This document shows, piece by piece, positions 1-64,000 of a DNA stretch of 64,000 bases. This stretch comes from Ignavibacteriota bacterium. GTDB lineage: Bacteria; Bacteroidota; Ignavibacteria; Palsa-1295. The notes beneath the pieces are model-generated. The model saw only the letters and a list, made by a program, of their open reading frames with translations, searched no databases and was not told the DNA's origin. Each line of letters opens with the position of its first letter. The first letter of the stretch is position 1. The stretch covers positions 1,760,001 to 1,824,000 of the forward strand of contig CAWBEI010000002.1 in assembly GCA_963787835.1 (NCBI GenBank), read 5' to 3'. The translations under genes were made by a program, and so were the position numbers.

Positions 1-475
1 TAATTCCATCGAGCGATGTGATCTCCGCTTCCAGCGCGCCGATCAACCGGTCTTCCGTCGCCGGCGAGATCTCGCGCTTCATCTCGTGATCCATCCGCAG
101 CATTTGCTGGCTGCCGGCGATGACTCGCGTCTTCACAGTAGTAGGGCGCGTCGCATCCGTGACGATCCCTTCCAGCGGGAACCCAAGATCGGTGAAGATC
201 CCCTTCAGGATGAGGCCCGACGTATCGTCCCCGACGATGCCCAGCATCAGCGGCGTAGCGCCTAAGCCCAAAATGTTGTGCCCGACGTTCGCCGCGCCGC
301 CAAGCCGCGCCTGCTCGCTCTCGATCTCCAGCACCGGAACCGGCGCTTCCGGTGAGATACGCGACACGCTGCCGAACGTATAGCGGTCCAGCATCAGATC
401 GCCCACAACGGCGATCCGTGCCTTCGAAAAAGCGGTGGAAAGGGCTTCGATTCGGGTGGAGGTCAATGGTGTCAT
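1..475 (-). CDS. rfaE1: HldE/RfaE domain I, D-glycero-beta-D-manno-heptose-7-phosphate kinase (PfkB family); 3' end runs off window
   Basis: Manual translation from ATG at 475: MTPLTSTRIEALSTAFSKARIAVVGDLMLDRYTFGSVSRISPEAPVPV...RLGGAANVGHNI. The GDLMLD and RISPEAPVPV motifs are typical of HldE. Confidence 0.9.
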   Translation of the reverse strand, partial: MTPLTSTRIEALSTAFSKARIAVVGDLMLDRYTFGSVSRISPEAPVPVLEIESEQARLGGAANVGHNILGLGATPLMLGIVGDDTSGLILKGIFTDLGFPLEGIVTDATRPTTVKTRVIAGSQQMLRMDHEMKREISPATEDRLIGALEAEITSLDGI

Positions 476-544
476 GTTGGCCGCTATACGCAAACCCAAC
501 AGGATAGTATCCCAGAAAATTGCTTTTCTCCTTTTTCCCTATCC

Positions 545-607
545 TTTCCCTCATCCAGAAATCCGGTAGATCGTGGTCCCATTTCATACTTCATAATTCA
601 TACTTTC
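545..607 (-). repeat. Heptamer plus GGAT-periodic intergenic repeat (second copy at 42161-42215)
   Basis: Reverse complement aattatgaagtatgaaatgggaccacgatctaccggatttctggatgaggg is nearly identical to aattatgaagtatgaaatgggatcacgatccacaggatttcaggatcaggg at 42163. Confidence 0.75.
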
Positions 608-611
608 CCCA

Positions 612-882
612 AGAAACAGGTGCCATTTCTTTTTCTTGCTGAGTTCCCGACACCCTTCGTTTCCAAGCTGTTTTCGCCATTTGTTGAAAAAGTTATCCAC
701 AAAATGCTTTCACTAAGAACTTTTTCATAACGAAAACTACCAAATGCCCCCCAACTTTTACCTCTTACTTCTTACCTCTTATCTCTTACTTCTTACCTAA
801 TTCCCCCGCCGATTGTCAATGAACAAGAACACGAACGCTATTCTTATAGACACTTGGTGCCTATAGTCTCACTTTCAATATA
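612..882 (-). repeat. Dispersed non-coding element copy 1 (promoter, boxA-like motif, DnaA-box-like pair)
   Basis: 612-740 aligns ungapped with 59283-59411 (about 19 mismatches in 129 nt by hand). Shared ttgtcaatgaac (813-824) and ggtgcc-atagtctcactt-caatatac (856-883). TTATCCACA at 693-701. Confidence 0.85.
757..799. repeat. Heptamer tandem repeat (ttacctc/ttacttc)x6
   Basis: ttacctc ttacttc ttacctc ttatctc ttacttc ttaccta. Confidence 0.85.
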
Positions 883-924
883 CTACAATTTCTCGACCCG
901 CCACTAAATTCGAAATTATTATTA

Positions 925-939
925 TTACCATTTTGGTAA
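925..939. promoter_or_regulatory. Palindromic operator upstream of higBA (probable HigA autorepression site)
   Basis: TTACCA-ttt-TGGTAA overlaps a GTAAC-N17-GGTT promoter-like motif (936-961). Confidence 0.55.
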
Positions 940-969
940 CATTTCAATTGCCTTTGGGGTTTGGATGTC

Positions 970-1302
970 ATGAGGATCATTGCGAAGCGGACCTTACAGC
1001 AGTTCTGGGAGCGGCATCCTCAAACGGAGCAGATGCTCAAGGCGTGGTTCGATGAGGCGCGATTTGCGGCGTGGGAGAACCCGAATGAACTCAAACAGCA
1101 GTACCGTACCGTTTCGATCATTAGCAAGAAGCGAGTGGTTTTTAATATTCATGGAAATGACTTCCGATTAGTCGTTGATATTGAATACCGGCTGAAAATT
1201 ATTTTTATCGTATGGATCGGCACACACCGCGAGTACGATAAATTAGATATTACGAAAGTACACTATGTTAAAACCAATCCGAACCGAGCGGGAGTACGAT
1301 AA
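970..1302 (+). CDS. higB: HigB-family toxin (RelE superfamily mRNA interferase)
   Basis: MRIIAKRTLQQFWERHP...RVVFNIHGNDFRLVV...IFIVWIGTHREYDK; toxin-first order. Confidence 0.9.
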   Translation: MRIIAKRTLQQFWERHPQTEQMLKAWFDEARFAAWENPNELKQQYRTVSIISKKRVVFNIHGNDFRLVVDIEYRLKIIFIVWIGTHREYDKLDITKVHYVKTNPNRAGVR

Positions 1303-1624
1303 GGCGTTAAGTACAGCCTACCGCCTGATGCAAAAGGAACTGAAAACGGCGTCGAAAGAGGCCGACGAACTGGAGGTGCTCACCATGCTCATCGAGCGAT
1401 ACGAAGCAGAGCATTATCCGATCGCGCCGCCGCATCCCATAGAGGCCATCGTGTTCCGTATGGAGCAGTTAGGAATGAAACGTTCCGAACTTGGGAAACT
1501 CCTCGGCGCGCCCAGCCGTGCCTCCGAGATCATGCGCGGCAAAAGAAAACTCACACTCGAAATGGTGCGCACCCTCCACGAACGCCTCCATATCCCACTC
1601 GAAAGCTTGGTGGGGAGATATTAG
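1265..1624 (+). CDS. higA: HigA-family antitoxin (HTH)
   Basis: LKPIRTEREYDKAL...LEVLTMLIERYE...HPIEAIVFRMEQLG...SRASEIMRGKRKLT. Confidence 0.9.
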   Translation: MLKPIRTEREYDKALSTAYRLMQKELKTASKEADELEVLTMLIERYEAEHYPIAPPHPIEAIVFRMEQLGMKRSELGKLLGAPSRASEIMRGKRKLTLEMVRTLHERLHIPLESLVGRY

Positions 1625-1654
1625 AGAGACGCGAAGCATCCCCAAGTGGCGGAG

Positions 1655-1877
1655 CCACGATGTACCCGATGGCCCAGGGTGAAGCAAGCATCGCCCACGA
1701 TGCGAGCGGAACCCTGGGATACGAATACGATTAGAATTATTAGCCCTGAAAGGGCGATGTTAATCAACGGAATTTTACAACGCCCTTATCAGGGCTTGAA
1801 AAAACACTTGCATCTCTAACCCAGCATTACGCTTCGCTCCATGCTGGGCTGCGACTACTCCGTCGCTCCGCGACTAA
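1655..1877. repeat. REP/REPIN-like composite palindrome (related copy at 60770-61062)
   Basis: cccagggt...accctggg; agccctgaaagggcg...cgcccttatcagggct; cccagc...gctggg; ends tactccgtcgctccgcgactaa as in the 61041-61062 copy. Confidence 0.8.
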
Positions 1878-2929
1878 GCCTGAGTGGCAAGTTCGCCAGA
1901 TGAAGTAAGGGCATACTTTTTCCCGGTTAGTCGCGTCAAATGTTCAGGCAAACCTCCTCCATACTCCAATGGCTTTGTTCCATTAAATCCGAATGCACCA
2001 GTTATTTCAATGTTAGTATTAAAAGCATTCACAAGACGCTCCACTTGCCTATCATTAATGTTTTGGATTGACCCTAAAGGTCCCGAAATTGAATTCGCTG
2101 ATATCCAAGAAGAACTCGCTTCGATTGCACTAATATATTCGTCTAACATTTTTGGCTCACGCATAAGTATTTTTACCAGGTCAAGAGAAATAGTTATCTT
2201 GTTAAATTTTAACCCCTGAAATTTACCGATAAAACCATATGGGTCTAAGCCACTTTTTATTGCAATGATCGGAACCCCACGACCAAAAGCAAATCCGACC
2301 TCTTGATCTGTCCAAAAGCTATCATGGAAATCATCCGTAAGTAATGCAACGAAAGCATCCATTGTGGCAAGAGCATTCTCAATTTCGTTTTGCCACTCTC
2401 TCGTAGGCTCGACGTCTTCATGTGCCACAAAAGCAGAAATGCCAAAAGGCCGAACTTCCTCTTTAATTTTATTGGCAGTTACTTTCGAGGATGATTTATG
2501 ACTGATGAAAAGCCGAAATCCATTATCATCCCATATACGAGATTGTTGTTGTGGTGTAACTAATTTTTCGCCGGTCAAAAGTAAACCTGATTCACGACGC
2601 CAGTCTGAATCCACCTCAAAATCCATTTCAAATGACACAGTATGAATATACTCATCTCGCACCTTTATTAGCTCATTAAGGTCACCTTTTATTTGATCAC
2701 CTAATGTATTCCGCCTATCAAATATCTGTAAATAAAGAGGTTCTGGAAGAGTAAGCCGCAATACATGACCGTAAGAATCTCTACCAAAATCGTAGTATTG
2801 TTCCACCCCTTCTTCTAACTTAGGTCTGCCATTCACTATGACTGATGCTATCTCTACCAGATTCTTCATTGCATACGCCTTTGATAAGGTTGCAAGGTAT
2901 TTTTCTATCTGTCCAGGAATTTCGAACAT
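1874..2929 (-). CDS. TIR-domain protein (TIR_2-like), putative defence NADase/signalling protein
   Basis: FRLFISHKS...ISAFVAHEDVEP...WQNEIENAL...FWTDQEVGFAFGRG with catalytic-type Glu; markedly AT-rich. Confidence 0.8.
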   Translation of the reverse strand: MFEIPGQIEKYLATLSKAYAMKNLVEIASVIVNGRPKLEEGVEQYYDFGRDSYGHVLRLTLPEPLYLQIFDRRNTLGDQIKGDLNELIKVRDEYIHTVSFEMDFEVDSDWRRESGLLLTGEKLVTPQQQSRIWDDNGFRLFISHKSSSKVTANKIKEEVRPFGISAFVAHEDVEPTREWQNEIENALATMDAFVALLTDDFHDSFWTDQEVGFAFGRGVPIIAIKSGLDPYGFIGKFQGLKFNKITISLDLVKILMREPKMLDEYISAIEASSSWISANSISGPLGSIQNINDRQVERLVNAFNTNIEITGAFGFNGTKPLEYGGGLPEHLTRLTGKKYALTSSGELATQA

Positions 2930-3074
2930 GTATCAATATGGCTCTTTAAAATTCTAATTTCTCATGGAATGTTTTACTGTATTACCGTCACCCATTTCCA
3001 AGAGTTTACCTAAAAGCCAATCTCCCTAAAGATAAATCCCTTCAGCGCGGGCGTTCGTGCGTTAGCTTCGTGGG

Positions 3075-3157
3075 AGTCCGCCGTGGCGGATAGCCCCCGG
3101 TTTCAACCGGGGGTTAAGAAACGCAAATCGTATTAAAGCTCCGTAGGAGCGGCACCC
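3075..3157. repeat. REP-like palindromic element
   Basis: tccgccgtggcgga; cccccggtttcaaccggggg; gctccgtaggagc. Confidence 0.7.
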
Positions 3158-3191
3158 ACTCGTTGGCGGTATTTTTCGCTATGGGGTCAGG

Positions 3192-3924
3192 CTATGTGCC
3201 TATCTTGTCGAGTACGGCACGCTTAAACCAAGCAGGCACTTGGTTCTCCATCAGCACTAATGTCGTACCGTTGGTAATTTCCGCGAGCCATGTGTGTTTG
3301 CGTCCATCGACCGAATTATCGAATACATACGCACGATCTGTTTGCCAGATCGCTTCCATCAAGAGATCGAGCGACCGATACTATCTGCTGACGATCTTAT
3401 CGTCTGGAACCCCATGCCCTCCATTCGCCACACGCTCATGGACACCGGAGACATTGATCATCGGGTCGTCCGTGGCGATAAAATAGAGGTAGATTCGATA
3501 TCCCTTTCCTCTTGCATCAGCCAGCAAGTCGATCTTGCTTTCGTGCGACATCACGGTCTCGAACGTAAATGTTGTGCGTTGTTCCATGAGTTTGTGCCGC
3601 AGAAAATCCGCAGTCGCTGCCGCAAGATACTCGAAATTTTCGATACCATGGAAGATGAGCGCATCACCACCGATCTGGGGATACACGGTTGATCGCGTCA
3701 GAGCAAAAAGGGACGAATGCTCGAAAAATGTTCGTATCTCTTCGGACGTCGAAGTAATTCCCTTCGCCAAAAGGCCGACGCGGCCTGTTTGCTCGATCTC
3801 GCTTTGAATTTCATCCGGGTGTAAGATATACCCCTAAAAGATCGATAGGCAAGAGCGACTTAAGGGTGCTTTTACCGGAACCATTCGGCCCGGCAAACAT
3901 GCGAATGCGTGGGATCGCGTTCAA
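3192..3924 (-). pseudogene. Zeta-toxin-like/AAA P-loop protein, disrupted
   Basis: PRIRMFAGPNGSGKST, then a +1 frameshift near 3820 (YL-NPDEIQ expected), TFTFETVMSH, in-frame TAG at 3381-3383 (SR*YRSLDLL), continuing RAYVFDNS...VPAWFKRAVLDKIGT. Confidence 0.8.
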
Positions 3925-4148
3925 CGGATTTGAATCGGCTTGCCTTTTGCGACGGAGAATGGTGGCTCGATCTTTTTGATCTTCTCACGTCTGCCATCCG
4001 GGAAAACCTTATAGAGGTAGCCGTCCTCGGCAATAAGCACATCCATTCCAGACTCGATCGTCCTCTTAAATGCGGCCGAAAATGCATCGCCCGAACGCGA
4101 TGGAAATGTATTCTCTAATTGCTGGAGCGCTTGCTCATCTTGGATCAT
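3921..4148 (-). CDS. Small protein, probable antitoxin partner of the zeta-like gene
   Basis: MIQDEQALQQLE...VLIAEDGYLYKVFPDGRREKIK; aagga RBS; stop overlaps downstream TTG; GGAAC-N17-GGTT at 4171-4196. Confidence 0.65.
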   Translation of the reverse strand: MIQDEQALQQLENTFPSRSGDAFSAAFKRTIESGMDVLIAEDGYLYKVFPDGRREKIKKIEPPFSVAKGKPIQIR

Positions 4149-4298
4149 AGCCGTTTCCTTTATCGAATTCAACCATGATAATGCTTACAGCGTTCCTATA
4201 CCCACACCCATTATGGGTTCCGGGCGATCATAAATGGAGCATGTTTATGAATCCTATATTTTTCGCCGTGTTCGCGGGGGTGGTAGGGATGGCTCGAT

Positions 4299-4390
4299 CA
4301 CCCCCGAAACGCGATGCGTTCCCGCGTGGTTTGTATGATACCTTGCCATTGCCATCGTAACGGTTGGCTTGCTGTATCTTGCGTTTCGCG
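4299..4390 (+). repeat. Duplicated promoter and 5' fragment of the gene at 5031 (direct repeat of 4986-5112)
   Basis: cccccgaaacgcgatgcgttcccgcgtggtttgta...gccatcgtaacggttggcttgctgtatcttgcgtttcgcg occurs in both; ~34-nt deletion between tgccat microhomologies in this copy. Confidence 0.9.
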
Positions 4391-4405
4391 TTGAAGCTTA
4401 ATCTG

Positions 4406-4738
4406 TTATTTTGTTTGAGGCAGCGCGCGGAAGATCGATATTAGCCGCTCGGTGTCTTCGGCGCTTAGTTCACCGAGATGTGCGATAACCTTTTCGAGTT
4501 TCGTCGTGACCAATCTATCCACCTTAATCATAGATTCCACACGAAGTCCGTTGGTACTGCTTGGTCGCACGCTGAACTCGTTTCTGGTTGGTGAGGCCGG
4601 AACCACGGATTAGATCGCCGCCACGATAATATCATGATAGCGGTCTGCGGTTTCGGCAATGACGGCTGCGGGTCGCGCCTTTAGTTGCGTGAGCTCCGCA
4701 AACGGAAATGGGACAAGGACGATCTCTCCGGTTCGCAT
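4406..4738 (-). pseudogene. mazF: MazF/PemK-family toxin with premature stop
   Basis: MRTGEIVLVPFPFAELTQLKARPAAVIA...DIIVAAI*SVVP...TNGLRVESMIKVDRLVT; in-frame TAA at 4610-4612; TGATG coupling to upstream gene. Confidence 0.8.
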
Positions 4739-4947
4739 CAGGATGGCAGATAATCCTGATACAAATCCTCACGCGGGTCGTTCCAAAATTCGAAGGCGTC
4801 GGAATGCGAAGCCGCCAACCGGGTTTCTTCGTCCGGCGTTAGCTCTTCCAAGAACGTGATCTTCACTCGGAAGTGCTTCCCGCTCGGAATTTTAGCGAGT
4901 GGGACGATCCGGTTTCCATCGTAATAACCTTCGATAGGTGTTAGCAT
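4738..4947 (-). CDS. Putative antitoxin (DUF104/AF2212-like N-terminus)
   Basis: MLTPIEGYYDGNRIVPLAKIP...AFEFWNDPREDLY; translationally coupled to the MazF-like gene. Confidence 0.65.
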   Translation of the reverse strand: MLTPIEGYYDGNRIVPLAKIPSGKHFRVKITFLEELTPDEETRLAASHSDAFEFWNDPREDLYQDYLPS

Positions 4948-5030
4948 AATGCACTAAAGCAATTCATCGCGGAGATAGTTCTTTCCACCCCCCGAAACGC
5001 GATGCGTTCCCGCGTGGTTTGTAGGATACC

Positions 5031-6095
5031 TTGCCATCTTTGAAATCCCCAGCACTGAAATACGCTGCCATAGCCATCGTAACGGTTGGCTTGCTGTATC
5101 TTGCGTTTCGCGGGCAGGATCTGGGCGCCGCGATGGATGCGATGGGCCGCGCGCGCATCGTTCCGCTCCTGGGCGGGTTGCTCATTATGTTCCTTTCGCA
5201 TGGCGTGCGCGCACTCCGGTGGCGTATCGTGCTATGGCCGCTGAAACGGCCTACGAGTTTGTGGCTTGCCTTCAAAGCCACCATCGCAGGTTATGCCATG
5301 AACAATCTTATTCCGCGTTCCGGCGAATTAGTGCGGCCTTACATCATGGCGAGAGGGGAAAGCATCCCGATGGCGGGAACGCTTGCCAGCGTGGTCGTCG
5401 AGCGGCTTGCCGATGTGCTCGCGCTTGCCGCGCTGATCGTGTTCTCGCTCGTTTCCTTCCAAAGTCGCGTGACGAATGTGTTCCCAATGTTCAATGGCGA
5501 TGTTCTTTGGGGTTTGGCCGTGATGCTTATTTTGCTCATCAGTTTGATCCTCGTTTTTTTCAGCGAGCGCCGAACAGAGCAAATGGTTACGCTTGTCACG
5601 CGACCGCTGCCGGCGAAATGGCGCGAAAAGATCATCCAAATGGGCCGCGATTTCTCGCATGGTATCCGTGGATTGGAGAGATCAGCAATTCTGCCGCTTA
5701 TCGTAGGAACTGTCGGCATCTGGCTCCTCTATGGCATTTCGATGTACGTCTCTCTTCAAGCATTTGACGATCCAGCAATGTCGGCCCTCACGCTTCGCGA
5801 TACATTCCTATTACTGACGCTCTCCGGCATTGCGTTCACCATCCCTACTCCAGGTGGCACAGGTGGGTATCACTTCCTCATCAAAACCGGCCTCGCCTCG
5901 ATCTTCGGCGTTCCTCTTGCGATCGCAGCCGCTTACGCCATCGTAACGCACATCCTGAGTTATGTCTCGATAACGCTTGTTGGCCTGGGATTTTTACTGA
6001 AAGAGGGAATCTCTTTCGGCGCAGCAAAGAATCTTCAAACTTCTTCCACCCAAATACCGGCGAGGACGCCGGCGATACAGCATTCCGATGGTTGA
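5031..6095 (+). CDS. Lysylphosphatidylglycerol synthase TM / UPF0104 flippase-like membrane protein
   Basis: RALRWRIVL...GYAMNNLIPRSGELVRPY...SVVVERLADV...PTPGGTGGYH. Confidence 0.85.
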   Translation: MPSLKSPALKYAAIAIVTVGLLYLAFRGQDLGAAMDAMGRARIVPLLGGLLIMFLSHGVRALRWRIVLWPLKRPTSLWLAFKATIAGYAMNNLIPRSGELVRPYIMARGESIPMAGTLASVVVERLADVLALAALIVFSLVSFQSRVTNVFPMFNGDVLWGLAVMLILLISLILVFFSERRTEQMVTLVTRPLPAKWREKIIQMGRDFSHGIRGLERSAILPLIVGTVGIWLLYGISMYVSLQAFDDPAMSALTLRDTFLLLTLSGIAFTIPTPGGTGGYHFLIKTGLASIFGVPLAIAAAYAIVTHILSYVSITLVGLGFLLKEGISFGAAKNLQTSSTQIPARTPAIQHSDG

Positions 6096-6915
6096 TATTC
6101 ATTGCCATATCGTTCCAGGAGTGGATGACGGCGCAGTGTCGCTGGAAATGTCGCTTGCGATGATCGAGGAGGCGAAGCGCTGCGGTGTCACCTCGATCTT
6201 AACCACTCCCCATATTCGCGGGCGTGAAGATGAACTGCCGCGGCATCAGCATCATAAAGAAAAATTCCAAAGGATTCTCGATGCAAAACCGGATATGGAT
6301 CTGCATCTGGGTGGGGAAGTGCGCGTTACGTCCGAAACGCATACGGTGGTGGATCGTCCGGAATTCACCGCCGATGAAAAGCTGAAATATATTCTTCTGG
6401 AACTGGAATTTGAACAGGTACCATTGTATTTCAATCAGTTGCTGTTTGAATACCGGCTTCGCGGCATCACGCCTATCGTTGCTCACCCGGAGCGGAATGT
6501 CGGCGTGATAAAGAATCCCTTGTTGGCTCTGGAATTCGTTCGGCAAGGCGCGCGGTTACAACTAACAACGGGTTCGCTCATAGGTGAACTTGGAGAGACG
6601 TTTCAAAATTGCGCGCTTCTGCTTCTCGAATGCGGGCTTATCAGCTTTTTGGCCAGCGATGCGCATAATCTAACGACCCGCCGATTCACAAACTGGACGG
6701 CAGCATACGATTATGCCCGCTCAATGGAAGGACGAACCGATTTTGTCCTTCCCATCAGCGCGGATGACCTTTGCACGAACAATCCTAAAGCGGTTTGCGA
6801 AGGAACTCCGCTCCCCGCTATCGAACTGGATGACCGTGCCTTGTCGAAAATTGGGGAGCGGCTTCTGAAAAAAACTGCCCCAATAGTGAAACGAAAGCGG
6901 TTCTTCTTTTTGTAG
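6088..6915 (+). CDS. CpsB/CapC-family PHP tyrosine-protein phosphatase
   Basis: MVDIHCHIVPGVDDGA...TTPH...PIVAHPERN...LASDAHN. Confidence 0.9.
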   Translation: MVDIHCHIVPGVDDGAVSLEMSLAMIEEAKRCGVTSILTTPHIRGREDELPRHQHHKEKFQRILDAKPDMDLHLGGEVRVTSETHTVVDRPEFTADEKLKYILLELEFEQVPLYFNQLLFEYRLRGITPIVAHPERNVGVIKNPLLALEFVRQGARLQLTTGSLIGELGETFQNCALLLLECGLISFLASDAHNLTTRRFTNWTAAYDYARSMEGRTDFVLPISADDLCTNNPKAVCEGTPLPAIELDDRALSKIGERLLKKTAPIVKRKRFFFL

Positions 6916-6985
6916 TAGGGGATACATGACAGATAAGCCTGCCATTTTCCAGATCTGTTTGCCACACAAGTAATATCACGATACT

Positions 6986-9601
6986 TTGAATATGGATCCG
7001 GCAGATAAATATTTGAGCATACCCCGAGAGGACCAACCGTCCGGCGGGAAGGATAATCCTCGTCCGGAACAATGGGGATTTTCGAAGTTCGCCCGCAAAG
7101 AATCGTCGTCGGCGGAGCCACGGGCGGCTGGTCCCGCCATTCCTGCGAACATGACTCCCAAGCGCCGCAAGCCTGCCGACCGAAAATTCAACCTATCAGA
7201 ACTGATCAAGGTCATGTATCGCGGCCGTTGGATCGTGCTTGCCTCGTTCGCCATTGCATTTACCTACACCGTCTATAGTACCTACTCGAAGCCCTATATT
7301 TATGGTTCCTCCGCGCGGATGTTCATCGAGCGGCCGCCGGGCGGTTCGCAGGTCGCGCAGATCGTCGGTGGAAATCCCCCCGAAGATCACTCGACCACGA
7401 ACGAGATGCTCTTTTTTAAATCCCATATTGTGGGCAGCCATGTGGCTCGGTTGTTACACGAATACGCCCAGGGAAACTTTCACGAGATCGATTCGCTGTT
7501 CACGGACGCATTCCATTCGTCCAAAGATGTTCCGCCCGACCCTCGGCAGCTAACCGTCATTCGGATGGTCGATAATCCAAAACTTCCGCAGAAATCGGGC
7601 ATTCCCGACACCGCGGAGCTGGAGGAGCGTGCGTCCCAGGCGGTGAACATTACAGCGGAAGCCTCGAACGATTATCTGGATGTCACCTCGGAAGGCTATT
7701 CGCCGCTCGATGCCGCCTTCCTCTGCAATCTTTACATCTCTTGTTTCCTCAAAGATGACCGTGTGCGGGTGCGCGAAAATTCGGCCGATCTCAAGAATTA
7801 TCTGTTCGCGCAGAAGGAACGGAGTTTTGATTCCCTTCGACGCATCGAGAATCAACTCCGTGATTATCTTGGATCGACCGATGGCATGAGTCCCGAAGAT
7901 ATTGCCAAGAGCGTGACGGAGCAATATCAGAATATGAAACAAAAGCGGCAGCTTGTCGAGATCGATCTGAATCTTCGGAAAACGATCGACTCGGAATATT
8001 CCGCCAATCTCGATACCGTTCAAAAGAACTATTACGATAATCTTACGCTCGCCCCATCGATGGACATGCTCCAAAAAGCGGTGACCGATCAGGAGTTCGA
8101 TATCGAGAGCATGAAGATGGCGAATAATCTCATGGATCCTCGCACAAAGAAGTACTTGAAAGATGAGATTCAATCGAAGGAAGACCGCCTTGCGTCGCTA
8201 AAGGACAAGCTCAAGGAAGAAACAGAAAAATACCTTCGTTCCCAGGTGATCGTAGCCGGTGAGCCTCAAAACGAGACCAATGGAACCGGAGAAGTAGAGT
8301 ATGCAACCAAAGGCAGCTCGATCGGAACCATCACCAGCCTCCGCCAGGATATTCTGAATACCAAGCTTCGCATGGTTCAGGATTCCAGTCTGCTCAGAAG
8401 CTACGATATGAAATTGGCTGAACTCCATTCGGAATCTGAGTCCATGCCCGAAAAAATGATGGAGACTTCCTCGCTGAAACGCTCCCAATCCATCGCGGAA
8501 AAAATGTACGATCAGCTCGATGATCGTTATCTCGAGGCGTGGATGACGGAAGAATCCGTTTTTGGGAATATACGCGCGGAAGACCCTGCAACGTTGAGTG
8601 CCGCGCCGATCCGCCCAAACCGGCAATCCAGCATTCTAACGGGTTCCTTATTCGGCTTTGCAATTGGCACAGGAATCGTTGTGCTGCTTTCGCTCCTGGA
8701 TTCGAGAATTCGTACTCCGGAGGAAGTGGAGTCGCATAATATTTCATTGCTCGCAACAGTGCCGGCAATCAATCCACCCTCCCAGCCTTTGAATATCGTT
8801 CCGGCTATGATGCAGAACGGAGATGGAACCGCAATAGCGCCCGATGCTAAATATATTCCTCATCGGGCATCCTTTCTCGATCCGCGATCTTCCGTTGCGG
8901 AAACCTTTCGAAGCTTGCGAACGACGATCCTGTTCACAGGTTTGGATAAAGATGTGCAGGTGCTTGCGCTTACAAGTTCCGCTCCGCAGGAGGGTAAATC
9001 GACCACTTCCTCGAATCTTGCCATTGTTATGGCACAGATGGGAAAGAAAACGTTACTCGTCGATGCCGATCTGCGCAGACCCGTTCTGCATTCCGTGTTC
9101 GGGATCCAACGCGAGCCAGGGCTGACAAATCTTCTGTTCGATCGTGCCTCGTTCGAGGATTCGGTGCAAAAGACGGACGTACCTAATCTGTATCTTCTAC
9201 CATGCGGAGTAATTCCGCCGAATCCTTCCGAACTGCTTGGTTCCCAACGTATGTCCCAGCTTATTCTGCGGCTGCGTGAAGAATTCGATTTTATCTTACT
9301 TGACACCCCTCCGGTCGTCGCCGTAACGGATGCACTCTTGCTCGGGCATGTCTCGGACGCGACGATCATTATCGCTCGTGCCGGCATCTCACGGATCGAT
9401 GCGCTTCTCCGGGCCATGGATTCCGTCGAGCGCAGTGGTGCGAACTTGCTTGGCGTTGTGCTTAATGATTTCAATCCCGCAGGTTCCTACGGCTCCTATT
9501 ACAAGTATTATCAATACTATCAGTATTCGGCGAACACGCCACTGCCAGAGAAGTGGTGGGATCTCCGGCGTTTCATTCCCAAACAAAAAACTGAAGTATG
9601 A
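6986..9601 (+). CDS. wzc: Polysaccharide co-polymerase / BY-kinase (Wzc)
   Basis: Two TM segments, coiled coil, ETFRSLRT, Walker A TSSAPQEGKST, LVDADLRRP, ILLDTPP, Tyr cluster YGSYYKYYQYYQY. Confidence 0.9.
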   Translation: MNMDPADKYLSIPREDQPSGGKDNPRPEQWGFSKFARKESSSAEPRAAGPAIPANMTPKRRKPADRKFNLSELIKVMYRGRWIVLASFAIAFTYTVYSTYSKPYIYGSSARMFIERPPGGSQVAQIVGGNPPEDHSTTNEMLFFKSHIVGSHVARLLHEYAQGNFHEIDSLFTDAFHSSKDVPPDPRQLTVIRMVDNPKLPQKSGIPDTAELEERASQAVNITAEASNDYLDVTSEGYSPLDAAFLCNLYISCFLKDDRVRVRENSADLKNYLFAQKERSFDSLRRIENQLRDYLGSTDGMSPEDIAKSVTEQYQNMKQKRQLVEIDLNLRKTIDSEYSANLDTVQKNYYDNLTLAPSMDMLQKAVTDQEFDIESMKMANNLMDPRTKKYLKDEIQSKEDRLASLKDKLKEETEKYLRSQVIVAGEPQNETNGTGEVEYATKGSSIGTITSLRQDILNTKLRMVQDSSLLRSYDMKLAELHSESESMPEKMMETSSLKRSQSIAEKMYDQLDDRYLEAWMTEESVFGNIRAEDPATLSAAPIRPNRQSSILTGSLFGFAIGTGIVVLLSLLDSRIRTPEEVESHNISLLATVPAINPPSQPLNIVPAMMQNGDGTAIAPDAKYIPHRASFLDPRSSVAETFRSLRTTILFTGLDKDVQVLALTSSAPQEGKSTTSSNLAIVMAQMGKKTLLVDADLRRPVLHSVFGIQREPGLTNLLFDRASFEDSVQKTDVPNLYLLPCGVIPPNPSELLGSQRMSQLILRLREEFDFILLDTPPVVAVTDALLLGHVSDATIIIARAGISRIDALLRAMDSVERSGANLLGVVLNDFNPAGSYGSYYKYYQYYQYSANTPLPEKWWDLRRFIPKQKTEV

Positions 9602-9613
9602 CGCGGAGGCGCC

Positions 9614-10285
9614 TTATCGCCCTGCCGAAACAATATCTTTGACTTCGAGAATAGATCTGTCATATCCATGCGTGGAGACATGGATCATGGCACGGCCCAA
9701 CTCCGTCATGGTGCAAACGTTGGAAGGCGCGAAGCGTCGAAGCAGGGGGTAGAGCCAGGTAATATACTTGTAATATTTAGCAACCCGGCTATTCGTGTTT
9801 TTCATTCCCGGACTGGGATGAATGTATGCCGGCCTAAACGCGAAGACACGCTTAAAGGGAAGCTTCATCAGATCGTTCTCTGTTTTTCCTTTCACGCGTG
9901 CCCACATGAATCGCCCATGTTCCGAGCTGTCGGTGCCTTTACCGGAGATATAGCAGAACGTCATCTCGGGATTCATTTTCGAAAGCGTTCGGGCTGCGCT
10001 CATGCTCAGGTCATAAGTAACATGACGGTAATCCGCTTCTTTCATTCCGATCGAGGAAACGCCGAGGCAGAAAAAGCAAGCGTTATATCCCGCAAGCTGG
10101 GATTCAATCGAGGATAGATCGTAGAAATCGGGGACGACCATTTCAGCAAGCTTCGGATGGCTCATCCCGCTTGGCCTGCGCGTGAGAACTAATACACGCT
10201 CCACATCCGGATGCAGCAGCGGCTCATGAAGTACTCCTTCGCCGACCATTCCGGTCACGCCAGTGATGATTACATTCAGTTTCAT
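9614..10285 (-). CDS. NAD(P)-binding epimerase/oxidoreductase
   Basis: IITGVTGMVGEGVL Rossmann motif; CFFCLGVSS; WARVKGKTEN. Confidence 0.85.
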   Translation of the reverse strand: MKLNVIITGVTGMVGEGVLHEPLLHPDVERVLVLTRRPSGMSHPKLAEMVVPDFYDLSSIESQLAGYNACFFCLGVSSIGMKEADYRHVTYDLSMSAARTLSKMNPEMTFCYISGKGTDSSEHGRFMWARVKGKTENDLMKLPFKRVFAFRPAYIHPSPGMKNTNSRVAKYYKYITWLYPLLRRFAPSNVCTMTELGRAMIHVSTHGYDRSILEVKDIVSAGR

Positions 10286-10554
10286 TCTTCGCTGGTTTTC
10301 CTAAGTCGTGCAGCTACTTCCCAAACAAAATCGCTTTCCTCGAACTCAAAACCGAGACGCTGCGAGGCATTGAACAGATCTTCATCGTCTGCAATAAAAT
10401 CGGCGACGATACTCTCATCACTGATCCACGATACTTCTTCTGGTGATGTGCCGAACGCATAAAGCACGAGATCAACATACGGACGAAAGATGTCGATCTT
10501 CGCATCCTCAGCAAACTCGGATTCTTCTATATCTCTATCTTGAATTTCGCTCAT
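10282..10554 (-). CDS. Hypothetical acidic protein
   Basis: 90-aa ORF with 4-nt overlap to the next gene. Confidence 0.55.
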   Translation of the reverse strand: MSEIQDRDIEESEFAEDAKIDIFRPYVDLVLYAFGTSPEEVSWISDESIVADFIADDEDLFNASQRLGFEFEESDFVWEVAARLRKTSEE

Positions 10555-10602
10555 ATGGAGAGTCTAACCTTCTAACCCATCCCATAAATCCCACTCATCC
10601 AT

Positions 10603-10965
10603 TCAGCTAAAAACATTCCACTTGAATTTAATGTAAATGGCAAAGCCAACTGCTATCGACGTACCAATAATTATTGCAGCGGTTTGAAGTGCGGAATCAG
10701 TCGGGTACAGTCCAGTCAATACAAGGGATATGCGTCCAAGAACCACAATGATGAGGCAAATCATCGCAATCGATGCCGCCCATTTTTTTCGTGTAAGGAG
10801 AAATAAACCACCGATAGCATAGATGGCACCAATGACGGTACTTCCGAGCGTAGCGAGATCGGAGGTTTTCGTGGCGAGAATACCGATGAAGTTATGCCGA
10901 AAGCCAGTGACGACTTCAGCGATCCCGAATACTACCATCAATAGTCCAACAATGATGATGCCCAT
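10603..10965 (-). CDS. Hypothetical membrane protein (4 TM)
   Basis: Four hydrophobic segments; operon spacing. Confidence 0.7.
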   Translation of the reverse strand: MGIIIVGLLMVVFGIAEVVTGFRHNFIGILATKTSDLATLGSTVIGAIYAIGGLFLLTRKKWAASIAMICLIIVVLGRISLVLTGLYPTDSALQTAAIIIGTSIAVGFAIYIKFKWNVFS

Positions 10966-10976
10966 AGTCTAAATTT

Positions 10977-11453
10977 TCAGATCCACCGCCGAACCCGGCG
11001 CTTGTAATCGGAATACTGTTCGCCAAACTGACGAAGCATCTTTGCCTCTTCAAATGGAAAGAATACGAAATTAATAATGCAGAAGAACACCACCGGCACA
11101 AGGAACATGGGAAGCGTACCGACAAAAAATGCAATGCCAAGCAGAACAAGCGTCATCCCAAGATACATCGGGTTGCGGGTGAACCGGTAGGGACCATCCA
11201 CCATCAAAAGCTTATTGGTTGGCGAGTGGGGAAGTATCTCCGTCCCGCGTGTGCGGAAAAGGCTTCCAGCCCAAAGCACACTGAAAAGACCAAGCACGAA
11301 CAAGATGATCCCTGCGGGGTAACAGCGCCAATCCAAAATATTGCACGTCGGGAATACCCAGTGAACGCACAATCCGAGTACGAGAAGGATCACGATCCAC
11401 AACGGTGGCACGATTTTCATCAGCGGGGGAATGGGTGGTGTTTGTTGGTTCAT
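10977..11453 (-). CDS. Isoprenylcysteine carboxylmethyltransferase/PEMT family protein
   Basis: LMVDGPYRFTRNPMYLG...EEAKMLRQFGEQYSDYKRRVRRW. Confidence 0.9.
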   Translation of the reverse strand: MNQQTPPIPPLMKIVPPLWIVILLVLGLCVHWVFPTCNILDWRCYPAGIILFVLGLFSVLWAGSLFRTRGTEILPHSPTNKLLMVDGPYRFTRNPMYLGMTLVLLGIAFFVGTLPMFLVPVVFFCIINFVFFPFEEAKMLRQFGEQYSDYKRRVRRWI

Positions 11454-11458
11454 ATTAA

Positions 11459-12544
11459 TTACGGCTTCAAAATAAGATCGAACTTACCGGAAGTGAGCGT
11501 TGCGGTAGTGGTCTCCTGCCAATTTACGAGACCTTGCGTATCCGTCGAGTCCTCTGTGATTTGATAGCCAAAATTCGGGAATGTAAATTCGATGGCGTTA
11601 TCGACGGGAAGAGGTGCCGGCAGGTATGCGGTGTTAGTATACCATGTTGTATCCAATGTAAGGGTCGCTGTTTCAATTGTCGAAGTCTGGCGGAAAGCAA
11701 CTGTTGCAGCCTGTGCTACCGTGTCCCAATTGAGATAGAGGTACGGAACAGCAATGGCATACTGTAGCCCTGATTGTGTTCTCGAAAATGGAATTCCGGA
11801 TACATTCACATCGTGTTGTCTAAGATAGTTGACTGTTACTTGCCATGTTGAGTCGATAGTATTTGCCGGTCCATTGACATAACCAGTGCGAGTATGTGTT
11901 TCCGTAACGCTCACATGGTCCCATATTATGGAGAGTGTGTTCCATGAGGACGGGCGAGCTACCGTGAGGGTTCCGGGATAATACTCTCCACTGGAGTCGT
12001 ACATATATATAGTCCCGGATAAAGCATTTGAAACAACATGAGAAACAATTCTATTGGAAAAAACGGAATCGATGGGGTACCAAATCCCGGCAACCATCAT
12101 GCGCAAATGGCCGTGGTAATGGTTCATTCCGGTTCCCGGAATTGAGAATGATGCTCCGATCGGAAGTGTGTCGTTGATTGGATGCGGATTGAAGGTATAT
12201 TCCAACGTGACCGGCTTTGCCGAGGTTGTGGTTCCGTTGATCGTCGTGATGTGAATGAAGCCAGACTGCGCCCCCTCTGGAACTTCTGCAACAAGCATAG
12301 TGTCGTTCCCATTCGTGAATGCTTGTACTTGCGCAGTGTCAATAAGGACGAGCAGATCGCCGGGATACCACCCGTAATGATTTCCGTAGATCGTTAGCGT
12401 ACCAAAGGTCCATACCGTGTCAGGCGTAAACCGAGTGATCGTCGGCGCGGTGGAATCGGCGGCGTAATTATTGACGATGGTGTTCGTTGTGCATCCAACC
12501 CATACGAGCGCAAAAAGCGGAGCGGAACGCAGAAGCCATTTCAT
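11459..12544 (-). CDS. IPT/TIG-domain lipoprotein
   Basis: MKWLLRSAPLFALVWVGC lipobox; PTITRFTP...LTIYGNHY...VPEGAQSGFIHITT. Confidence 0.7.
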   Translation of the reverse strand: MKWLLRSAPLFALVWVGCTTNTIVNNYAADSTAPTITRFTPDTVWTFGTLTIYGNHYGWYPGDLLVLIDTAQVQAFTNGNDTMLVAEVPEGAQSGFIHITTINGTTTSAKPVTLEYTFNPHPINDTLPIGASFSIPGTGMNHYHGHLRMMVAGIWYPIDSVFSNRIVSHVVSNALSGTIYMYDSSGEYYPGTLTVARPSSWNTLSIIWDHVSVTETHTRTGYVNGPANTIDSTWQVTVNYLRQHDVNVSGIPFSRTQSGLQYAIAVPYLYLNWDTVAQAATVAFRQTSTIETATLTLDTTWYTNTAYLPAPLPVDNAIEFTFPNFGYQITEDSTDTQGLVNWQETTTATLTSGKFDLILKP

Positions 12545-12658
12545 AGAATTTGAAGCCCTCTCTTCGTAGGATAATATGACCTTATTACCTTTCTCTTCCA
12601 ACATCACCCCATCCCAAAAAATCCCACGCATCCCATAAATCCCATTTCAGCCCCCCCC

Positions 12659-12704
12659 GGCAGCCTAAAAGCCTGCGCTGTTCGCGGGGCGCGTTCCGTT
12701 CAAA
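12659..12704 (+). repeat. 46-bp direct repeat copy 1 of 3
   Basis: ggcagcctaaaagcctgcgctgttcgcggggcgcgttccgttcaaa. Confidence 0.9.
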
Positions 12705-12725
12705 TGTTCCCACCAATTTCCCCCA

Positions 12726-12823
12726 GTGTAGAACAGCCTTTCCAGGCTGTCCTCGGACTTTAGTCCGTGTCCTTTTCTGACGGGCTGGAAAGCCCTCCGA
12801 CAGGCTGAAAGCCTGTTCTACAC
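12726..12823. repeat. GTAG-type REP doublet (REPIN-like)
   Basis: gtGTAGaacagcctttccaggctgt ... acaggctgaaagcctgttCTACac inverted pair. Confidence 0.8.
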
Positions 12824-12861
12824 GTAGTTCCCGCCACCCCGCACCGCCTGCAAAGCCCTAC

Positions 12862-12907
12862 GGCAGCCTAAAAGCCTGCGCTGTTCGCGGGGCGCATTCC
12901 GTTCAAA
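12862..12907 (+). repeat. 46-bp direct repeat copy 2 of 3 (contains the PIN stop codon)
   Basis: One mismatch to copy 1. Confidence 0.9.
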
Positions 12908-13307
12908 TGATTCCTTCCAGAAAATCGAATAATTCCCGTGGCTTCACAATTCGGATCGCTCCTTTGGTATCGACAGTCAATAGATCCTTATCGCCGGTGA
13001 CGAGATACTCCGCTTTGCTTTTCAACGCGGCGGCAAGAATTTCTATATCGTTGGGATCGCGGACATCCATTCGATGGCTGTACGGAGGTTGGATTATTGC
13101 AGCAATGTTGGGAATTCCATCGAGAAAGGCATCTACCTTTGCCGGATTTGCCTTGAGCCTGCTAACTAATACGCGGCGAAATTCCTCCAATACTTGAGGA
13201 CTCACGGAGACCTCGTGTTTCTCGAAAAGAAGAGTCACCAAGTCTCTCGTAACACCTTCGAACGCAAAGAAAGAGATCAGTGCATTGGTATCGAGGAAAA
13301 CTTTCAC
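12903..13307 (-). CDS. PIN-domain toxin (VapC-like, PIN_3 type)
   Basis: KVFLDTNALIS...VLEEFRRVL...RDPNDIEILAAA...YLVTGDKDLL. Confidence 0.9.
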   Translation of the reverse strand: MKVFLDTNALISFFAFEGVTRDLVTLLFEKHEVSVSPQVLEEFRRVLVSRLKANPAKVDAFLDGIPNIAAIIQPPYSHRMDVRDPNDIEILAAALKSKAEYLVTGDKDLLTVDTKGAIRIVKPRELFDFLEGII

Positions 13308-13522
13308 GATACTTCACGGAAGATGTCTTCCTCCGAGTTCCAGCCCGCCGCACGGGCAAGTGGCTCGATCTCTCGCTGCAATTTTTCGAAGGTCTGTTTA
13401 AAAAAATGCCGCCGCAATAGATCGTTCACGATCTCCGACTTATCCCGGTGTTCTTCCCGGCTTTCCACTTCGAGCTTCTCGTAATATTGCGGTTCGATTG
13501 GTATGCTATATTCCCGGTCCAT
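13304..13522 (-). CDS. Ribbon-helix-helix (CopG-like) antitoxin
   Basis: KSEIVNDLLRR...ARAAGWNSEEDIFREVS; GTGA overlap with the PIN gene. Confidence 0.75.
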   Translation of the reverse strand: MDREYSIPIEPQYYEKLEVESREEHRDKSEIVNDLLRRHFFKQTFEKLQREIEPLARAAGWNSEEDIFREVS

Positions 13523-13613
13523 ACTTTTTTAATGCCATAATGGTGAATTCCGTTCCATTCCTATCCCACGCATCCCATAAATCCAGGTTCAGCCCCCGCC
13601 TGCAAAGCCCGCC

Positions 13614-13659
13614 GGCAGCCTAAAAGCCTGCGCTGTTCGCGGGGCGCGTTCCGTTCAAA
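13614..13659 (+). repeat. 46-bp direct repeat copy 3 of 3
   Basis: Identical core to copy 1; preceded by atcccacgcatcccataaatcc as at 12621. Confidence 0.9.
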
Positions 13660-13694
13660 CGTTCCCGACGCGGCAAGGAGCGTTAGGGACGAAT

Positions 13695-14195
13695 TTGCTG
13701 ATTACTGCTGTTTTAACTGACATGTTAGGAATCAGGCCAAAAACCTCGGCAAAGGATATAGTGGATGCATTATTTTCTGGCTACATAGACGGATGGTTAA
13801 AGCTAACCATTTCCGATAAAACTGGAGATATGGAGCTGGAAATTCAAGACGAGCTAATAAGAAAATATCGGGCGGCAATAACACTCATGGCAGTAATTTC
13901 GAAGGTTGAACGTAGCCCTAAATTCATCGCAGTTCAAGACGAACTTGAGCGTCGTTTATTTGGTGAGGAGATAAACGTCGAGGGTGTAGCATTTCTGGAT
14001 GAGATTAAGCAGTTGATGATTGATCTCGACGAGCTTTTAGTACCCAAGGAGTTCAGCCTATCCCGATTTCGAGATTGGGCTAATAAGAATCTGGAAATTG
14101 ATTCAAACAATGTTTTCACGATATATAAAATATATGACTATTTTATTAGCGGGCTATCAACCGTCACCGAAACCCTTGACGTTGTGAGGGTCTAA
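13695..14195 (+). CDS. Hypothetical protein (AT-rich ORFan; start uncertain)
   Basis: 166-aa open frame in low-GC DNA. Confidence 0.5.
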   Translation: MLITAVLTDMLGIRPKTSAKDIVDALFSGYIDGWLKLTISDKTGDMELEIQDELIRKYRAAITLMAVISKVERSPKFIAVQDELERRLFGEEINVEGVAFLDEIKQLMIDLDELLVPKEFSLSRFRDWANKNLEIDSNNVFTIYKIYDYFISGLSTVTETLDVVRV

Positions 14196-14237
14196 CGGAT
14201 TATTTTGTTCAGACTTCAAAACCGAATATTAAGCAGA

Positions 14238-14423
14238 TCAAAAAGGAGGTTGATTCAGATCTTTGCTTACTTGCCCTGAGAATTCCATCACGTATGCCCT
14301 CTCTTCCTCTGTCATATCATTGATGTTTATCAATGCCTCGGGATCCCAGCCACTATCATCGACTTGAAGAACAGCATTCTTAAATGCTGCTTTTAATTCC
14401 TGCTTTCTTTGATCACTTATCAT
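14238..14423 (-). CDS. Hypothetical small acidic protein
   Basis: 61-aa ORF with ATG start and plausible composition. Confidence 0.45.
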   Translation of the reverse strand: MISDQRKQELKAAFKNAVLQVDDSGWDPEALININDMTEEERAYVMEFSGQVSKDLNQPPF

Positions 14424-14468
14424 ATAATTTAGACGTTAAATTAAAGCTCATCCAGCAACCACCTGGTA

Positions 14469-14666
14469 TTATCCCACCACCGCCATTTCTACGGTTCTTG
14501 GGTTGCGAATGCGTTTCGAAGCATCGAGAATTTCGATGCTCACGACGTTGCCGTCCACGTCGTAATCGAGGATTACGCCAGGCTTATCCTCGTCACTCTC
14601 CTCGATCTCGCCATCGGTGAGTTCGATGTTGAGAATATCGACTTCCTGGTCATACGTTACTTTCAT
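14469..14666 (-). CDS. DUF2283-family putative antitoxin
   Basis: MKVTYDQEVDILNIEL...PGVILDYDVDGNVVSIEILDAS. Confidence 0.85.
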   Translation of the reverse strand: MKVTYDQEVDILNIELTDGEIEESDEDKPGVILDYDVDGNVVSIEILDASKRIRNPRTVEMAVVG

Positions 14667-14922
14667 TCGGCCTCCAATATTTAGCAATTTTGCTTGTGGC
14701 ATAAACCGTTCGCACGGTCGGTGGTATGTCCTTCATATCTACAATAACTCGTATCAAATAAGTTCTTCCATTCGGAAATACTTTACGAGCTTGGTGACAC
14801 TTCCGGCCAAATCGTTCTGGAACAATCTGTTCGGGATCCTCCAGTGATTCCATCACGAATTCCATCGGAATTCGCCGTTTAGCGATTTCCTGAAGTGCAT
14901 GGTCTGTAAAACGGAAGTTCAT
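14650..14922 (-). CDS. DUF4258-family putative toxin (RelE-like)
   Basis: MNFRFTDHALQEIAKRRIP...YLIRVIVD...TVRTVYATSKIAKYWR. Confidence 0.8.
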   Translation of the reverse strand: MNFRFTDHALQEIAKRRIPMEFVMESLEDPEQIVPERFGRKCHQARKVFPNGRTYLIRVIVDMKDIPPTVRTVYATSKIAKYWRPNESNV

Positions 14923-14930
14923 TTGCCACA

Positions 14931-14967
14931 AAAATACGAAGGGCGGCATCACAGCCGCCCTTTCGTA
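14931..14967 (-). terminator. Intrinsic terminator after groEL
   Basis: Minus strand tacgaaagggcggc-tgtgat-gccgcccttcgta followed by ttttt. Confidence 0.8.
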
Positions 14968-14986
14968 GATAAATAGATTATTTATC

Positions 14987-16637
<1,651 letters not shown>

Positions 16638-16660
16638 TTATTCCTTATTATTAAAATTGA

Positions 16661-16966
16661 TTACTTCTTTTTCCCGTTCTTTTCCACGATCGCGAACACA
16701 TCGGATTCGCGCATGATGAGGACGTCTTCGTTATCGAGCGATACCTCGGTTCCCGAATATTTCCCGTAGAGCACGATGTCACCGACTTTCACGCCCATCG
16801 GCGCGAGCTTTCCGGTGTCATCGAGCTTACCCGGACCGGCGGCGAGCACTTCGCCCTGCACCGGCTTCTCTTTTGCAGAATCTGGAATGATAATGCCCGA
16901 CTTCGTTACTTCCTCTGCCGCAGCAGGGCGAACGATCAGGCGGTCATGGAGTGGTTTCAATGTCAT
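16661..16966 (-). CDS. groES: Co-chaperonin GroES
   Basis: [10 protein letters not shown]...[15 protein letters not shown]...[17 protein letters not shown]. Confidence 0.97.
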
Positions 16967-17032
16967 AGTGTTATGTTTAGATTAAATGAAAACGTTGAAA
17001 TTGAGCTAAAATTGACGAAATGGTGCCGTGAG

Positions 17033-17059
17033 TTAGCACTCATCTGATGCGAGTGCTAC
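17033..17059. promoter_or_regulatory. CIRCE operator (HrcA)
   Basis: TTAGCACTC-N9-GAGTGCTAC, one mismatch to consensus, directly upstream of groES. Confidence 0.92.
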
Positions 17060-17064
17060 GCACA

Positions 17065-17090
17065 AACAGGCCGGGAGTTACGGGTGTTCC
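17065..17090 (-). promoter_or_regulatory. ECF-type promoter motif for groESL
   Basis: GGAAC-N17-TGTT immediately before the CIRCE. Confidence 0.6.
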
Positions 17091-17151
17091 CTTGATTTAG
17101 GAGCGCTTATTTCACCTGAACCCGTAAGGATGGCAATACTGTTAGGCTGTC

Positions 17152-17469
17152 ATGCAGACCACCTTACCATTTCGAATGCTTGCCTTCGAGCGCCAAGACG
17201 GCTGGCGGATGATTTGCCTCGACACGGACATTGCAGTTGCCGCTGCGACATGGGATGAGCTTGAATCGAAGATGAAGGATGCGATGACACTCTATCTCCG
17301 CTCATTCACCGGCGAGGAACTTCAGCGTGGAGCATATATCCGTCTGGCTCCGATATCCTATCGTGTGCGGTGGTGGTTCCGGTGGAATATCGTAAGATTG
17401 ATGCGATTGCTCAGCGGCCCCATCCGTGCAACCTATGACATTTCTACGTCCCGGTTAAATTTTGCCTAA
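17152..17469 (+). CDS. HicB-like antitoxin
   Basis: GWRMICLDTDIAVAAATWDELESKMKDAMTLYL; overlaps the HicA-like gene. Confidence 0.65.
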   Translation: MQTTLPFRMLAFERQDGWRMICLDTDIAVAAATWDELESKMKDAMTLYLRSFTGEELQRGAYIRLAPISYRVRWWFRWNIVRLMRLLSGPIRATYDISTSRLNFA

Positions 17470-17722
17470 GAAATATCCTCCGCTCACTCCGCGAGAGGTG
17501 ATTGAGATTCTTAAGGCTCAGGGATTTCAGTTGAAAGAAACCGAAGGAAGCCACGCACAATACGAGAAGGGTTCCAGAAAAGTTACGGTCGATATAGCGG
17601 AAAAAGAATTTGATCCGTTTCTCTTGCAGTCGATGATTCGTCAGGCCGGTCTCGACCGCGATTCATTTTATACTTCCACCAAAACTGCCGCGAAAAAGAT
17701 CAATAAGAGGATAGGGAAGTAA
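17462..17722 (+). CDS. hicA: HicA/YcfA-family toxin
   Basis: PREVIEILKAQGFQLKETEGSHAQY...LLQSMIRQAGL. Confidence 0.85.
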   Translation: MPKKYPPLTPREVIEILKAQGFQLKETEGSHAQYEKGSRKVTVDIAEKEFDPFLLQSMIRQAGLDRDSFYTSTKTAAKKINKRIGK

Positions 17723-17743
17723 TAGTCTATTCCATCCTACTTA

Positions 17744-18433
17744 CTACTGGATGATCTTGCAATCATAAACATGTACCTCTTCGCCATTCGAGGGAAGTTC
17801 AGATCGAAATGCATGGCGTGGGGGCATATCCATTCGCAGATACCAACCGGTTTCTGCGTCGAACCACAGCACTTCATTATTATAAGTGTGACCAGCAAGC
17901 GATACTATCTGCCTGATTTTGATGGCATGCCAAAAGTGTCCTTCGATCGTAGTATCTTTTGCTTCTAAGAAACTATTAGTATCCACGACGAGATCGCCGA
18001 GATAGTTCTTTCCCTTCAAAAATACTACCGTATCTTTTGACGAAAGAGGGAAGCGTTCCCATCCACCAGGCTCATCTGGCCCTTTTGGTGGTCCTTCGTA
18101 CCATGAAATATCTCCATTCGGTTCGTAGCTGATTCTTGGCTGAGAGGTAGAACGAGGAACTTTGATTTGGTAAACCGCTTGATAAACAAGAACGTTATTC
18201 TTTCCTTCGAAAGTATCTCCGCGTTCGATTACGGAGTCGGTCGAGTAGTGGGGGCCTATCGCGGATCCATCCGCAGACGTCCACCAACCTTTTATCCGAA
18301 AGTAACTTCCTGGGCCAGGTGGATGTAGGCCAATCTTGGGAGAGGCCTTAGGCTGGGCAGGAGCCGTAAACTGTGCACAGCATACTCCAACTCCCAATAG
18401 GGTCACTATGACAATGATTGCGAAAATTTTCAT
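17744..18433 (-). CDS. Hypothetical secreted protein
   Basis: Signal peptide MKIFAIIVIVTLLGVGVCCA. Confidence 0.65.
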   Translation of the reverse strand: MKIFAIIVIVTLLGVGVCCAQFTAPAQPKASPKIGLHPPGPGSYFRIKGWWTSADGSAIGPHYSTDSVIERGDTFEGKNNVLVYQAVYQIKVPRSTSQPRISYEPNGDISWYEGPPKGPDEPGGWERFPLSSKDTVVFLKGKNYLGDLVVDTNSFLEAKDTTIEGHFWHAIKIRQIVSLAGHTYNNEVLWFDAETGWYLRMDMPPRHAFRSELPSNGEEVHVYDCKIIQ

Positions 18434-18516
18434 GATTGGCGACGGGTTTATGCAACGATTATTTGAACATAAAAAAAGGGAAAATGTTGCTAGGAGAGGA
18501 ATACTCACAATTTAGC

Positions 18517-19092
18517 ATGTCCTATCGTTACCTTATTCTCTACAAACCCTACGGCGTGCTTAGCCAATTCACTGCCGAGGTTCCCGGCCAGCGCTCGCTT
18601 TCAGAATTCAACCTTCCGCCAGACCTCTATGCCGCCGGAAGATTAGATGCCGATTCGGAGGGTCTGCTCCTGCTCACGAACGATGGTCCGCTGATAAAGC
18701 AAATGCTAGAACCCGGCACCGGCCACGAACGCACCTATCTCGTTCAAGTGGAAGGAATCCCAACGGCTGAAGCTATCGCTGAGCTCGAACGCGGCGTTGC
18801 GATTCAAAATTATCGCACCTTGCCAGCCCGCGCGCGATTGTTGGAGCAGGAACCCGCACTCCCGCCGCGCGACCCGCCCATCCGTGTGCGCAAACACATC
18901 CCTACTTCCTGGATCGAACTCACGCTCTTGGAAGGAAAGAACCGCCAGGTGCGCCGGATGACCGCCGCGGTTGGTTATCCAACGTTGCGACTTATCCGTA
19001 CGGCGATCGGCAAACTGACGCTGGATGGCATTATGCCCGGACAATGGCGTGAGCTAGCGAAAAGCGAGATTGAGAGCTTGAAGAAAAGATAG
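18517..19092 (+). CDS. rluE: 23S rRNA pseudouridine synthase (RluE-like)
   Basis: YKPYGVLSQFT, AGRLDADSEGLLLLTNDG, EGKNRQVRRMTAAVGYPTLRLIR. Confidence 0.88.
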   Translation: MSYRYLILYKPYGVLSQFTAEVPGQRSLSEFNLPPDLYAAGRLDADSEGLLLLTNDGPLIKQMLEPGTGHERTYLVQVEGIPTAEAIAELERGVAIQNYRTLPARARLLEQEPALPPRDPPIRVRKHIPTSWIELTLLEGKNRQVRRMTAAVGYPTLRLIRTAIGKLTLDGIMPGQWRELAKSEIESLKKR

Positions 19093-19154
19093 ATCAGAAA
19101 CCTCTCATACTTCCAGCCCGTTCTTCAGTGCGAACATTCAAATTTTATAATATC

Positions 19155-19562
19155 ATGGCAACCTTTACAAATACCAAAGATAATCCCCTCGCTCTCAAAA
19201 CACCTCCGGGAACTTCGGAATACACGATGCACACCGACACCAAGGATGGTAAACCGCTCCTGGTCTGCACCGTTGGGAAGACAGTGCTCCATTATGATGC
19301 CCGCTGCATCAACGACCTTCATGCCATGCTCAAAAAACATGGCGACTGGATGGACTTAGGTGGTGCCGATGAGCAAAAAGAAGCGAAGGAAGGAACGGTC
19401 GAAGCGTGGGGGAGATCTCCGAAAAATCCCATCGGTGGATGGTACGGTCTCAAGAAGGGATTGCGCGGACGCTTTGGAGTTTATGTCCCGCCGCTCATGG
19501 AAGCGCTCGGGCTTGTCGAGTTGGAACACAATGCGAAAAATAATCGGATGCGCGCAAAATAG
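19155..19562 (+). CDS. Conserved hypothetical protein (DUF6855-like)
   Basis: LKTPPGTSEYTM...GWYGLKKGLRGRFGVYVPPLMEALGLVELEHN. Confidence 0.7.
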   Translation: MATFTNTKDNPLALKTPPGTSEYTMHTDTKDGKPLLVCTVGKTVLHYDARCINDLHAMLKKHGDWMDLGGADEQKEAKEGTVEAWGRSPKNPIGGWYGLKKGLRGRFGVYVPPLMEALGLVELEHNAKNNRMRAK

Positions 19563-19573
19563 TTACCGCGTTC

Positions 19574-20449
19574 ATGCAAATAGAAGACGTCGTCGGCGAA
19601 GAAATAGAGGTGGCGGGGGTAAACGAATTGCGCCTCTGCCCGGAGTGCGGCACTCCCGGTGTGGGTGAATATTGCCACAATTGCGGCGAGCAAATGGAGA
19701 CGCACCTTTTTTCGGTGAAGCACTACCTCAAAGAGGTCTTCCACGAATTCGCCGTCATCGATTCGAAATTCTTCCGCACCATTCCAGCGCTGTTGTTCAA
19801 GCCGGGATTTCTTTCACGCGAATATATTGCGGGAAGGCGGAAGCGGTATCTTTCCCCGGCGCGGCTTTATACGCTCATTGCATTTTTCTCTTTCTTTGCA
19901 CTGGGATACTATCTTAGAAATTGGCTCGAGGTAGAATTCCAACAACAAATCGCTTCGCACGGATTGTTTCAAATTCAGTGGGGGAGTTTGAAGGGAGAAA
20001 AGGCCGTGGAATTGATTAGAACATTGCTCAAGTTTACTATTGAAGTCTCGCCTTATGTTCTACTCCTCGGCTCGACGCCGATCTTTGCATTAGTTCTTAA
20101 ACTCATTTACTGGAAGCGCCATATACTCTATGCTGAGCACCTTGTTTTCTCGTTCCATTTTTATACATTCAGCCTTATCGTTCTGATCGGGTCATTATTT
20201 CTTCATTCCAACTTCTGGTTCTTCATCGCGCAGGCCATCTTTATGGTCTATCTATATGTGGCGCTGAAGCGGTTTTATTCCGACCGCGGATTCTCGTTGG
20301 CTACACGCCTGATAGCATGCACCGTTGCTTATTTTAATATTGCAGCGTTTGCAATTGTGCTAACACTGGTTATTGCCAGTACCATCGGGTATCAATTGGG
20401 GGAGTTGCCCGATGGGAAGGCAATTCTTCAATTTACATCGCCTCGATAG
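19574..20449 (+). CDS. DUF3667-domain membrane protein
   Basis: CPECG...YCHNCGE zinc ribbon; LFKPGFLSREYIAGRRKRYLSP; YAEHLVFSFH. Confidence 0.85.
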   Translation: MQIEDVVGEEIEVAGVNELRLCPECGTPGVGEYCHNCGEQMETHLFSVKHYLKEVFHEFAVIDSKFFRTIPALLFKPGFLSREYIAGRRKRYLSPARLYTLIAFFSFFALGYYLRNWLEVEFQQQIASHGLFQIQWGSLKGEKAVELIRTLLKFTIEVSPYVLLLGSTPIFALVLKLIYWKRHILYAEHLVFSFHFYTFSLIVLIGSLFLHSNFWFFIAQAIFMVYLYVALKRFYSDRGFSLATRLIACTVAYFNIAAFAIVLTLVIASTIGYQLGELPDGKAILQFTSPR

Positions 20450-20452
20450 GGT

Positions 20453-21142
20453 TCACATTGTCGGGACAATTTTGCCCACAATCTCCGGTAGCGTCCGAAT
20501 CCTCTCGCAGTCTGATCCTTCATATAAATTAGCGGCATCCAACAAAACAGGCCGGATGTCGGCACTACGCGCACCAACGACATCGACATGATAGAAATCG
20601 CCAACATGCACCGTTGTTTCTGCACTGCTGCCGGATCGTTCGAGGGCGCGAAGGAAATATGCCGGATCCGGTTTTTCAACACCTTCTTCGTGGGAATCAA
20701 AAAGAAAATCGACTTTATCGAGCAGGTCAAATCGTTCGAATGATTTGCGCAACGTGCCGTTCGAGTTAGAAAGCACCACCAGCTTCATAGACATTGAACG
20801 CAGCGCAAGGAGTGTGGGAACAACATCCTCTGCAATGGTTTCCCAAAGGTTCCACTTGCTATTGTACTGAAGAAGCTCTTCGACTGCCGGTGCAATAGCT
20901 TCAGATACATTGACTCCTGCTTCTCCAATGATGCTTTGAAGATATGTGGAAAAGCGATTACCATCATTGGTGGAACGAATGATCTCGGCGGTATCCATTC
21001 TTTTCTTAACGATAGGTTCCGCATTGCGCAAGCGGCTTGCAGCAACAGCTATGCCATGCCGCGCAAGCGTTTCGCTCACGCGATCCCAGTTCGGGTGGAC
21101 AAGCCCTCCTCCCGCATCCAGAAAGACTGTTCGAACGTGCAT
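20453..21142 (-). CDS. HAD-superfamily hydrolase
   Basis: VFLDAGG, LSN, EKPDP, HVGDFYHVDVVGA. Confidence 0.88.
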   Translation of the reverse strand: MHVRTVFLDAGGGLVHPNWDRVSETLARHGIAVAASRLRNAEPIVKKRMDTAEIIRSTNDGNRFSTYLQSIIGEAGVNVSEAIAPAVEELLQYNSKWNLWETIAEDVVPTLLALRSMSMKLVVLSNSNGTLRKSFERFDLLDKVDFLFDSHEEGVEKPDPAYFLRALERSGSSAETTVHVGDFYHVDVVGARSADIRPVLLDAANLYEGSDCERIRTLPEIVGKIVPTM

Positions 21143-21328
21143 CGCGCATGGTACGATTTTAGCATAGGAGAGTTTCCAAAAGACATTCGCGAAAACGATC
21201 TGATTTGAGGGCCATTATTAATTCCCAACCGCCAGATCCATAATATAGATGGTACACATTTTGTGAAAAAGTATTCGTCCATGATCTATTGTCGTGGAAG
21301 TATAACATTCATTAAAATCTATTGGAAT

Positions 21329-21595
21329 ATGACACAACAAACGGAACAACCAACTCCAGAGACGAGGCCGCATCAGGATTTGCCGATCGAGGCTGATTCA
21401 CGAGACCGCTCTGCAAGCGACCGCTCTACCGGCGACCGCTCTGTCAGCACTCAACGGAGTGCAACCAGCGACCGGGACGATCGCAGGCAAGGGAATCAAA
21501 ATTCGCGCGATCGGGAGGACGAAGCGATGAACCGGAGAAGCCGAGAAGCAAGGGATGACAATGAGCGGTCCAGATCGAGCAAACGCTCGGACTGA
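21329..21595 (+). CDS. Small hydrophilic low-complexity (Arg/Asp/Ser-rich) protein
   Basis: MTQQTEQPTPETRP...; followed by a terminator. Confidence 0.55.
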   Translation: MTQQTEQPTPETRPHQDLPIEADSRDRSASDRSTGDRSVSTQRSATSDRDDRRQGNQNSRDREDEAMNRRSREARDDNERSRSSKRSD

Positions 21596-21679
21596 CGACG
21601 CTCGGGCTTACAAAGCTCGAGATGCTGAACGACCGCTTTATCAATCTGTGAGAGATTTTGATTCATTCAAATTCTCTCA

Positions 21680-21710
21680 AAAAGAGCACGGAAAGCAGTG
21701 CTCTTTTTAT
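21680..21710 (+). terminator. Intrinsic terminator
   Basis: aaaagagcac-ggaaagca-gtgctcttttt. Confidence 0.7.
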
Positions 21711-21756
21711 TGATGTCTGCGATACAATAGTATCTTAGTTTTTGACGCATAGAACA

Positions 21757-21794
21757 AAATCGCCTGCGCTACACATGGTAACGCAGGCGATTTG
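21757..21794 (-). terminator. Intrinsic terminator after the OmpA-family gene
   Basis: aaatcgcctgcg...cgcaggcgattt stem. Confidence 0.7.
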
Positions 21795-21832
21795 AATTTT
21801 CGGAGCACGATATACATGCTCATCCCAGGCGC

Positions 21833-23368
21833 TTAGTTCGTCTTGATGAACTCGATGCGGCGGTTCTTCTGCTTGTCGGCAGGTGTATCGTTCGGCGCGA
21901 TCGGGTTATCCGGTCCCACGCCCTTGGCCGTCATGCGGCTGGCGCTGATACCATGATCGACGAGCCACTTCATGACCGCATCTGCACGCTCCTGCGAAAG
22001 CTTCATGTTTGCAGCGCGTTTGCCGGAGTTATCCGTGTTGCCGACGATCTGTACCGTAAGATCAAAATGGTTCACAAGTGTTTTCAATGCCTTGTTCAGC
22101 GAGGTGTCTGAAGAAGGACGGATCGTCGCTTTACCGACATCGAATTCGATACCTTCCAGCGTGATAGCACTGCCGGCCTTGCCGAGATCAAGCTCGTCCT
22201 TCGGAGCCGGTGGCGGCGGAGGAACTTGAGCCTTCGGATAATCGTCACTCGGATCCAGCGGATTGGTTCCACGGCGAACTTCCGTACCATCATCGACGCC
22301 ACCACCATCGGTATCGCGCTTTAATGGATCGGTGTGATATTTCAGCACTTCATCACCATCACTGAGGCCATCGCCATCGGTATCGGCCAGGAGTGGATTT
22401 GTATGATATTTATGAACTTCATCGCCATCGCTGAGTCCATCGCCATCGGTATCGGCCTTGAGCGGATCGGTGTGATAAATATTTACTTCGTCGCCATCGC
22501 TGAGTCCATCGCCATCAGTATCGGCTTTGAGTGGATCCGTGTGATAAATATTGACCTCATCGCCGTCGCTAAGTCCATCGCCATCGGTGTCGCGTTTCAG
22601 AGGATCGGTGTGATATTTGTGAACTTCATCGCCATCGCTTAATCCGTCTCCATCGGTATCAGGATTGTGCGGATCGGTGTGATAGATATTTATTTCATCC
22701 CAGTCGCTGAGTCCGTCGCCATCGCTATCCAAATTGTGAGGATCTTCACCAAAAGTGTAGGTAACTCCGAGCATTCCATGCCACCATCCATCATTCTTAC
22801 CATCATGGAGTGGGTTAAGATCATCGGAAAAGGAAATGTTGCCACCTGCCGAAAGCTCGATGGCCCACGTTGCATTAATGTCATGATACAGGCCGATCCC
22901 CAACGGGAGAAATAAAGCAGTGCCAGTATTTTTAGCGTTAGAAGGCTCATTGAAGGGAACCGTTTTGACATTCCAGTTCACGCCTCCGACGCCAGCATAA
23001 ATATAAGGTGACCAGATCGCATCGACAAGCGGCGTGAGCCTCAAACGCAGGTCGAACGGGATCATCGTGGTACTGTATTTTGAAAGTCCTGCTCCGTCAT
23101 TATTGCCGGAATTCAGTGTTATCCCTACGCCGATCTCCGGAGAGACGTAACTGCCAAATCCCCGCTGCCACAGAGCATAGATACGACCCATCGGATCGAG
23201 TGGTCTGGTTACGGCCTCATTGATACCGAAGGCAGCGCCGCCGCCGAGCCCAAGCACCCACGATGGGCTTGTTTGAGCATTCGTTCTGTTAGTCCATAGC
23301 AAAATTGCCGTCATTGACAGAAGTGCCAATCGAAAATAGGTGTTTTTATTTTGTTTTTGAGTGATCAT
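21833..23368 (-). CDS. OmpA-family protein: beta-barrel, 7 Ca-binding DxDGDG repeats, OmpA_C domain
   Basis: Signal peptide; 23-aa repeats DTDGDGLSDGDEVxxYHTDPLKx; NMKLSQERADAV...NRRIEF. Confidence 0.9.
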   Translation of the reverse strand: MITQKQNKNTYFRLALLSMTAILLWTNRTNAQTSPSWVLGLGGGAAFGINEAVTRPLDPMGRIYALWQRGFGSYVSPEIGVGITLNSGNNDGAGLSKYSTTMIPFDLRLRLTPLVDAIWSPYIYAGVGGVNWNVKTVPFNEPSNAKNTGTALFLPLGIGLYHDINATWAIELSAGGNISFSDDLNPLHDGKNDGWWHGMLGVTYTFGEDPHNLDSDGDGLSDWDEINIYHTDPHNPDTDGDGLSDGDEVHKYHTDPLKRDTDGDGLSDGDEVNIYHTDPLKADTDGDGLSDGDEVNIYHTDPLKADTDGDGLSDGDEVHKYHTNPLLADTDGDGLSDGDEVLKYHTDPLKRDTDGGGVDDGTEVRRGTNPLDPSDDYPKAQVPPPPPAPKDELDLGKAGSAITLEGIEFDVGKATIRPSSDTSLNKALKTLVNHFDLTVQIVGNTDNSGKRAANMKLSQERADAVMKWLVDHGISASRMTAKGVGPDNPIAPNDTPADKQKNRRIEFIKTN

Positions 23369-23527
23369 AAGAAAGAGGTGAAAAGTGAGCGCGCGAAAAC
23401 CCTTCCATATTCGCCTTAGTTCATAAAAAATTACCGTAAAGAAAGTATTATTAGCTGATAATTACAGCGATATCGGCACTTTCTTCGAAAACAACTTCGT
23501 TCGAACGGTTCTTATTATGATCCAATT

Positions 23528-23956
23528 ATGATCCAAATGAAACGATCGATTCTTACTATACTGCTACTATTGACCCTCGGATGCTCAAAGGACGAGCGAT
23601 CCAATGAGCCTGTTCCGGCTACTCCACAGCAAACTGTCGCAACGCCTCCTACTCTCACCCCATCGGAGACCGTTATGAAGGTCGGTGATGCGCTTTCCAG
23701 GCATGACTCTGCTGCGTATGTTAACTTAGTTTCTGCCTCCCGCAAGCAGGCTTATAGGATGAGTCCTCAACTCTTAAGTAGGACGCTTGCTTTTTGGTCG
23801 CTTCACAAGCCCACGATCCAGATCGTTTCTGAATCTCAGCATGATTCAATAGCGATCGTAAAGTATCATCTGCGGATTTCTGGCAAGCATCCAGTAGATG
23901 TGACAGATTCCACCGAACTATTTCTCGAGAACGGGGCGTGGAAATACTCTCGATAA
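23528..23956 (+). CDS. Hypothetical lipoprotein
   Basis: LLLLTLGC lipobox; LENGAWK C-terminus (DUF4878-like). Confidence 0.7.
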   Translation: MIQMKRSILTILLLLTLGCSKDERSNEPVPATPQQTVATPPTLTPSETVMKVGDALSRHDSAAYVNLVSASRKQAYRMSPQLLSRTLAFWSLHKPTIQIVSESQHDSIAIVKYHLRISGKHPVDVTDSTELFLENGAWKYSR

Positions 23957-24054
23957 TGCTCATGGCTCCCAAGTGCGTCGCATTTTGTTCTATATGTATT
24001 GATTGCCAGATCAGACCGGAGCAATCATTCAGGGATTAACGCAAGGAGATCATT

Positions 24055-24342
24055 ATGAGCAATATAGAAGTTTTACAACATACGGAAGAGCAGCAAAGCA
24101 GCGAACATGCCGAGCGCGTAAAGGGGGCATTCGTGGAACTCGAACAAAAACTTGGCGAGCGATCTTCCGAAGAAGTTCAGCGAATTCAAGGTCTCAAGAA
24201 AGCTGCGATCATGCGCGACCGGGCCGGAGTAGAGAAACATCTCGAAGCTGCGAAGTATGAATCCAACTGGCTTTACGAAGAACTGATGAAACACCCGGAG
24301 GTCTCCGCGATCATGCGGGAACTCAGTATTATGGGATTTTAA
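24055..24342 (+). CDS. Small helical protein (DUF4404-like), paralog 1
   Basis: aaggag RBS; ends KHPEVSAIMRELSIMGF. Confidence 0.75.
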   Translation: MSNIEVLQHTEEQQSSEHAERVKGAFVELEQKLGERSSEEVQRIQGLKKAAIMRDRAGVEKHLEAAKYESNWLYEELMKHPEVSAIMRELSIMGF

Positions 24343-24350
24343 TAGAAGAT

Positions 24351-24617
24351 ATGGACAGCAACAACAACGGCGCTCAGGATATATCCTCCCATGAAGATCG
24401 GGTGAGAGGGGTATTTCGCACCATCGAACAAAAGTTTGGCAAAACGTTTAACGACGAAGAAAATCGCGTGCTCGAAGCGATCGTGCGTCGGGATCCCGAT
24501 GGCGTTCAACGTGTGATCGATGATATTAAAGCCGGAGAGGACTGGTACGAGGAAGAGTTTATCAAACACCCGCAGATCGCTGCGATCATCCAGGAACTGA
24601 GTATTATGGGGTTTTGA
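24351..24617 (+). CDS. Small helical protein (DUF4404-like), paralog 2
   Basis: Ends KHPQIAAIIQELSIMGF. Confidence 0.75.
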   Translation: MDSNNNGAQDISSHEDRVRGVFRTIEQKFGKTFNDEENRVLEAIVRRDPDGVQRVIDDIKAGEDWYEEEFIKHPQIAAIIQELSIMGF

Positions 24618-24775
24618 GTAAATCTGCGTTGCGGCGGCATAGGAATAAGCGGGTGGGTTAGCATGGGTATTAGCACCGTTGGCCGCGAACTAAACTTTTA
24701 AAGCGATTGTCTTCTCTGTCAAGCGTCCTAAAAAGTTAGGCTGTTTCGGAATTATATTTTTAGAAAGGATTAAGT

Positions 24776-25279
24776 ATGAAAGTATCTGCCTTTGTTTTGA
24801 GTGTGGTGTTACTTTGTGGCTCGTTTTCCAGTATATGCGTTGGACAAATCAAGAATGCCGGAGGAGCAAATGCCACGTTTCAGGAGGGAGGGTGGACGAA
24901 AGCAAACGACCCCCTCTCGCCATTTATTTGTCAGTGTAATGGCGGCAGCGATTGCATTTGCGCTGTGGTAGCTTACTGCGGGACATGCAAAACAGGCGGA
25001 CAGAATACGTTCACTCTCCCCGTCAGTTCGCAGGCTATCGTTGGCAACTTGTTAAAAGTTACCTTCGCTAATGCGTCCGGTTCCACCGGCGGCTCGGGGA
25101 TTCCCGCCAGTGTCAAGCACACGGATTTTACCCAAAAGAACGAATTGAAGATGGACGCCGTTGCTGCCGCAGCATTGGGCTATTCCGACATTACGATCCT
25201 TCCGGGTAAATATTCGCTAAAAAATAATTCTTTGGTCCTGTCAGTCCGAAAGGGAAGGCCAATTCCGAAAAAGGATTGA
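24776..25279 (+). CDS. Hypothetical secreted Cys-rich protein
   Basis: Signal peptide; CQCNGGSDCIC...YCGTC. Confidence 0.65.
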   Translation: MKVSAFVLSVVLLCGSFSSICVGQIKNAGGANATFQEGGWTKANDPLSPFICQCNGGSDCICAVVAYCGTCKTGGQNTFTLPVSSQAIVGNLLKVTFANASGSTGGSGIPASVKHTDFTQKNELKMDAVAAAALGYSDITILPGKYSLKNNSLVLSVRKGRPIPKKD

Positions 25280-25325
25280 GTGGGCATTTCATTTAATGAA
25301 TTGAGGGCGCATATCTACAGCGCTA

Positions 25326-26303
25326 TCATTGGAGATCCCATTTAAGTCCGAACACAAGCGACTGATCCAATGCTCGTTCCGGCGAGACATTGGAATCATA
25401 TACGAGGTGCAAGTTATAATCGAGGCTAAGGAACTTGTACTGCCAACTTAACAGCAGTAACGAAGTCACGCGGGCTTTGGTCAGATCGCCGCCAAGACCA
25501 TCCTTCGATAATGCGACAGTCTTGAAACTGATATGCGTGCTGAGATCGGTTGCGATCGTTCGTTGGTAGTCCAGATCGGCGATAGCACTATATCCCGATT
25601 CAAACGTAACTTCGCCCTGCACATCACTCAAGGGATTGTTTGTGCTGACGACAAAATTCCGGTTTTGCGTGAAGATAAAGTTCTTCGTGATCGTTTGCTG
25701 GAACGCATAGCCCACCCCCGCAACGAGTGAGAACTGCCCCAGGCCGTCTGCCGAAGTATTCGCAAATCGTCTGCCTAAAAAGAGAGATTGATAGAGGAAC
25801 AGGGGATCGAGAAAATTGGTGGTTTGGCTATCGACCGTGCCAGGCTCGAACTGCGTTTCCCCGGTCACTTCGAGAAATAACCGAATTCCTGCAGCCGGAA
25901 GCATGGGAACCGAAGGCGTCAAACTGAGGATAAGGTCGTCCTGCGTTTTTTGAGGCACCGAATCACCGTTATTCGATTGGCCATATTTTGCATAGAGGCT
26001 CGCGCCAAGTTGTGCTCCCGGACCATCGAGATACAATTTTGACTCTACTCCGACAAGCCAGTTCGCAGCAAAAGTGGAACTGCCGGCCTGACTCTGACTC
26101 TGCACCATCGCGCCGAGCGAGAGATTGGCTGTGAAGGTCGTTAAGCTTTTTACCGGCGGCGTTTGCGTGGCCGTATCCGGTGCGGAAACAGTATCGACTG
26201 CCTTAGCAGGCGTAAGGGTTGTGTCAACGCCTGAGGTTTGAGCATTGGCCGACGAGCATACGCCGAGGGCTATTAGTAGGATGACGAGGAACTTCGAATG
26301 CAT
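25326..26303 (-). CDS. Outer-membrane beta-barrel protein (DUF3078-like)
   Basis: Signal peptide; AKYGQ...KTQDDL...ETQF...FLDP; QSLVFGLKW C-terminus. Confidence 0.7.
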   Translation of the reverse strand: MHSKFLVILLIALGVCSSANAQTSGVDTTLTPAKAVDTVSAPDTATQTPPVKSLTTFTANLSLGAMVQSQSQAGSSTFAANWLVGVESKLYLDGPGAQLGASLYAKYGQSNNGDSVPQKTQDDLILSLTPSVPMLPAAGIRLFLEVTGETQFEPGTVDSQTTNFLDPLFLYQSLFLGRRFANTSADGLGQFSLVAGVGYAFQQTITKNFIFTQNRNFVVSTNNPLSDVQGEVTFESGYSAIADLDYQRTIATDLSTHISFKTVALSKDGLGGDLTKARVTSLLLLSWQYKFLSLDYNLHLVYDSNVSPERALDQSLVFGLKWDLQ

Positions 26304-26360
26304 GGCGACACCCTCTCAACACCAGATGAGGCATCGAGATTCGCCAATTTTAGAAAGGTT

Positions 26361-27440
26361 TTAATGAAGGACAACTACTTTCTGCATCGCAGTATTCCCT
26401 ACTGATTCCATGCGAAGGAAATACGTTCCGCCCACAAGGTTAGCTGGATCAAGCTGTATGATATTCACGCCCGAATGTGCCATGCCGTTCATCAATACTT
26501 GCGATTCCCTGCCCAGCGGATCCATCAGAGAAACACGGACTTGCGATTCACTTGGAAGCGTGAACGATACATTCGTTGCGGAATTTACAGGATTCGATGC
26601 GGCGGAAATAGAATATTGAGAACTTGCTGTGTTATTCAAAACTATATTTGGGGCACCCGGAAGTGAGTATTGTGCACTTGTTGCATTTTGATTGGAATCC
26701 GCACTGATGGAAGCGGAATAAGCGGTCGGAGACACCCAAATGAAGGAGTAAGTTGTTGAACTTGTATTAATGGTATCTTTGCCAATGATGACGGGGGGAG
26801 ATATAGTAGCGACTTTTTGCTTCAGTCGTAATGCCTGGTTGGTAATGTTTCCGGGGAGCGTGAACGACCCCCATCCATCAACGACGCCACTGACGGTCTC
26901 AGTTTCATGGTATCCCTGAACGGTGATCGTCGATGTGCTTGACCAGGAAGACTGATAGGTCAATGGCAAAGCAAATTCTTCTAAGGGTGGTGTGTATCTC
27001 CCTTCGAGGGACATAACGCCATTGACATTTTGGGTAACCCCCAATGCATAAAACCCGCTTTGATTTATGGTGTAGAAGAAGTAAGTAGTAGTTCCTCCAG
27101 AAGATGAAATTTGAACGTGGGTCGCCGTCGGGAAAGAGTCAGCTAGGGCAGCGCCACCAGGCCAAGCCACAACGGTGGAATTATCACTTGTCGTAGTATC
27201 GAATAGGAATGGAAATCCCTTAAAGCTCCACGATTGATTTGCTCCCGTCTGATCAACAAGGGATTGCAACCCGGCGGTGGCAGTATCGTTGTAATTATTG
27301 GATGAGCCGGATTGAACAAAAAACTGCTCGAATTGAGAACTCGAGATGGTAATCTGCGCAAAGGCAGGAATGCTCAAAAGAAAAAATAGTATTGCGAAAA
27401 GTGCCACATGCTTCGATTGGTTGGAAAAGTTTGTTTTCAT
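26361..27440 (-). CDS. T9SS type A sorting-domain secreted protein
   Basis: Signal peptide; SNPV...LMDPLGR...GTYFLRM...QKVVVLH. Confidence 0.85.
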   Translation of the reverse strand: MKTNFSNQSKHVALFAILFFLLSIPAFAQITISSSQFEQFFVQSGSSNNYNDTATAGLQSLVDQTGANQSWSFKGFPFLFDTTTSDNSTVVAWPGGAALADSFPTATHVQISSSGGTTTYFFYTINQSGFYALGVTQNVNGVMSLEGRYTPPLEEFALPLTYQSSWSSTSTITVQGYHETETVSGVVDGWGSFTLPGNITNQALRLKQKVATISPPVIIGKDTINTSSTTYSFIWVSPTAYSASISADSNQNATSAQYSLPGAPNIVLNNTASSQYSISAASNPVNSATNVSFTLPSESQVRVSLMDPLGRESQVLMNGMAHSGVNIIQLDPANLVGGTYFLRMESVGNTAMQKVVVLH

Positions 27441-27480
27441 GGTAATGGATAAGAATTATTACTGCCTTTTGAGAACAAAA

Positions 27481-28650
27481 CTACGCAATTTTCGGCTCTC
27501 TTCTTTGAATTCCGTTCACAAAGACAAGCCCAAAGATTATCAGCATTCCGATGGTGTCGAACGGAACAGTTGCGTTATAGCCCCATAAGATCATCATCTG
27601 AATGATTAGGAGCGCCGTCCATCCGAATATGGTAGTGGCTTTTGGAAGTGTTATTTCCTTCCCGCGCCAAATAATGTTCCGTTTCAGTAACAATGAAGCA
27701 ATGAGCATCACGGCAGGAACAAGCATCGTAAGATGATTCGGCTCGCTCCGTGTGGATGTGAGCGGAATGAGCATGAAGGATAGGAACAGTCCGGGAAGCA
27801 TTCTCTCTTTAATGAGTAAAATCACAGGGAAGCTCATGAGCAAAAGCCCGCAGGTTACTTTCAAGAACATTGTTGGGTGTAACAAGCCCATATATTGCGC
27901 TACAGCGCCCGCCAAAGCGAAGGAATGCACCGATTCATCGCCCTGGGACATCTCGCCGCCAAGCGTGTTGTGGATCCAGTAATCATAAAAATGAAAGATC
28001 GCATTCCCGGCGAACAGATAGGGGATGACGATGCAAAACAATATGATCGAGACGAGGCAGATTGCCATCGCTTTCCAACTCTTCAGAAGCATTGGCAGCA
28101 CGACGATGGGCATCAGTTTTCCGGAGATCGCCGCACCGAGGAACCATCCTCCGCTACTTTTATTTCGTAGGAGTTGCTTTGTAGCAAGCAATAGCAGAAG
28201 TAGAATGAACAGATCCTCGTGCCCGAACATCAGAACCCATTGGAAGATAGATGCGAACAAAAGACCAATAATCCCGAATATTTGCCACTTCTGATCCCGT
28301 GTTGCAAGACCCACAAAATTAGCACACAGCGCAAGCGAATAGAACATCATTGCTACGCTGATGAGATACCAGGCAAAGCTTGCTGCGACTGGGGGCAGGA
28401 ATGTGAATGGGATCCAAAGCCATGCAAAAAAAAGAGGATAGATGTACGGACGATAATTTTCTAAAGTATTGTAAGGGGCTACCGCAGTCGGTAAATAGGG
28501 ATTCGTTCCATTCTTGAAATCTTCCGCTCCGGCAAAACACGCAACGAAATCGGCCTCATGCCGAACAAAGGCGATCCGATACACTTGATAGCCGTTCACA
28601 ACGATTGTGCTGGCAAACAGGATGATGACACCGATCTTTATCCACTTCAT
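27481..28650 (-). CDS. GT87-family membrane glycosyltransferase
   Basis: DF...GTNPY...YIYPLFFA; GAAISGKLMP; multiple TM segments. Confidence 0.8.
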   Translation of the reverse strand: MKWIKIGVIILFASTIVVNGYQVYRIAFVRHEADFVACFAGAEDFKNGTNPYLPTAVAPYNTLENYRPYIYPLFFAWLWIPFTFLPPVAASFAWYLISVAMMFYSLALCANFVGLATRDQKWQIFGIIGLLFASIFQWVLMFGHEDLFILLLLLLATKQLLRNKSSGGWFLGAAISGKLMPIVVLPMLLKSWKAMAICLVSIILFCIVIPYLFAGNAIFHFYDYWIHNTLGGEMSQGDESVHSFALAGAVAQYMGLLHPTMFLKVTCGLLLMSFPVILLIKERMLPGLFLSFMLIPLTSTRSEPNHLTMLVPAVMLIASLLLKRNIIWRGKEITLPKATTIFGWTALLIIQMMILWGYNATVPFDTIGMLIIFGLVFVNGIQRREPKIA

Positions 28651-28651
28651 C

Positions 28652-29536
28652 TTAAGAATTCAAAATTGCACGTATCACTGCCAACGCTTCCCGCGTCTCT
28701 CTAACATCGTGAGTGCGGATGATCTTTGCGCCATGTTCAACTCCATAGCAGGCAGCGGCAATACTTCCACTCAGTCGCTCTTTGGGTGATGGATTGTTGC
28801 CCATTGCTTTTCCGATGGTAGATTTGCGTGATACACCAAGAACCAATGGGACGGCAAGGGACATAAATTCACTGTGGTATTTCAACAAGTGTAAGTTATC
28901 GCTATAACCTTTTGCGAAGCCAATTCCCACGTCTGCAAGAACGGTTGTTATCCCTGCTTCGCGTGCAGCCTGTATTCGACCAGCCAGATATTCGCGGACT
29001 TCAGATATCACATCTGCATACGAATAATCTTCGATCCTCGGCCTGGTGAAGTTCGGGCCATGCCCATGCATTAGAATGATTGGTGCTTGAAAATTCGCTG
29101 CAACCTGTAATATTTCGGGAACAGCAGTTCCGGCACTCACGTCATTAATGATATCCCCTCCGGCAGAAAGAGCAAGAGCTGCTACTTCGGATTTTTGGGT
29201 ATCGATAGAGATTAGGACTTGGTTCTCAACCTTGCGTATTCCTTCGATCACAGGGACCACCCGAGCGATCTCTTCTTCCGCAGATACCATAACAGCACCC
29301 GCACCGTACGACTTTCCCGCTGGGCGAGTGGACTCTCCACCAATATCAATGATCTCAGCACCATCACTCACCATTTTAAGCGCATGAGCGACCGCAGTAT
29401 CAATAGAAGAATGGTCGCCGCCATCGCTGAACGAGTCCGGCGTGACATTCAGTATCCCCATGATCATGGGCAGGGGTCTGGTTAGAAGACCACTGAGACT
29501 CGGCCGGTCAGGAAATTGGGAGCGTATCAATCCCAT
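28652..29536 (-). CDS. folP: Dihydropteroate synthase
   Basis: IMGILNVTPDSFSDGG, IDIGGESTRP, GVSRKS, IIRTHDV. Confidence 0.95.
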   Translation of the reverse strand: MGLIRSQFPDRPSLSGLLTRPLPMIMGILNVTPDSFSDGGDHSSIDTAVAHALKMVSDGAEIIDIGGESTRPAGKSYGAGAVMVSAEEEIARVVPVIEGIRKVENQVLISIDTQKSEVAALALSAGGDIINDVSAGTAVPEILQVAANFQAPIILMHGHGPNFTRPRIEDYSYADVISEVREYLAGRIQAAREAGITTVLADVGIGFAKGYSDNLHLLKYHSEFMSLAVPLVLGVSRKSTIGKAMGNNPSPKERLSGSIAAACYGVEHGAKIIRTHDVRETREALAVIRAILNS

Positions 29537-29562
29537 TTGTACAGAATGGGAGTAAGTCCGGG

Positions 29563-29724
29563 TTATGCGGCAACAATCTCTTCGGATTCGCCAACTTTCT
29601 TCTTTCGGGCGGGCGCGGTACGCCGGGCTGTTTTCGAGGATGCAATGGCCTCACGAGTTTTACGCTTTACACGCTCAACCGAGGTCTTATGTTTTTTATT
29701 GGCCCGCTTCTGTTTTTTATTCAT
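29563..29724 (-). CDS. Small basic protein (53 aa), below the ORF-track size cut-off
   Basis: Manual translation MNKKQKRANKKHKTSVERVKRKTREAIASSKTARRTAPARKKKVGESEEIVAA*. Confidence 0.6.
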   Translation of the reverse strand: MNKKQKRANKKHKTSVERVKRKTREAIASSKTARRTAPARKKKVGESEEIVAA

Positions 29725-29976
29725 GTATTGTGGGTGTTTTTGTTAGATTTCCGTTATTGGGAGTGCGTCAACAACACAATGGGTAAAAATATCCTATTTT
29801 TGGTAGTTTTTCCTCTCATGGTTGTGATTCCGGTTGACCGTTCTCTCGGAAAACTGTCTCTGAATTTACCAGGCAATAAGAATTTCACAAAAAAAGGTTA
29901 ATTATTTTTACAAGAGCGGGAAGCATTCCTTCCTCTGGGGGTGTTCATTTAATACGGGGAGGCGATTCCAGCACCG

Positions 29977-31614
29977 ATGCCCGGGTTCTGGCATTCAACG
30001 GTCGCCCTAAAAGGAGTTCATTGGACTATTATGAACGTATTCGATGATTTTGATGCCTTCGGCTTCGAAGGTGACGAAGAGTTCGGCGGCGATTCGAAAG
30101 AAAAGCGCGAACGGCGTAAAAAGTATTTTGAAGAAGAACTCAAACGGCACCGCGAGGATAAGCGGCGCAGGCTCTCTTCCAGCGAAAACTCCTCTGATGA
30201 CAGATCTGAGGATCTTCAAACCCCAGAGCGACAATTCCTCCATCCCGACATCCTTGAAGAATTGGTCGATTATTGCATCGAGAACGAGAAATTCGAAGAG
30301 GCGCTCGATTTTGCCCTCTTGCTAACGGAGCGTGCACCATTCAATGGCGATGGCTGGCACAGGCGCGGTATGCTCGAAGCGCATCATGGAGAATTCGAAA
30401 AGGCAATTCTTTCCTATGAGCGAGCCCTTGCCTTAAACCCGACGGACAATGAACTGCTGATAAACTACGGAGTGTCCCTCGATGGCGCAGGACGAACCGC
30501 CGAGGCGCTGGAGATCTTCAATCGTACTCTGGCAAGCAACCCCTCGAATGACGAGGCGCTATTCAATAAAGGAATTTGCTTTGAAAAGGCGGAGCGATAT
30601 GCCGATGCCATTGCGATCTTCCAGTATCTGAAAGATGTGAAGGAATTTGCGAAGGACTCCTATTACGAACTTGGTTTTTGCTACGATTCTATTAACGATC
30701 TGGAAAAGGCGCTTGGAGCCTACGAGAAGAATCTCGATCTCGATCCCTATAATTTTAGCGCGTGGTACAACCGTGGGATCATCCAGACCCAGATGGGGAT
30801 GTATAACAAGGCGATCGAAAGTTACGAACTGGCACTCGCGATCAAGGAAGAATTCCCAGCCGCATGGTATAACCGGGGGAACGCGTATGCCAATCTTGGC
30901 AAACTATCGGATGCAATAGAATCCTTCAAAGAATGCCTGAAATATCATCCGGAAGATGTAAGTGCCTGGCACAATCTTGCGAATGCCTACGAAGAGCTGA
31001 AGCGCTGGCGCGAAGCGGTGAGATGTTTTTCTCAGGCGCTGAAATTCAATCCGAGGCACGCCGAAAGCTTGTTCGGTCGCGGTTCTTGTTACGATGCGCT
31101 CGACGAACATGCCAAAGCGCTCGAGGATTATGATGCCGCGCTTGCCGTGGATAGCAAGTACTCCGAGCTATGGTATGCCAAAGCGGACGCGCTCTTTAAT
31201 TTGGGACGGCATGAAGAAGCGGTCATCGCCTACCGGATGGTATTGCAACTTACGCCGAATGATTTTGAGGCGTGGTTCGATTATGCAGAGACTCTTTTTG
31301 AATTGAAACGATTATCCGAATCGATCCAGGCGTATGAGGCATCCAGTTCTTATGCTCCCGCATGGTCGGAACCGCATTTAGGCCGCGCAAAAGTATTGTA
31401 CTTGCTGGAGCAGGATTTCGATGCAGCAGTAGAATTGCTCATTGCGATCCGCCTCGATCCGGTACGGCTGCGGCAGTATGAAATCGAGTTCCCGCTCCTG
31501 CGTAGCAACGCCGATTTCGAAGCATTCGATACACAGATCCGAGCAAACTTATTGGCGCTTACCAATGAGGGCGAGGCAACGTCGGCGGAAGGCCCGTTAT
31601 CGGAGGCGCACTAA
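29977..31614 (+). CDS. Tetratricopeptide-repeat protein (start may be 30031)
   Basis: Many TPRs (AWYNRG, AWHNLA). Confidence 0.88.
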   Translation: MPGFWHSTVALKGVHWTIMNVFDDFDAFGFEGDEEFGGDSKEKRERRKKYFEEELKRHREDKRRRLSSSENSSDDRSEDLQTPERQFLHPDILEELVDYCIENEKFEEALDFALLLTERAPFNGDGWHRRGMLEAHHGEFEKAILSYERALALNPTDNELLINYGVSLDGAGRTAEALEIFNRTLASNPSNDEALFNKGICFEKAERYADAIAIFQYLKDVKEFAKDSYYELGFCYDSINDLEKALGAYEKNLDLDPYNFSAWYNRGIIQTQMGMYNKAIESYELALAIKEEFPAAWYNRGNAYANLGKLSDAIESFKECLKYHPEDVSAWHNLANAYEELKRWREAVRCFSQALKFNPRHAESLFGRGSCYDALDEHAKALEDYDAALAVDSKYSELWYAKADALFNLGRHEEAVIAYRMVLQLTPNDFEAWFDYAETLFELKRLSESIQAYEASSSYAPAWSEPHLGRAKVLYLLEQDFDAAVELLIAIRLDPVRLRQYEIEFPLLRSNADFEAFDTQIRANLLALTNEGEATSAEGPLSEAH

Positions 31615-31642
31615 CGCTGCCGTCGGTTAGTGTTCGTTATTT

Positions 31643-33292
31643 CTATCGTATCACAAACTCGACACGTCGGTTTTCTGCACGGCCTTCGTCCGTACTGTTT
31701 GTTGCGATCGGTGAGGCTGGGCCATGCCCTTGTGCTACGATACGATCTCCCGAGATCCCATGCTGTATTAAATATTCACGCACGGCTTTGGCGCGCCGAA
31801 GCGAGAGATCGATGTTATGTGGCAGGCTGCCGAGGCTATCCGAATATCCGGCGATCTCGACCTTTATCGTGGGAACGTTCTGCATCATTGTTACCGCCCG
31901 ATTCAATTCAGGAGTGGAGGCCGGCTGAAGATCGGCTTTATCGAAATCGAAGAAGATCAGCATCCGTGTTTTGCCTCCGGTGATCGCTCCGAGTGCAATA
32001 TCGGAGGGATTCTTTAGGATGCGACCCTGAGAATCCACCTCGAATTCGGCCGTTGCAAATAAATGCCCATCGGCCTCCGCCGTGATGGAATATTTTCCAG
32101 GTTTGTTCACTCGGAGCGAATAATTGCCGTTTGAATCCGTAACGCTTTTCAGAAAAACCTGATTGTTCGAAAGATCGACGCCCGTTAACGATGCAACGAG
32201 CGGTTTACCCGAAGCGGCATCCTTCACATGGCCGGATAAGCTGAACGGCGAGCCAGAAGTATCGGAAGAGAAGAGAGAACTGATCGGGATATCGACTGGC
32301 TTCTGAGGTGGGGGCGGAGGAGACGGTACCTCTGGTGCGGGTGGAGGGGGCAAGGCATGAAATGGCAGCCGTAACCCAACCGTCAACGTAAGATACCACA
32401 GCCGGGGGTCCGAGATAGCAGTGGTTTGGAGCCAATAAGAAGCAGTCGCTCTCGTGGAGGAATCGGCTTCATTGGTCAGCCAGCGTGTCAAGGGGATGCT
32501 TAACAGTAGTTCTGCGTCCAGCATCATATTGGTAGCGCCGAGGCGGTAGACCGTCCCTCCGCCGACCTGTATGTCCGTGCGGTATCCAAAGAACCAGTTC
32601 GCGAGATCCGTTTCTGGAGCCTGCTGGCTCGATACATTGGTGTATGAGTGATTGATGAGGTTTACATAGCTGCCGGATAGTTGCTGGCTTCCATTGAATC
32701 CATTTTTTGTCAGTTGAGAAAGGCCGAAGCCTGCGGCAGCATAGTAATGATCGTTGAGGCGAACGTGTCCGAGCAACGCACCGTCAAGGCTGGAGAGCAG
32801 GAGCGAGTATTGACTTGTTCCACCAGCGATAGCGGAAGAAACGTTAGGGTCCAGTTGGATCCCAGAATGAAACTCCTGCCGTGAAGAATAATTGGTCATG
32901 AACCGGAACTTCGCCTCAATGTCCACAGACATGCCTAATGAAAAGCCCACTTTGGCGCCACCAACAAATCCGATTCCTGAGCCCAGGTTATTAAAGGGAA
33001 GATAGGTTGCGAGCTGCGGTGCATTATAAAGGGCGTCCGTGATCGAGACAATGCCCCACAAAAAATTGTGCGAGCCAATATAATCGCTGCCGGTCATGCC
33101 AAGATCAACCCCGACATAGCTGCGCCCGGTCGCTAGATTGATGTCCTTCGGACCGAATTGCATGGCCGTAGTATCGGTTTGGGCAAAAAGCGGAGTTTGC
33201 ACGAAAATACCGGTCGCAAACGCGAGCGATAATAGGATTCGATGAGCAATTTTTGTCATTTGGAGAACAAATGAGCTGGCAGCACTATACAA
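31643..33292 (-). CDS. OmpA-family protein with carboxypeptidase-regulatory-like domain
   Basis: LSGHVKDAASGKP...TDSNGNYSL; IFFDFDKA...LSLRRAKAV...ENRRVEF. Confidence 0.85.
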   Translation of the reverse strand: MYSAASSFVLQMTKIAHRILLSLAFATGIFVQTPLFAQTDTTAMQFGPKDINLATGRSYVGVDLGMTGSDYIGSHNFLWGIVSITDALYNAPQLATYLPFNNLGSGIGFVGGAKVGFSLGMSVDIEAKFRFMTNYSSRQEFHSGIQLDPNVSSAIAGGTSQYSLLLSSLDGALLGHVRLNDHYYAAAGFGLSQLTKNGFNGSQQLSGSYVNLINHSYTNVSSQQAPETDLANWFFGYRTDIQVGGGTVYRLGATNMMLDAELLLSIPLTRWLTNEADSSTRATASYWLQTTAISDPRLWYLTLTVGLRLPFHALPPPPAPEVPSPPPPPQKPVDIPISSLFSSDTSGSPFSLSGHVKDAASGKPLVASLTGVDLSNNQVFLKSVTDSNGNYSLRVNKPGKYSITAEADGHLFATAEFEVDSQGRILKNPSDIALGAITGGKTRMLIFFDFDKADLQPASTPELNRAVTMMQNVPTIKVEIAGYSDSLGSLPHNIDLSLRRAKAVREYLIQHGISGDRIVAQGHGPASPIATNSTDEGRAENRRVEFVIR

Positions 33293-33300
33293 TAGTTTAC

Positions 33301-33326
33301 GGAACCGAGCCTTCCTCTTCCGTGTA
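33301..33326 (+). promoter_or_regulatory. ECF-type promoter motif for tRNA-Glu
   Basis: GGAAC-N17-TGTA. Confidence 0.5.
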
Positions 33327-33360
33327 ATGTGTGCCGCTCATGCCCGGTCATCGGGGAAAT

Positions 33361-33432
33361 GGCGCGTTCATCTAGCGGCTAGGATACCGCCCTCTCAAGG
33401 CGGGTACACGGGTTCGATTCCCGTACGCGCTA
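33361..33432 (+). tRNA. tRNA-Glu(CTC)
   Basis: Acceptor GGCGCGT/ACGCGCT, anticodon stem CCGCC/GGCGG with loop CT-CTC-AA, GGTTCGATTCC T-arm; CCA not encoded. Confidence 0.95.
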
Positions 33433-33507
33433 CAAATATACGACATCATTTTCATTCCTCCTTGAGAAGATGGTTTGTCTATTGAGGTTTGCCCAAAGCG
33501 ATCCCAG

Positions 33508-35610
33508 TCAATATTCCACTGGCTTCCGCATCGAATCCACTCGCGGAATCGGTTGTGTTACAGAAAGAGAATCATGTTTTGTGGTATCGACGGGTAGCGG
33601 AGCGCCGGGATAGCTCGCATTGAAGTATTCTATTTTTGGCCGGAGCGCATCGTAGGCATATTTCATAAAAAGTCCCCAGATGGGCGCTGCGGCGCGTCCG
33701 CCCTGACCGTTCGAACTATTGAAAGTGATGCGCTTATCGTCGAAGCCAACCCATACGCCGGCAGTATATTCCGGCGTGTAACCGACAAACCAGGCATCGG
33801 CATAATTCTGGGTAGTTCCCGTTTTGCCGGCAGCAGGATAGCGGAAATAATTTAATACCCGAATTCCCGTTCCATGCTGAACTACATCTTCCAATGCTGA
33901 TGTGATTTCATGGCAGATCTTCGGATCGAGCACATTCTCTAACTCGGGTTTTCGCTCGTACAGAATTTTCCCATTCCGATCCTCCACGCGCATGATCGCG
34001 TAGGGCATTGCGCGAACGCCTTCATTTGCAAACACGGAATATGCGCTCGTGAGATCGATCGGACTCACTTCCGCAGTTCCCAACGCGATAGAGGGATAGG
34101 GCGGTATCGGTTGTCGAATGCCGAGTCGGGCTGCCATTTTCACGACATCTTGAACGGAAGTTAATTCCTGAATCGCATGCACCGCTGAAAGATTGAGCGA
34201 TTGCTCGATCGCATAGCGAATGCTGACCGTCCCGCCGGATGCTTCACCCGCGAAATTCTGCGGCGACCACGAGCCAAGATGGACCGGTTCGTTGGATACG
34301 CTGGATTCCGGCGTTGCGCCATGCTCGAACACGGAAGCATACACGATCGGCTTGAATGACGATCCCGGCTGACGTACGATCTGCGTTGCGTGATTCAGCC
34401 CATAGCGTACATCCTGATAATTCGATGCGCCGACCATTGCCACGATCTGTCCCGTCGATTGATCGATGCAGACAAGCCCCGCTTGCAATAATAGTTCTTC
34501 ATCCTTTACGCTATCGACAAAATCCTTATTTGCATAGAATTCACGCGCCACCTTTGCGCGCTCGACGTCCGACGAAGCGGAACGGTATTCCAGCGTATGA
34601 TGCACTGCTTTCATGAGCGCCGTATCGAGGATACCTTTGTGGCGTGCCCAGTTCCATCCTTTATTTACGTAGTTCTTTTGGTAGTCTGCAATGTGTTCGA
34701 GCACCGCGCGGTTCGCGGCGCGCTGCATGGTGGCATTCAGTGTGGTATAGACCACAAGTCCGTCACGGTAAATATCGTAGCCTTGCAGCTCCGGCATTTT
34801 CTGCAATTGTTGGCGCACCATTTCCGCAAAGTGCGGTGCAATACCCTGGTAGCCGAGATACTCTTTTACCTTTAAAGCATCTTTTTTAATCTTTGCTGCC
34901 TCTGCCTCGGTAATAAATCCCGCATTTACCGTATTATCAATGACTGTATTCCGCCGATTGATGGCGTTGTCGTAATCATCATCAGGATCGTAATTCTCCG
35001 GGCCTTTGAGAATGCCAACGAGATACGCGGACTGTGCTGGCGTCAGCTTATTAACATCCTCGCCGAAATATGCCTGACTTGCGGCCTCGATTCCATACGC
35101 ACCTCGCCCGAAATATGTGACGTTGAGATACATTTCCAATATCTCATTTTTCGTATGCGCGCGTTCGATCTGAACGGCTGTAATAGCTTCGCGTAATTTG
35201 CGAATGACGGTTTTATCCTGATTGAGATACAGATTCCGCGCAAGCTGCTGCGTAATGGTGCTCGCTCCTTCTTTGGCATGAAGGCTGAATAGGTCGGTAA
35301 CTATTGCGCGAAGATTGCCCCACAAGTCTAGTCCCCAGTGGTGATAGAACGTTCGGTCTTCCGTGGCAATAAGCGCCTTGATGAGGAACGGTGGGACGTT
35401 CCTCAGATGAATATTTGTCCGGTTCTTGATAAAGAACTGGTCGATCGGCTCGCCATCGGTAGAGATGATGCGTGTCGCAATTTCCGGATGCGGCGTAGCT
35501 AATTCCTCCGTGCTCGGCAGCCCGCGCGAAATATCCCACCACAGAAAGGCAAGAAATGCGACGAGAGCCGCAAGGGCAATGTAAAGATTACGACGACGTT
35601 TGGTCATCAC
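33508..35610 (-). CDS. Penicillin-binding protein 1A (transglycosylase/transpeptidase)
   Basis: [27 protein letters not shown] (SxxK), SLN, KTGT. Confidence 0.93.
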
Positions 35611-37073
35611 ACAGGCGACGAAAGCCTCTCTTGAATGTAACTCTTAACCGCACTCATTGCCACGCGCACCTGCTGCATTGAATCCCGTTCCCGGATGGTG
35701 ACGGTCTGATCGTTCAGCGTATCGGAATCAATAGTAACGCAGAATGGCGTACCGATCTCATCCATGCGGCGATAACGGCGCCCGACCGCGCCCGATTCAT
35801 CGTAGAATGACTTCATCGACTTACGCAGATCGCGCTCAAGCTCATTGGCAAGTTCCGGCATTCCATCTTTATTCACAAGTGGGAACACGGCAACTTTTAC
35901 CGGCGCAAGAAAGGGATGCAAACGCAGCACCACGCGTTGTTCGCCATTTACTTCTTCCTCTTCATAGCCATTGCAGAGAAAGGCCATGAAGCCACGCGAG
36001 GCTCCAGCGGCAGTTTCAACGACGAATGGCGTGTATTTCTCTTTCGTCTCCTCATCGTGAACTTGCAAGCTCTTCCCGGAAAACTCCTGGTGCCGCGTGA
36101 GATCGAAATTCGTGCGGTTATGAATGCCTTCGATCTCGCCGAAGCCGAACGGGAACTCGAACTCGATGTCGCCGGCAGCCTTTGCATAATGCGCGAGCTT
36201 TTCGTGCGGGCGGAAACGGAGTTTGCTCTCTGGCATTCCTAATGAGCGCCACCAGTTCCAGCGCGTTTCGCGCCAGGATTCGAAGAATGCATCGTCCGAG
36301 CCTGCTTTGCAGAAGAACTGCATTTCCATTTGCTCAAACTCACGAGTACGGAAGAGGAAATTCTTTGTATTGATCTCATTCCGGAAGGACTTCCCGATCT
36401 GGCAAATACCGAATGGAATTTTCTGCCGTGAGGACTGCATCACGTTCAGAAAATTTACGAAAATTCCTTGTGCGGTTTCGGGGCGGAGATAGACGACATT
36501 CGAATCGTCCTTTACTGGTCCAACATACGTCTCGAACATCAAATTAAAACTGCGTGGAACGGTAAACGTCTTTGTTCGTCCGCAATTGGGGCAGGGGATT
36601 AATTCTTGCTCGACCAGGCTTCCAAAGATGGAATCATCCTGCTCGATCGTGCCGGTGACGAGTTCTGCGAGCTGCTCTTTTGTAAAATCTCGCGTTTCGA
36701 GGGCGAGCGATTTCGTGATCGCTTTCAACTTTTTCTCCGACATTTCTGCAAAAAGATGATCCACGCGATACCGCGATTTGCACTCGCGGCAATCGACCAT
36801 CGGGTCGGAGAAATTCTGCACATGGCCGGATGCTTCCCACACTTTCGGGTGCATGAGGATCGATGCGTCAAGACCCTCGATGTCGCCGCGCTGGGTCATG
36901 GCGCGCCACCAGGCGTCCTTGAGATTGCGCAGCATCTCGACTCCGAGCGGACCGTAATCCCAGCAGCCGTTCAAGCCGCCATAAATTTCGGACGATTGAA
37001 AAATAAACCCCCGCCGCTTCGCTAGCGATACGATCTTCTCTAATAATTGCTGTGATGGTGTTGATTGAGCCAC
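35607..37073 (-). CDS. glyQS: Glycine--tRNA ligase (alpha2 type)
   Basis: [57 protein letters not shown]. Confidence 0.96.
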
Positions 37074-37080
37074 TTTGTAT

Positions 37081-37111
37081 AGTAACGAGTTATGAGTACC
37101 GAGTAACGAGT
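37081..37111. repeat. Heptamer tandem repeat in the glyQS leader
   Basis: agtaacg agttatg agtaccg agtaacg agt. Confidence 0.75.
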
Positions 37112-37135
37112 GGGGGCGGGAATGTCATTCCCCAA

Positions 37136-37179
37136 TTATCTGAACCTGGATGACGCGGATGGGAGCGGATGACGCGGAT
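37136..37179 (+). repeat. GGAT-periodic repeat copy A
   Basis: ttatctgaacctGGATgacgcGGATgggagcGGATgacgcGGAT. Confidence 0.92.
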
Positions 37180-37229
37180 GGCTCGGGAATGAACTGTCAT
37201 TTCGAGCTAAGCAAGCGCGGTTTCACACA

Positions 37230-37373
37230 TGTCATTCCGAGCGGAGCAATTCATCGCGGAGCGATGGTTTGCGTAGTCGAGGAATCTCTGTCAGTTGGCC
37301 GGAGATCTCTCTACTCCGCAATTCTCCCAGCATCGTCGGCGATGCGGGTCGAATTGCTCCGCTCGGGATGACA
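37230..37373. repeat. Long palindromic element (tgtcattccgagc...gctcgggatgaca type)
   Basis: tgtcattccgagcggagcaattc ... gaattgctccgctcgggatgaca inverted arms with internal hairpins. Confidence 0.82.
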
Positions 37374-37445
37374 TGGAAAGATGACATAGGCAAAATGAAC
37401 GCCCTAAGTAACCTTTCTCCTATTTTGGGGTTTTTAATGATCGCT

Positions 37446-38309
37446 ATGCTTCGCTTCAAAGCATTTTCGATAATTCGATTCCTTGTTTTAGGAAGTGTAT
37501 TCCTTTTCTCTCCACTCCACGCGCAGGATTTACAGCAGTGGAAGCCGAACGTGGGGGATCGGTTTGAGTGCCTAATTAGCCACAATATTAATTGTGGAGA
37601 TTATGAGTGTACCGGAATAGATACCGTCCTATTTGAGATCACAGACACAGCATATGATGGTGATACCCAACATCCTGATGCAGTATTTGCGACAACGAGT
37701 GCCATCGGGCTACACCTCACATACTATGAGTGGGGACAAGGGTACGACTCAATTGGCCAGATAGGACATAATTATAATGTTAACACCCTTATTTCGTCGC
37801 CGAGTGCCCAAACGCTTGAAACATCATTTAATGGCGCAAGTGTCAATTATAATAGCTGGATGGAAATTCCATTTATTCGCGATACATCTATAGTATTTCA
37901 GGGTGTGAATTATCAAGGTTCTTTGTCGGCTGCGGGAATGTTTCTGCCTAAGTTGGGATGGTTCTTCTCCCTGACCGGGAACGAGTATGGAAATATTTGT
38001 TACCCCTGTTTAGAGGGAACTTGGACGATGGCGCTCATTGCGGCTTCGGGACCTTCGGGTGTTCAAGTAGATATCCCTTCGAATTCAATGGTATTTTCGG
38101 AGGGTTCCTTTTTGCAACTTGTAAACATTGAAGCCAATAAAATAATGTTAATGGATTTGGTTGGGCGAATCGTAAACGCATGGCAATTTCCATCATTCGG
38201 CCATCGCGATATTACTCTGAATGTTGCAGATGTGCAGAGCGGTGTGTATTTCCTGCAAATCTCCGCGCCGGGTGTGGAGGAGATGCGGAAAGTGGTGATC
38301 GTGCATTAG
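37446..38309 (+). CDS. T9SS type A sorting-domain secreted protein
   Basis: Signal peptide; LMDLVGR...SGVYFLQI...RKVVIVH. Confidence 0.8.
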   Translation: MLRFKAFSIIRFLVLGSVFLFSPLHAQDLQQWKPNVGDRFECLISHNINCGDYECTGIDTVLFEITDTAYDGDTQHPDAVFATTSAIGLHLTYYEWGQGYDSIGQIGHNYNVNTLISSPSAQTLETSFNGASVNYNSWMEIPFIRDTSIVFQGVNYQGSLSAAGMFLPKLGWFFSLTGNEYGNICYPCLEGTWTMALIAASGPSGVQVDIPSNSMVFSEGSFLQLVNIEANKIMLMDLVGRIVNAWQFPSFGHRDITLNVADVQSGVYFLQISAPGVEEMRKVVIVH

Positions 38310-38313
38310 GCTG

Positions 38314-38358
38314 TCTGAACCTGGATGACGCGGATGGGAGCGGATGACGCGGATAGTT
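38314..38358 (+). repeat. GGAT-periodic repeat copy B (left IR of the GxxExxY gene)
   Basis: tctgaacctggatgacgcggatgggagcggatgacgcggatagtt. Confidence 0.92.
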
Positions 38359-38405
38359 GGTTGAAGGTTGAGCATTTATTTGATATTTAATTTTGATGTG
38401 ACTTA

Positions 38406-38810
38406 ATGGGCCATGACTTTGAGGACAAAGAACTTACGGAGGCAATAATCGGATGCGCCATGAGAGTGCATTCGAAATTGGGGTGTGGCTTTCAGGAAGT
38501 TATTTACCAGCGCGGCTTGGCTATCGAGCTTCGAAGACTCTCCATAAATTTCGAACGAGAATTTGAAATGCCTATTGATTACGACGACGAGAATATTGGC
38601 TCACGCCGCGTGGATTTCCTGATTGAGAATCGAATATCGGTCGAACTTAAAGCATTGGCAGAATTAGAAGACATCCATCTTGCTCAAGCCAAAAATTATC
38701 TTGAAGTATATAAATTGAGAGTAGGACTGCTCATCAACTTCGGCGGCAAACGATTAGAATTCAGACGATTAATAAATTCCAAAGCGCCACATAGACGAGA
38801 GCTGAAGTAA
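38406..38810 (+). CDS. GxxExxY protein (PD-(D/E)XK nuclease-like fold)
   Basis: VHSKLGCGFQEVIYQ (GxxExxY), RRVDFLIE...VELKA, AQAKNYL, GLLINFG. Confidence 0.92.
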   Translation: MGHDFEDKELTEAIIGCAMRVHSKLGCGFQEVIYQRGLAIELRRLSINFEREFEMPIDYDDENIGSRRVDFLIENRISVELKALAELEDIHLAQAKNYLEVYKLRVGLLINFGGKRLEFRRLINSKAPHRRELK

Positions 38811-38858
38811 TAGGCAAATACACAATTGTTTAAACGCAAAATCCATAAGATCCAACAA

Positions 38859-38906
38859 AACTATCCGCGTCATTCGCTCCCATCCGCGTCATCCAGGTTC
38901 AGATAA
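38859..38906 (-). repeat. GGAT-periodic repeat copy C (right IR)
   Basis: Reverse complement ttatctgaacctggatgacgcggatgggagcgaatgacgcggatagtt; one mismatch to B. Confidence 0.92.
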
Positions 38907-39499
38907 TGAAACTCACTTACGCCGAAATCCAGCATCAGCGTCTTACCGAAGAAGCCGCAGCCGCAAGCACCAACCGCCTTCCCGTTATTGCGATCCTTGA
39001 AGATATTCGCAGTCTCTACAACGTCGGCTCCATCTTCCGGACTGCCGATGGCGCGCACCTTGAAGCGATCTATACCGTCGGCTACACTCCGCATCCGCCA
39101 CGCAAGGAGATCGATAAGACCGCGCTGGGCGCAACGCGGACGGTGCCGCATAAGCATTTTGAGACTATAGAGGAAGCTGTTGCGGCGGTGCGGTCGGGGA
39201 ACCACCCCCGCGCATCGTCGACGATGCTTGCCCCCTCCTATTCCGCTTCGCTGCATAGGAGGGGGAGCTTTAAAGTAGCATCCCTTGAGATCACTTCCAA
39301 CAGCCGATCCATTTTTGAGTTGAAGAAAGAGGATTTCCCACTTGCTCTCATTATTGGGAATGAAATTACTGGAGTGAGCGATGCCGCTATTGGGCTTTCG
39401 GATTTCACGCTGGAGATACCGATGCTGGGAGCAAAACACTCGCTGAATGTTGCGGTGGCCTTTGGTGTGGCGGCATTTGAATGCGTGAGGGTTTATTAA
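38906..39499 (+). CDS. TrmH/SpoU-family RNA methyltransferase with an in-frame palindromic insertion
   Basis: ILEDIRSLYNVGSIFRTAD, IDKTALGA, IIGNEITGV, EIPMLGAKHSLNVAVA. Confidence 0.9.
   Translation: MKLTYAEIQHQRLTEEAAAASTNRLPVIAILEDIRSLYNVGSIFRTADGAHLEAIYTVGYTPHPPRKEIDKTALGATRTVPHKHFETIEEAVAAVRSGNHPRASSTMLAPSYSASLHRRGSFKVASLEITSNSRSIFELKKEDFPLALIIGNEITGVSDAAIGLSDFTLEIPMLGAKHSLNVAVAFGVAAFECVRVY
39200..39268. repeat. Palindromic repeat inserted in frame in the coding sequence
   Basis: aaccacccc-gcatcg tcga cgatgc-ccccctcctat...ataggaggggg-agc; 69 nt. Confidence 0.75.
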
Positions 39500-39502
39500 G
39501 TG

Positions 39503-39541
39503 AACCCTCACCCAGCCTCTCCCCCATGCTGGGAGAGGAGA
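39503..39541 (+). repeat. ccctcacc..cctctccc..gggagagg palindromic repeat / possible terminator
   Basis: accctcacccagcctctcccccatgctgggagaggag. Confidence 0.6.
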
Positions 39542-39587
39542 AGAAAAAAATAGTTGATGTTTTTTTTCGTATTTTTGGAGGTCGTCA

Positions 39588-42152
39588 ATGCCTTATTTTT
39601 CTATGTTCATGAAAAAAGAATTCTTTTTGGTCGGACTTTTTCTTTTAATTTCCAGTATTTCCAGTATTGCCAGTGCGCAGTGGCCCGCTGAGGGTGGGCT
39701 TGGCGGTTCGCCTGGAAACGGGGGGATGATACGGCAGCCCATGCCCGATGCCCCGTTAGTCAAATCCATCCCTCCGTTCCTTAAAGGCAACCAAACGCTG
39801 GCGGAAACGTGGAGCTCTACCATTGCAGCGTTCGGCAATAACCCAGACGGGATGACTGTTAATTGCTTTGCCGAAGATAGTGACAATCTCTATGTCGGCG
39901 GAGATTTCCTCAAATTCGATACAGTCCATACACAATTTATCGCCGGCTATAATCGAAAAACAGGATTGTGGTACGCACTCGATGCGGGTCTCGATAATGA
40001 CGTCCTTGCAATGGTCATGCATAATGGGAAGCTGTATGTTGGCGGATCGTTCAACCATGCGGGCAGCGGAGATAGCGTAGTCAATTACATCGCCATGTGG
40101 GATGGAACGTCATGGCATTCCCTTGCCGGAGGAATGAATGCTCAGGTGAACGCACTGGCTTTTATTGGCGACACGCTTTATGCCGGAGGTGATTTTACAC
40201 AAGCGGGTGGGAATTCCACCTCCTTTCTTGCATTTTGGGATGGCGCCTCATGGAACGAAGCTTCGATGGGAACTTCGTACCCCGTTCAAGCACTCTGTGC
40301 CACTCATGACAGCCTTTTTGTGGGAGGGAGTTTTCGGTATGTCGGGTCAGAAAGGAATAATAATGGCATCGTGGCCAATGGAACTGCAATGGTAAGAAAT
40401 GGAATCTGGACCGCTTTTGGACCAGGCTATAATAATTCCACGCTTGCGTTTTTTAACGGCAAGCTATGGGCGGGAGGACAATACTTTGCACTGGCTGATA
40501 ATAGCCTTACTGTAAATGGGATTGCCTATTGGGATGGATCGAACTGGAATGCCGTCTCTTCCGATACGATGGTTGGAATTGGAGGAGGCCAGGTCAATCA
40601 ACTCACTGTCCTTGGAGATAGTCTTATAGCCCTCGGCGAATTTAGTATGATGGACGGCGTTCCTGCGATGAATGCAGCGGTCATGCACAATGGAGCATGG
40701 TCCGAGCTTGGTGGAGGAATATATGGCTTTTGCAACGCAGCTATTTCCTTTAACGGGAGTCTCTATGTTGGCGGAGAATTCACAAAAGCAGGAACGGTAA
40801 GCGCTATGGGAATAGCATCGTATGCCAATGGCAGTTGGACCCCTTCTATACCTGCAGATCTTTTTTACAATGAAGTCGGCTGGCAGTCCGCAGAAGTTCG
40901 GGCAATCGCAACGACCGCTCGCTATGTGTTTATCGGCGGGAACTTCGTTTCGATCGCTCATCAGCCATGCAATCATGTCGCAGCCTACGATAAACAACTC
41001 GGTCAGTGGATCCCGCTTGGAGCCGGAGTAGATGGCACTGTCCGATCCCTTGCTGTTTCGGGAAATACCCTGATCGTGGGAGGAGAATTCACGCAGGCTG
41101 GAACAATTCCCGCGCGTCATATTGCGGAGTGCAATATTACTTCAAAAATATGGTCCGCGATGGGTGCAGGCGCATACCGGAGCGTCAATGCCTTAACCGT
41201 CGATTCCAAAGGGATGATCTATACTCCGATTTTTAATCCTTCTGTCAATAATATCTATTACGATGATATTGGTGTATGGGATGGGACTGGCTGGTCGCAA
41301 TTTGGCAATGGACTAAACTCCGGTTTTATCGATGCGATCACATGGATACAGGACACCTTATATGCTGTAGGTTCTTTCTCCCGAACGGACGATGGAACGA
41401 TCGTAAACGGAGTTGCCCAACTTCAGAATGGAATATGGGGTTCACTGAATGGTGGCCTTAATGCTGAAGCATATACTCTTACCGCTTCTGACAATAATCT
41501 ATATGTTGGCGGGGAATTTACTGAAGCAGACGGACAAGTCGATTCCGCGTTAGCCCTGTGGAATAATCAGACTCAGGAATGGAATCCCATCGGCGCGGCA
41601 GGATTCGATGGCCCGGTTCTCGCACTTGCTTCAGATGGCAATGGAGGCGTCTATGCCGGCGGCGAATTCAGCGAAGTTGCTCAAGTGGGTCGCGGCAATC
41701 TCGTTCATTGGAATGGCTCGGCTTTCGGGACGGTCGCTTCGGGCGTAAATAATACCGTTGCATCATTAGCCACCGATGAGAGTGCCCTTTATCCAGGAGG
41801 CTGGTTTACGGAAGCAGGGAGCACTACAAACACCAGCCTTCACTTCGGTGCGCTCGATGGAGCGGGAGCGAGCGTAAGCATTTCGCCATCGCCGGATGTG
41901 GCTTCTTTTTCTATATATCCCAATCCGGCTACTGGATCTTCGACGATCTCGGTTGATCTGGTTAAGGCTGGCAATATTCATCTCGAAGTATTTAACGAGC
42001 TTGGCGATCGGGTGCTGCTTATTGCGAAGGGAGTGTATCAGGCCGGTCCGCAAGAGTTCACACTTGATGCCTCGAAGCTGATATCCGGCATCTATTTTCT
42101 GCGGCTGACGAATGATGGAGTCAGTAGTATGGAAAATTTTGTGGTGCAGTAG
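39588..42152 (+). CDS. Large T9SS-secreted beta-propeller repeat protein
   Basis: Repeated LYVGGxFTxAG / WDGxxW units; IYPNP...SGIYFLRL CTD. Confidence 0.85.
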   Translation: MPYFSMFMKKEFFLVGLFLLISSISSIASAQWPAEGGLGGSPGNGGMIRQPMPDAPLVKSIPPFLKGNQTLAETWSSTIAAFGNNPDGMTVNCFAEDSDNLYVGGDFLKFDTVHTQFIAGYNRKTGLWYALDAGLDNDVLAMVMHNGKLYVGGSFNHAGSGDSVVNYIAMWDGTSWHSLAGGMNAQVNALAFIGDTLYAGGDFTQAGGNSTSFLAFWDGASWNEASMGTSYPVQALCATHDSLFVGGSFRYVGSERNNNGIVANGTAMVRNGIWTAFGPGYNNSTLAFFNGKLWAGGQYFALADNSLTVNGIAYWDGSNWNAVSSDTMVGIGGGQVNQLTVLGDSLIALGEFSMMDGVPAMNAAVMHNGAWSELGGGIYGFCNAAISFNGSLYVGGEFTKAGTVSAMGIASYANGSWTPSIPADLFYNEVGWQSAEVRAIATTARYVFIGGNFVSIAHQPCNHVAAYDKQLGQWIPLGAGVDGTVRSLAVSGNTLIVGGEFTQAGTIPARHIAECNITSKIWSAMGAGAYRSVNALTVDSKGMIYTPIFNPSVNNIYYDDIGVWDGTGWSQFGNGLNSGFIDAITWIQDTLYAVGSFSRTDDGTIVNGVAQLQNGIWGSLNGGLNAEAYTLTASDNNLYVGGEFTEADGQVDSALALWNNQTQEWNPIGAAGFDGPVLALASDGNGGVYAGGEFSEVAQVGRGNLVHWNGSAFGTVASGVNNTVASLATDESALYPGGWFTEAGSTTNTSLHFGALDGAGASVSISPSPDVASFSIYPNPATGSSTISVDLVKAGNIHLEVFNELGDRVLLIAKGVYQAGPQEFTLDASKLISGIYFLRLTNDGVSSMENFVVQ

Positions 42153-42160
42153 TATCCGTT

Positions 42161-42215
42161 GAAATTATGAAGTATGAAATGGGATCACGATCCACAGGAT
42201 TTCAGGATCAGGGAA
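42161..42215 (+). repeat. Heptamer plus GGAT-periodic repeat (copy of 545-607)
   Basis: See 545-607. Confidence 0.72.
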
Positions 42216-42460
42216 AAATAAATAGATTTTGTGGAACTGGTTGTAAGTTCATGAACAAACGAGGTGAGTTCATGAACTCCTGATGCAAAAAAAAATATTT
42301 TGGATCCAAAACAGGCGAAATTGGCTTGAAAATGAGGGTGTAGAAAGCTAACGAATGTAAATACGCTGTGTTCACGAATTTTATCGTCGAGCGAGAGGTA
42401 AGTTTATGCAATCTTAGCTGTTAGAATTCGGTTATTTAAAAAGCGAGCGTAAAAAGTTCG

Positions 42461-42468
42461 TATATTTG
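42461..42468 (+). promoter_or_regulatory. Bacteroidota-type -7 promoter element for the NlpC/P60 gene
   Basis: TATATTTG matches TAnnTTTG. Confidence 0.55.
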
Positions 42469-42669
42469 CACAAAGATGTTCCAAAGCATCTTTCGATGAT
42501 TTTCGAAGCTCCTCATCAAAACGGCTCAATTTGAGCATTTTTTGAAGAATTTCGAAAGTCTTCATCAAGTAGTTACGGGGATTAACGTCCCATTCATTTA
42601 CAACTAATATGGCATCGGCGAGGATAGTATCGGCAACGATCGTATCCGCGACGATGCTCACAACACCGC

Positions 42670-43707
42670 ATGATCCAAAAGACCATACGGCGTTTCGGAC
42701 TAATCCTGCCGCTATTGGTATGTGCCATGTTCCTCATGGCCGCCACAACGTCAGCGTCCGCAGCCCGTACTCACAAGATCGGGCGGCATGGGAAACATGG
42801 GAAAATCGCGCAAAACGCTCACCGTCGTCATGGTAAGCACTTTGCGAGGCTCTCCCGCCATCACGTTCCTCAGCGCCCGCTCACACTTAAGGAAAAGGAC
42901 GATATCGTTCTGAAGATCCGGACACTCGCCAAGAGCACCGCCGGAACGGATGAATCGTTATCTGTCGCAGCTACTATTTCGAATCCGGCCGCGAAGCCAT
43001 CCTCTGCGGATGACAGCATCATTGCTGCAGAAGCGAAATCTCCCGACATTCAATCGCAGATCGCCGAGGCCGCAAAAGAAGAGCGCGCCGAGGATGACGT
43101 TGATGTGTCACTCGATAAATTCTTCAAGGCACGTCCGGATGCTTCAACCACTGCTTCAAGTCAGGCTCTGGCCGATGCGCTCGACCCGACTGCCGCTTTG
43201 GAGCGCCAGCAGGATTTCACGCTCATCGACGAGACCGATCCGAACCATGCTGCCCAACGCTCGGATGTCATGGCGGAGATCATCAACTGGATCGGCACCC
43301 GCTACGAATTTGGTGGCGAAGATCGCGGTGGAATCGATTGTTCCTCCTTCACACGTCAGGTATTCGGCAAGGCATTTGGCCTCGATCTTCCGCGCACCGC
43401 ATACATGCAATCCCAGATTGGCGATCCTGTAAAGAAGGATCAATTGCAATTTGGCGATCTCGTCTTTTTCAAGACGGCCCGTTATGCTCCGATCACCCAT
43501 GTCGGTATCTACATTGGCGAAGGCCTCTTTGCGAATGCTGCCTGTTCACGCGGCGTGACAGTCGCTTCGCTCGAAAGCACGTACTGGTCGAAACACTATG
43601 TAGCAGCCCGTCGGATTTTGTCGAATAGTTCAACGGCTTCTCTCGGCGCTTCGATGGATAAGAGCGTAGCTTCGCAGTCTCTGGCGGTTGAAGGAAGCTC
43701 GAACTAA
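42670..43707 (+). CDS. NlpC/P60 (C40) peptidoglycan endopeptidase
   Basis: WIGTRYEFGG...GIDCSSF...LPRTA...GDLVFF...HVGIYIG. Confidence 0.92.
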   Translation: MIQKTIRRFGLILPLLVCAMFLMAATTSASAARTHKIGRHGKHGKIAQNAHRRHGKHFARLSRHHVPQRPLTLKEKDDIVLKIRTLAKSTAGTDESLSVAATISNPAAKPSSADDSIIAAEAKSPDIQSQIAEAAKEERAEDDVDVSLDKFFKARPDASTTASSQALADALDPTAALERQQDFTLIDETDPNHAAQRSDVMAEIINWIGTRYEFGGEDRGGIDCSSFTRQVFGKAFGLDLPRTAYMQSQIGDPVKKDQLQFGDLVFFKTARYAPITHVGIYIGEGLFANAACSRGVTVASLESTYWSKHYVAARRILSNSSTASLGASMDKSVASQSLAVEGSSN

Positions 43708-43730
43708 GTAAGCATTATAATTTTTGATAG

Positions 43731-43763
43731 GGCCCCAGTCATTTCAATGGCCGGGGCTTTTTG
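43731..43763 (+). terminator. Intrinsic terminator
   Basis: ggccccagtcat-ttca-atggccggggc-ttttt. Confidence 0.75.
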
Positions 43764-43834
43764 TATTTCCGGATCGAACCGAAATGATGCAATAAAGAGG
43801 ACGATTATGAACCGTGCGGCGTTACCTGACTTCT

Positions 43835-44314
43835 ATGTCCGAGCGCAAAGAAGTCGAGCGAAAACCGAGATCGCAGTCAATCAAGCCTATTGCCGAAAAC
43901 CGGCGTGCTCGGCACGATTATCTCATTCTTGAAGATATCGAGGTTGGCGTATCGCTGGTGGGTACGGAGGTCAAATCCCTGCGCCTTGGAAATATTCAGC
44001 TCTCGGATGGATATGCTCATATCGCTGGCGGAGAGTTGTGGCTGGACAACGTTCATATCGGCCCATACTCACATGGCAATCAATTTAATTTGGGAGAGAA
44101 GCGCCGCAGAAAACTTCTTGCGCACCGCCGAGAGATCAACCGGCTTATCGTAAAACTTCGTGATGCCGGATTAACGCTGGTACCGTTGAAATTGTACTTC
44201 AAAGGCGGAAAAGTAAAGTTACTGATCGGGTTAGCGAAAGGAAAGAAAGCTTATGATAAACGCCAGACGATCAAAGAACGAGATGCAAAACGCGAAATTC
44301 GTGAAAAGGACTGA
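43835..44314 (+). CDS. smpB: SsrA-binding protein SmpB
   Basis: NRRARHDY, LVGTEVKSLR, RKLLAHRREI, GKKAYDKR. Confidence 0.96.
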   Translation: MSERKEVERKPRSQSIKPIAENRRARHDYLILEDIEVGVSLVGTEVKSLRLGNIQLSDGYAHIAGGELWLDNVHIGPYSHGNQFNLGEKRRRKLLAHRREINRLIVKLRDAGLTLVPLKLYFKGGKVKLLIGLAKGKKAYDKRQTIKERDAKREIREKD

Positions 44315-44320
44315 TCCGAA

Positions 44321-44346
44321 GGGACTTTCGATACCAATTACCCGTT
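44321..44346 (+). promoter_or_regulatory. ECF-type promoter motif for tyrS
   Basis: GGGAC-N17-CGTT. Confidence 0.5.
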
Positions 44347-44358
44347 ATTTGTAGATCT

Positions 44359-45573
44359 ATGACATTTCCACCACTCAATGAACAGATGGATGCCATTCGC
44401 CGTGGCGCCGTCGATCTTATTAACGAGGAAGAACTTGCGAAAAAGATCGAACGCGCCACCGCGAAGTCCAAGCCTCTCATTGTAAAATTAGGAGCCGATC
44501 CCTCTACTGCCGATCTGCACATCGGACATGGTGTGGTGCTTCGAAAGCTTCGGACGTTTCAGGATCTGGGACATCAGGCTACGCTAATCATCGGTGATTT
44601 TACTGCAATGATAGGCGATCCATCGGGCCGGCAGAAAACAAGGCCGTTGCTTTCGAAGGAAGAGGCAGAAAGGAATGGACAAACATACATGGAGCAGGTG
44701 ATCCTCATCCTCGATCGTGAGAGGCTAAAAGTTCTCCATAACTCGATGTGGCTCAATCCGATGACGTTTGCCGATGTCATCAAACTTGCCGCAAGCTATA
44801 CGGTTAGCCAAATGCTCGAGCGCAACGATTTCCATGAGCGGTTCAATGCCGAGCAGCCTATTTCACTTCATGAGTTTCTCTATCCGCTTGCGCAGGGAAT
44901 GGATTCGGTCTCCATCGAGGCGGATCTCGAACTTGGCGGAACGGATCAGAAATTCAATCTTCTTGTTGGCCGCGAATTGCAGCGCCATTATGCTTTGGAG
45001 CCACAATGCATCCTGACTATGCCTCTGTTAGAAGGCACCGATGGTGAACGGAAGATGTCGAAAAGTTACGGGAACTCGATTAACTTCACCGATTCACCCG
45101 ATGAGATGTTCGGCAAGACGATGTCCATCCCGGATTCGATGATCTACCGTTACTACGAACTTGCGACCAGCGTAACGAACTTGTCTGCAATAATGGACGT
45201 GATCGAGGAAGGATCCGTCAATCCGCGCGATCTGAAAGTAAGCCTGGGGCAAGAGATCGTACGTGGTTTCTATGGTGACGATGCGGCACGCGAAGCATAC
45301 GAACGCTTCACGACGATGTTCGTGAAAAAGGAAGTGCCGGATGATATTGAAGAATATGTGGCACAGACAATTGGCCCGATCTCGCTTGTAGATTTTATCG
45401 TGGAGCGAAAACTTGCCGCAAGTAAAGGCGAGGCGCGAAGGCTGATCGACGGCGGGGGTGTTTCCATCGATGGCGAGAAGATCGCGGATAGCAAAGCAAC
45501 GTTCATTCCAAATTCTGATGGAACTGTTCTTAAAGTGGGAAAACGGAAATACTTGAAAGTAATTTCAGGATGA
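44359..45573 (+). CDS. tyrS: Tyrosine--tRNA ligase
   Basis: GADPSTADLHIGH, GGTDQKFN, KMSKS, C-terminal S4 domain. Confidence 0.96.
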   Translation: MTFPPLNEQMDAIRRGAVDLINEEELAKKIERATAKSKPLIVKLGADPSTADLHIGHGVVLRKLRTFQDLGHQATLIIGDFTAMIGDPSGRQKTRPLLSKEEAERNGQTYMEQVILILDRERLKVLHNSMWLNPMTFADVIKLAASYTVSQMLERNDFHERFNAEQPISLHEFLYPLAQGMDSVSIEADLELGGTDQKFNLLVGRELQRHYALEPQCILTMPLLEGTDGERKMSKSYGNSINFTDSPDEMFGKTMSIPDSMIYRYYELATSVTNLSAIMDVIEEGSVNPRDLKVSLGQEIVRGFYGDDAAREAYERFTTMFVKKEVPDDIEEYVAQTIGPISLVDFIVERKLAASKGEARRLIDGGGVSIDGEKIADSKATFIPNSDGTVLKVGKRKYLKVISG

Positions 45574-45580
45574 ACTGACC

Positions 45581-48500
45581 TTAGCTCTCTTCCCCTATAT
45601 CTGCGCGTGCTGGCAGATCTATGAAGAATGTGGTACCATGTCCGGGAGTGCTTTCTACTCGAATCGTGCCGGACATATCGGTGATCGTCTTTTTTACAAT
45701 AGCAAGACCAAGCCCCATCCCACTTGTTTTGGTGGAGAAATTGGGATCGAATACTCGCTTCAGTGTTTCTTCGGACATACCGTACCCCGTATCGCGCACC
45801 CCTATGTTGACCATCCCCTGATCGGCATGTGCACGAATGACGATCACGCCCCACCCCTCTATCGCCTGAATTGCATTGCGAAGAAGGTTCACAAATGCGC
45901 GGCGGAGTTCCTCTTCATCCGAATGCACGCGCGGTAAGTCCTTTGGGACATCAATAATAAATCGAATGCGGCTCCGTTCGGCATCGAAAAGAGCCACAGC
46001 GCTATCCGCGACCTTACGAATATCGACTGCACCCCATCGGCGGCGTGGCATAGCGCCGAAATGTGAGAACTCGGTTGCGATGCGGGTGAGTACGTCGATC
46101 TGCTCGCGCATGGTGCGAATAACGCGCCGGAAGATTGTATTGAAATTTGGGTCTTTCGCCTCGTGCGCGTGCTCCAAATGCTGGACCGAGAGCTTCATCG
46201 GCGTGAGCGGGTTCTTGATCTCGTGTGCAACCTGACGTGCCATTTCCTTCCAGGCAAGTTCGCGCTCCGTCTGTGCTACTATTTCGCGGCTTCGCTCCAG
46301 CTCATGGGTCATCGTATTAAAGGCTTCCATGAGATCGCCGATCTCGTCTTCCCGCGTTACGGGAACCCGTGTAGTAAGTTTACCCTGTGCCACGCGCTGC
46401 GTCGCTCGAATTAATTCCATGATCGGGGATGCAACTCGGGCCGCAAAGAGTGCGCCGATCCCAAGCAGTACGAGCCCCAGTGCTGCAAAGGTTCCATAAA
46501 TAAAACTTGTGGTTCTGGCTATCTCTGCTTCGACGCGCGGCTGTTCATCCATCAGAGCCAATACCGCCAAAACGTGAGATCCATCCCTGCTCGCGACGGA
46601 TTGGTACCCGACATCGTACAATTGCAGACCGATCTCAACAGAGCTTGTAAAGAACGATCGCTTTCCATAAATGACCTCTCGCACTGCTGTCGAGTTGAGT
46701 GTCGGTGAGAGTAGGGAAGACTCATAGAGTTCCGGTCTGCTGCTTGCCTTCAAGTGGCCATTAGCATCATAAAGGCTGAAATCACGGCCGATCACATCCG
46801 AGAGATAATTTACTTCTGATGACAGATCCCTTGCTACTAGCGAAGGGCTGGCTTGCTCGATCGATTTTGTCATGCGCTCCTTAATCACGGCGGCATCGCG
46901 AGCAAGCCGGTCCTGTCCCTCGACCTGGGCCCGCTCGGCAAGAAGGTTACGTGTCACGTTCGTTACCACGACCAGTGGCACGAGCGCGATCACCAACACG
47001 ATCAAAAAGATACGGTCACGAAAATGCAGGGTGAATCGCATCCGACGCAACGCAATCTGACGAACTATCAAAAGACTGACCACAATGAGCACTCCATACA
47101 GAAGGCCGATCGCGTTAAGGCGCAGGGCAAATTCCAGCGTTCGTGGAAATGCCGGCTCCGGAATGCTTACCGCAACGATCGCGGGTTGCACGGTGAGAGG
47201 CGTTGTGGTGCTAGGGTAATATAGCGTCCGGTAGCGCACCCCATTCACGATTGAATTAGCCCAAAGGCTTCCAGCGTGGGGCAATTGCTGTTGAATAGCG
47301 TTTGGAACGGTGGCGGGCACGTCGCGCGCCGGGCTATTGGTAACGCGTAAGATATTTGGGCGGTATTGTGCGATGATGAATTCATCGTTAGTTCCGTTGT
47401 CCCCAGCCGCTAAAGTGGTTCCCGGAAGGATCGAGATCCGTGCTCGGGTGTTCGCAAACGCTGGAAGTTCGCTCCAAAGTGCGACGGTCACGAAGAGCGA
47501 CCCTCCGGCGACGGTGGAAGTCGGCTCGCCAGACCGAACAAGCTTGGAAACGGACGTCGTATCCGTCAATCGGGTCCCACCGACTATGGCCGGCGCTCCG
47601 GATAACGTGAACGATGGAAGGATACGAATATCGGTATTGGATGTGTCCGCTGCAGGGGGATGACCATCTGAACTATTTCCGCGAGCGATCGGATGGCGCA
47701 ATGCCATCAATTCTGAATCGAGCGTAGGGCGAACGAGGTTCATCTCATTGAATGCTCCCTCGGTAGCGAAATGAGATTCCAGAGCGCCCGATGCGTCATA
47801 CAGGTCGATGCTTGCGTTCCACCAAGGATGATCTCTCATTCCTTGGAACCAAATAAGGAATGCTTTTTCACGAAATGCTGCAGTATCGTGACCGCTTGCT
47901 TCCCAATCGGACAGGTTTTTGCTAGCATTCTCTAATAGGTGTTCTGCTGCTTGTCGTAACTGGGGCGAATCCACCTCTGCATTCTCGCGGACGATGCGAT
48001 GCGCTGTGAGCTCATCGGCCAAGAACTGTTTGTCAGCGACCAAAGGGCTCATGATCATTGCGCTGACGGCAAGAATAAAGAGGATCGCACGGCTGGAGCG
48101 AGGTAATTTGTATAGGAACGAAGGGCCTTCTTCGGTTTGATCCAGCAAAACACTGTCGATCACAATAATGGAGACGCTCACTAAAAATGTGAGTGTCGCG
48201 AGCAAGGAACGAATGAGCAGGCTGGTATCCGTTAACGCAAAGGAATTGAATAACGCTACGGAAGCCGTAAGTAAGATCATAGAGACGCAGGATCCGATCA
48301 CGATACGGCGTCTTGGCGAGAGATGGCTTGATGTCAGATGGATCGTTGCTCGAAGGCCGAACGTCAGGATCAGGACAGAGACAAATAGATAAGCAACGCC
48401 AATTCCAAGAAATGAAAGCAGCATCATTAGACCTCCCGGTGAGGGAAGGACCTGATCGACATTCATGTATCGCAGTGTGCCATCTCGGACGATCGCTTCA

Positions 48501-49894
48501 ACGGAGATGCTTAAGCCATCAAGCAGGAATTGCCAGATCATCACAGAAGTGATCGCAAGGATCAATAGGATTGCAGGATGTTCCTTCCGCTCTCGTTCAA
48601 GAGTACGTTCGCGAGACTCATCCTGAACGAGACGTTCGCGTGGCATCCAAATGATCCAGAGCATGATCGCTGAGGCAGTGGCGAAAACACTCGTGATGAA
48701 AAGCTCGAGCGGATTTGTTGCAATACCAAATCCCCAATTCGAAGTGAAATCAGTCGGATTCTGATACGGATCGGCCACCAGCATTCCAAATGATCCGATC
48801 TCTGCGATGAGAGCCCGTGTAACGAAGATCGATCCCAATGCCATCACCGAGTACACCAATCTTGCCTGAATGGGCTTCAGATACTGAGGAACCTCTGCAA
48901 TAGAAGTGAGGAACCAAATAAGCGCCGAAAGGATCGTGAGCGTGAAGGAGAAGATCCAGAGATCGTGCAAGATCTGGTCTTCCAAAGAAGCTTCGGCTTG
49001 CGGCTTGCGATCGATAGAAAGCGATCCAATGAAGCTGGTTGGATCTGCGGGATCGGCCAGCAGATCTTGCCTGACCCATCGGTTGTCTGAATGAACTGTC
49101 CCTGCTCTTCCACCAAATTTGAGCGTTACTCCACGCTTCGCGCTTGTGGAAAGATCGTCCAAAAAATTACTTGGTGGAGCGTTTCCGATCGGTTCTTTGG
49201 TGGCAAGCTGTTGTTTGGTGGCTATAAATGCTTGTATCCTCCCATCTTCGGAAACGAGCTTTCGAATCGAGAGAAGGTAGGAATAGATCGGGCCATTTTG
49301 TAATATTAATGCCTGATCGCGATTTGGCAACAGCATGGTTCCGGTCAGCACTGTATCGATCCCAAAGGTGGCTGCGGAAGGAGAATTCCATGCCAAAAGT
49401 TTGCCTTCACCAGAATAGATGGCATATCCCCTGTTAGCGATCTGACGGCCGAGAGAAGTAGTAAAGTTGACCGTGCTATCCGGCAATCGAGAGGCAAATT
49501 CGAGCTTGCGTTCGTTCAGCAAAGAGAAAAGCGTTCCAGTGCTCCTGTTTGCGAGCGAAGCGTCGATCTCGGGATCATGGGCCATACGTTCTCGGGCTGT
49601 ATCCAACGCTGCGGCAATGGCTTTCAGCCGGTCCTCGGCTCGAATCGCAACTTCTGAGACACTCCACGATCTCTCACTTAGATCGAATCCCAACAGATGA
49701 ACGAGCCAATCCGAACCTCCCGCTACCGCTGATAGCAGTAGAAGTGCAAGCATGAATTTGCGAAATCTTCGAGGCGGGTGTGGGAGCCAACAAGCCCTGG
49801 CATTGACAATAGACCTCCATACGCCGCTCACTGCGCTGGAAAGCAGTGCAATGGAGCGTTTGAAGGACTGCGCTATTTTCTGTGCCAGACTCAT
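45581..49894 (-). CDS. Large multi-TM HAMP sensor histidine kinase (NtrY-like kinase core)
   Basis: DEIGDLMEAFN HAMP; WKEMARQVAHEIKNPLTP; NLLRNA; DTGYG; GMGLGL. Confidence 0.9.
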   Translation of the reverse strand: MSLAQKIAQSFKRSIALLSSAVSGVWRSIVNARACWLPHPPRRFRKFMLALLLLSAVAGGSDWLVHLLGFDLSERSWSVSEVAIRAEDRLKAIAAALDTARERMAHDPEIDASLANRSTGTLFSLLNERKLEFASRLPDSTVNFTTSLGRQIANRGYAIYSGEGKLLAWNSPSAATFGIDTVLTGTMLLPNRDQALILQNGPIYSYLLSIRKLVSEDGRIQAFIATKQQLATKEPIGNAPPSNFLDDLSTSAKRGVTLKFGGRAGTVHSDNRWVRQDLLADPADPTSFIGSLSIDRKPQAEASLEDQILHDLWIFSFTLTILSALIWFLTSIAEVPQYLKPIQARLVYSVMALGSIFVTRALIAEIGSFGMLVADPYQNPTDFTSNWGFGIATNPLELFITSVFATASAIMLWIIWMPRERLVQDESRERTLERERKEHPAILLILAITSVMIWQFLLDGLSISVEAIVRDGTLRYMNVDQVLPSPGGLMMLLSFLGIGVAYLFVSVLILTFGLRATIHLTSSHLSPRRRIVIGSCVSMILLTASVALFNSFALTDTSLLIRSLLATLTFLVSVSIIVIDSVLLDQTEEGPSFLYKLPRSSRAILFILAVSAMIMSPLVADKQFLADELTAHRIVRENAEVDSPQLRQAAEHLLENASKNLSDWEASGHDTAAFREKAFLIWFQGMRDHPWWNASIDLYDASGALESHFATEGAFNEMNLVRPTLDSELMALRHPIARGNSSDGHPPAADTSNTDIRILPSFTLSGAPAIVGGTRLTDTTSVSKLVRSGEPTSTVAGGSLFVTVALWSELPAFANTRARISILPGTTLAAGDNGTNDEFIIAQYRPNILRVTNSPARDVPATVPNAIQQQLPHAGSLWANSIVNGVRYRTLYYPSTTTPLTVQPAIVAVSIPEPAFPRTLEFALRLNAIGLLYGVLIVVSLLIVRQIALRRMRFTLHFRDRIFLIVLVIALVPLVVVTNVTRNLLAERAQVEGQDRLARDAAVIKERMTKSIEQASPSLVARDLSSEVNYLSDVIGRDFSLYDANGHLKASSRPELYESSLLSPTLNSTAVREVIYGKRSFFTSSVEIGLQLYDVGYQSVASRDGSHVLAVLALMDEQPRVEAEIARTTSFIYGTFAALGLVLLGIGALFAARVASPIMELIRATQRVAQGKLTTRVPVTREDEIGDLMEAFNTMTHELERSREIVAQTERELAWKEMARQVAHEIKNPLTPMKLSVQHLEHAHEAKDPNFNTIFRRVIRTMREQIDVLTRIATEFSHFGAMPRRRWGAVDIRKVADSAVALFDAERSRIRFIIDVPKDLPRVHSDEEELRRAFVNLLRNAIQAIEGWGVIVIRAHADQGMVNIGVRDTGYGMSEETLKRVFDPNFSTKTSGMGLGLAIVKKTITDMSGTIRVESTPGHGTTFFIDLPARADIGEES

Positions 49895-49972
49895 TGCTTA
49901 TATGAATACTGTCCGGGGACGCTCCGTTCCATGTGAAAATTGGGCTACAACAGAATGTTCTATTCCTGAGCG

Positions 49973-50620
49973 TTAGCGGGGGGTAGCCGCCATAATTATA
50001 TTCACTGCGAACAGGGTCGGGAATAGATCGATTAGCCATCGTGGCATCGAATAGCCAGAATAGGTTTCGTTGACGATCTTGTAGCCAGCTTGCTGCATAA
50101 GTTCTCGAGCCGATCTGAGCGTAAAAAATCGGATGTGCGTACGATCGAGAATTCCGGAATCGGCGTAATCAAAATTGCCGCGAAGCAATCCAAGTCGAAT
50201 ACGAAGATTTGCTATGTTGGGGAGGCTAACGATAATCTGTCCATTGGGTGCGAGCAAAACGCGTGCTTCCTTAAGGATGCGTAAGGGATCATGGGTATGC
50301 TCGATTACATCACCAAATAAAACAACATCAAAGTCAGGTTTAAATACCTGCACGAGCGCGTTTGTCCATCCGGGTTCTTCCAGGTCGGTAATTGCAACCG
50401 CATTTAAACGCTGCTCTGCTACTTGGAGCGCATCTTCATCACTATCAATTCCAATAACAGTACACTGTTTTCGTTTGTGCAAGGCTGCACCGAGTATTCC
50501 GGTGTGGCATCCGACATCGAGTACGCGCGCATCATCTGGAATCATTTTAAATTGCAGCGCATGAGTGCTGACGGGATCGTCAAGTCGAAGATCGAAATCG
50601 TATGCGTGCTTTTCCTTCAT
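49973..50620 (-). CDS. Class I SAM-dependent methyltransferase
   Basis: VLDVGCHTG; DVIEH; GILDRTHIRFFT. Confidence 0.88.
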   Translation of the reverse strand: MKEKHAYDFDLRLDDPVSTHALQFKMIPDDARVLDVGCHTGILGAALHKRKQCTVIGIDSDEDALQVAEQRLNAVAITDLEEPGWTNALVQVFKPDFDVVLFGDVIEHTHDPLRILKEARVLLAPNGQIIVSLPNIANLRIRLGLLRGNFDYADSGILDRTHIRFFTLRSARELMQQAGYKIVNETYSGYSMPRWLIDLFPTLFAVNIIMAATPR

Positions 50621-50623
50621 GCG

Positions 50624-51286
50624 CTACGCAGCCTCCAGACCTGCCAAATTCAAGATCCAATCGTTGATATGAGCGATCGCATTTAAGGACATTTTATGAG
50701 GGCCTTTGTATTCGTAGAATTCTGATGGAATTCCTATCGATTCGAGAAAGGTCTGCGTGCGCCGAGATGTTTCCTGAGAAAGCACTTCATCATTTGAACC
50801 ATGAGAGAGGATAACGCGCACATTGGTATTCCACTGTTTCCATCGCCGGATCGGACTTGGAAGAAATCCCGACATGGGGACAATTCCCGTCACGTTGAGC
50901 TCTCCACGCAATCCAAGAATCAGGGACATTGCCGCACCTTGACTAAATCCCCAAATAAACAACGGGGATTTTTGCGCATGTAGCCGTTCGATGTGGCGTT
51001 GAATGTTCTTGGTCAATATTTTTTCGGATTCACCAAATCGGTCCGCATCATCGATCTCCTCGTCACCGGCATTTGCATTGGGCTGGAACCACTCGAATCC
51101 GCCGATCGCTGAAGGATAAGGGGCTGTGAAAGCAATGACGTGAAATCTTTGGTCCAGCAAACCCTGAATGGAAAAGATGGTTTTAGCTTCCGCTCCGCGC
51201 CCGTGCAGCAAAACAAGGAGCGGCGGATTTTCCACGGCAGGTTCGCGAGGTAAGCGCTCAAGATAGGGAAGCGATGGTTCTGTCAC
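50624..51286 (-). CDS. Phospholipase/carboxylesterase (alpha/beta hydrolase)
   Basis: LLHGRG, GFSQG, HGSNDEV, GPH. Confidence 0.9.
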   Translation of the reverse strand: MTEPSLPYLERLPREPAVENPPLLVLLHGRGAEAKTIFSIQGLLDQRFHVIAFTAPYPSAIGGFEWFQPNANAGDEEIDDADRFGESEKILTKNIQRHIERLHAQKSPLFIWGFSQGAAMSLILGLRGELNVTGIVPMSGFLPSPIRRWKQWNTNVRVILSHGSNDEVLSQETSRRTQTFLESIGIPSEFYEYKGPHKMSLNAIAHINDWILNLAGLEAA

Positions 51287-51357
51287 GAAAAATGCAAAAT
51301 ATTAGGCGGAACTACGCCCGTTCAGAAATACGTTCGTGCGCGGCTAACAATAATCGA

Positions 51358-51387
51358 TCATCTTTCATCTTTCATAATTCATCTTTC
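51358..51387. repeat. Heptamer tandem repeat before tRNA-Met
   Basis: tcatctt tcatctt tcataat tcatctt. Confidence 0.75.
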
Positions 51388-51392
51388 CTCCT

Positions 51393-51466
51393 GGCGGGGT
51401 AGCTCAGTCGGTTAGAGCGTCGGAATCATAATCCGCAGGTCGTGGGTTCGAATCCCTCCCCCGCTA
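51393..51466 (+). tRNA. tRNA-Met(CAT), elongator type
   Basis: Acceptor GGCGGGG/CCCCGCT, D-arm AGCTCAGTCGGTTAGAGC, loop AT-CAT-AA, GGTTCGAATCC T-arm. Confidence 0.9.
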
Positions 51467-51480
51467 CGTCATATCATTAG

Positions 51481-51515
51481 AGAGCGCCGAATCCATTCAG
51501 GATTCGGCGCTCTTT
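51481..51515. terminator. Terminator between tRNA-Met and the tricorn gene
   Basis: agagcgccgaatcc-attca-ggattcggcgctct-tt. Confidence 0.8.
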
Positions 51516-51530
51516 ACTTTCAAGAATTTC

Positions 51531-54500
51531 CTACTGCTTTTTCATCAACACTTCCACGGCCTTTTCTAATTGAAGGTCCCGGCCTTGCGCAACGGATTCC
51601 GGATCGTTGTTGACGGTATAATCCGGCTCGAGTTGCTGACCTTCAAGGTATTTCCCGTTCATATCCAACATGCCGACCTGAGGAATGCCAAAATAGAGGG
51701 AATTATCCTGTAGTGTTTCCCACCACACGGCAGTCGCCGTACCTGGCACAGGCATTCCGACGATCTTCCCGATCCCCAATGCTCGATAAGTATAGGGGAA
51801 GAAGGAAGCGTCGCTATAATTGCTTTCGCTTACAAGCACGACCGATGGTTTTGCCCATTTCTGCTGTGGCTCACTTCCCAGATCCTGGTGACGAGGAAAG
51901 AATTTAACGTATTCCTTTCCGCTTAAGAGCGTGGCGAGTTCATCGTGAAGCCAGCCGCCGCCATTGAAGCGCGTATCCACAATGAGGGCATCTTTGTCAT
52001 ATTCGCGTCCAAGGATCTCCGAATATGCATGACGGTAGCCCTCATCTCCCATGCTTCGGACATGAACGTAGCCGATCCTCCCATGTGATAAACTATCGAC
52101 TTCCAATCGCCGTGATTTGATCCATCGCTCATACAGCAGTTCATTTTCTTCTTCTCGGGAAATTGGTTTCACCGTCTCTTCCCATGTGGAATCCTTTTGG
52201 GGATTGTAAAGCGAAAGGAGTGTTGGCTTGTCTGCTTTTCGATTGAGAAAAAGATTGAAATCGACCGCCGGAGTAATTTCATGATCGTCGATTTTGAGTA
52301 TGACTGTGCCATTGGTTATCTTCGACGATGCGATATCAAGCGGCCCTTTTTCGATTATTTCTTGTATCCTGACTCCTTTCCCCGAATAATTCTGATCGAA
52401 GAATGCTCCGAGCGACGCCGTTGCATTTTGTTCGGGATTCGGTGGACGGTATCCCGAGCCGGTATGTGAGGCGTTCAACTCGCCTAGCATCTCGCTCAAC
52501 ATCTCGGCGAAGTCATAATTGTTGTTGATATAGGGAAGAAAACGCTCGTAATTAGCTTTATAATAATTCCAATCGACTCCGTTCAAATTTTCGACGTAGA
52601 ATTTCTTCAGGACCTGCCGCCAGACGTGCTCGAACAGATAGGCTCGCTCGGCGGGCCTGTTAAGTTCCATTCCGGCACGGTAGCCGATGTGTTTTTCTGC
52701 GCCAGAACTGGTATCGACACGGGCAATATTTCCATTGTTAAGCACATAAAGATTTTTACCGGATTCATCCTGGATGAGGCTGCCTCCGGGGGCTTCAAAT
52801 TTCGTCAGGATCTTGGTCTGGTCGTCGCGCAAGATGTGAACCCACAGGGCTGAACCCTTCGCATAGCTCGTTAGATAATAAAGTCGCTCGCCATCACGGG
52901 AGAGGACGGCATCTGACATGCGAGAAGAATTGATCGTGAGCCGTGCTGTCCGGTCCTCGATGTTTTTCAGATCGATGGTGATCGGCGGGATCGGTTTTTT
53001 AACGAAAGTGGAATCTTTCGATCTATTCTTTTTATCTTCTTTGTTTTCAGCAGTATCCTTTTCCTCATGTTTCGAAAGATCGTACTCCTCCCGTGTCATG
53101 CGAAAGCGGTCATACGCGGCCTGCGTGAAGAACATGCCAAATACATCGCTTTCGACGCCGTTGTTGGAATGGCTGCGGAGACCTTGCCGGTCGCTAAACC
53201 AATACACCATGCTGCCATCGGCGGACCACATAGGCTGGTTATCGTCATATCCACTATTGGTCAGATCGACAATGGGGCCTTTGCCTTGAGCATCGATAAG
53301 GCCCACCGCCGGGGACCATCTTGCGTGGTCTATGAAATTGACCAAGAACCATTTACCATCCGGCGACCACTGGTACCATTGATCGCCATCGGTATAGGAA
53401 TAGTTATGTGTGGAATCCATGATCGTCCGGATCGCGTTGGTCTTTAAATTGATGACCTTCAGATTCGTGCGCTCTTCGAGATAGGCAACTTCATTGCCGT
53501 CCGGAGAATAATGCGGTTGGAATGTTTCTCGATCCGTCGCGATAACAGCCTCCTCCTTCAGCGTAGTTGATGCATAAAAATAGGGTTCCTCTTTATGCTC
53601 GATCGTTGTTTGGTAGATCTTCCAGCTATTGCCGCGCTCGCTGGCATAGAGCAGAGATCTCCCATCGGGACTAAAACTAATACTCCGTTCTTGCTCGGGC
53701 GTATTGGTGATGCGCTTGGTCACGTCGTAATCCACAGAGGCCACGAAAATATCGCCACGCACGACGAACGCAAATTCTTTTCCATTGGGCGAAACTGCAA
53801 ATTCAGTCGCTCCGGAAGTGAGCGTAGCAAAATTTGTGCTATTCGCCTTTTCGGTTGGTACAATTTCGATGGATACTTTTACGGGTGAGTCACTGCCAGC
53901 CGGTAGCAGGTAGATCTCTCCGTTCAGGCCAAAGCACAGGGTTCCTGTATGCGCGATCGAGAGAAATCGAACAGGATTCTTATCGTATGCCGTGATCTGG
54001 GAAATTTGCTCTGGATGTGCAATAGGCAATTTCCAGATATTGAAAGATCCGCTTTTTTCGCTGAGATAGTATGCCTCTGATTCATCCGGCGACCAAACAG
54101 GGTTGCGATCCTCCCCGACAAACGATGTAAGTTTGGTATGGTGTTTCGTTGTTCTGTCATAAAGCCAAATGTCTCGGGCAATAGAAGCCATTTCATGTTT
54201 ACGCCATTCGTTCTCATATCCTTTTCGGTCTTCATACAAGATACGGTTCCCGCTCTTATCCATTTGTGCGTGAAGTGCCGGTGTGGTCAGTAATTGCCGA
54301 GGCACTCCTCCATTGATCGAAACCGCGTAGAGCTCTGGAAGTACTCCGACGGGAAATTGAACATTGTGTGCATCGTCCATCCGAACGGCGGAGAACAGGA
54401 CCGAATCTCCTTTGGGTGTGAATCCGGTTGGCACTTCGCCAGCAGTATGCACGGTGAGCTGTTTCGAGATCCCGCCGGTGGATGGAACCAGAAATACATC

Positions 54501-54782
54501 GAAATTACCATTGCGATCGCTGGCATACGCGATCCATTTGCCATCCGGTGACCAGACCGGATTGAAATCGTACGCAATATGCGTGACAATGGCTGTCGCG
54601 CGCCCGCCTGTGCTGGGCACGGTGTAAATATCACCTTGGTATTCGAAAGCAATGGTAGTCCCATCCGGGGAGACAGCAGGATAGCGCATCCACAACGGAT
54701 GATCGCTCACATCGGCAGATTGCGCAAAAGTAGGCAAAGATGAAAGTAATAAAGAGAAAACAACGAAGTAAAAACGGCGCAT
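51531..54782 (-). CDS. Tricorn protease (S41 family)
   Basis: PD40 repeats (WSPDG), EMLGELNASH, PDZ, GYVHVRSM, DTRFNGGG, NYSDA, RDLQLEKAV. Confidence 0.93.
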   Translation of the reverse strand: MRRFYFVVFSLLLSSLPTFAQSADVSDHPLWMRYPAVSPDGTTIAFEYQGDIYTVPSTGGRATAIVTHIAYDFNPVWSPDGKWIAYASDRNGNFDVFLVPSTGGISKQLTVHTAGEVPTGFTPKGDSVLFSAVRMDDAHNVQFPVGVLPELYAVSINGGVPRQLLTTPALHAQMDKSGNRILYEDRKGYENEWRKHEMASIARDIWLYDRTTKHHTKLTSFVGEDRNPVWSPDESEAYYLSEKSGSFNIWKLPIAHPEQISQITAYDKNPVRFLSIAHTGTLCFGLNGEIYLLPAGSDSPVKVSIEIVPTEKANSTNFATLTSGATEFAVSPNGKEFAFVVRGDIFVASVDYDVTKRITNTPEQERSISFSPDGRSLLYASERGNSWKIYQTTIEHKEEPYFYASTTLKEEAVIATDRETFQPHYSPDGNEVAYLEERTNLKVINLKTNAIRTIMDSTHNYSYTDGDQWYQWSPDGKWFLVNFIDHARWSPAVGLIDAQGKGPIVDLTNSGYDDNQPMWSADGSMVYWFSDRQGLRSHSNNGVESDVFGMFFTQAAYDRFRMTREEYDLSKHEEKDTAENKEDKKNRSKDSTFVKKPIPPITIDLKNIEDRTARLTINSSRMSDAVLSRDGERLYYLTSYAKGSALWVHILRDDQTKILTKFEAPGGSLIQDESGKNLYVLNNGNIARVDTSSGAEKHIGYRAGMELNRPAERAYLFEHVWRQVLKKFYVENLNGVDWNYYKANYERFLPYINNNYDFAEMLSEMLGELNASHTGSGYRPPNPEQNATASLGAFFDQNYSGKGVRIQEIIEKGPLDIASSKITNGTVILKIDDHEITPAVDFNLFLNRKADKPTLLSLYNPQKDSTWEETVKPISREEENELLYERWIKSRRLEVDSLSHGRIGYVHVRSMGDEGYRHAYSEILGREYDKDALIVDTRFNGGGWLHDELATLLSGKEYVKFFPRHQDLGSEPQQKWAKPSVVLVSESNYSDASFFPYTYRALGIGKIVGMPVPGTATAVWWETLQDNSLYFGIPQVGMLDMNGKYLEGQQLEPDYTVNNDPESVAQGRDLQLEKAVEVLMKKQ

Positions 54783-54955
54783 TCGAATAGTGTTATAAAT
54801 GAAACGACTCTTGCAATGCCAGGGATTAAGGAATTAGGCACTGTTAACGAGAGAATCCTCATAGGAGTTACCGGAAATGCGGATTTTTTAGGTCTGGAGG
54901 AAAGACACCTGACTTGCGAATCTAATGTAAAGTCACATGGTTATGCGATAGTTCT

Positions 54956-55924
54956 ATGGTCAAAATCGGGAATCTAACGCTTGGAGAGCATCTGCTCCTG
55001 CTCGCGCCAATGGAGGACGTGACGGATGTCTCATTCCGGCTCCTTATGCGCCAGCTTGGGGCTAGCGCCGTATATACCGAGTTCATTTCGAGTGAGGCGC
55101 TGATTCGGGAAGTGGCAAAATCGGTGAAAAAGCTTACCACTTCGCCATTAGAGCGGCCCGTCGCTATTCAGATCTATGGCGGCGATCCAGATGTAATGCG
55201 CGAGGCTGCGATCATTTCCGAGGAGGCTGCGCCGGACTTTATCGACATTAATTGTGGCTGTTGGGTCAAGAATGTCGCAGGGAAAGGTGCCGGAGCGGGT
55301 CTTCTCAAGGATCCACAACGGATGGATCGAATGGTTCGGGCAGTAGTCGATGCGGTAAAGCTTCCTGTTACTGTGAAAACCCGGCTTGGCTGGGATCAGG
55401 ATTCCATCAACATTCTCAACATCGCGCCAATGCTCGAACAAGCTGGCGCCCAAGCGCTTACGATTCATTGCCGCACCAGGGCCCAAGGGCACAACGGCGA
55501 AGCGGACTGGTCCTGGATTCCAAAGATCAAGCAGGTTGTCTCCATTCCCGTATTTCTTAATGGTGATGTGAAGGCGCCAGAAGATGCCGAGCGGGCGTTC
55601 CGTGAAACCGGCTGCGATGGAGTAATGATCGCTCGTGGGGCGATCACGAATCCATTTATTTTTCAGCAGATACATCAGCTTCGGGAGACGGGCACCTATT
55701 CGCAGCCAACGATCGCGGAGCGTGTTGAACTGTGCGTTCGGCACTTGCGTCACTCCTGTGAAGTGCGTGGAGAGCAGCGGGGTGTTTTTGCATTCCGTAA
55801 GCATTATGCCGGTTACCTTCGAGAAGTACATGGCGGCTCGAAAGTGCGCTCGGAACTTATGCAAATAACAGAACTCGAACGCTGTGTCGATAGGCTCCAG
55901 CAGTTTAGCTCCGCAATGGTGTAA
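54956..55924 (+). CDS. dusB: tRNA-dihydrouridine synthase B
   Basis: LAPMEDVTD, IDINCGC, PVTVKTRLGW, IHCRTR, NGDV, GVMIARGA. Confidence 0.92.
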   Translation: MVKIGNLTLGEHLLLLAPMEDVTDVSFRLLMRQLGASAVYTEFISSEALIREVAKSVKKLTTSPLERPVAIQIYGGDPDVMREAAIISEEAAPDFIDINCGCWVKNVAGKGAGAGLLKDPQRMDRMVRAVVDAVKLPVTVKTRLGWDQDSINILNIAPMLEQAGAQALTIHCRTRAQGHNGEADWSWIPKIKQVVSIPVFLNGDVKAPEDAERAFRETGCDGVMIARGAITNPFIFQQIHQLRETGTYSQPTIAERVELCVRHLRHSCEVRGEQRGVFAFRKHYAGYLREVHGGSKVRSELMQITELERCVDRLQQFSSAMV

Positions 55925-55932
55925 ACTGGTTT

Positions 55933-57087
55933 TTAATTCGGCTCCAACGTCTGGGAACGGGCTGAAACACGCTTCAGACGCCCAAGCGCGAGTTCTTTCC
56001 ACTCCACAAAAGTCCCATCCAGTATTTTTGTTCTTGCCTCACGAACAAGTTCCTCGTAAAACGCGATATTATGTAATGTGGCCAACGTTAGCCCTAAAAT
56101 TTCGTTGGAATTAAAAAGATGGGCAAGATACGCCTTCGAAAAATTTTGTGAAGCGTAGGAATTGGTCTCAGGGTCGATCGGGCTGTGGTCGTTCTTCCAT
56201 TTCGAATTTCGCATGTTGATCTTGCCATCTCGCGTGAAGAGTTGTCCATTGCGGGCGTTGCGGGTCGGTAATACGCAATCGAACATATCGACGCCGCGCG
56301 AGATGGATTCCAGCAGGTCCGCTGGGGTTCCCACGCCCATCAGATAACGAGGTTTTTCTCTTGGCAGCAGATCCGTCGTCCAGTTCGTTACTTCGTACAT
56401 TACTTCATTCGGTTCCCCCACGGCGAGTCCGCCTATCGCGTAACCCTCTGCATTCATTGCAATAAGTTCTCTTGCGCAGGACTCACGAAGATCGCGGTGT
56501 GTGCCTCCCTGAACGATCAGAAATAGTGATTGCTCGTACCCATGCTGAGTATCCGTCTCAACAAATCGATCCATCGAGCGCCCGGCCCACGCGATCGTTC
56601 TCTGAACGGCTCGCTCGACAACCACTCGTTCGGCATCCGAAGGCGGGCATTCGTCGAGTACCATCATGATGTCCGGCCCGATGGCTCGCTCGATGTCAAT
56701 TACTTTTTCCGCCGTGAAATAATGGGCCGAGCCGTCGAGATGGCTTTTAAAATGTACCCCTTCGTCCGTTGTTTTGCGAAGGTCAGCAAGCGAATAGACC
56801 TGGTAACCACCGGAATCGGTCAGTACACTTCCGTGCCAGTTCGCAAAGCGGTGAACACCCCCAGCTTGTGCAATTATTTCCGTTCCTGGCCGCAAATAGA
56901 GGTGATAGGCATTTGCCAAGACCATCCGAGCGCCCGTTTCCCAAACATCCCTTTGTGTGAGAGCCTTGACCGTTGCATTCGTTCCGACAGGCATGAACGT
57001 TGGTGTTTCTATCGTGCCATGAGCCGTTCGAATGACCCCGGCACGGGCTTTCGATCGGGTGTCAGTCTTTTGGAGTGTGAATTCCAC
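55933..57087 (-). CDS. tgt: tRNA-guanine transglycosylase
   Basis: TPTFMPVGT, TDSGGYQV, IGGLAVGE, YLMGVG, DMFDCVLPTRNARNG. Confidence 0.96.
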   Translation of the reverse strand: MEFTLQKTDTRSKARAGVIRTAHGTIETPTFMPVGTNATVKALTQRDVWETGARMVLANAYHLYLRPGTEIIAQAGGVHRFANWHGSVLTDSGGYQVYSLADLRKTTDEGVHFKSHLDGSAHYFTAEKVIDIERAIGPDIMMVLDECPPSDAERVVVERAVQRTIAWAGRSMDRFVETDTQHGYEQSLFLIVQGGTHRDLRESCARELIAMNAEGYAIGGLAVGEPNEVMYEVTNWTTDLLPREKPRYLMGVGTPADLLESISRGVDMFDCVLPTRNARNGQLFTRDGKINMRNSKWKNDHSPIDPETNSYASQNFSKAYLAHLFNSNEILGLTLATLHNIAFYEELVREARTKILDGTFVEWKELALGRLKRVSARSQTLEPN

Positions 57088-57095
57088 AGATAGTA

Positions 57096-57749
57096 TTATG
57101 CTGATTCGAGGCGAATTTCCCGATTCGCGATGGCGCGTTCGCGTTCGTCGTTCGTAGCGATAAAGACAATGGCCCCTCGGTCGGCAGCTTCTTTGGTTCG
57201 CTCTAACATCATGGATGTTCCGGCTTCATCCAAATTCGAAGTTGGTTCGTCCAGCAATAGTGCGGCAGGGGAGCACGCGAATGCCATTGCTGACCGGACG
57301 CGCTGTTTCATGCCGGAACTATATGCTCGCATTCTTCTGTCGCTGCCAGCGATCTTGGGATCGAGGCCAAACCTTTCCAGAAGTTCCAACGCGGCCTCGG
57401 AGCGAAGGGGGATACCTTTCATCGAGGCGACGAATTCAACATGTTCTACTGCCGTCAGCTCATCATAGAGTTCCATATAGGGAGCAGAAAAGCCAAGCCG
57501 AACCCGGATCCCATCATTATCGAGCTTTGTGCTGCCGTTCTGCCATACCTGCGACCCTTTCGTTGGAGAAAGCACATTCGCGATTATCTTTAACAGTGTA
57601 CTTTTTCCCGCTCCATTGGAACCCGTAATCGCAATGATTTCTGAGGACCTGGCTTCGAACGATACCTTCCTAAATACCGGGCGCTGCGAAAACCGCTTCT
57701 CGATGCCATTCGCAATAATGGTCAGGGACTCCATGCGATCACCGGTCAT
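57096..57749 (-). CDS. ABC transporter ATP-binding protein (CcmA-like)
   Basis: GSNGAGKST, YSSGMKQR, LLLDEPT. Confidence 0.85.
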   Translation of the reverse strand: MTGDRMESLTIIANGIEKRFSQRPVFRKVSFEARSSEIIAITGSNGAGKSTLLKIIANVLSPTKGSQVWQNGSTKLDNDGIRVRLGFSAPYMELYDELTAVEHVEFVASMKGIPLRSEAALELLERFGLDPKIAGSDRRMRAYSSGMKQRVRSAMAFACSPAALLLDEPTSNLDEAGTSMMLERTKEAADRGAIVFIATNDERERAIANREIRLESA

Positions 57750-58248
57750 TGGATCGAGCACTTTCTTCGCGGATTTTTAAACGGTGTGCGCGGCGAGCTT
57801 CTGCTTCTTCGTACCGTAGTTTCTCTTCCGGCGTCTCTGGGTGAAGCTCTGGAACTTTCGCAGCGTGTCCGAATTCATCGAGCGCAACAAATGTGAGATA
57901 GGCCGAACTCACATGGCGAATATCGCCAGTGCGGAAATCTTCAACATCCGCATGTACTCCTACTTCCATCGACGTGTGAAATGCCCTGTTCACACTGGCC
58001 CTCAACCGCACGACCTGGCCTAGCTTAACCGGCAGTAGAAAGCTCATTTCATCGACACTGGCCGTGACCGATATACGGTTCGAGTGCCGCTGGGCACTGA
58101 GCGCGGCAGCAATATCTACCCAGTGCATCAGGCGCCCGCCGAGCAGGTTCCCAAGCTGATTGGTATCGTTCGGCAATACCAGCTCCGTAAGTTCCACTGA
58201 GGAGGAGGATGGCGTTTTGGGCGGACGTGGCGAATGCTGTTCTTGCAT
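57739..58248 (-). CDS. Acyl-CoA thioesterase (HotDog fold)
   Basis: VLPNDTNQLGNLLGGRLMHWVD...AYLTFVALD. Confidence 0.92.
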   Translation of the reverse strand: MQEQHSPRPPKTPSSSSVELTELVLPNDTNQLGNLLGGRLMHWVDIAAALSAQRHSNRISVTASVDEMSFLLPVKLGQVVRLRASVNRAFHTSMEVGVHADVEDFRTGDIRHVSSAYLTFVALDEFGHAAKVPELHPETPEEKLRYEEAEARRAHRLKIREESARSNDR

Positions 58249-58252
58249 AGGA

Positions 58253-59128
58253 TCAATTTTGCGCTAACTTGTTATGCAGCGTTAATGCGCGCGTTCGTTC
58301 ATCGGCTGTGGCTAATTGCAAATATTTCGTGTCAAAGGCGTCGAGGCACTTACGGGCATCGTCCAGCTTATTGGTTCCGGCATCGATCTCGGCAAGCCGA
58401 AGTTCCGATTCCGGTGCCGGCGGGGTATCGTAATAATTGTCAAGAACGCGCTGATAATAAACAGCAGAGGCTTTAAAATACTCGAGTTTATCATACAACT
58501 GAGCCGATAGAAAATACTTCTGCGCGAGCCGCTTCCTAAGTTCCAGGATCCTCGCCTGGGCGCTATCGACGAGCGACGAACCTGCGAGGCTCATCTCCGC
58601 TTTGGATGCTCGATTGTCAAGTGTACTGGTCGAAGCGCCGCCGGGTGTGCTGGTTGCCCAGGCACTCGACCCGGTTGGAAAGTCGTGCAGAAAATTCTGA
58701 AATTCTGTCAAGGCAAGCACCGTGTACGTCTGGTCCAGTTCAGCCCGAGGGGAAATTTGGAAATAACTTTCGCCCACCATGTATTGTGCTTTGGCCGCGA
58801 AGGGTGAACTCGCATAGTTCCTTCTCACCGCCCGAAAATCGGCCGCTGAGGTGGCGTACTTCTCTTGATTAAATCCCGACATGGCCTCCAGATACGTGGC
58901 TTCAGCCGCGATATTCGAAGCCGGAGCCTGAAGCCGCACTTGCTCGAATAGCCGGCTCGCTTCGATATAATCTTCCTTGGCATAGGCAGCTTTAGCCTCG
59001 GCGAATTGCTGCTCCACTGCCTCTTTGGGTGGAGTTTTGGTCAATTGATCGCTGTCCGAGCCGCAGCCCAGGGCTATCAACGTTAGCGAGGAGAGCGCGG
59101 CAAGGAGAAAGGGTAGTCGGCGTGTCAC
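58253..59128 (-). CDS. bamD: Outer membrane protein assembly factor BamD
   Basis: Lipobox ALGC; TPRs; SPRAELDQTYT...ALTEFQNF...KYFLSAQLY. Confidence 0.85.
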   Translation of the reverse strand: MTRRLPFLLAALSSLTLIALGCGSDSDQLTKTPPKEAVEQQFAEAKAAYAKEDYIEASRLFEQVRLQAPASNIAAEATYLEAMSGFNQEKYATSAADFRAVRRNYASSPFAAKAQYMVGESYFQISPRAELDQTYTVLALTEFQNFLHDFPTGSSAWATSTPGGASTSTLDNRASKAEMSLAGSSLVDSAQARILELRKRLAQKYFLSAQLYDKLEYFKASAVYYQRVLDNYYDTPPAPESELRLAEIDAGTNKLDDARKCLDAFDTKYLQLATADERTRALTLHNKLAQN

Positions 59129-59282
59129 CAATAAAGGAGGGGTTTTCAATGGTAAAATTTGAATGTGTCTCTTAACTACCAGTACGTAGAAAGAGTGCGA
59201 TAGGATGCGCGTGCCCTCCATTTCTTTCCATTTCAAATTTACAGTGGATCGCCACATTTCCGCTTGCTCTTATTGTTCTACC

Positions 59283-59530
59283 AGAAATAGGTGCCATTTC
59301 TTTTTCTTGCAGAGTTCCCGACCACCCTCGTTTCCGAGCTTATTTCGCCATTTGTTGAAAAAATTTTCCACAAATTGCTTTCATGGAGAACTCGTTCATA
59401 GTGAAACCTACAGTTTGTTGTCAATGAACGACACCAGCCCCCCATTCTTAATTCTCAATTTTTAATTGAAAATTGATATAGGTGCCCATAGTCTCACTTC
59501 CAATATACGGTGGGATTTTCCGGAAGTCAA
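59283..59530 (-). repeat. Dispersed non-coding element copy 2
   Basis: See 612-882; TTTTCCACA at 59364-59372; boxA-like motif at 59418-59429. Confidence 0.85.
59502..59530 (-). promoter_or_regulatory. Sigma70-type promoter
   Basis: Minus strand TTGACT-N17-TATATT with an AT-rich upstream tract. Confidence 0.7.
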
Positions 59531-59569
59531 GTGATTCCAGAAAATAATTGATTTTTTCCAAATTGTCTT

Positions 59570-59750
59570 TGGAAGCAGTGTGCACGGAAGAGCTGCTTCC
59601 GTGACCCAGTTCGGGAAGCAGCCAAGCATGAGCGATCATACGTGCTCCTGGCACACAACACATGGAAGTTCAGGTTTCCACTTCGACGAGCGCACCTCTT
59701 GCGGTTGAGCACGGATGCGGGGCACACCAACCACGCAGCCGGTAGCAAAA
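59570..59750. ncRNA. Candidate structured non-coding RNA / mobile-element end (unassigned)
   Basis: GC-rich, no credible ORF, several complementary segments (cacggaag/cttccgtg, gctgcttcc/ggaagcagc, tggaa/ttcca). Confidence 0.3.
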
Positions 59751-59757
59751 AACGCGA

Positions 59758-60732
59758 TTACGATATCTTCACAACAAGGCGCTGACCATTTGGAACATCC
59801 AGGTTCCAAAGCTCTGCAATGTCCTCTAATTTAACGGTGATCGTTTCAACGTGGAGCTTGCCTTCGGATGCTAACTGGAACATTTCAGGAAGTATTTCGC
59901 GAAAAAGCTGGCGAACCTGCTGCTTCGACCATGCGCCAAGCCCCGACCCACTCAATTGGAGATCAACGCTTCGCAGATTTGCGGCCGATAATTGGATCAG
60001 ATCGACCGTCATGCTTCCAATGGACACATAGCGTATCTTGTTAGTAAAGGAACCATCGCCTTTCAGACAGGCGAGGATCATTTCTGCGGTGTGACCCCAT
60101 AGATAATCAATGATGACATCGATAGGTGTGCGAGAATGAATTGTGGAAATCCGTGCTCTAAATTGATCGTCATCCTGAACGACGGAAACAACCTCATCTG
60201 CCCCGAGCGACAATAAGTCTTGAAGCGATTGCGGATTTCTGCCGGTTGCGATCACTCGTTTTGCGCCATAGTGTTTGGCAATTTGTACGGCGCACCGACC
60301 AGTAAAGCCGGTAGCGCCATTGATGAGCACTACATCGCCGGGCTGAATATCCGCTTTGAAACGCAAGCCCATCGCCGAACCCATAACAGCATTCGGAAGA
60401 GCCGCCGCAGTTGCATCGTCCAGAGCGTCGGGAACCGCAACGATGCGATCTTGCTCGATGGTCGCGAGTTCTGCCATCATACCGCTCGCGCCGATCGCAT
60501 AGACTCGAGTTCCGTCAGGAAGCAAGCAAACGCCATCGCCGCCGATCACCTTGGCCTGCGACGTAGCCGCACCGCTGGAATAATGAGTCCCGGCGGCGCG
60601 ACCCCTATCTAAGCGTTTAATTGCAACCGTCTTCACATGCACCAATACTTCGTCGCTATTTTGAACGGTTGGTTCCGGGAAATCAACGTACTGGGGCAAT
60701 TCACCCTTCTGATAGATAACGGCTGCTTTCAT
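59758..60732 (-). CDS. MDR-family (quinone oxidoreductase / Zn-ADH-like) oxidoreductase
   Basis: IGGDGV, AAALPN, VLINGATGFTG, DVIIDYLWG. Confidence 0.88.
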   Translation of the reverse strand: MKAAVIYQKGELPQYVDFPEPTVQNSDEVLVHVKTVAIKRLDRGRAAGTHYSSGAATSQAKVIGGDGVCLLPDGTRVYAIGASGMMAELATIEQDRIVAVPDALDDATAAALPNAVMGSAMGLRFKADIQPGDVVLINGATGFTGRCAVQIAKHYGAKRVIATGRNPQSLQDLLSLGADEVVSVVQDDDQFRARISTIHSRTPIDVIIDYLWGHTAEMILACLKGDGSFTNKIRYVSIGSMTVDLIQLSAANLRSVDLQLSGSGLGAWSKQQVRQLFREILPEMFQLASEGKLHVETITVKLEDIAELWNLDVPNGQRLVVKIS

Positions 60733-60769
60733 TCGATGCTAAAACGTATAACGGACTCCTAAGTGCCGG

Positions 60770-61062
60770 ATGCACGACGTACCCAATAGCCCAGGGTGAA
60801 GCAAAGCAGAACCCTGGGTGACGATTCATCTTTCTCCCCTCCCGCACCAGCGGGAGGGGCCGGGGGAGGGTGTGTCGTTTATTCAAACGTCACATTACAC
60901 CGCGACTCCCTCCCCTAACCCCTCCCGCAAGCGGGAGGGGAATAATTCATCGCCCTTTCAGGGCTTGGGAGCCTAAGACGCGACGCTATCCCACCCGCCG
61001 CGGCGGGCGCTCGCAAGCTCGCTACACCCTGGGCTGCGAGTACTCCGTCGCTCCGCGACTAA
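60770..61062. repeat. REP/REPIN-like composite with a nested second palindrome family (60833-60942)
   Basis: Ends match 1655-1877; interior cccctcccgc..gcgggagggg pair. Confidence 0.8.
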
Positions 61063-61241
61063 ACTTGCCCTATCTCATCTTTCATCTTTTCCCCGTCCCC
61101 GCCAGCCGCGAAATTCGAAATTTTGCTATAGCTCCATTGGGGTGACGTAGTTTGTGCTGCGCGGAAAAAACCCCAGTTTATGGTATTAATTTTTGACCTG
61201 TTTTCCAAGAAACACAGAAATCGGTTCGCGTAATTCTGTTT

Positions 61242-63443
61242 ATGAAAATTCTTGCCTTCCTCACAATATATACCTTTGCAACCGCCGAATGTAGTGCACA
61301 GACTGATTCGTTGGAGTCTTTTTCGATCTGTGGCTCGGTGATTTCATCTGGTGACAGCACTCCAATTGCAGGCTGTCGAGTTAAGCTTGCTGAATTGAAA
61401 GCAGGCCCACTAACTGATACGAATGGGAAGTTTTGTTTACACGTTCTCAAAGGCGGCTCACATACACTAATTATCACGGCCTATGGACATACCTCATTGC
61501 ATCAAACAATCTCCTTGTGGAATCGTGATACTTTTATTACCTTCTTACTCACTCAACGTCCGATTTCAGCAGATACGATTGAAGTTCAAGCATCAAGAGT
61601 AGAAACGGAACCTAGCATGAAGCAATCAGCTAAGGTTCATCCGAGCTTGGTGACTATTTCAGATTCAAATTTTAACACTCCATTCTCAATCTATGAAGAT
61701 CCATCAAGAATAGCACAGACCTTTGCAGGTGTCTCCAGCAGTAGCGCAATCAATAATGAAATCGTTGTACGTGGTGGTTCGCCAAATGAGGTTCTATGGA
61801 AACTTGACGGAATGGATATCCCGAACCCAAATCATTTTGCTCGAGCCGGGACGGCAGGAGGGGTTTTGAGTGCAATTAATCCGACTATGCTCTCAAACGG
61901 CGATTTTTACTCCGGTGCATTTCCTGCTGAATTCGGTTCGCGTCTGTCAGCAGTGTACGATCTGCATACTCGGGATGGAAATCTCGAACAGTGGAAATGG
62001 AGCGCACAAGTTAGTTTTATAGGGTTGGAAGGTTCCGTTGAAGGGCCAATTGGAACAAGCGGAAGCTCGCTACTTATGGGCGTTCGGTACTCCACCCTTC
62101 AAATGCTTCAGAATACTGGCGCTTTGAACCTTAGCTCTATTCCCAGCTTCGACGATCTCAATACAAAAATGCACTTTATCCTCAGCCCCTTGGATACGTT
62201 AAACATGACAGCCCTTTGGGGTTCATCAACAGTTGATCTTGCTCAAAGAACAGATCAGGTAAGTAGCGGTTCTGGGGTCGATGCTATCGGACTTCGGTGG
62301 TTGCATTCGTTTTTACCAAGCACCTCCATGGAGGTCGCAGTTAGTAAAGTAGATAATTCATACAGGGATGATTTCGATACTTTAGCGTCGAACCAAAAAG
62401 AAGGATATGTTGGCGCGCGAATAGGTCTCTCTTACCGGTCTGATTCTACCACGGCTCTAAATTTTGGGTTGGAAGGGAGACGAGAGCAACTACCTACCAT
62501 TGCGGGAACTGGAACGGATTCATCCCTGATATCGCCAGCAACAAATTACTACTCCACTTTTGGTGAATGGATATGGACACCAGTGAAGTGGATCTCTTTG
62601 AACTCTGGGGTCTATTCTCAATATCTGGCCATAAGTAATCAAAGTTCCATCGAACCACGAGAGTCTTTGACGTTCCATCTTGGCAGTGATCACAGCCTCT
62701 GGCTTGCGTATGGACTTCATCGCCAGCCGGAATTACTCCAATTTGTTCAGGCTGATCATTTCGTTGCCGGATATAGCTACAACCCCGATCCCACGCTTTT
62801 ATTTAAGATCGAGGGATATCAGAAATATTATTCCCACGCTCCGATAGACGCTCAATCGGATGCCTTCTCACTACTTAACAGCGGCGTTGGAACAGACGAT
62901 AACTATAGCACCTATGTCTATGCAGGGAAGGGTAAAGTTACCGGGGCTGAAATGACGTGGTCAGCTCGAAATGATGCGTCTTACGCTTTGATCACAGCGT
63001 CCTACGTCCATCAGCAGTATTTAGCGTCGGATGGCATTTGGCGTGACGGAGCTTTCGATAGCAGGTTCATTTTCAATGTGGTCTCCGGAGAGACCGTTCA
63101 TTTCCGAGGCACGACAACATTAACACTCACGGAAAAATTAGTTGTTGTGGGCGGAAATCCTTATACACCAATTGACCTCGCAGCGTCTGCAAGTGCAGGA
63201 ACTACCATTCTCGATTCATCACAAACACTCGGTGCCAGGAATCCTCCTTACATCCGTTTGGATGTTGGTGTCGATGTCGGACTAAAGTGGAACAGCATGT
63301 CGATCGATATATATTTAAATGTTCTTAATGCGCTCGGAATCAATAATATTCTTGACCGCTACTATGATACTTATTTCAAGGACGTGGATTATGATTACGA
63401 TCTACCGTTCGTACCGATTCTTGGAATTCGTGTAACCGATTAA
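61242..63443 (+). CDS. TonB-dependent receptor with N-terminal carboxypeptidase-regulatory-like domain
   Basis: TDTNGKF; NEIVVRGGSPNE...LDGMDIPNPNHF; FYSGAFPAEFG; YIRLDV. Confidence 0.85.
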   Translation: MKILAFLTIYTFATAECSAQTDSLESFSICGSVISSGDSTPIAGCRVKLAELKAGPLTDTNGKFCLHVLKGGSHTLIITAYGHTSLHQTISLWNRDTFITFLLTQRPISADTIEVQASRVETEPSMKQSAKVHPSLVTISDSNFNTPFSIYEDPSRIAQTFAGVSSSSAINNEIVVRGGSPNEVLWKLDGMDIPNPNHFARAGTAGGVLSAINPTMLSNGDFYSGAFPAEFGSRLSAVYDLHTRDGNLEQWKWSAQVSFIGLEGSVEGPIGTSGSSLLMGVRYSTLQMLQNTGALNLSSIPSFDDLNTKMHFILSPLDTLNMTALWGSSTVDLAQRTDQVSSGSGVDAIGLRWLHSFLPSTSMEVAVSKVDNSYRDDFDTLASNQKEGYVGARIGLSYRSDSTTALNFGLEGRREQLPTIAGTGTDSSLISPATNYYSTFGEWIWTPVKWISLNSGVYSQYLAISNQSSIEPRESLTFHLGSDHSLWLAYGLHRQPELLQFVQADHFVAGYSYNPDPTLLFKIEGYQKYYSHAPIDAQSDAFSLLNSGVGTDDNYSTYVYAGKGKVTGAEMTWSARNDASYALITASYVHQQYLASDGIWRDGAFDSRFIFNVVSGETVHFRGTTTLTLTEKLVVVGGNPYTPIDLAASASAGTTILDSSQTLGARNPPYIRLDVGVDVGLKWNSMSIDIYLNVLNALGINNILDRYYDTYFKDVDYDYDLPFVPILGIRVTD

Positions 63444-63615
63444 GCTGCTGGCGTACCCACGAATCGTAAGGTTACGAACGAACGGACGTGCTCAGCGGGT
63501 CCCCATACTTATTGTATTTATAATAATAATTTTCTTCTGATCTACCCATATCCACAACAGCCCTGCGTTTTAAGGTAGATCGTCCCAGCGTCAGATTCAG
63601 GAACGTAAGTGAAGC

Positions 63616-64000
63616 CTACCCCTCCAACATCTCCCCCACAATTTTCACCGGTGGAGATCCCCAGCTTAGCAGGCGGTTGTGGAAATCGGAGAGAGAGAAG
63701 CGGCCATCAGTTTCGCGCTGCAAGCGGGAGCGTAGTTCCCTTATCTGGAACTTACCGAGCGTATAGAATAAATAGCCGGGATCGAACACCCCGCGCTCGG
63801 CTTCACGTTTGGCGGCATGGGGCCGCAGCAGCGCTTTTTCTTCGAACAAATGCTGCGCCTCGGAGAGCGTCATCGTGCCGGAGTGCAGCCCTATCGCCGA
63901 AAGATACCGTGCCACGCGTATCAGCGCTTCCTGAATGTAGGCCAGCCGAATGCGTGCGTCGCCGGAACCCCAGCCTTGTTCGAGCATCATTTCTTCGGTG
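63616..64000 (-). CDS. DUF885-family protein, 3' part (5' end off window)
   Basis: EAERGVFDPGYLFYTLGKFQIRELR...FSLSDFHNRLLSWGSPP. Confidence 0.85.
   Translation of the reverse strand, partial: TEEMMLEQGWGSGDARIRLAYIQEALIRVARYLSAIGLHSGTMTLSEAQHLFEEKALLRPHAAKREAERGVFDPGYLFYTLGKFQIRELRSRLQRETDGRFSLSDFHNRLLSWGSPPVKIVGEMLEG

Follow-up and report, generated by a model that had tools for sequence, protein, structure and literature searches.

The window, a 64,000-nt stretch of the genome of an Ignavibacteriota bacterium, contains a small GxxExxY gene and a gene for a secreted protein with a T9SS tail between a glyQS-type glycyl-tRNA synthetase gene and a trmH/SpoU methylase gene, along with three copies of a phased repeat that we term arms A, B and C (Table 1). 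On alignment, A (37139-37179) is a direct repeat of B (38314-38354) identical over 41 nt, while B (38314-38358) matches C (38859-38903) in inverted orientation at 44/45 nt; the GGAT units start at positions 10, 19, 29 and 38 of the arm. The original prediction of three repeats, a B/C inversion with one mismatch and four GGAT units at steps of 9-10 nt was thus accurate. B begins 5 nt past the stop codon of the T9SS gene, and the trmH start codon lies 2 nt beyond the end of C. The 590 bp of B..C hold the GxxExxY gene as their sole ORF, which, as also anticipated, is AT-rich (GC 0.43 vs 0.52 for glyQS and 0.54 for trmH); the T9SS gene lies in between (0.45). No flanking target duplication is visible at either A..C or B..C in the source genome, again as first described. 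The inverted match of A with C reaches 45 nt by including extra outer bases (37135-37179/38863-38907), which had been read as the ends of a larger unit; however, ATCT precedes 13 of the 93 arms found genome-wide, and outer bases so common among arm copies are therefore no marker of A..C as a unit. The cassette unit is B..C, not A..C.

Table 1. Genes and repeats of the glyQS-trmH region (positions in the window)
Feature	Positions	Strand	Remarks
glyQS-type glycyl-tRNA synthetase gene	35607..37073	-	Divergent upstream neighbour
GAGTAAC-type heptamer run, short	37080..37110	+	Third repeat family of the glyQS spacer
Arm A	37139..37179	+	Solo left-type arm, same sequence as B; not established as an element end
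GTCATTCC-type hairpin element	37228..37375		Outside the cassette; resembles the arms of the genome's small GIY-YIG (Ssn-like) genes
Gene for secreted protein with T9SS type A tail	37395..38309	+	Profile matches; start codon uncertain
Arm B (left arm of cassette)	38314..38358	+	TCTGAACC, then four GGAT units at spacing 9-10-9
GxxExxY/PDDEXK_3 gene, 134 aa, predicted PD-(D/E)XK fold	38406..38810	+	HMM, alignment, structure model
Arm C (right arm of cassette)	38859..38903	-	Inverted relative to B
trmH/SpoU methylase gene	38906..39499	+	Downstream host gene; defines the junction

The glyQS spacer is a pile of three repeat families, which likewise argues against A..C as a unit: the palindrome that the original prediction had counted as part of A..C resembles another family, the arms of the genome's GIY-YIG genes, and the GAGTAAC-type heptamer motif has 21 matches in the genome. 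Four small GIY-YIG genes of the source genome (G000; C2:1473150, 1244874, 1221612 and 1256678) each lie inside GTCAT-type inverted arms as Ssn/SRM-like cassettes, and a further small GIY-YIG gene (G000:C5:67020-67214) is flanked on one side by a tRNA gene and on the other by a direct copy of 56 nt from the 3' part of that tRNA gene. Straight after the trmH stop codon there is a hairpin of yet another family (CCCTCACCC...CCTCTCCC...GGGAGAGG; window 39500-39545; 7 genome matches), followed by a gene for an 854-aa T9SS-secreted beta-propeller protein (39588-42152; Rax2 and DUF5122 matches) that is kept in most loci of the genus. An Rfam scan of 36500-40000 returned no match, and promoter and terminator scans stayed at chance level.

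The GxxExxY protein matched PF13366 (PDDEXK_3; 128.8 bits vs a cut-off of 22, E 1.7e-37), the only Pfam family to do so, and TIGR04256 (GxxExxY; 131.6 bits vs a cut-off of 35), and its predicted structure (pLDDT 92.7) has the PD-(D/E)XK fold, which bears out the initial family and fold assignment. The top Foldseek match was Cas4 SSO0001 (E 8e-5, TM 0.54); a wider fold search recovered restriction-like nucleases (Z at most 7.6; best BpuSI, Z 7.6, rmsd 3.5 over 97 residues), with TnsA absent among the fold matches listed, and a PDB sequence search with the protein gave nothing significant (best E 0.75). Across 57 aligned homologues, a set that excludes 2 loci with a stop inside their range, E31, D70, K82 and Y98 are invariant and E80 and Q94 almost so; a QxxxY motif is a feature of RecB/Cas4-type nucleases. 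As modelled, the protein is a PD-(D/E)XK superfamily member, nearest to Cas4, with its putative catalytic residues conserved. The gene is under purifying selection (dN 0.045, dS 1.0 against the orthologue in the related genome G002). Its closest homologues come from records of Candidatus Kapaibacterium or Bacteroidetes, and GxxExxY genes were found in 33 of the 41 genomes searched.

The arms belong to a family dispersed across the genome. The arm core matched the 3.57-Mb genome at 50 places, compared with 3 and 1 in two shuffled controls, so that the arms are not due to chance, and a broader arm pattern gave 93 matches vs 0-1 in three shuffles. Many arms form inverted pairs of about 90-270 bp that enclose no gene, with one pair sitting between convergent genes, and many others are unpaired. 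Their placement is tied to gene ends: 42/93 begin between -8 and +20 nt from a same-direction stop codon, as against 3.3% of intergenic positions, and in many of them the TGA of TGAACC is itself the stop of the upstream gene. All 3/3 GxxExxY genes of the source genome are bracketed by arms, the other two, one between pyrH and frr and one between livK and livH (liv names by sequence reading), each with its own variant; the gene of the window has 62-64% DNA identity to these two. Arm A is best explained as one dispersed arm copy. Elsewhere (G000:C2:823307-825055) an MFS-like transporter gene lies between a gene-less arm pair and a third arm at a distance of 1.65 kb, the outer flanks of the two right arms being similar, in a layout that parallels A-B-C; two further gene-less pairs (G000:C3:416999-417089 and C6:212981-213135) directly follow tRNA-like genes.

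The association of gene and arms extends well beyond this genome, in keeping with the original proposal, against which a general lack of inverted repeats at GxxExxY loci would have told. Among 111 distinct GxxExxY loci spanning many phyla, in a sample that leans toward close relatives, 87 had an inverted-repeat score of at least 30 (69 of at least 40), compared with 5/300 random positions and 21/300 mismatched flank pairs; 24/111 loci scored below 30. The 111 were drawn from 121 loci by leaving out 2 with no hit, 2 with a short flank and 6 duplicates. Within the genus all 34/34 loci analysed reach the threshold (37 matches, less 3 fragments). Most of the distant proteins (30-46% identity) also have phased arms, built from other units such as CACAGAG, CACGGAT, CGCAAAG and GCGAAT. 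The left and right arms of one locus have a median score of 67.5 against each other, as against 24 for arms of other sites in the same genome. The co-variation of protein and repeat that had been predicted is present, with a rho of 0.58 between arm and protein similarity over 57 loci and 0.26 between different sites within the genus, a correlation that could follow from shared descent alone.

We read by eye the junction classes upstream of trmH in 15 genomes of the genus. The full cassette is there in 3/15 (G000, G002, G005); in 2/15 (G004, G008) the slot holds arm pairs of a different subtype with no gene between them, and 7/15 have unrelated hairpin families, which in G007 surround an ORF that we take to resemble a Y1 transposase. 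No hairpin was noticed in 3/15. With the gene in this slot in 3/15 genomes, the locus is not fixed among relatives, as the original proposal would require. Orthologous operon junctions vary in the same way among sister genomes, which hold GxxExxY-type arms, GTCATTCCCGCG hairpins, heptamer arrays, GTAGGG-type hairpins or nothing; genus-wide, such junctions, including that upstream of trmH, are a shared slot that is rapidly refilled. The GxxExxY gene itself is present at pyrH-frr in 4/15 genomes, at livK-livH in 4/15 (junction resolved in 12) and at no fewer than 9 junctions among the 15; the genomes have 0-6 matches each, and 2/15 (98% and 85% complete) have none. The proteins cluster by site, with related proteins also at different junctions (68 sequences kept, 5 with in-frame stops skipped), and at one junction G024 has a distant GxxExxY lineage with other arms.

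Filled and empty states of one junction can be compared directly at several sites. Empty alleles occur in G000 at an ATGA overlap (C2:578930) and a TAAATG (C2:116060) where relatives have a cassette, and in G011 at the livK-livH overlap; likewise, G002, G006 and G014 have a 4-nt spacer where G000, G005 and G009 hold gene-less arm pairs, that of G009 being of a different subtype. No target duplication is evident at these filled/empty pairs, the compared genomes being 14-27% diverged. At four other gene-less sites, comparison with 3-5 relatives recovered other arm subtypes or repeat families at the same junctions. Arm B has an identity of 40/41 to G002 and 38/41 to G005; between G000 and G002 the arms are identical at 40-41 of 41 positions while the gene dS is 1.0. 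Gene dS at shared sites ranges from 0.6 to saturated, with the host gene frr in the same range, and given such values and no near-identical copies at two sites, no recent move is seen. By these divergences the cassette is old at the glyQS-trmH site. Movement appears old and rare for the gene and more frequent for the arms. The protein matched 8/72,556 plasmid records and 0/50,697 phage records, as is expected of a RAYT-like rather than an IS-like gene. Four DNA sequencing runs yielded only short low-depth contigs, with no joint for excision, inversion or A-B deletion.

If the protein were the driver, repeats and gene lineages should go together. Judging by copy numbers, the arm subtypes appear to peak in genomes with the matching gene lineage, clearly so for CTATGAT and weakly for ACGCG; as kin are not independent, we read these counts as indications. 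CTATGAT arms number 20, 12, 9 and 6 in the four genomes in which the matching protein clade occurs, whereas each of the other eleven has 0-4. TTATGG arms number 18, 23, 16 and 7 in the four genomes that have an frr-clade gene and 0-9 elsewhere; the group test (P 0.002) included two genes assigned by their arms, is therefore partly circular and was not relied on. For ACGCG, the subtype of the window itself, the gene-repeat link is weak (P = 0.06), with 40 arms in G009 and 25 in G006 (80% complete), both of which have no gene of that clade. Moreover, the arms can bracket other genes. One such locus (G000:C2:202187-202744), between convergent yebC and aminotransferase genes, contains a GNAT-like acetyltransferase gene (so labelled by sequence reading) and no nuclease inside GxxExxY-type arms; both arms are present in G000 and G010, the left arm and the GNAT gene in G002, and a 46-bp empty spacer in G008. 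This GNAT gene makes a stronger case for cargo than the T9SS gene does. Similarly, genes for four-helix-bundle proteins (PF05635) lie within inverted heptamer arrays (AATTACG, GGATAGT, TTAAGAA; G000:C2:1266714, 1157272, 1462729; C6:714, 66029), at operon or tRNA junctions and, as far as seen, none in rRNA. Since GNAT and four-helix-bundle genes are bracketed too, bracketing does not prove that the enclosed gene is the driver.

The original prediction saw in A..C a 1.77-kb mobile unit with the secreted protein gene as cargo. The inverted A/C match, the identity of A and B, the higher AT content of the T9SS gene than of its neighbours and the existence of a foreign gene (GNAT) between arms all fit such a composite element, but the T9SS gene occurs between glyQS and trmH irrespective of A..C: in G005 with B..C but no arm A, in G006 with a 22-nt remnant of A and no B..C, and in G009 with no arms of the GxxExxY type at all. 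The source genome has no second copy of this gene beyond one weak match, and A..C includes an unrelated hairpin family. In G002, furthermore, the cassette directly follows glyQS, the T9SS gene is gone, and the left arm has the upstream flank of A and the downstream flank of B, just what a deletion between direct repeats would leave behind. Because G005 falls outside the clade of G000, G002, G006, G014 and G009 in the host tree (support 100), it is simplest to take the T9SS gene as ancestral, and its loss in G002 would most likely have come about by recombination of arm A with arm B. We accordingly rejected the cargo element on the distribution of the T9SS gene, the copy search and the G002 deletion, and regard it as very improbable; the T9SS gene appears to be a resident, fast-diverging gene rather than cassette cargo. 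Of the solo repeats and cargo originally envisaged, solo arms and gene-less pairs do exist, whereas the T9SS cargo does not stand. In another reading, which builds on the RNA loop-out originally suggested, base pairing of B with C in the operon transcript would place the upstream stop beside the downstream start or form a processing stem like that of 23S intervening sequences. The predicted B/C stem is stable (-218 kcal/mol, z -6.7), as that of any long inverted repeat would be, the lone B/C mismatch is a G-U on the sense strand, the arms adjoin stop and start codons, and they are most alike within a locus. Yet across 69 loci the sense-strand mismatches comprise 80 G-U vs 81 A-C (P = 1.0), with loci split 22 to 22, and without a G-U excess there is no sign of selection for a one-strand duplex; the same wobble test gave no support for a strand-specific ssDNA hairpin either. 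Given also the many unpaired arms and the pair between convergent genes, we think RNA pairing quite unlikely as the basis of the arrangement.

With arms present about 90 times in the genome and around most related genes, the nuclease-fold protein likely spreads its own repeats. We lean towards a reading in which the protein recognises arms of its own type, cuts them and thereby seeds gene-less arm pairs, the gene moving only rarely. The phasing of GAT every 9-10 nt would present repeated binding sites, cutting would fall near the conserved TCTGAAC outer end, and host repair would transfer copies of arms, or of the cassette as a whole, to stop/start junctions with no target duplication; the TGA of the outer end can serve as the stop of the upstream gene, which would let insertions survive. 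The logic has published precedents in Ssn/SRM (PMC11893778) and RAYT/REP, nuclease-plus-repeat systems whose mode of action the cassette likely shares, though with a Cas4-like fold. Alternatively, the gene may be a passenger or domesticated, the arms having been spread by host recombination, by another enzyme or long ago, and GxxExxY being retained because it serves the host, for example by cutting incoming arm-bearing DNA, as Ssn does in transformation. Strong purifying selection and long residence, the clustering of proteins by site, the scarcity of plasmid and phage matches, the GNAT gene inside the same arms and the unrelated hairpin families at the same junctions in sister genomes all favour this reading, for which the available part of the Ssn account provides a precedent (PMC11893778). 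The tracking of the resident gene clade by CTATGAT counts, the occupation of at least 9 junctions within one genus and the 2/15 genomes with no match speak against it, and we consider it unlikely. Going further than self-seeding arms, GxxExxY could be the mobilising enzyme of undescribed 0.5-0.6 kb elements, a proposal that we put forward tentatively and with some doubt: a 134-aa Cas4-like protein would read helically phased GAT arrays, insert arms or entire cassettes at stop/start junctions without target duplication, be able to take along passengers such as GNAT, and compete for operon junctions with the repeat families of Ssn, RAYT and four-helix-bundle genes.

Several known systems resemble the cassette in part. 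Insertion sequences with MITEs have terminal inverted repeats around one ORF and short derivatives. The GxxExxY cassette likewise has inverted repeats around one ORF and short derivatives, but it shows no hit to a known transposase family, no visible target duplication and no near-identical copies, and its arms diverge between sites; nor did we find the near-identical copies and the cargo travelling with its ends that mark a composite transposon. ORF-bearing 23S rRNA intervening sequences hold a small ORF inside a long inverted repeat; the cassette, however, lies between protein genes rather than in rRNA and has no RNA-pairing signature. Closer in organization are the Ssn/SRM (NTS) repeats, which, in the part of their description available, comprise a small single-domain nuclease gene flanked by a cognate dispersed repeat, with paired repeat and protein variants and a proposed origin as a domesticated mobile element (PMC11893778; Chenal et al., 2025). 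Like these, the cassette combines a small nuclease-fold gene with its own dispersed repeat in paired variants. However, as far as that partial account goes, Ssn is a GIY-YIG enzyme with a self-complementary 20-50-nt hairpin, whereas the cassette protein is PD-(D/E)XK and each arm, a phased GAT array, is not itself palindromic and can pair only with its inverted partner. The GIY-YIG genes of the source genome are separate from the GxxExxY gene and have other arms, and the cassette has no single-domain GIY-YIG protein of the kind that defines Ssn. REPtrons/REPINs with RAYT and TIRtrons with TIRYT, as portrayed in the accessible portions of their reports, have a gene that is present in few copies, passed on mostly by vertical descent and enclosed by terminal inverted repeats, together with gene-less doublets dispersed between genes, and are rare on plasmids (PMC3733652, PMC5581495). 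To that extent the cassette agrees with them in its inverted repeats, dispersed family, 0-6 matches per genome, site clades and rarity on plasmids, but they encode an HUH Y1 tyrosine transposase, as opposed to a PF13366 PD-(D/E)XK protein with other invariant residues. The different enzyme fold places the cassette in neither Ssn/SRM nor REPtron/TIRtron. TnsA and Rpn/YhgA, described in the available text as PD-(D/E)XK proteins of other Pfam families linked to mobility (PMC3424549, PMC5350276), share the superfamily and on that description show that the fold can serve transposition or recombination; the accessible part of the former source lists PDDEXK_3 as of unknown function with multiple transfers and mentions no repeats. 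Our literature search, outside subscription papers and supplements, found no GxxExxY-repeat link, GxxExxY appearing only as a passing label in the papers listed, and the available part of the paper on TAACTGA heptamers has no mention of PDDEXK, endonuclease or helix bundle (PMC4679880). The gene-plus-arm cassette is real and general, and appears to be undescribed.

The arms provide a candidate substrate for the very common GxxExxY family, and the lineage subtypes provide specificity controls, which makes that function directly testable. The Ssn precedent, to the extent described in the part of the source at hand, indicates that small nuclease-repeat pairs can be new site-specific enzymes (PMC11893778). 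If true, the proposed activity of GxxExxY on its own arms would explain both why operon junctions turn over so rapidly and where a large class of phased intergenic repeats comes from.
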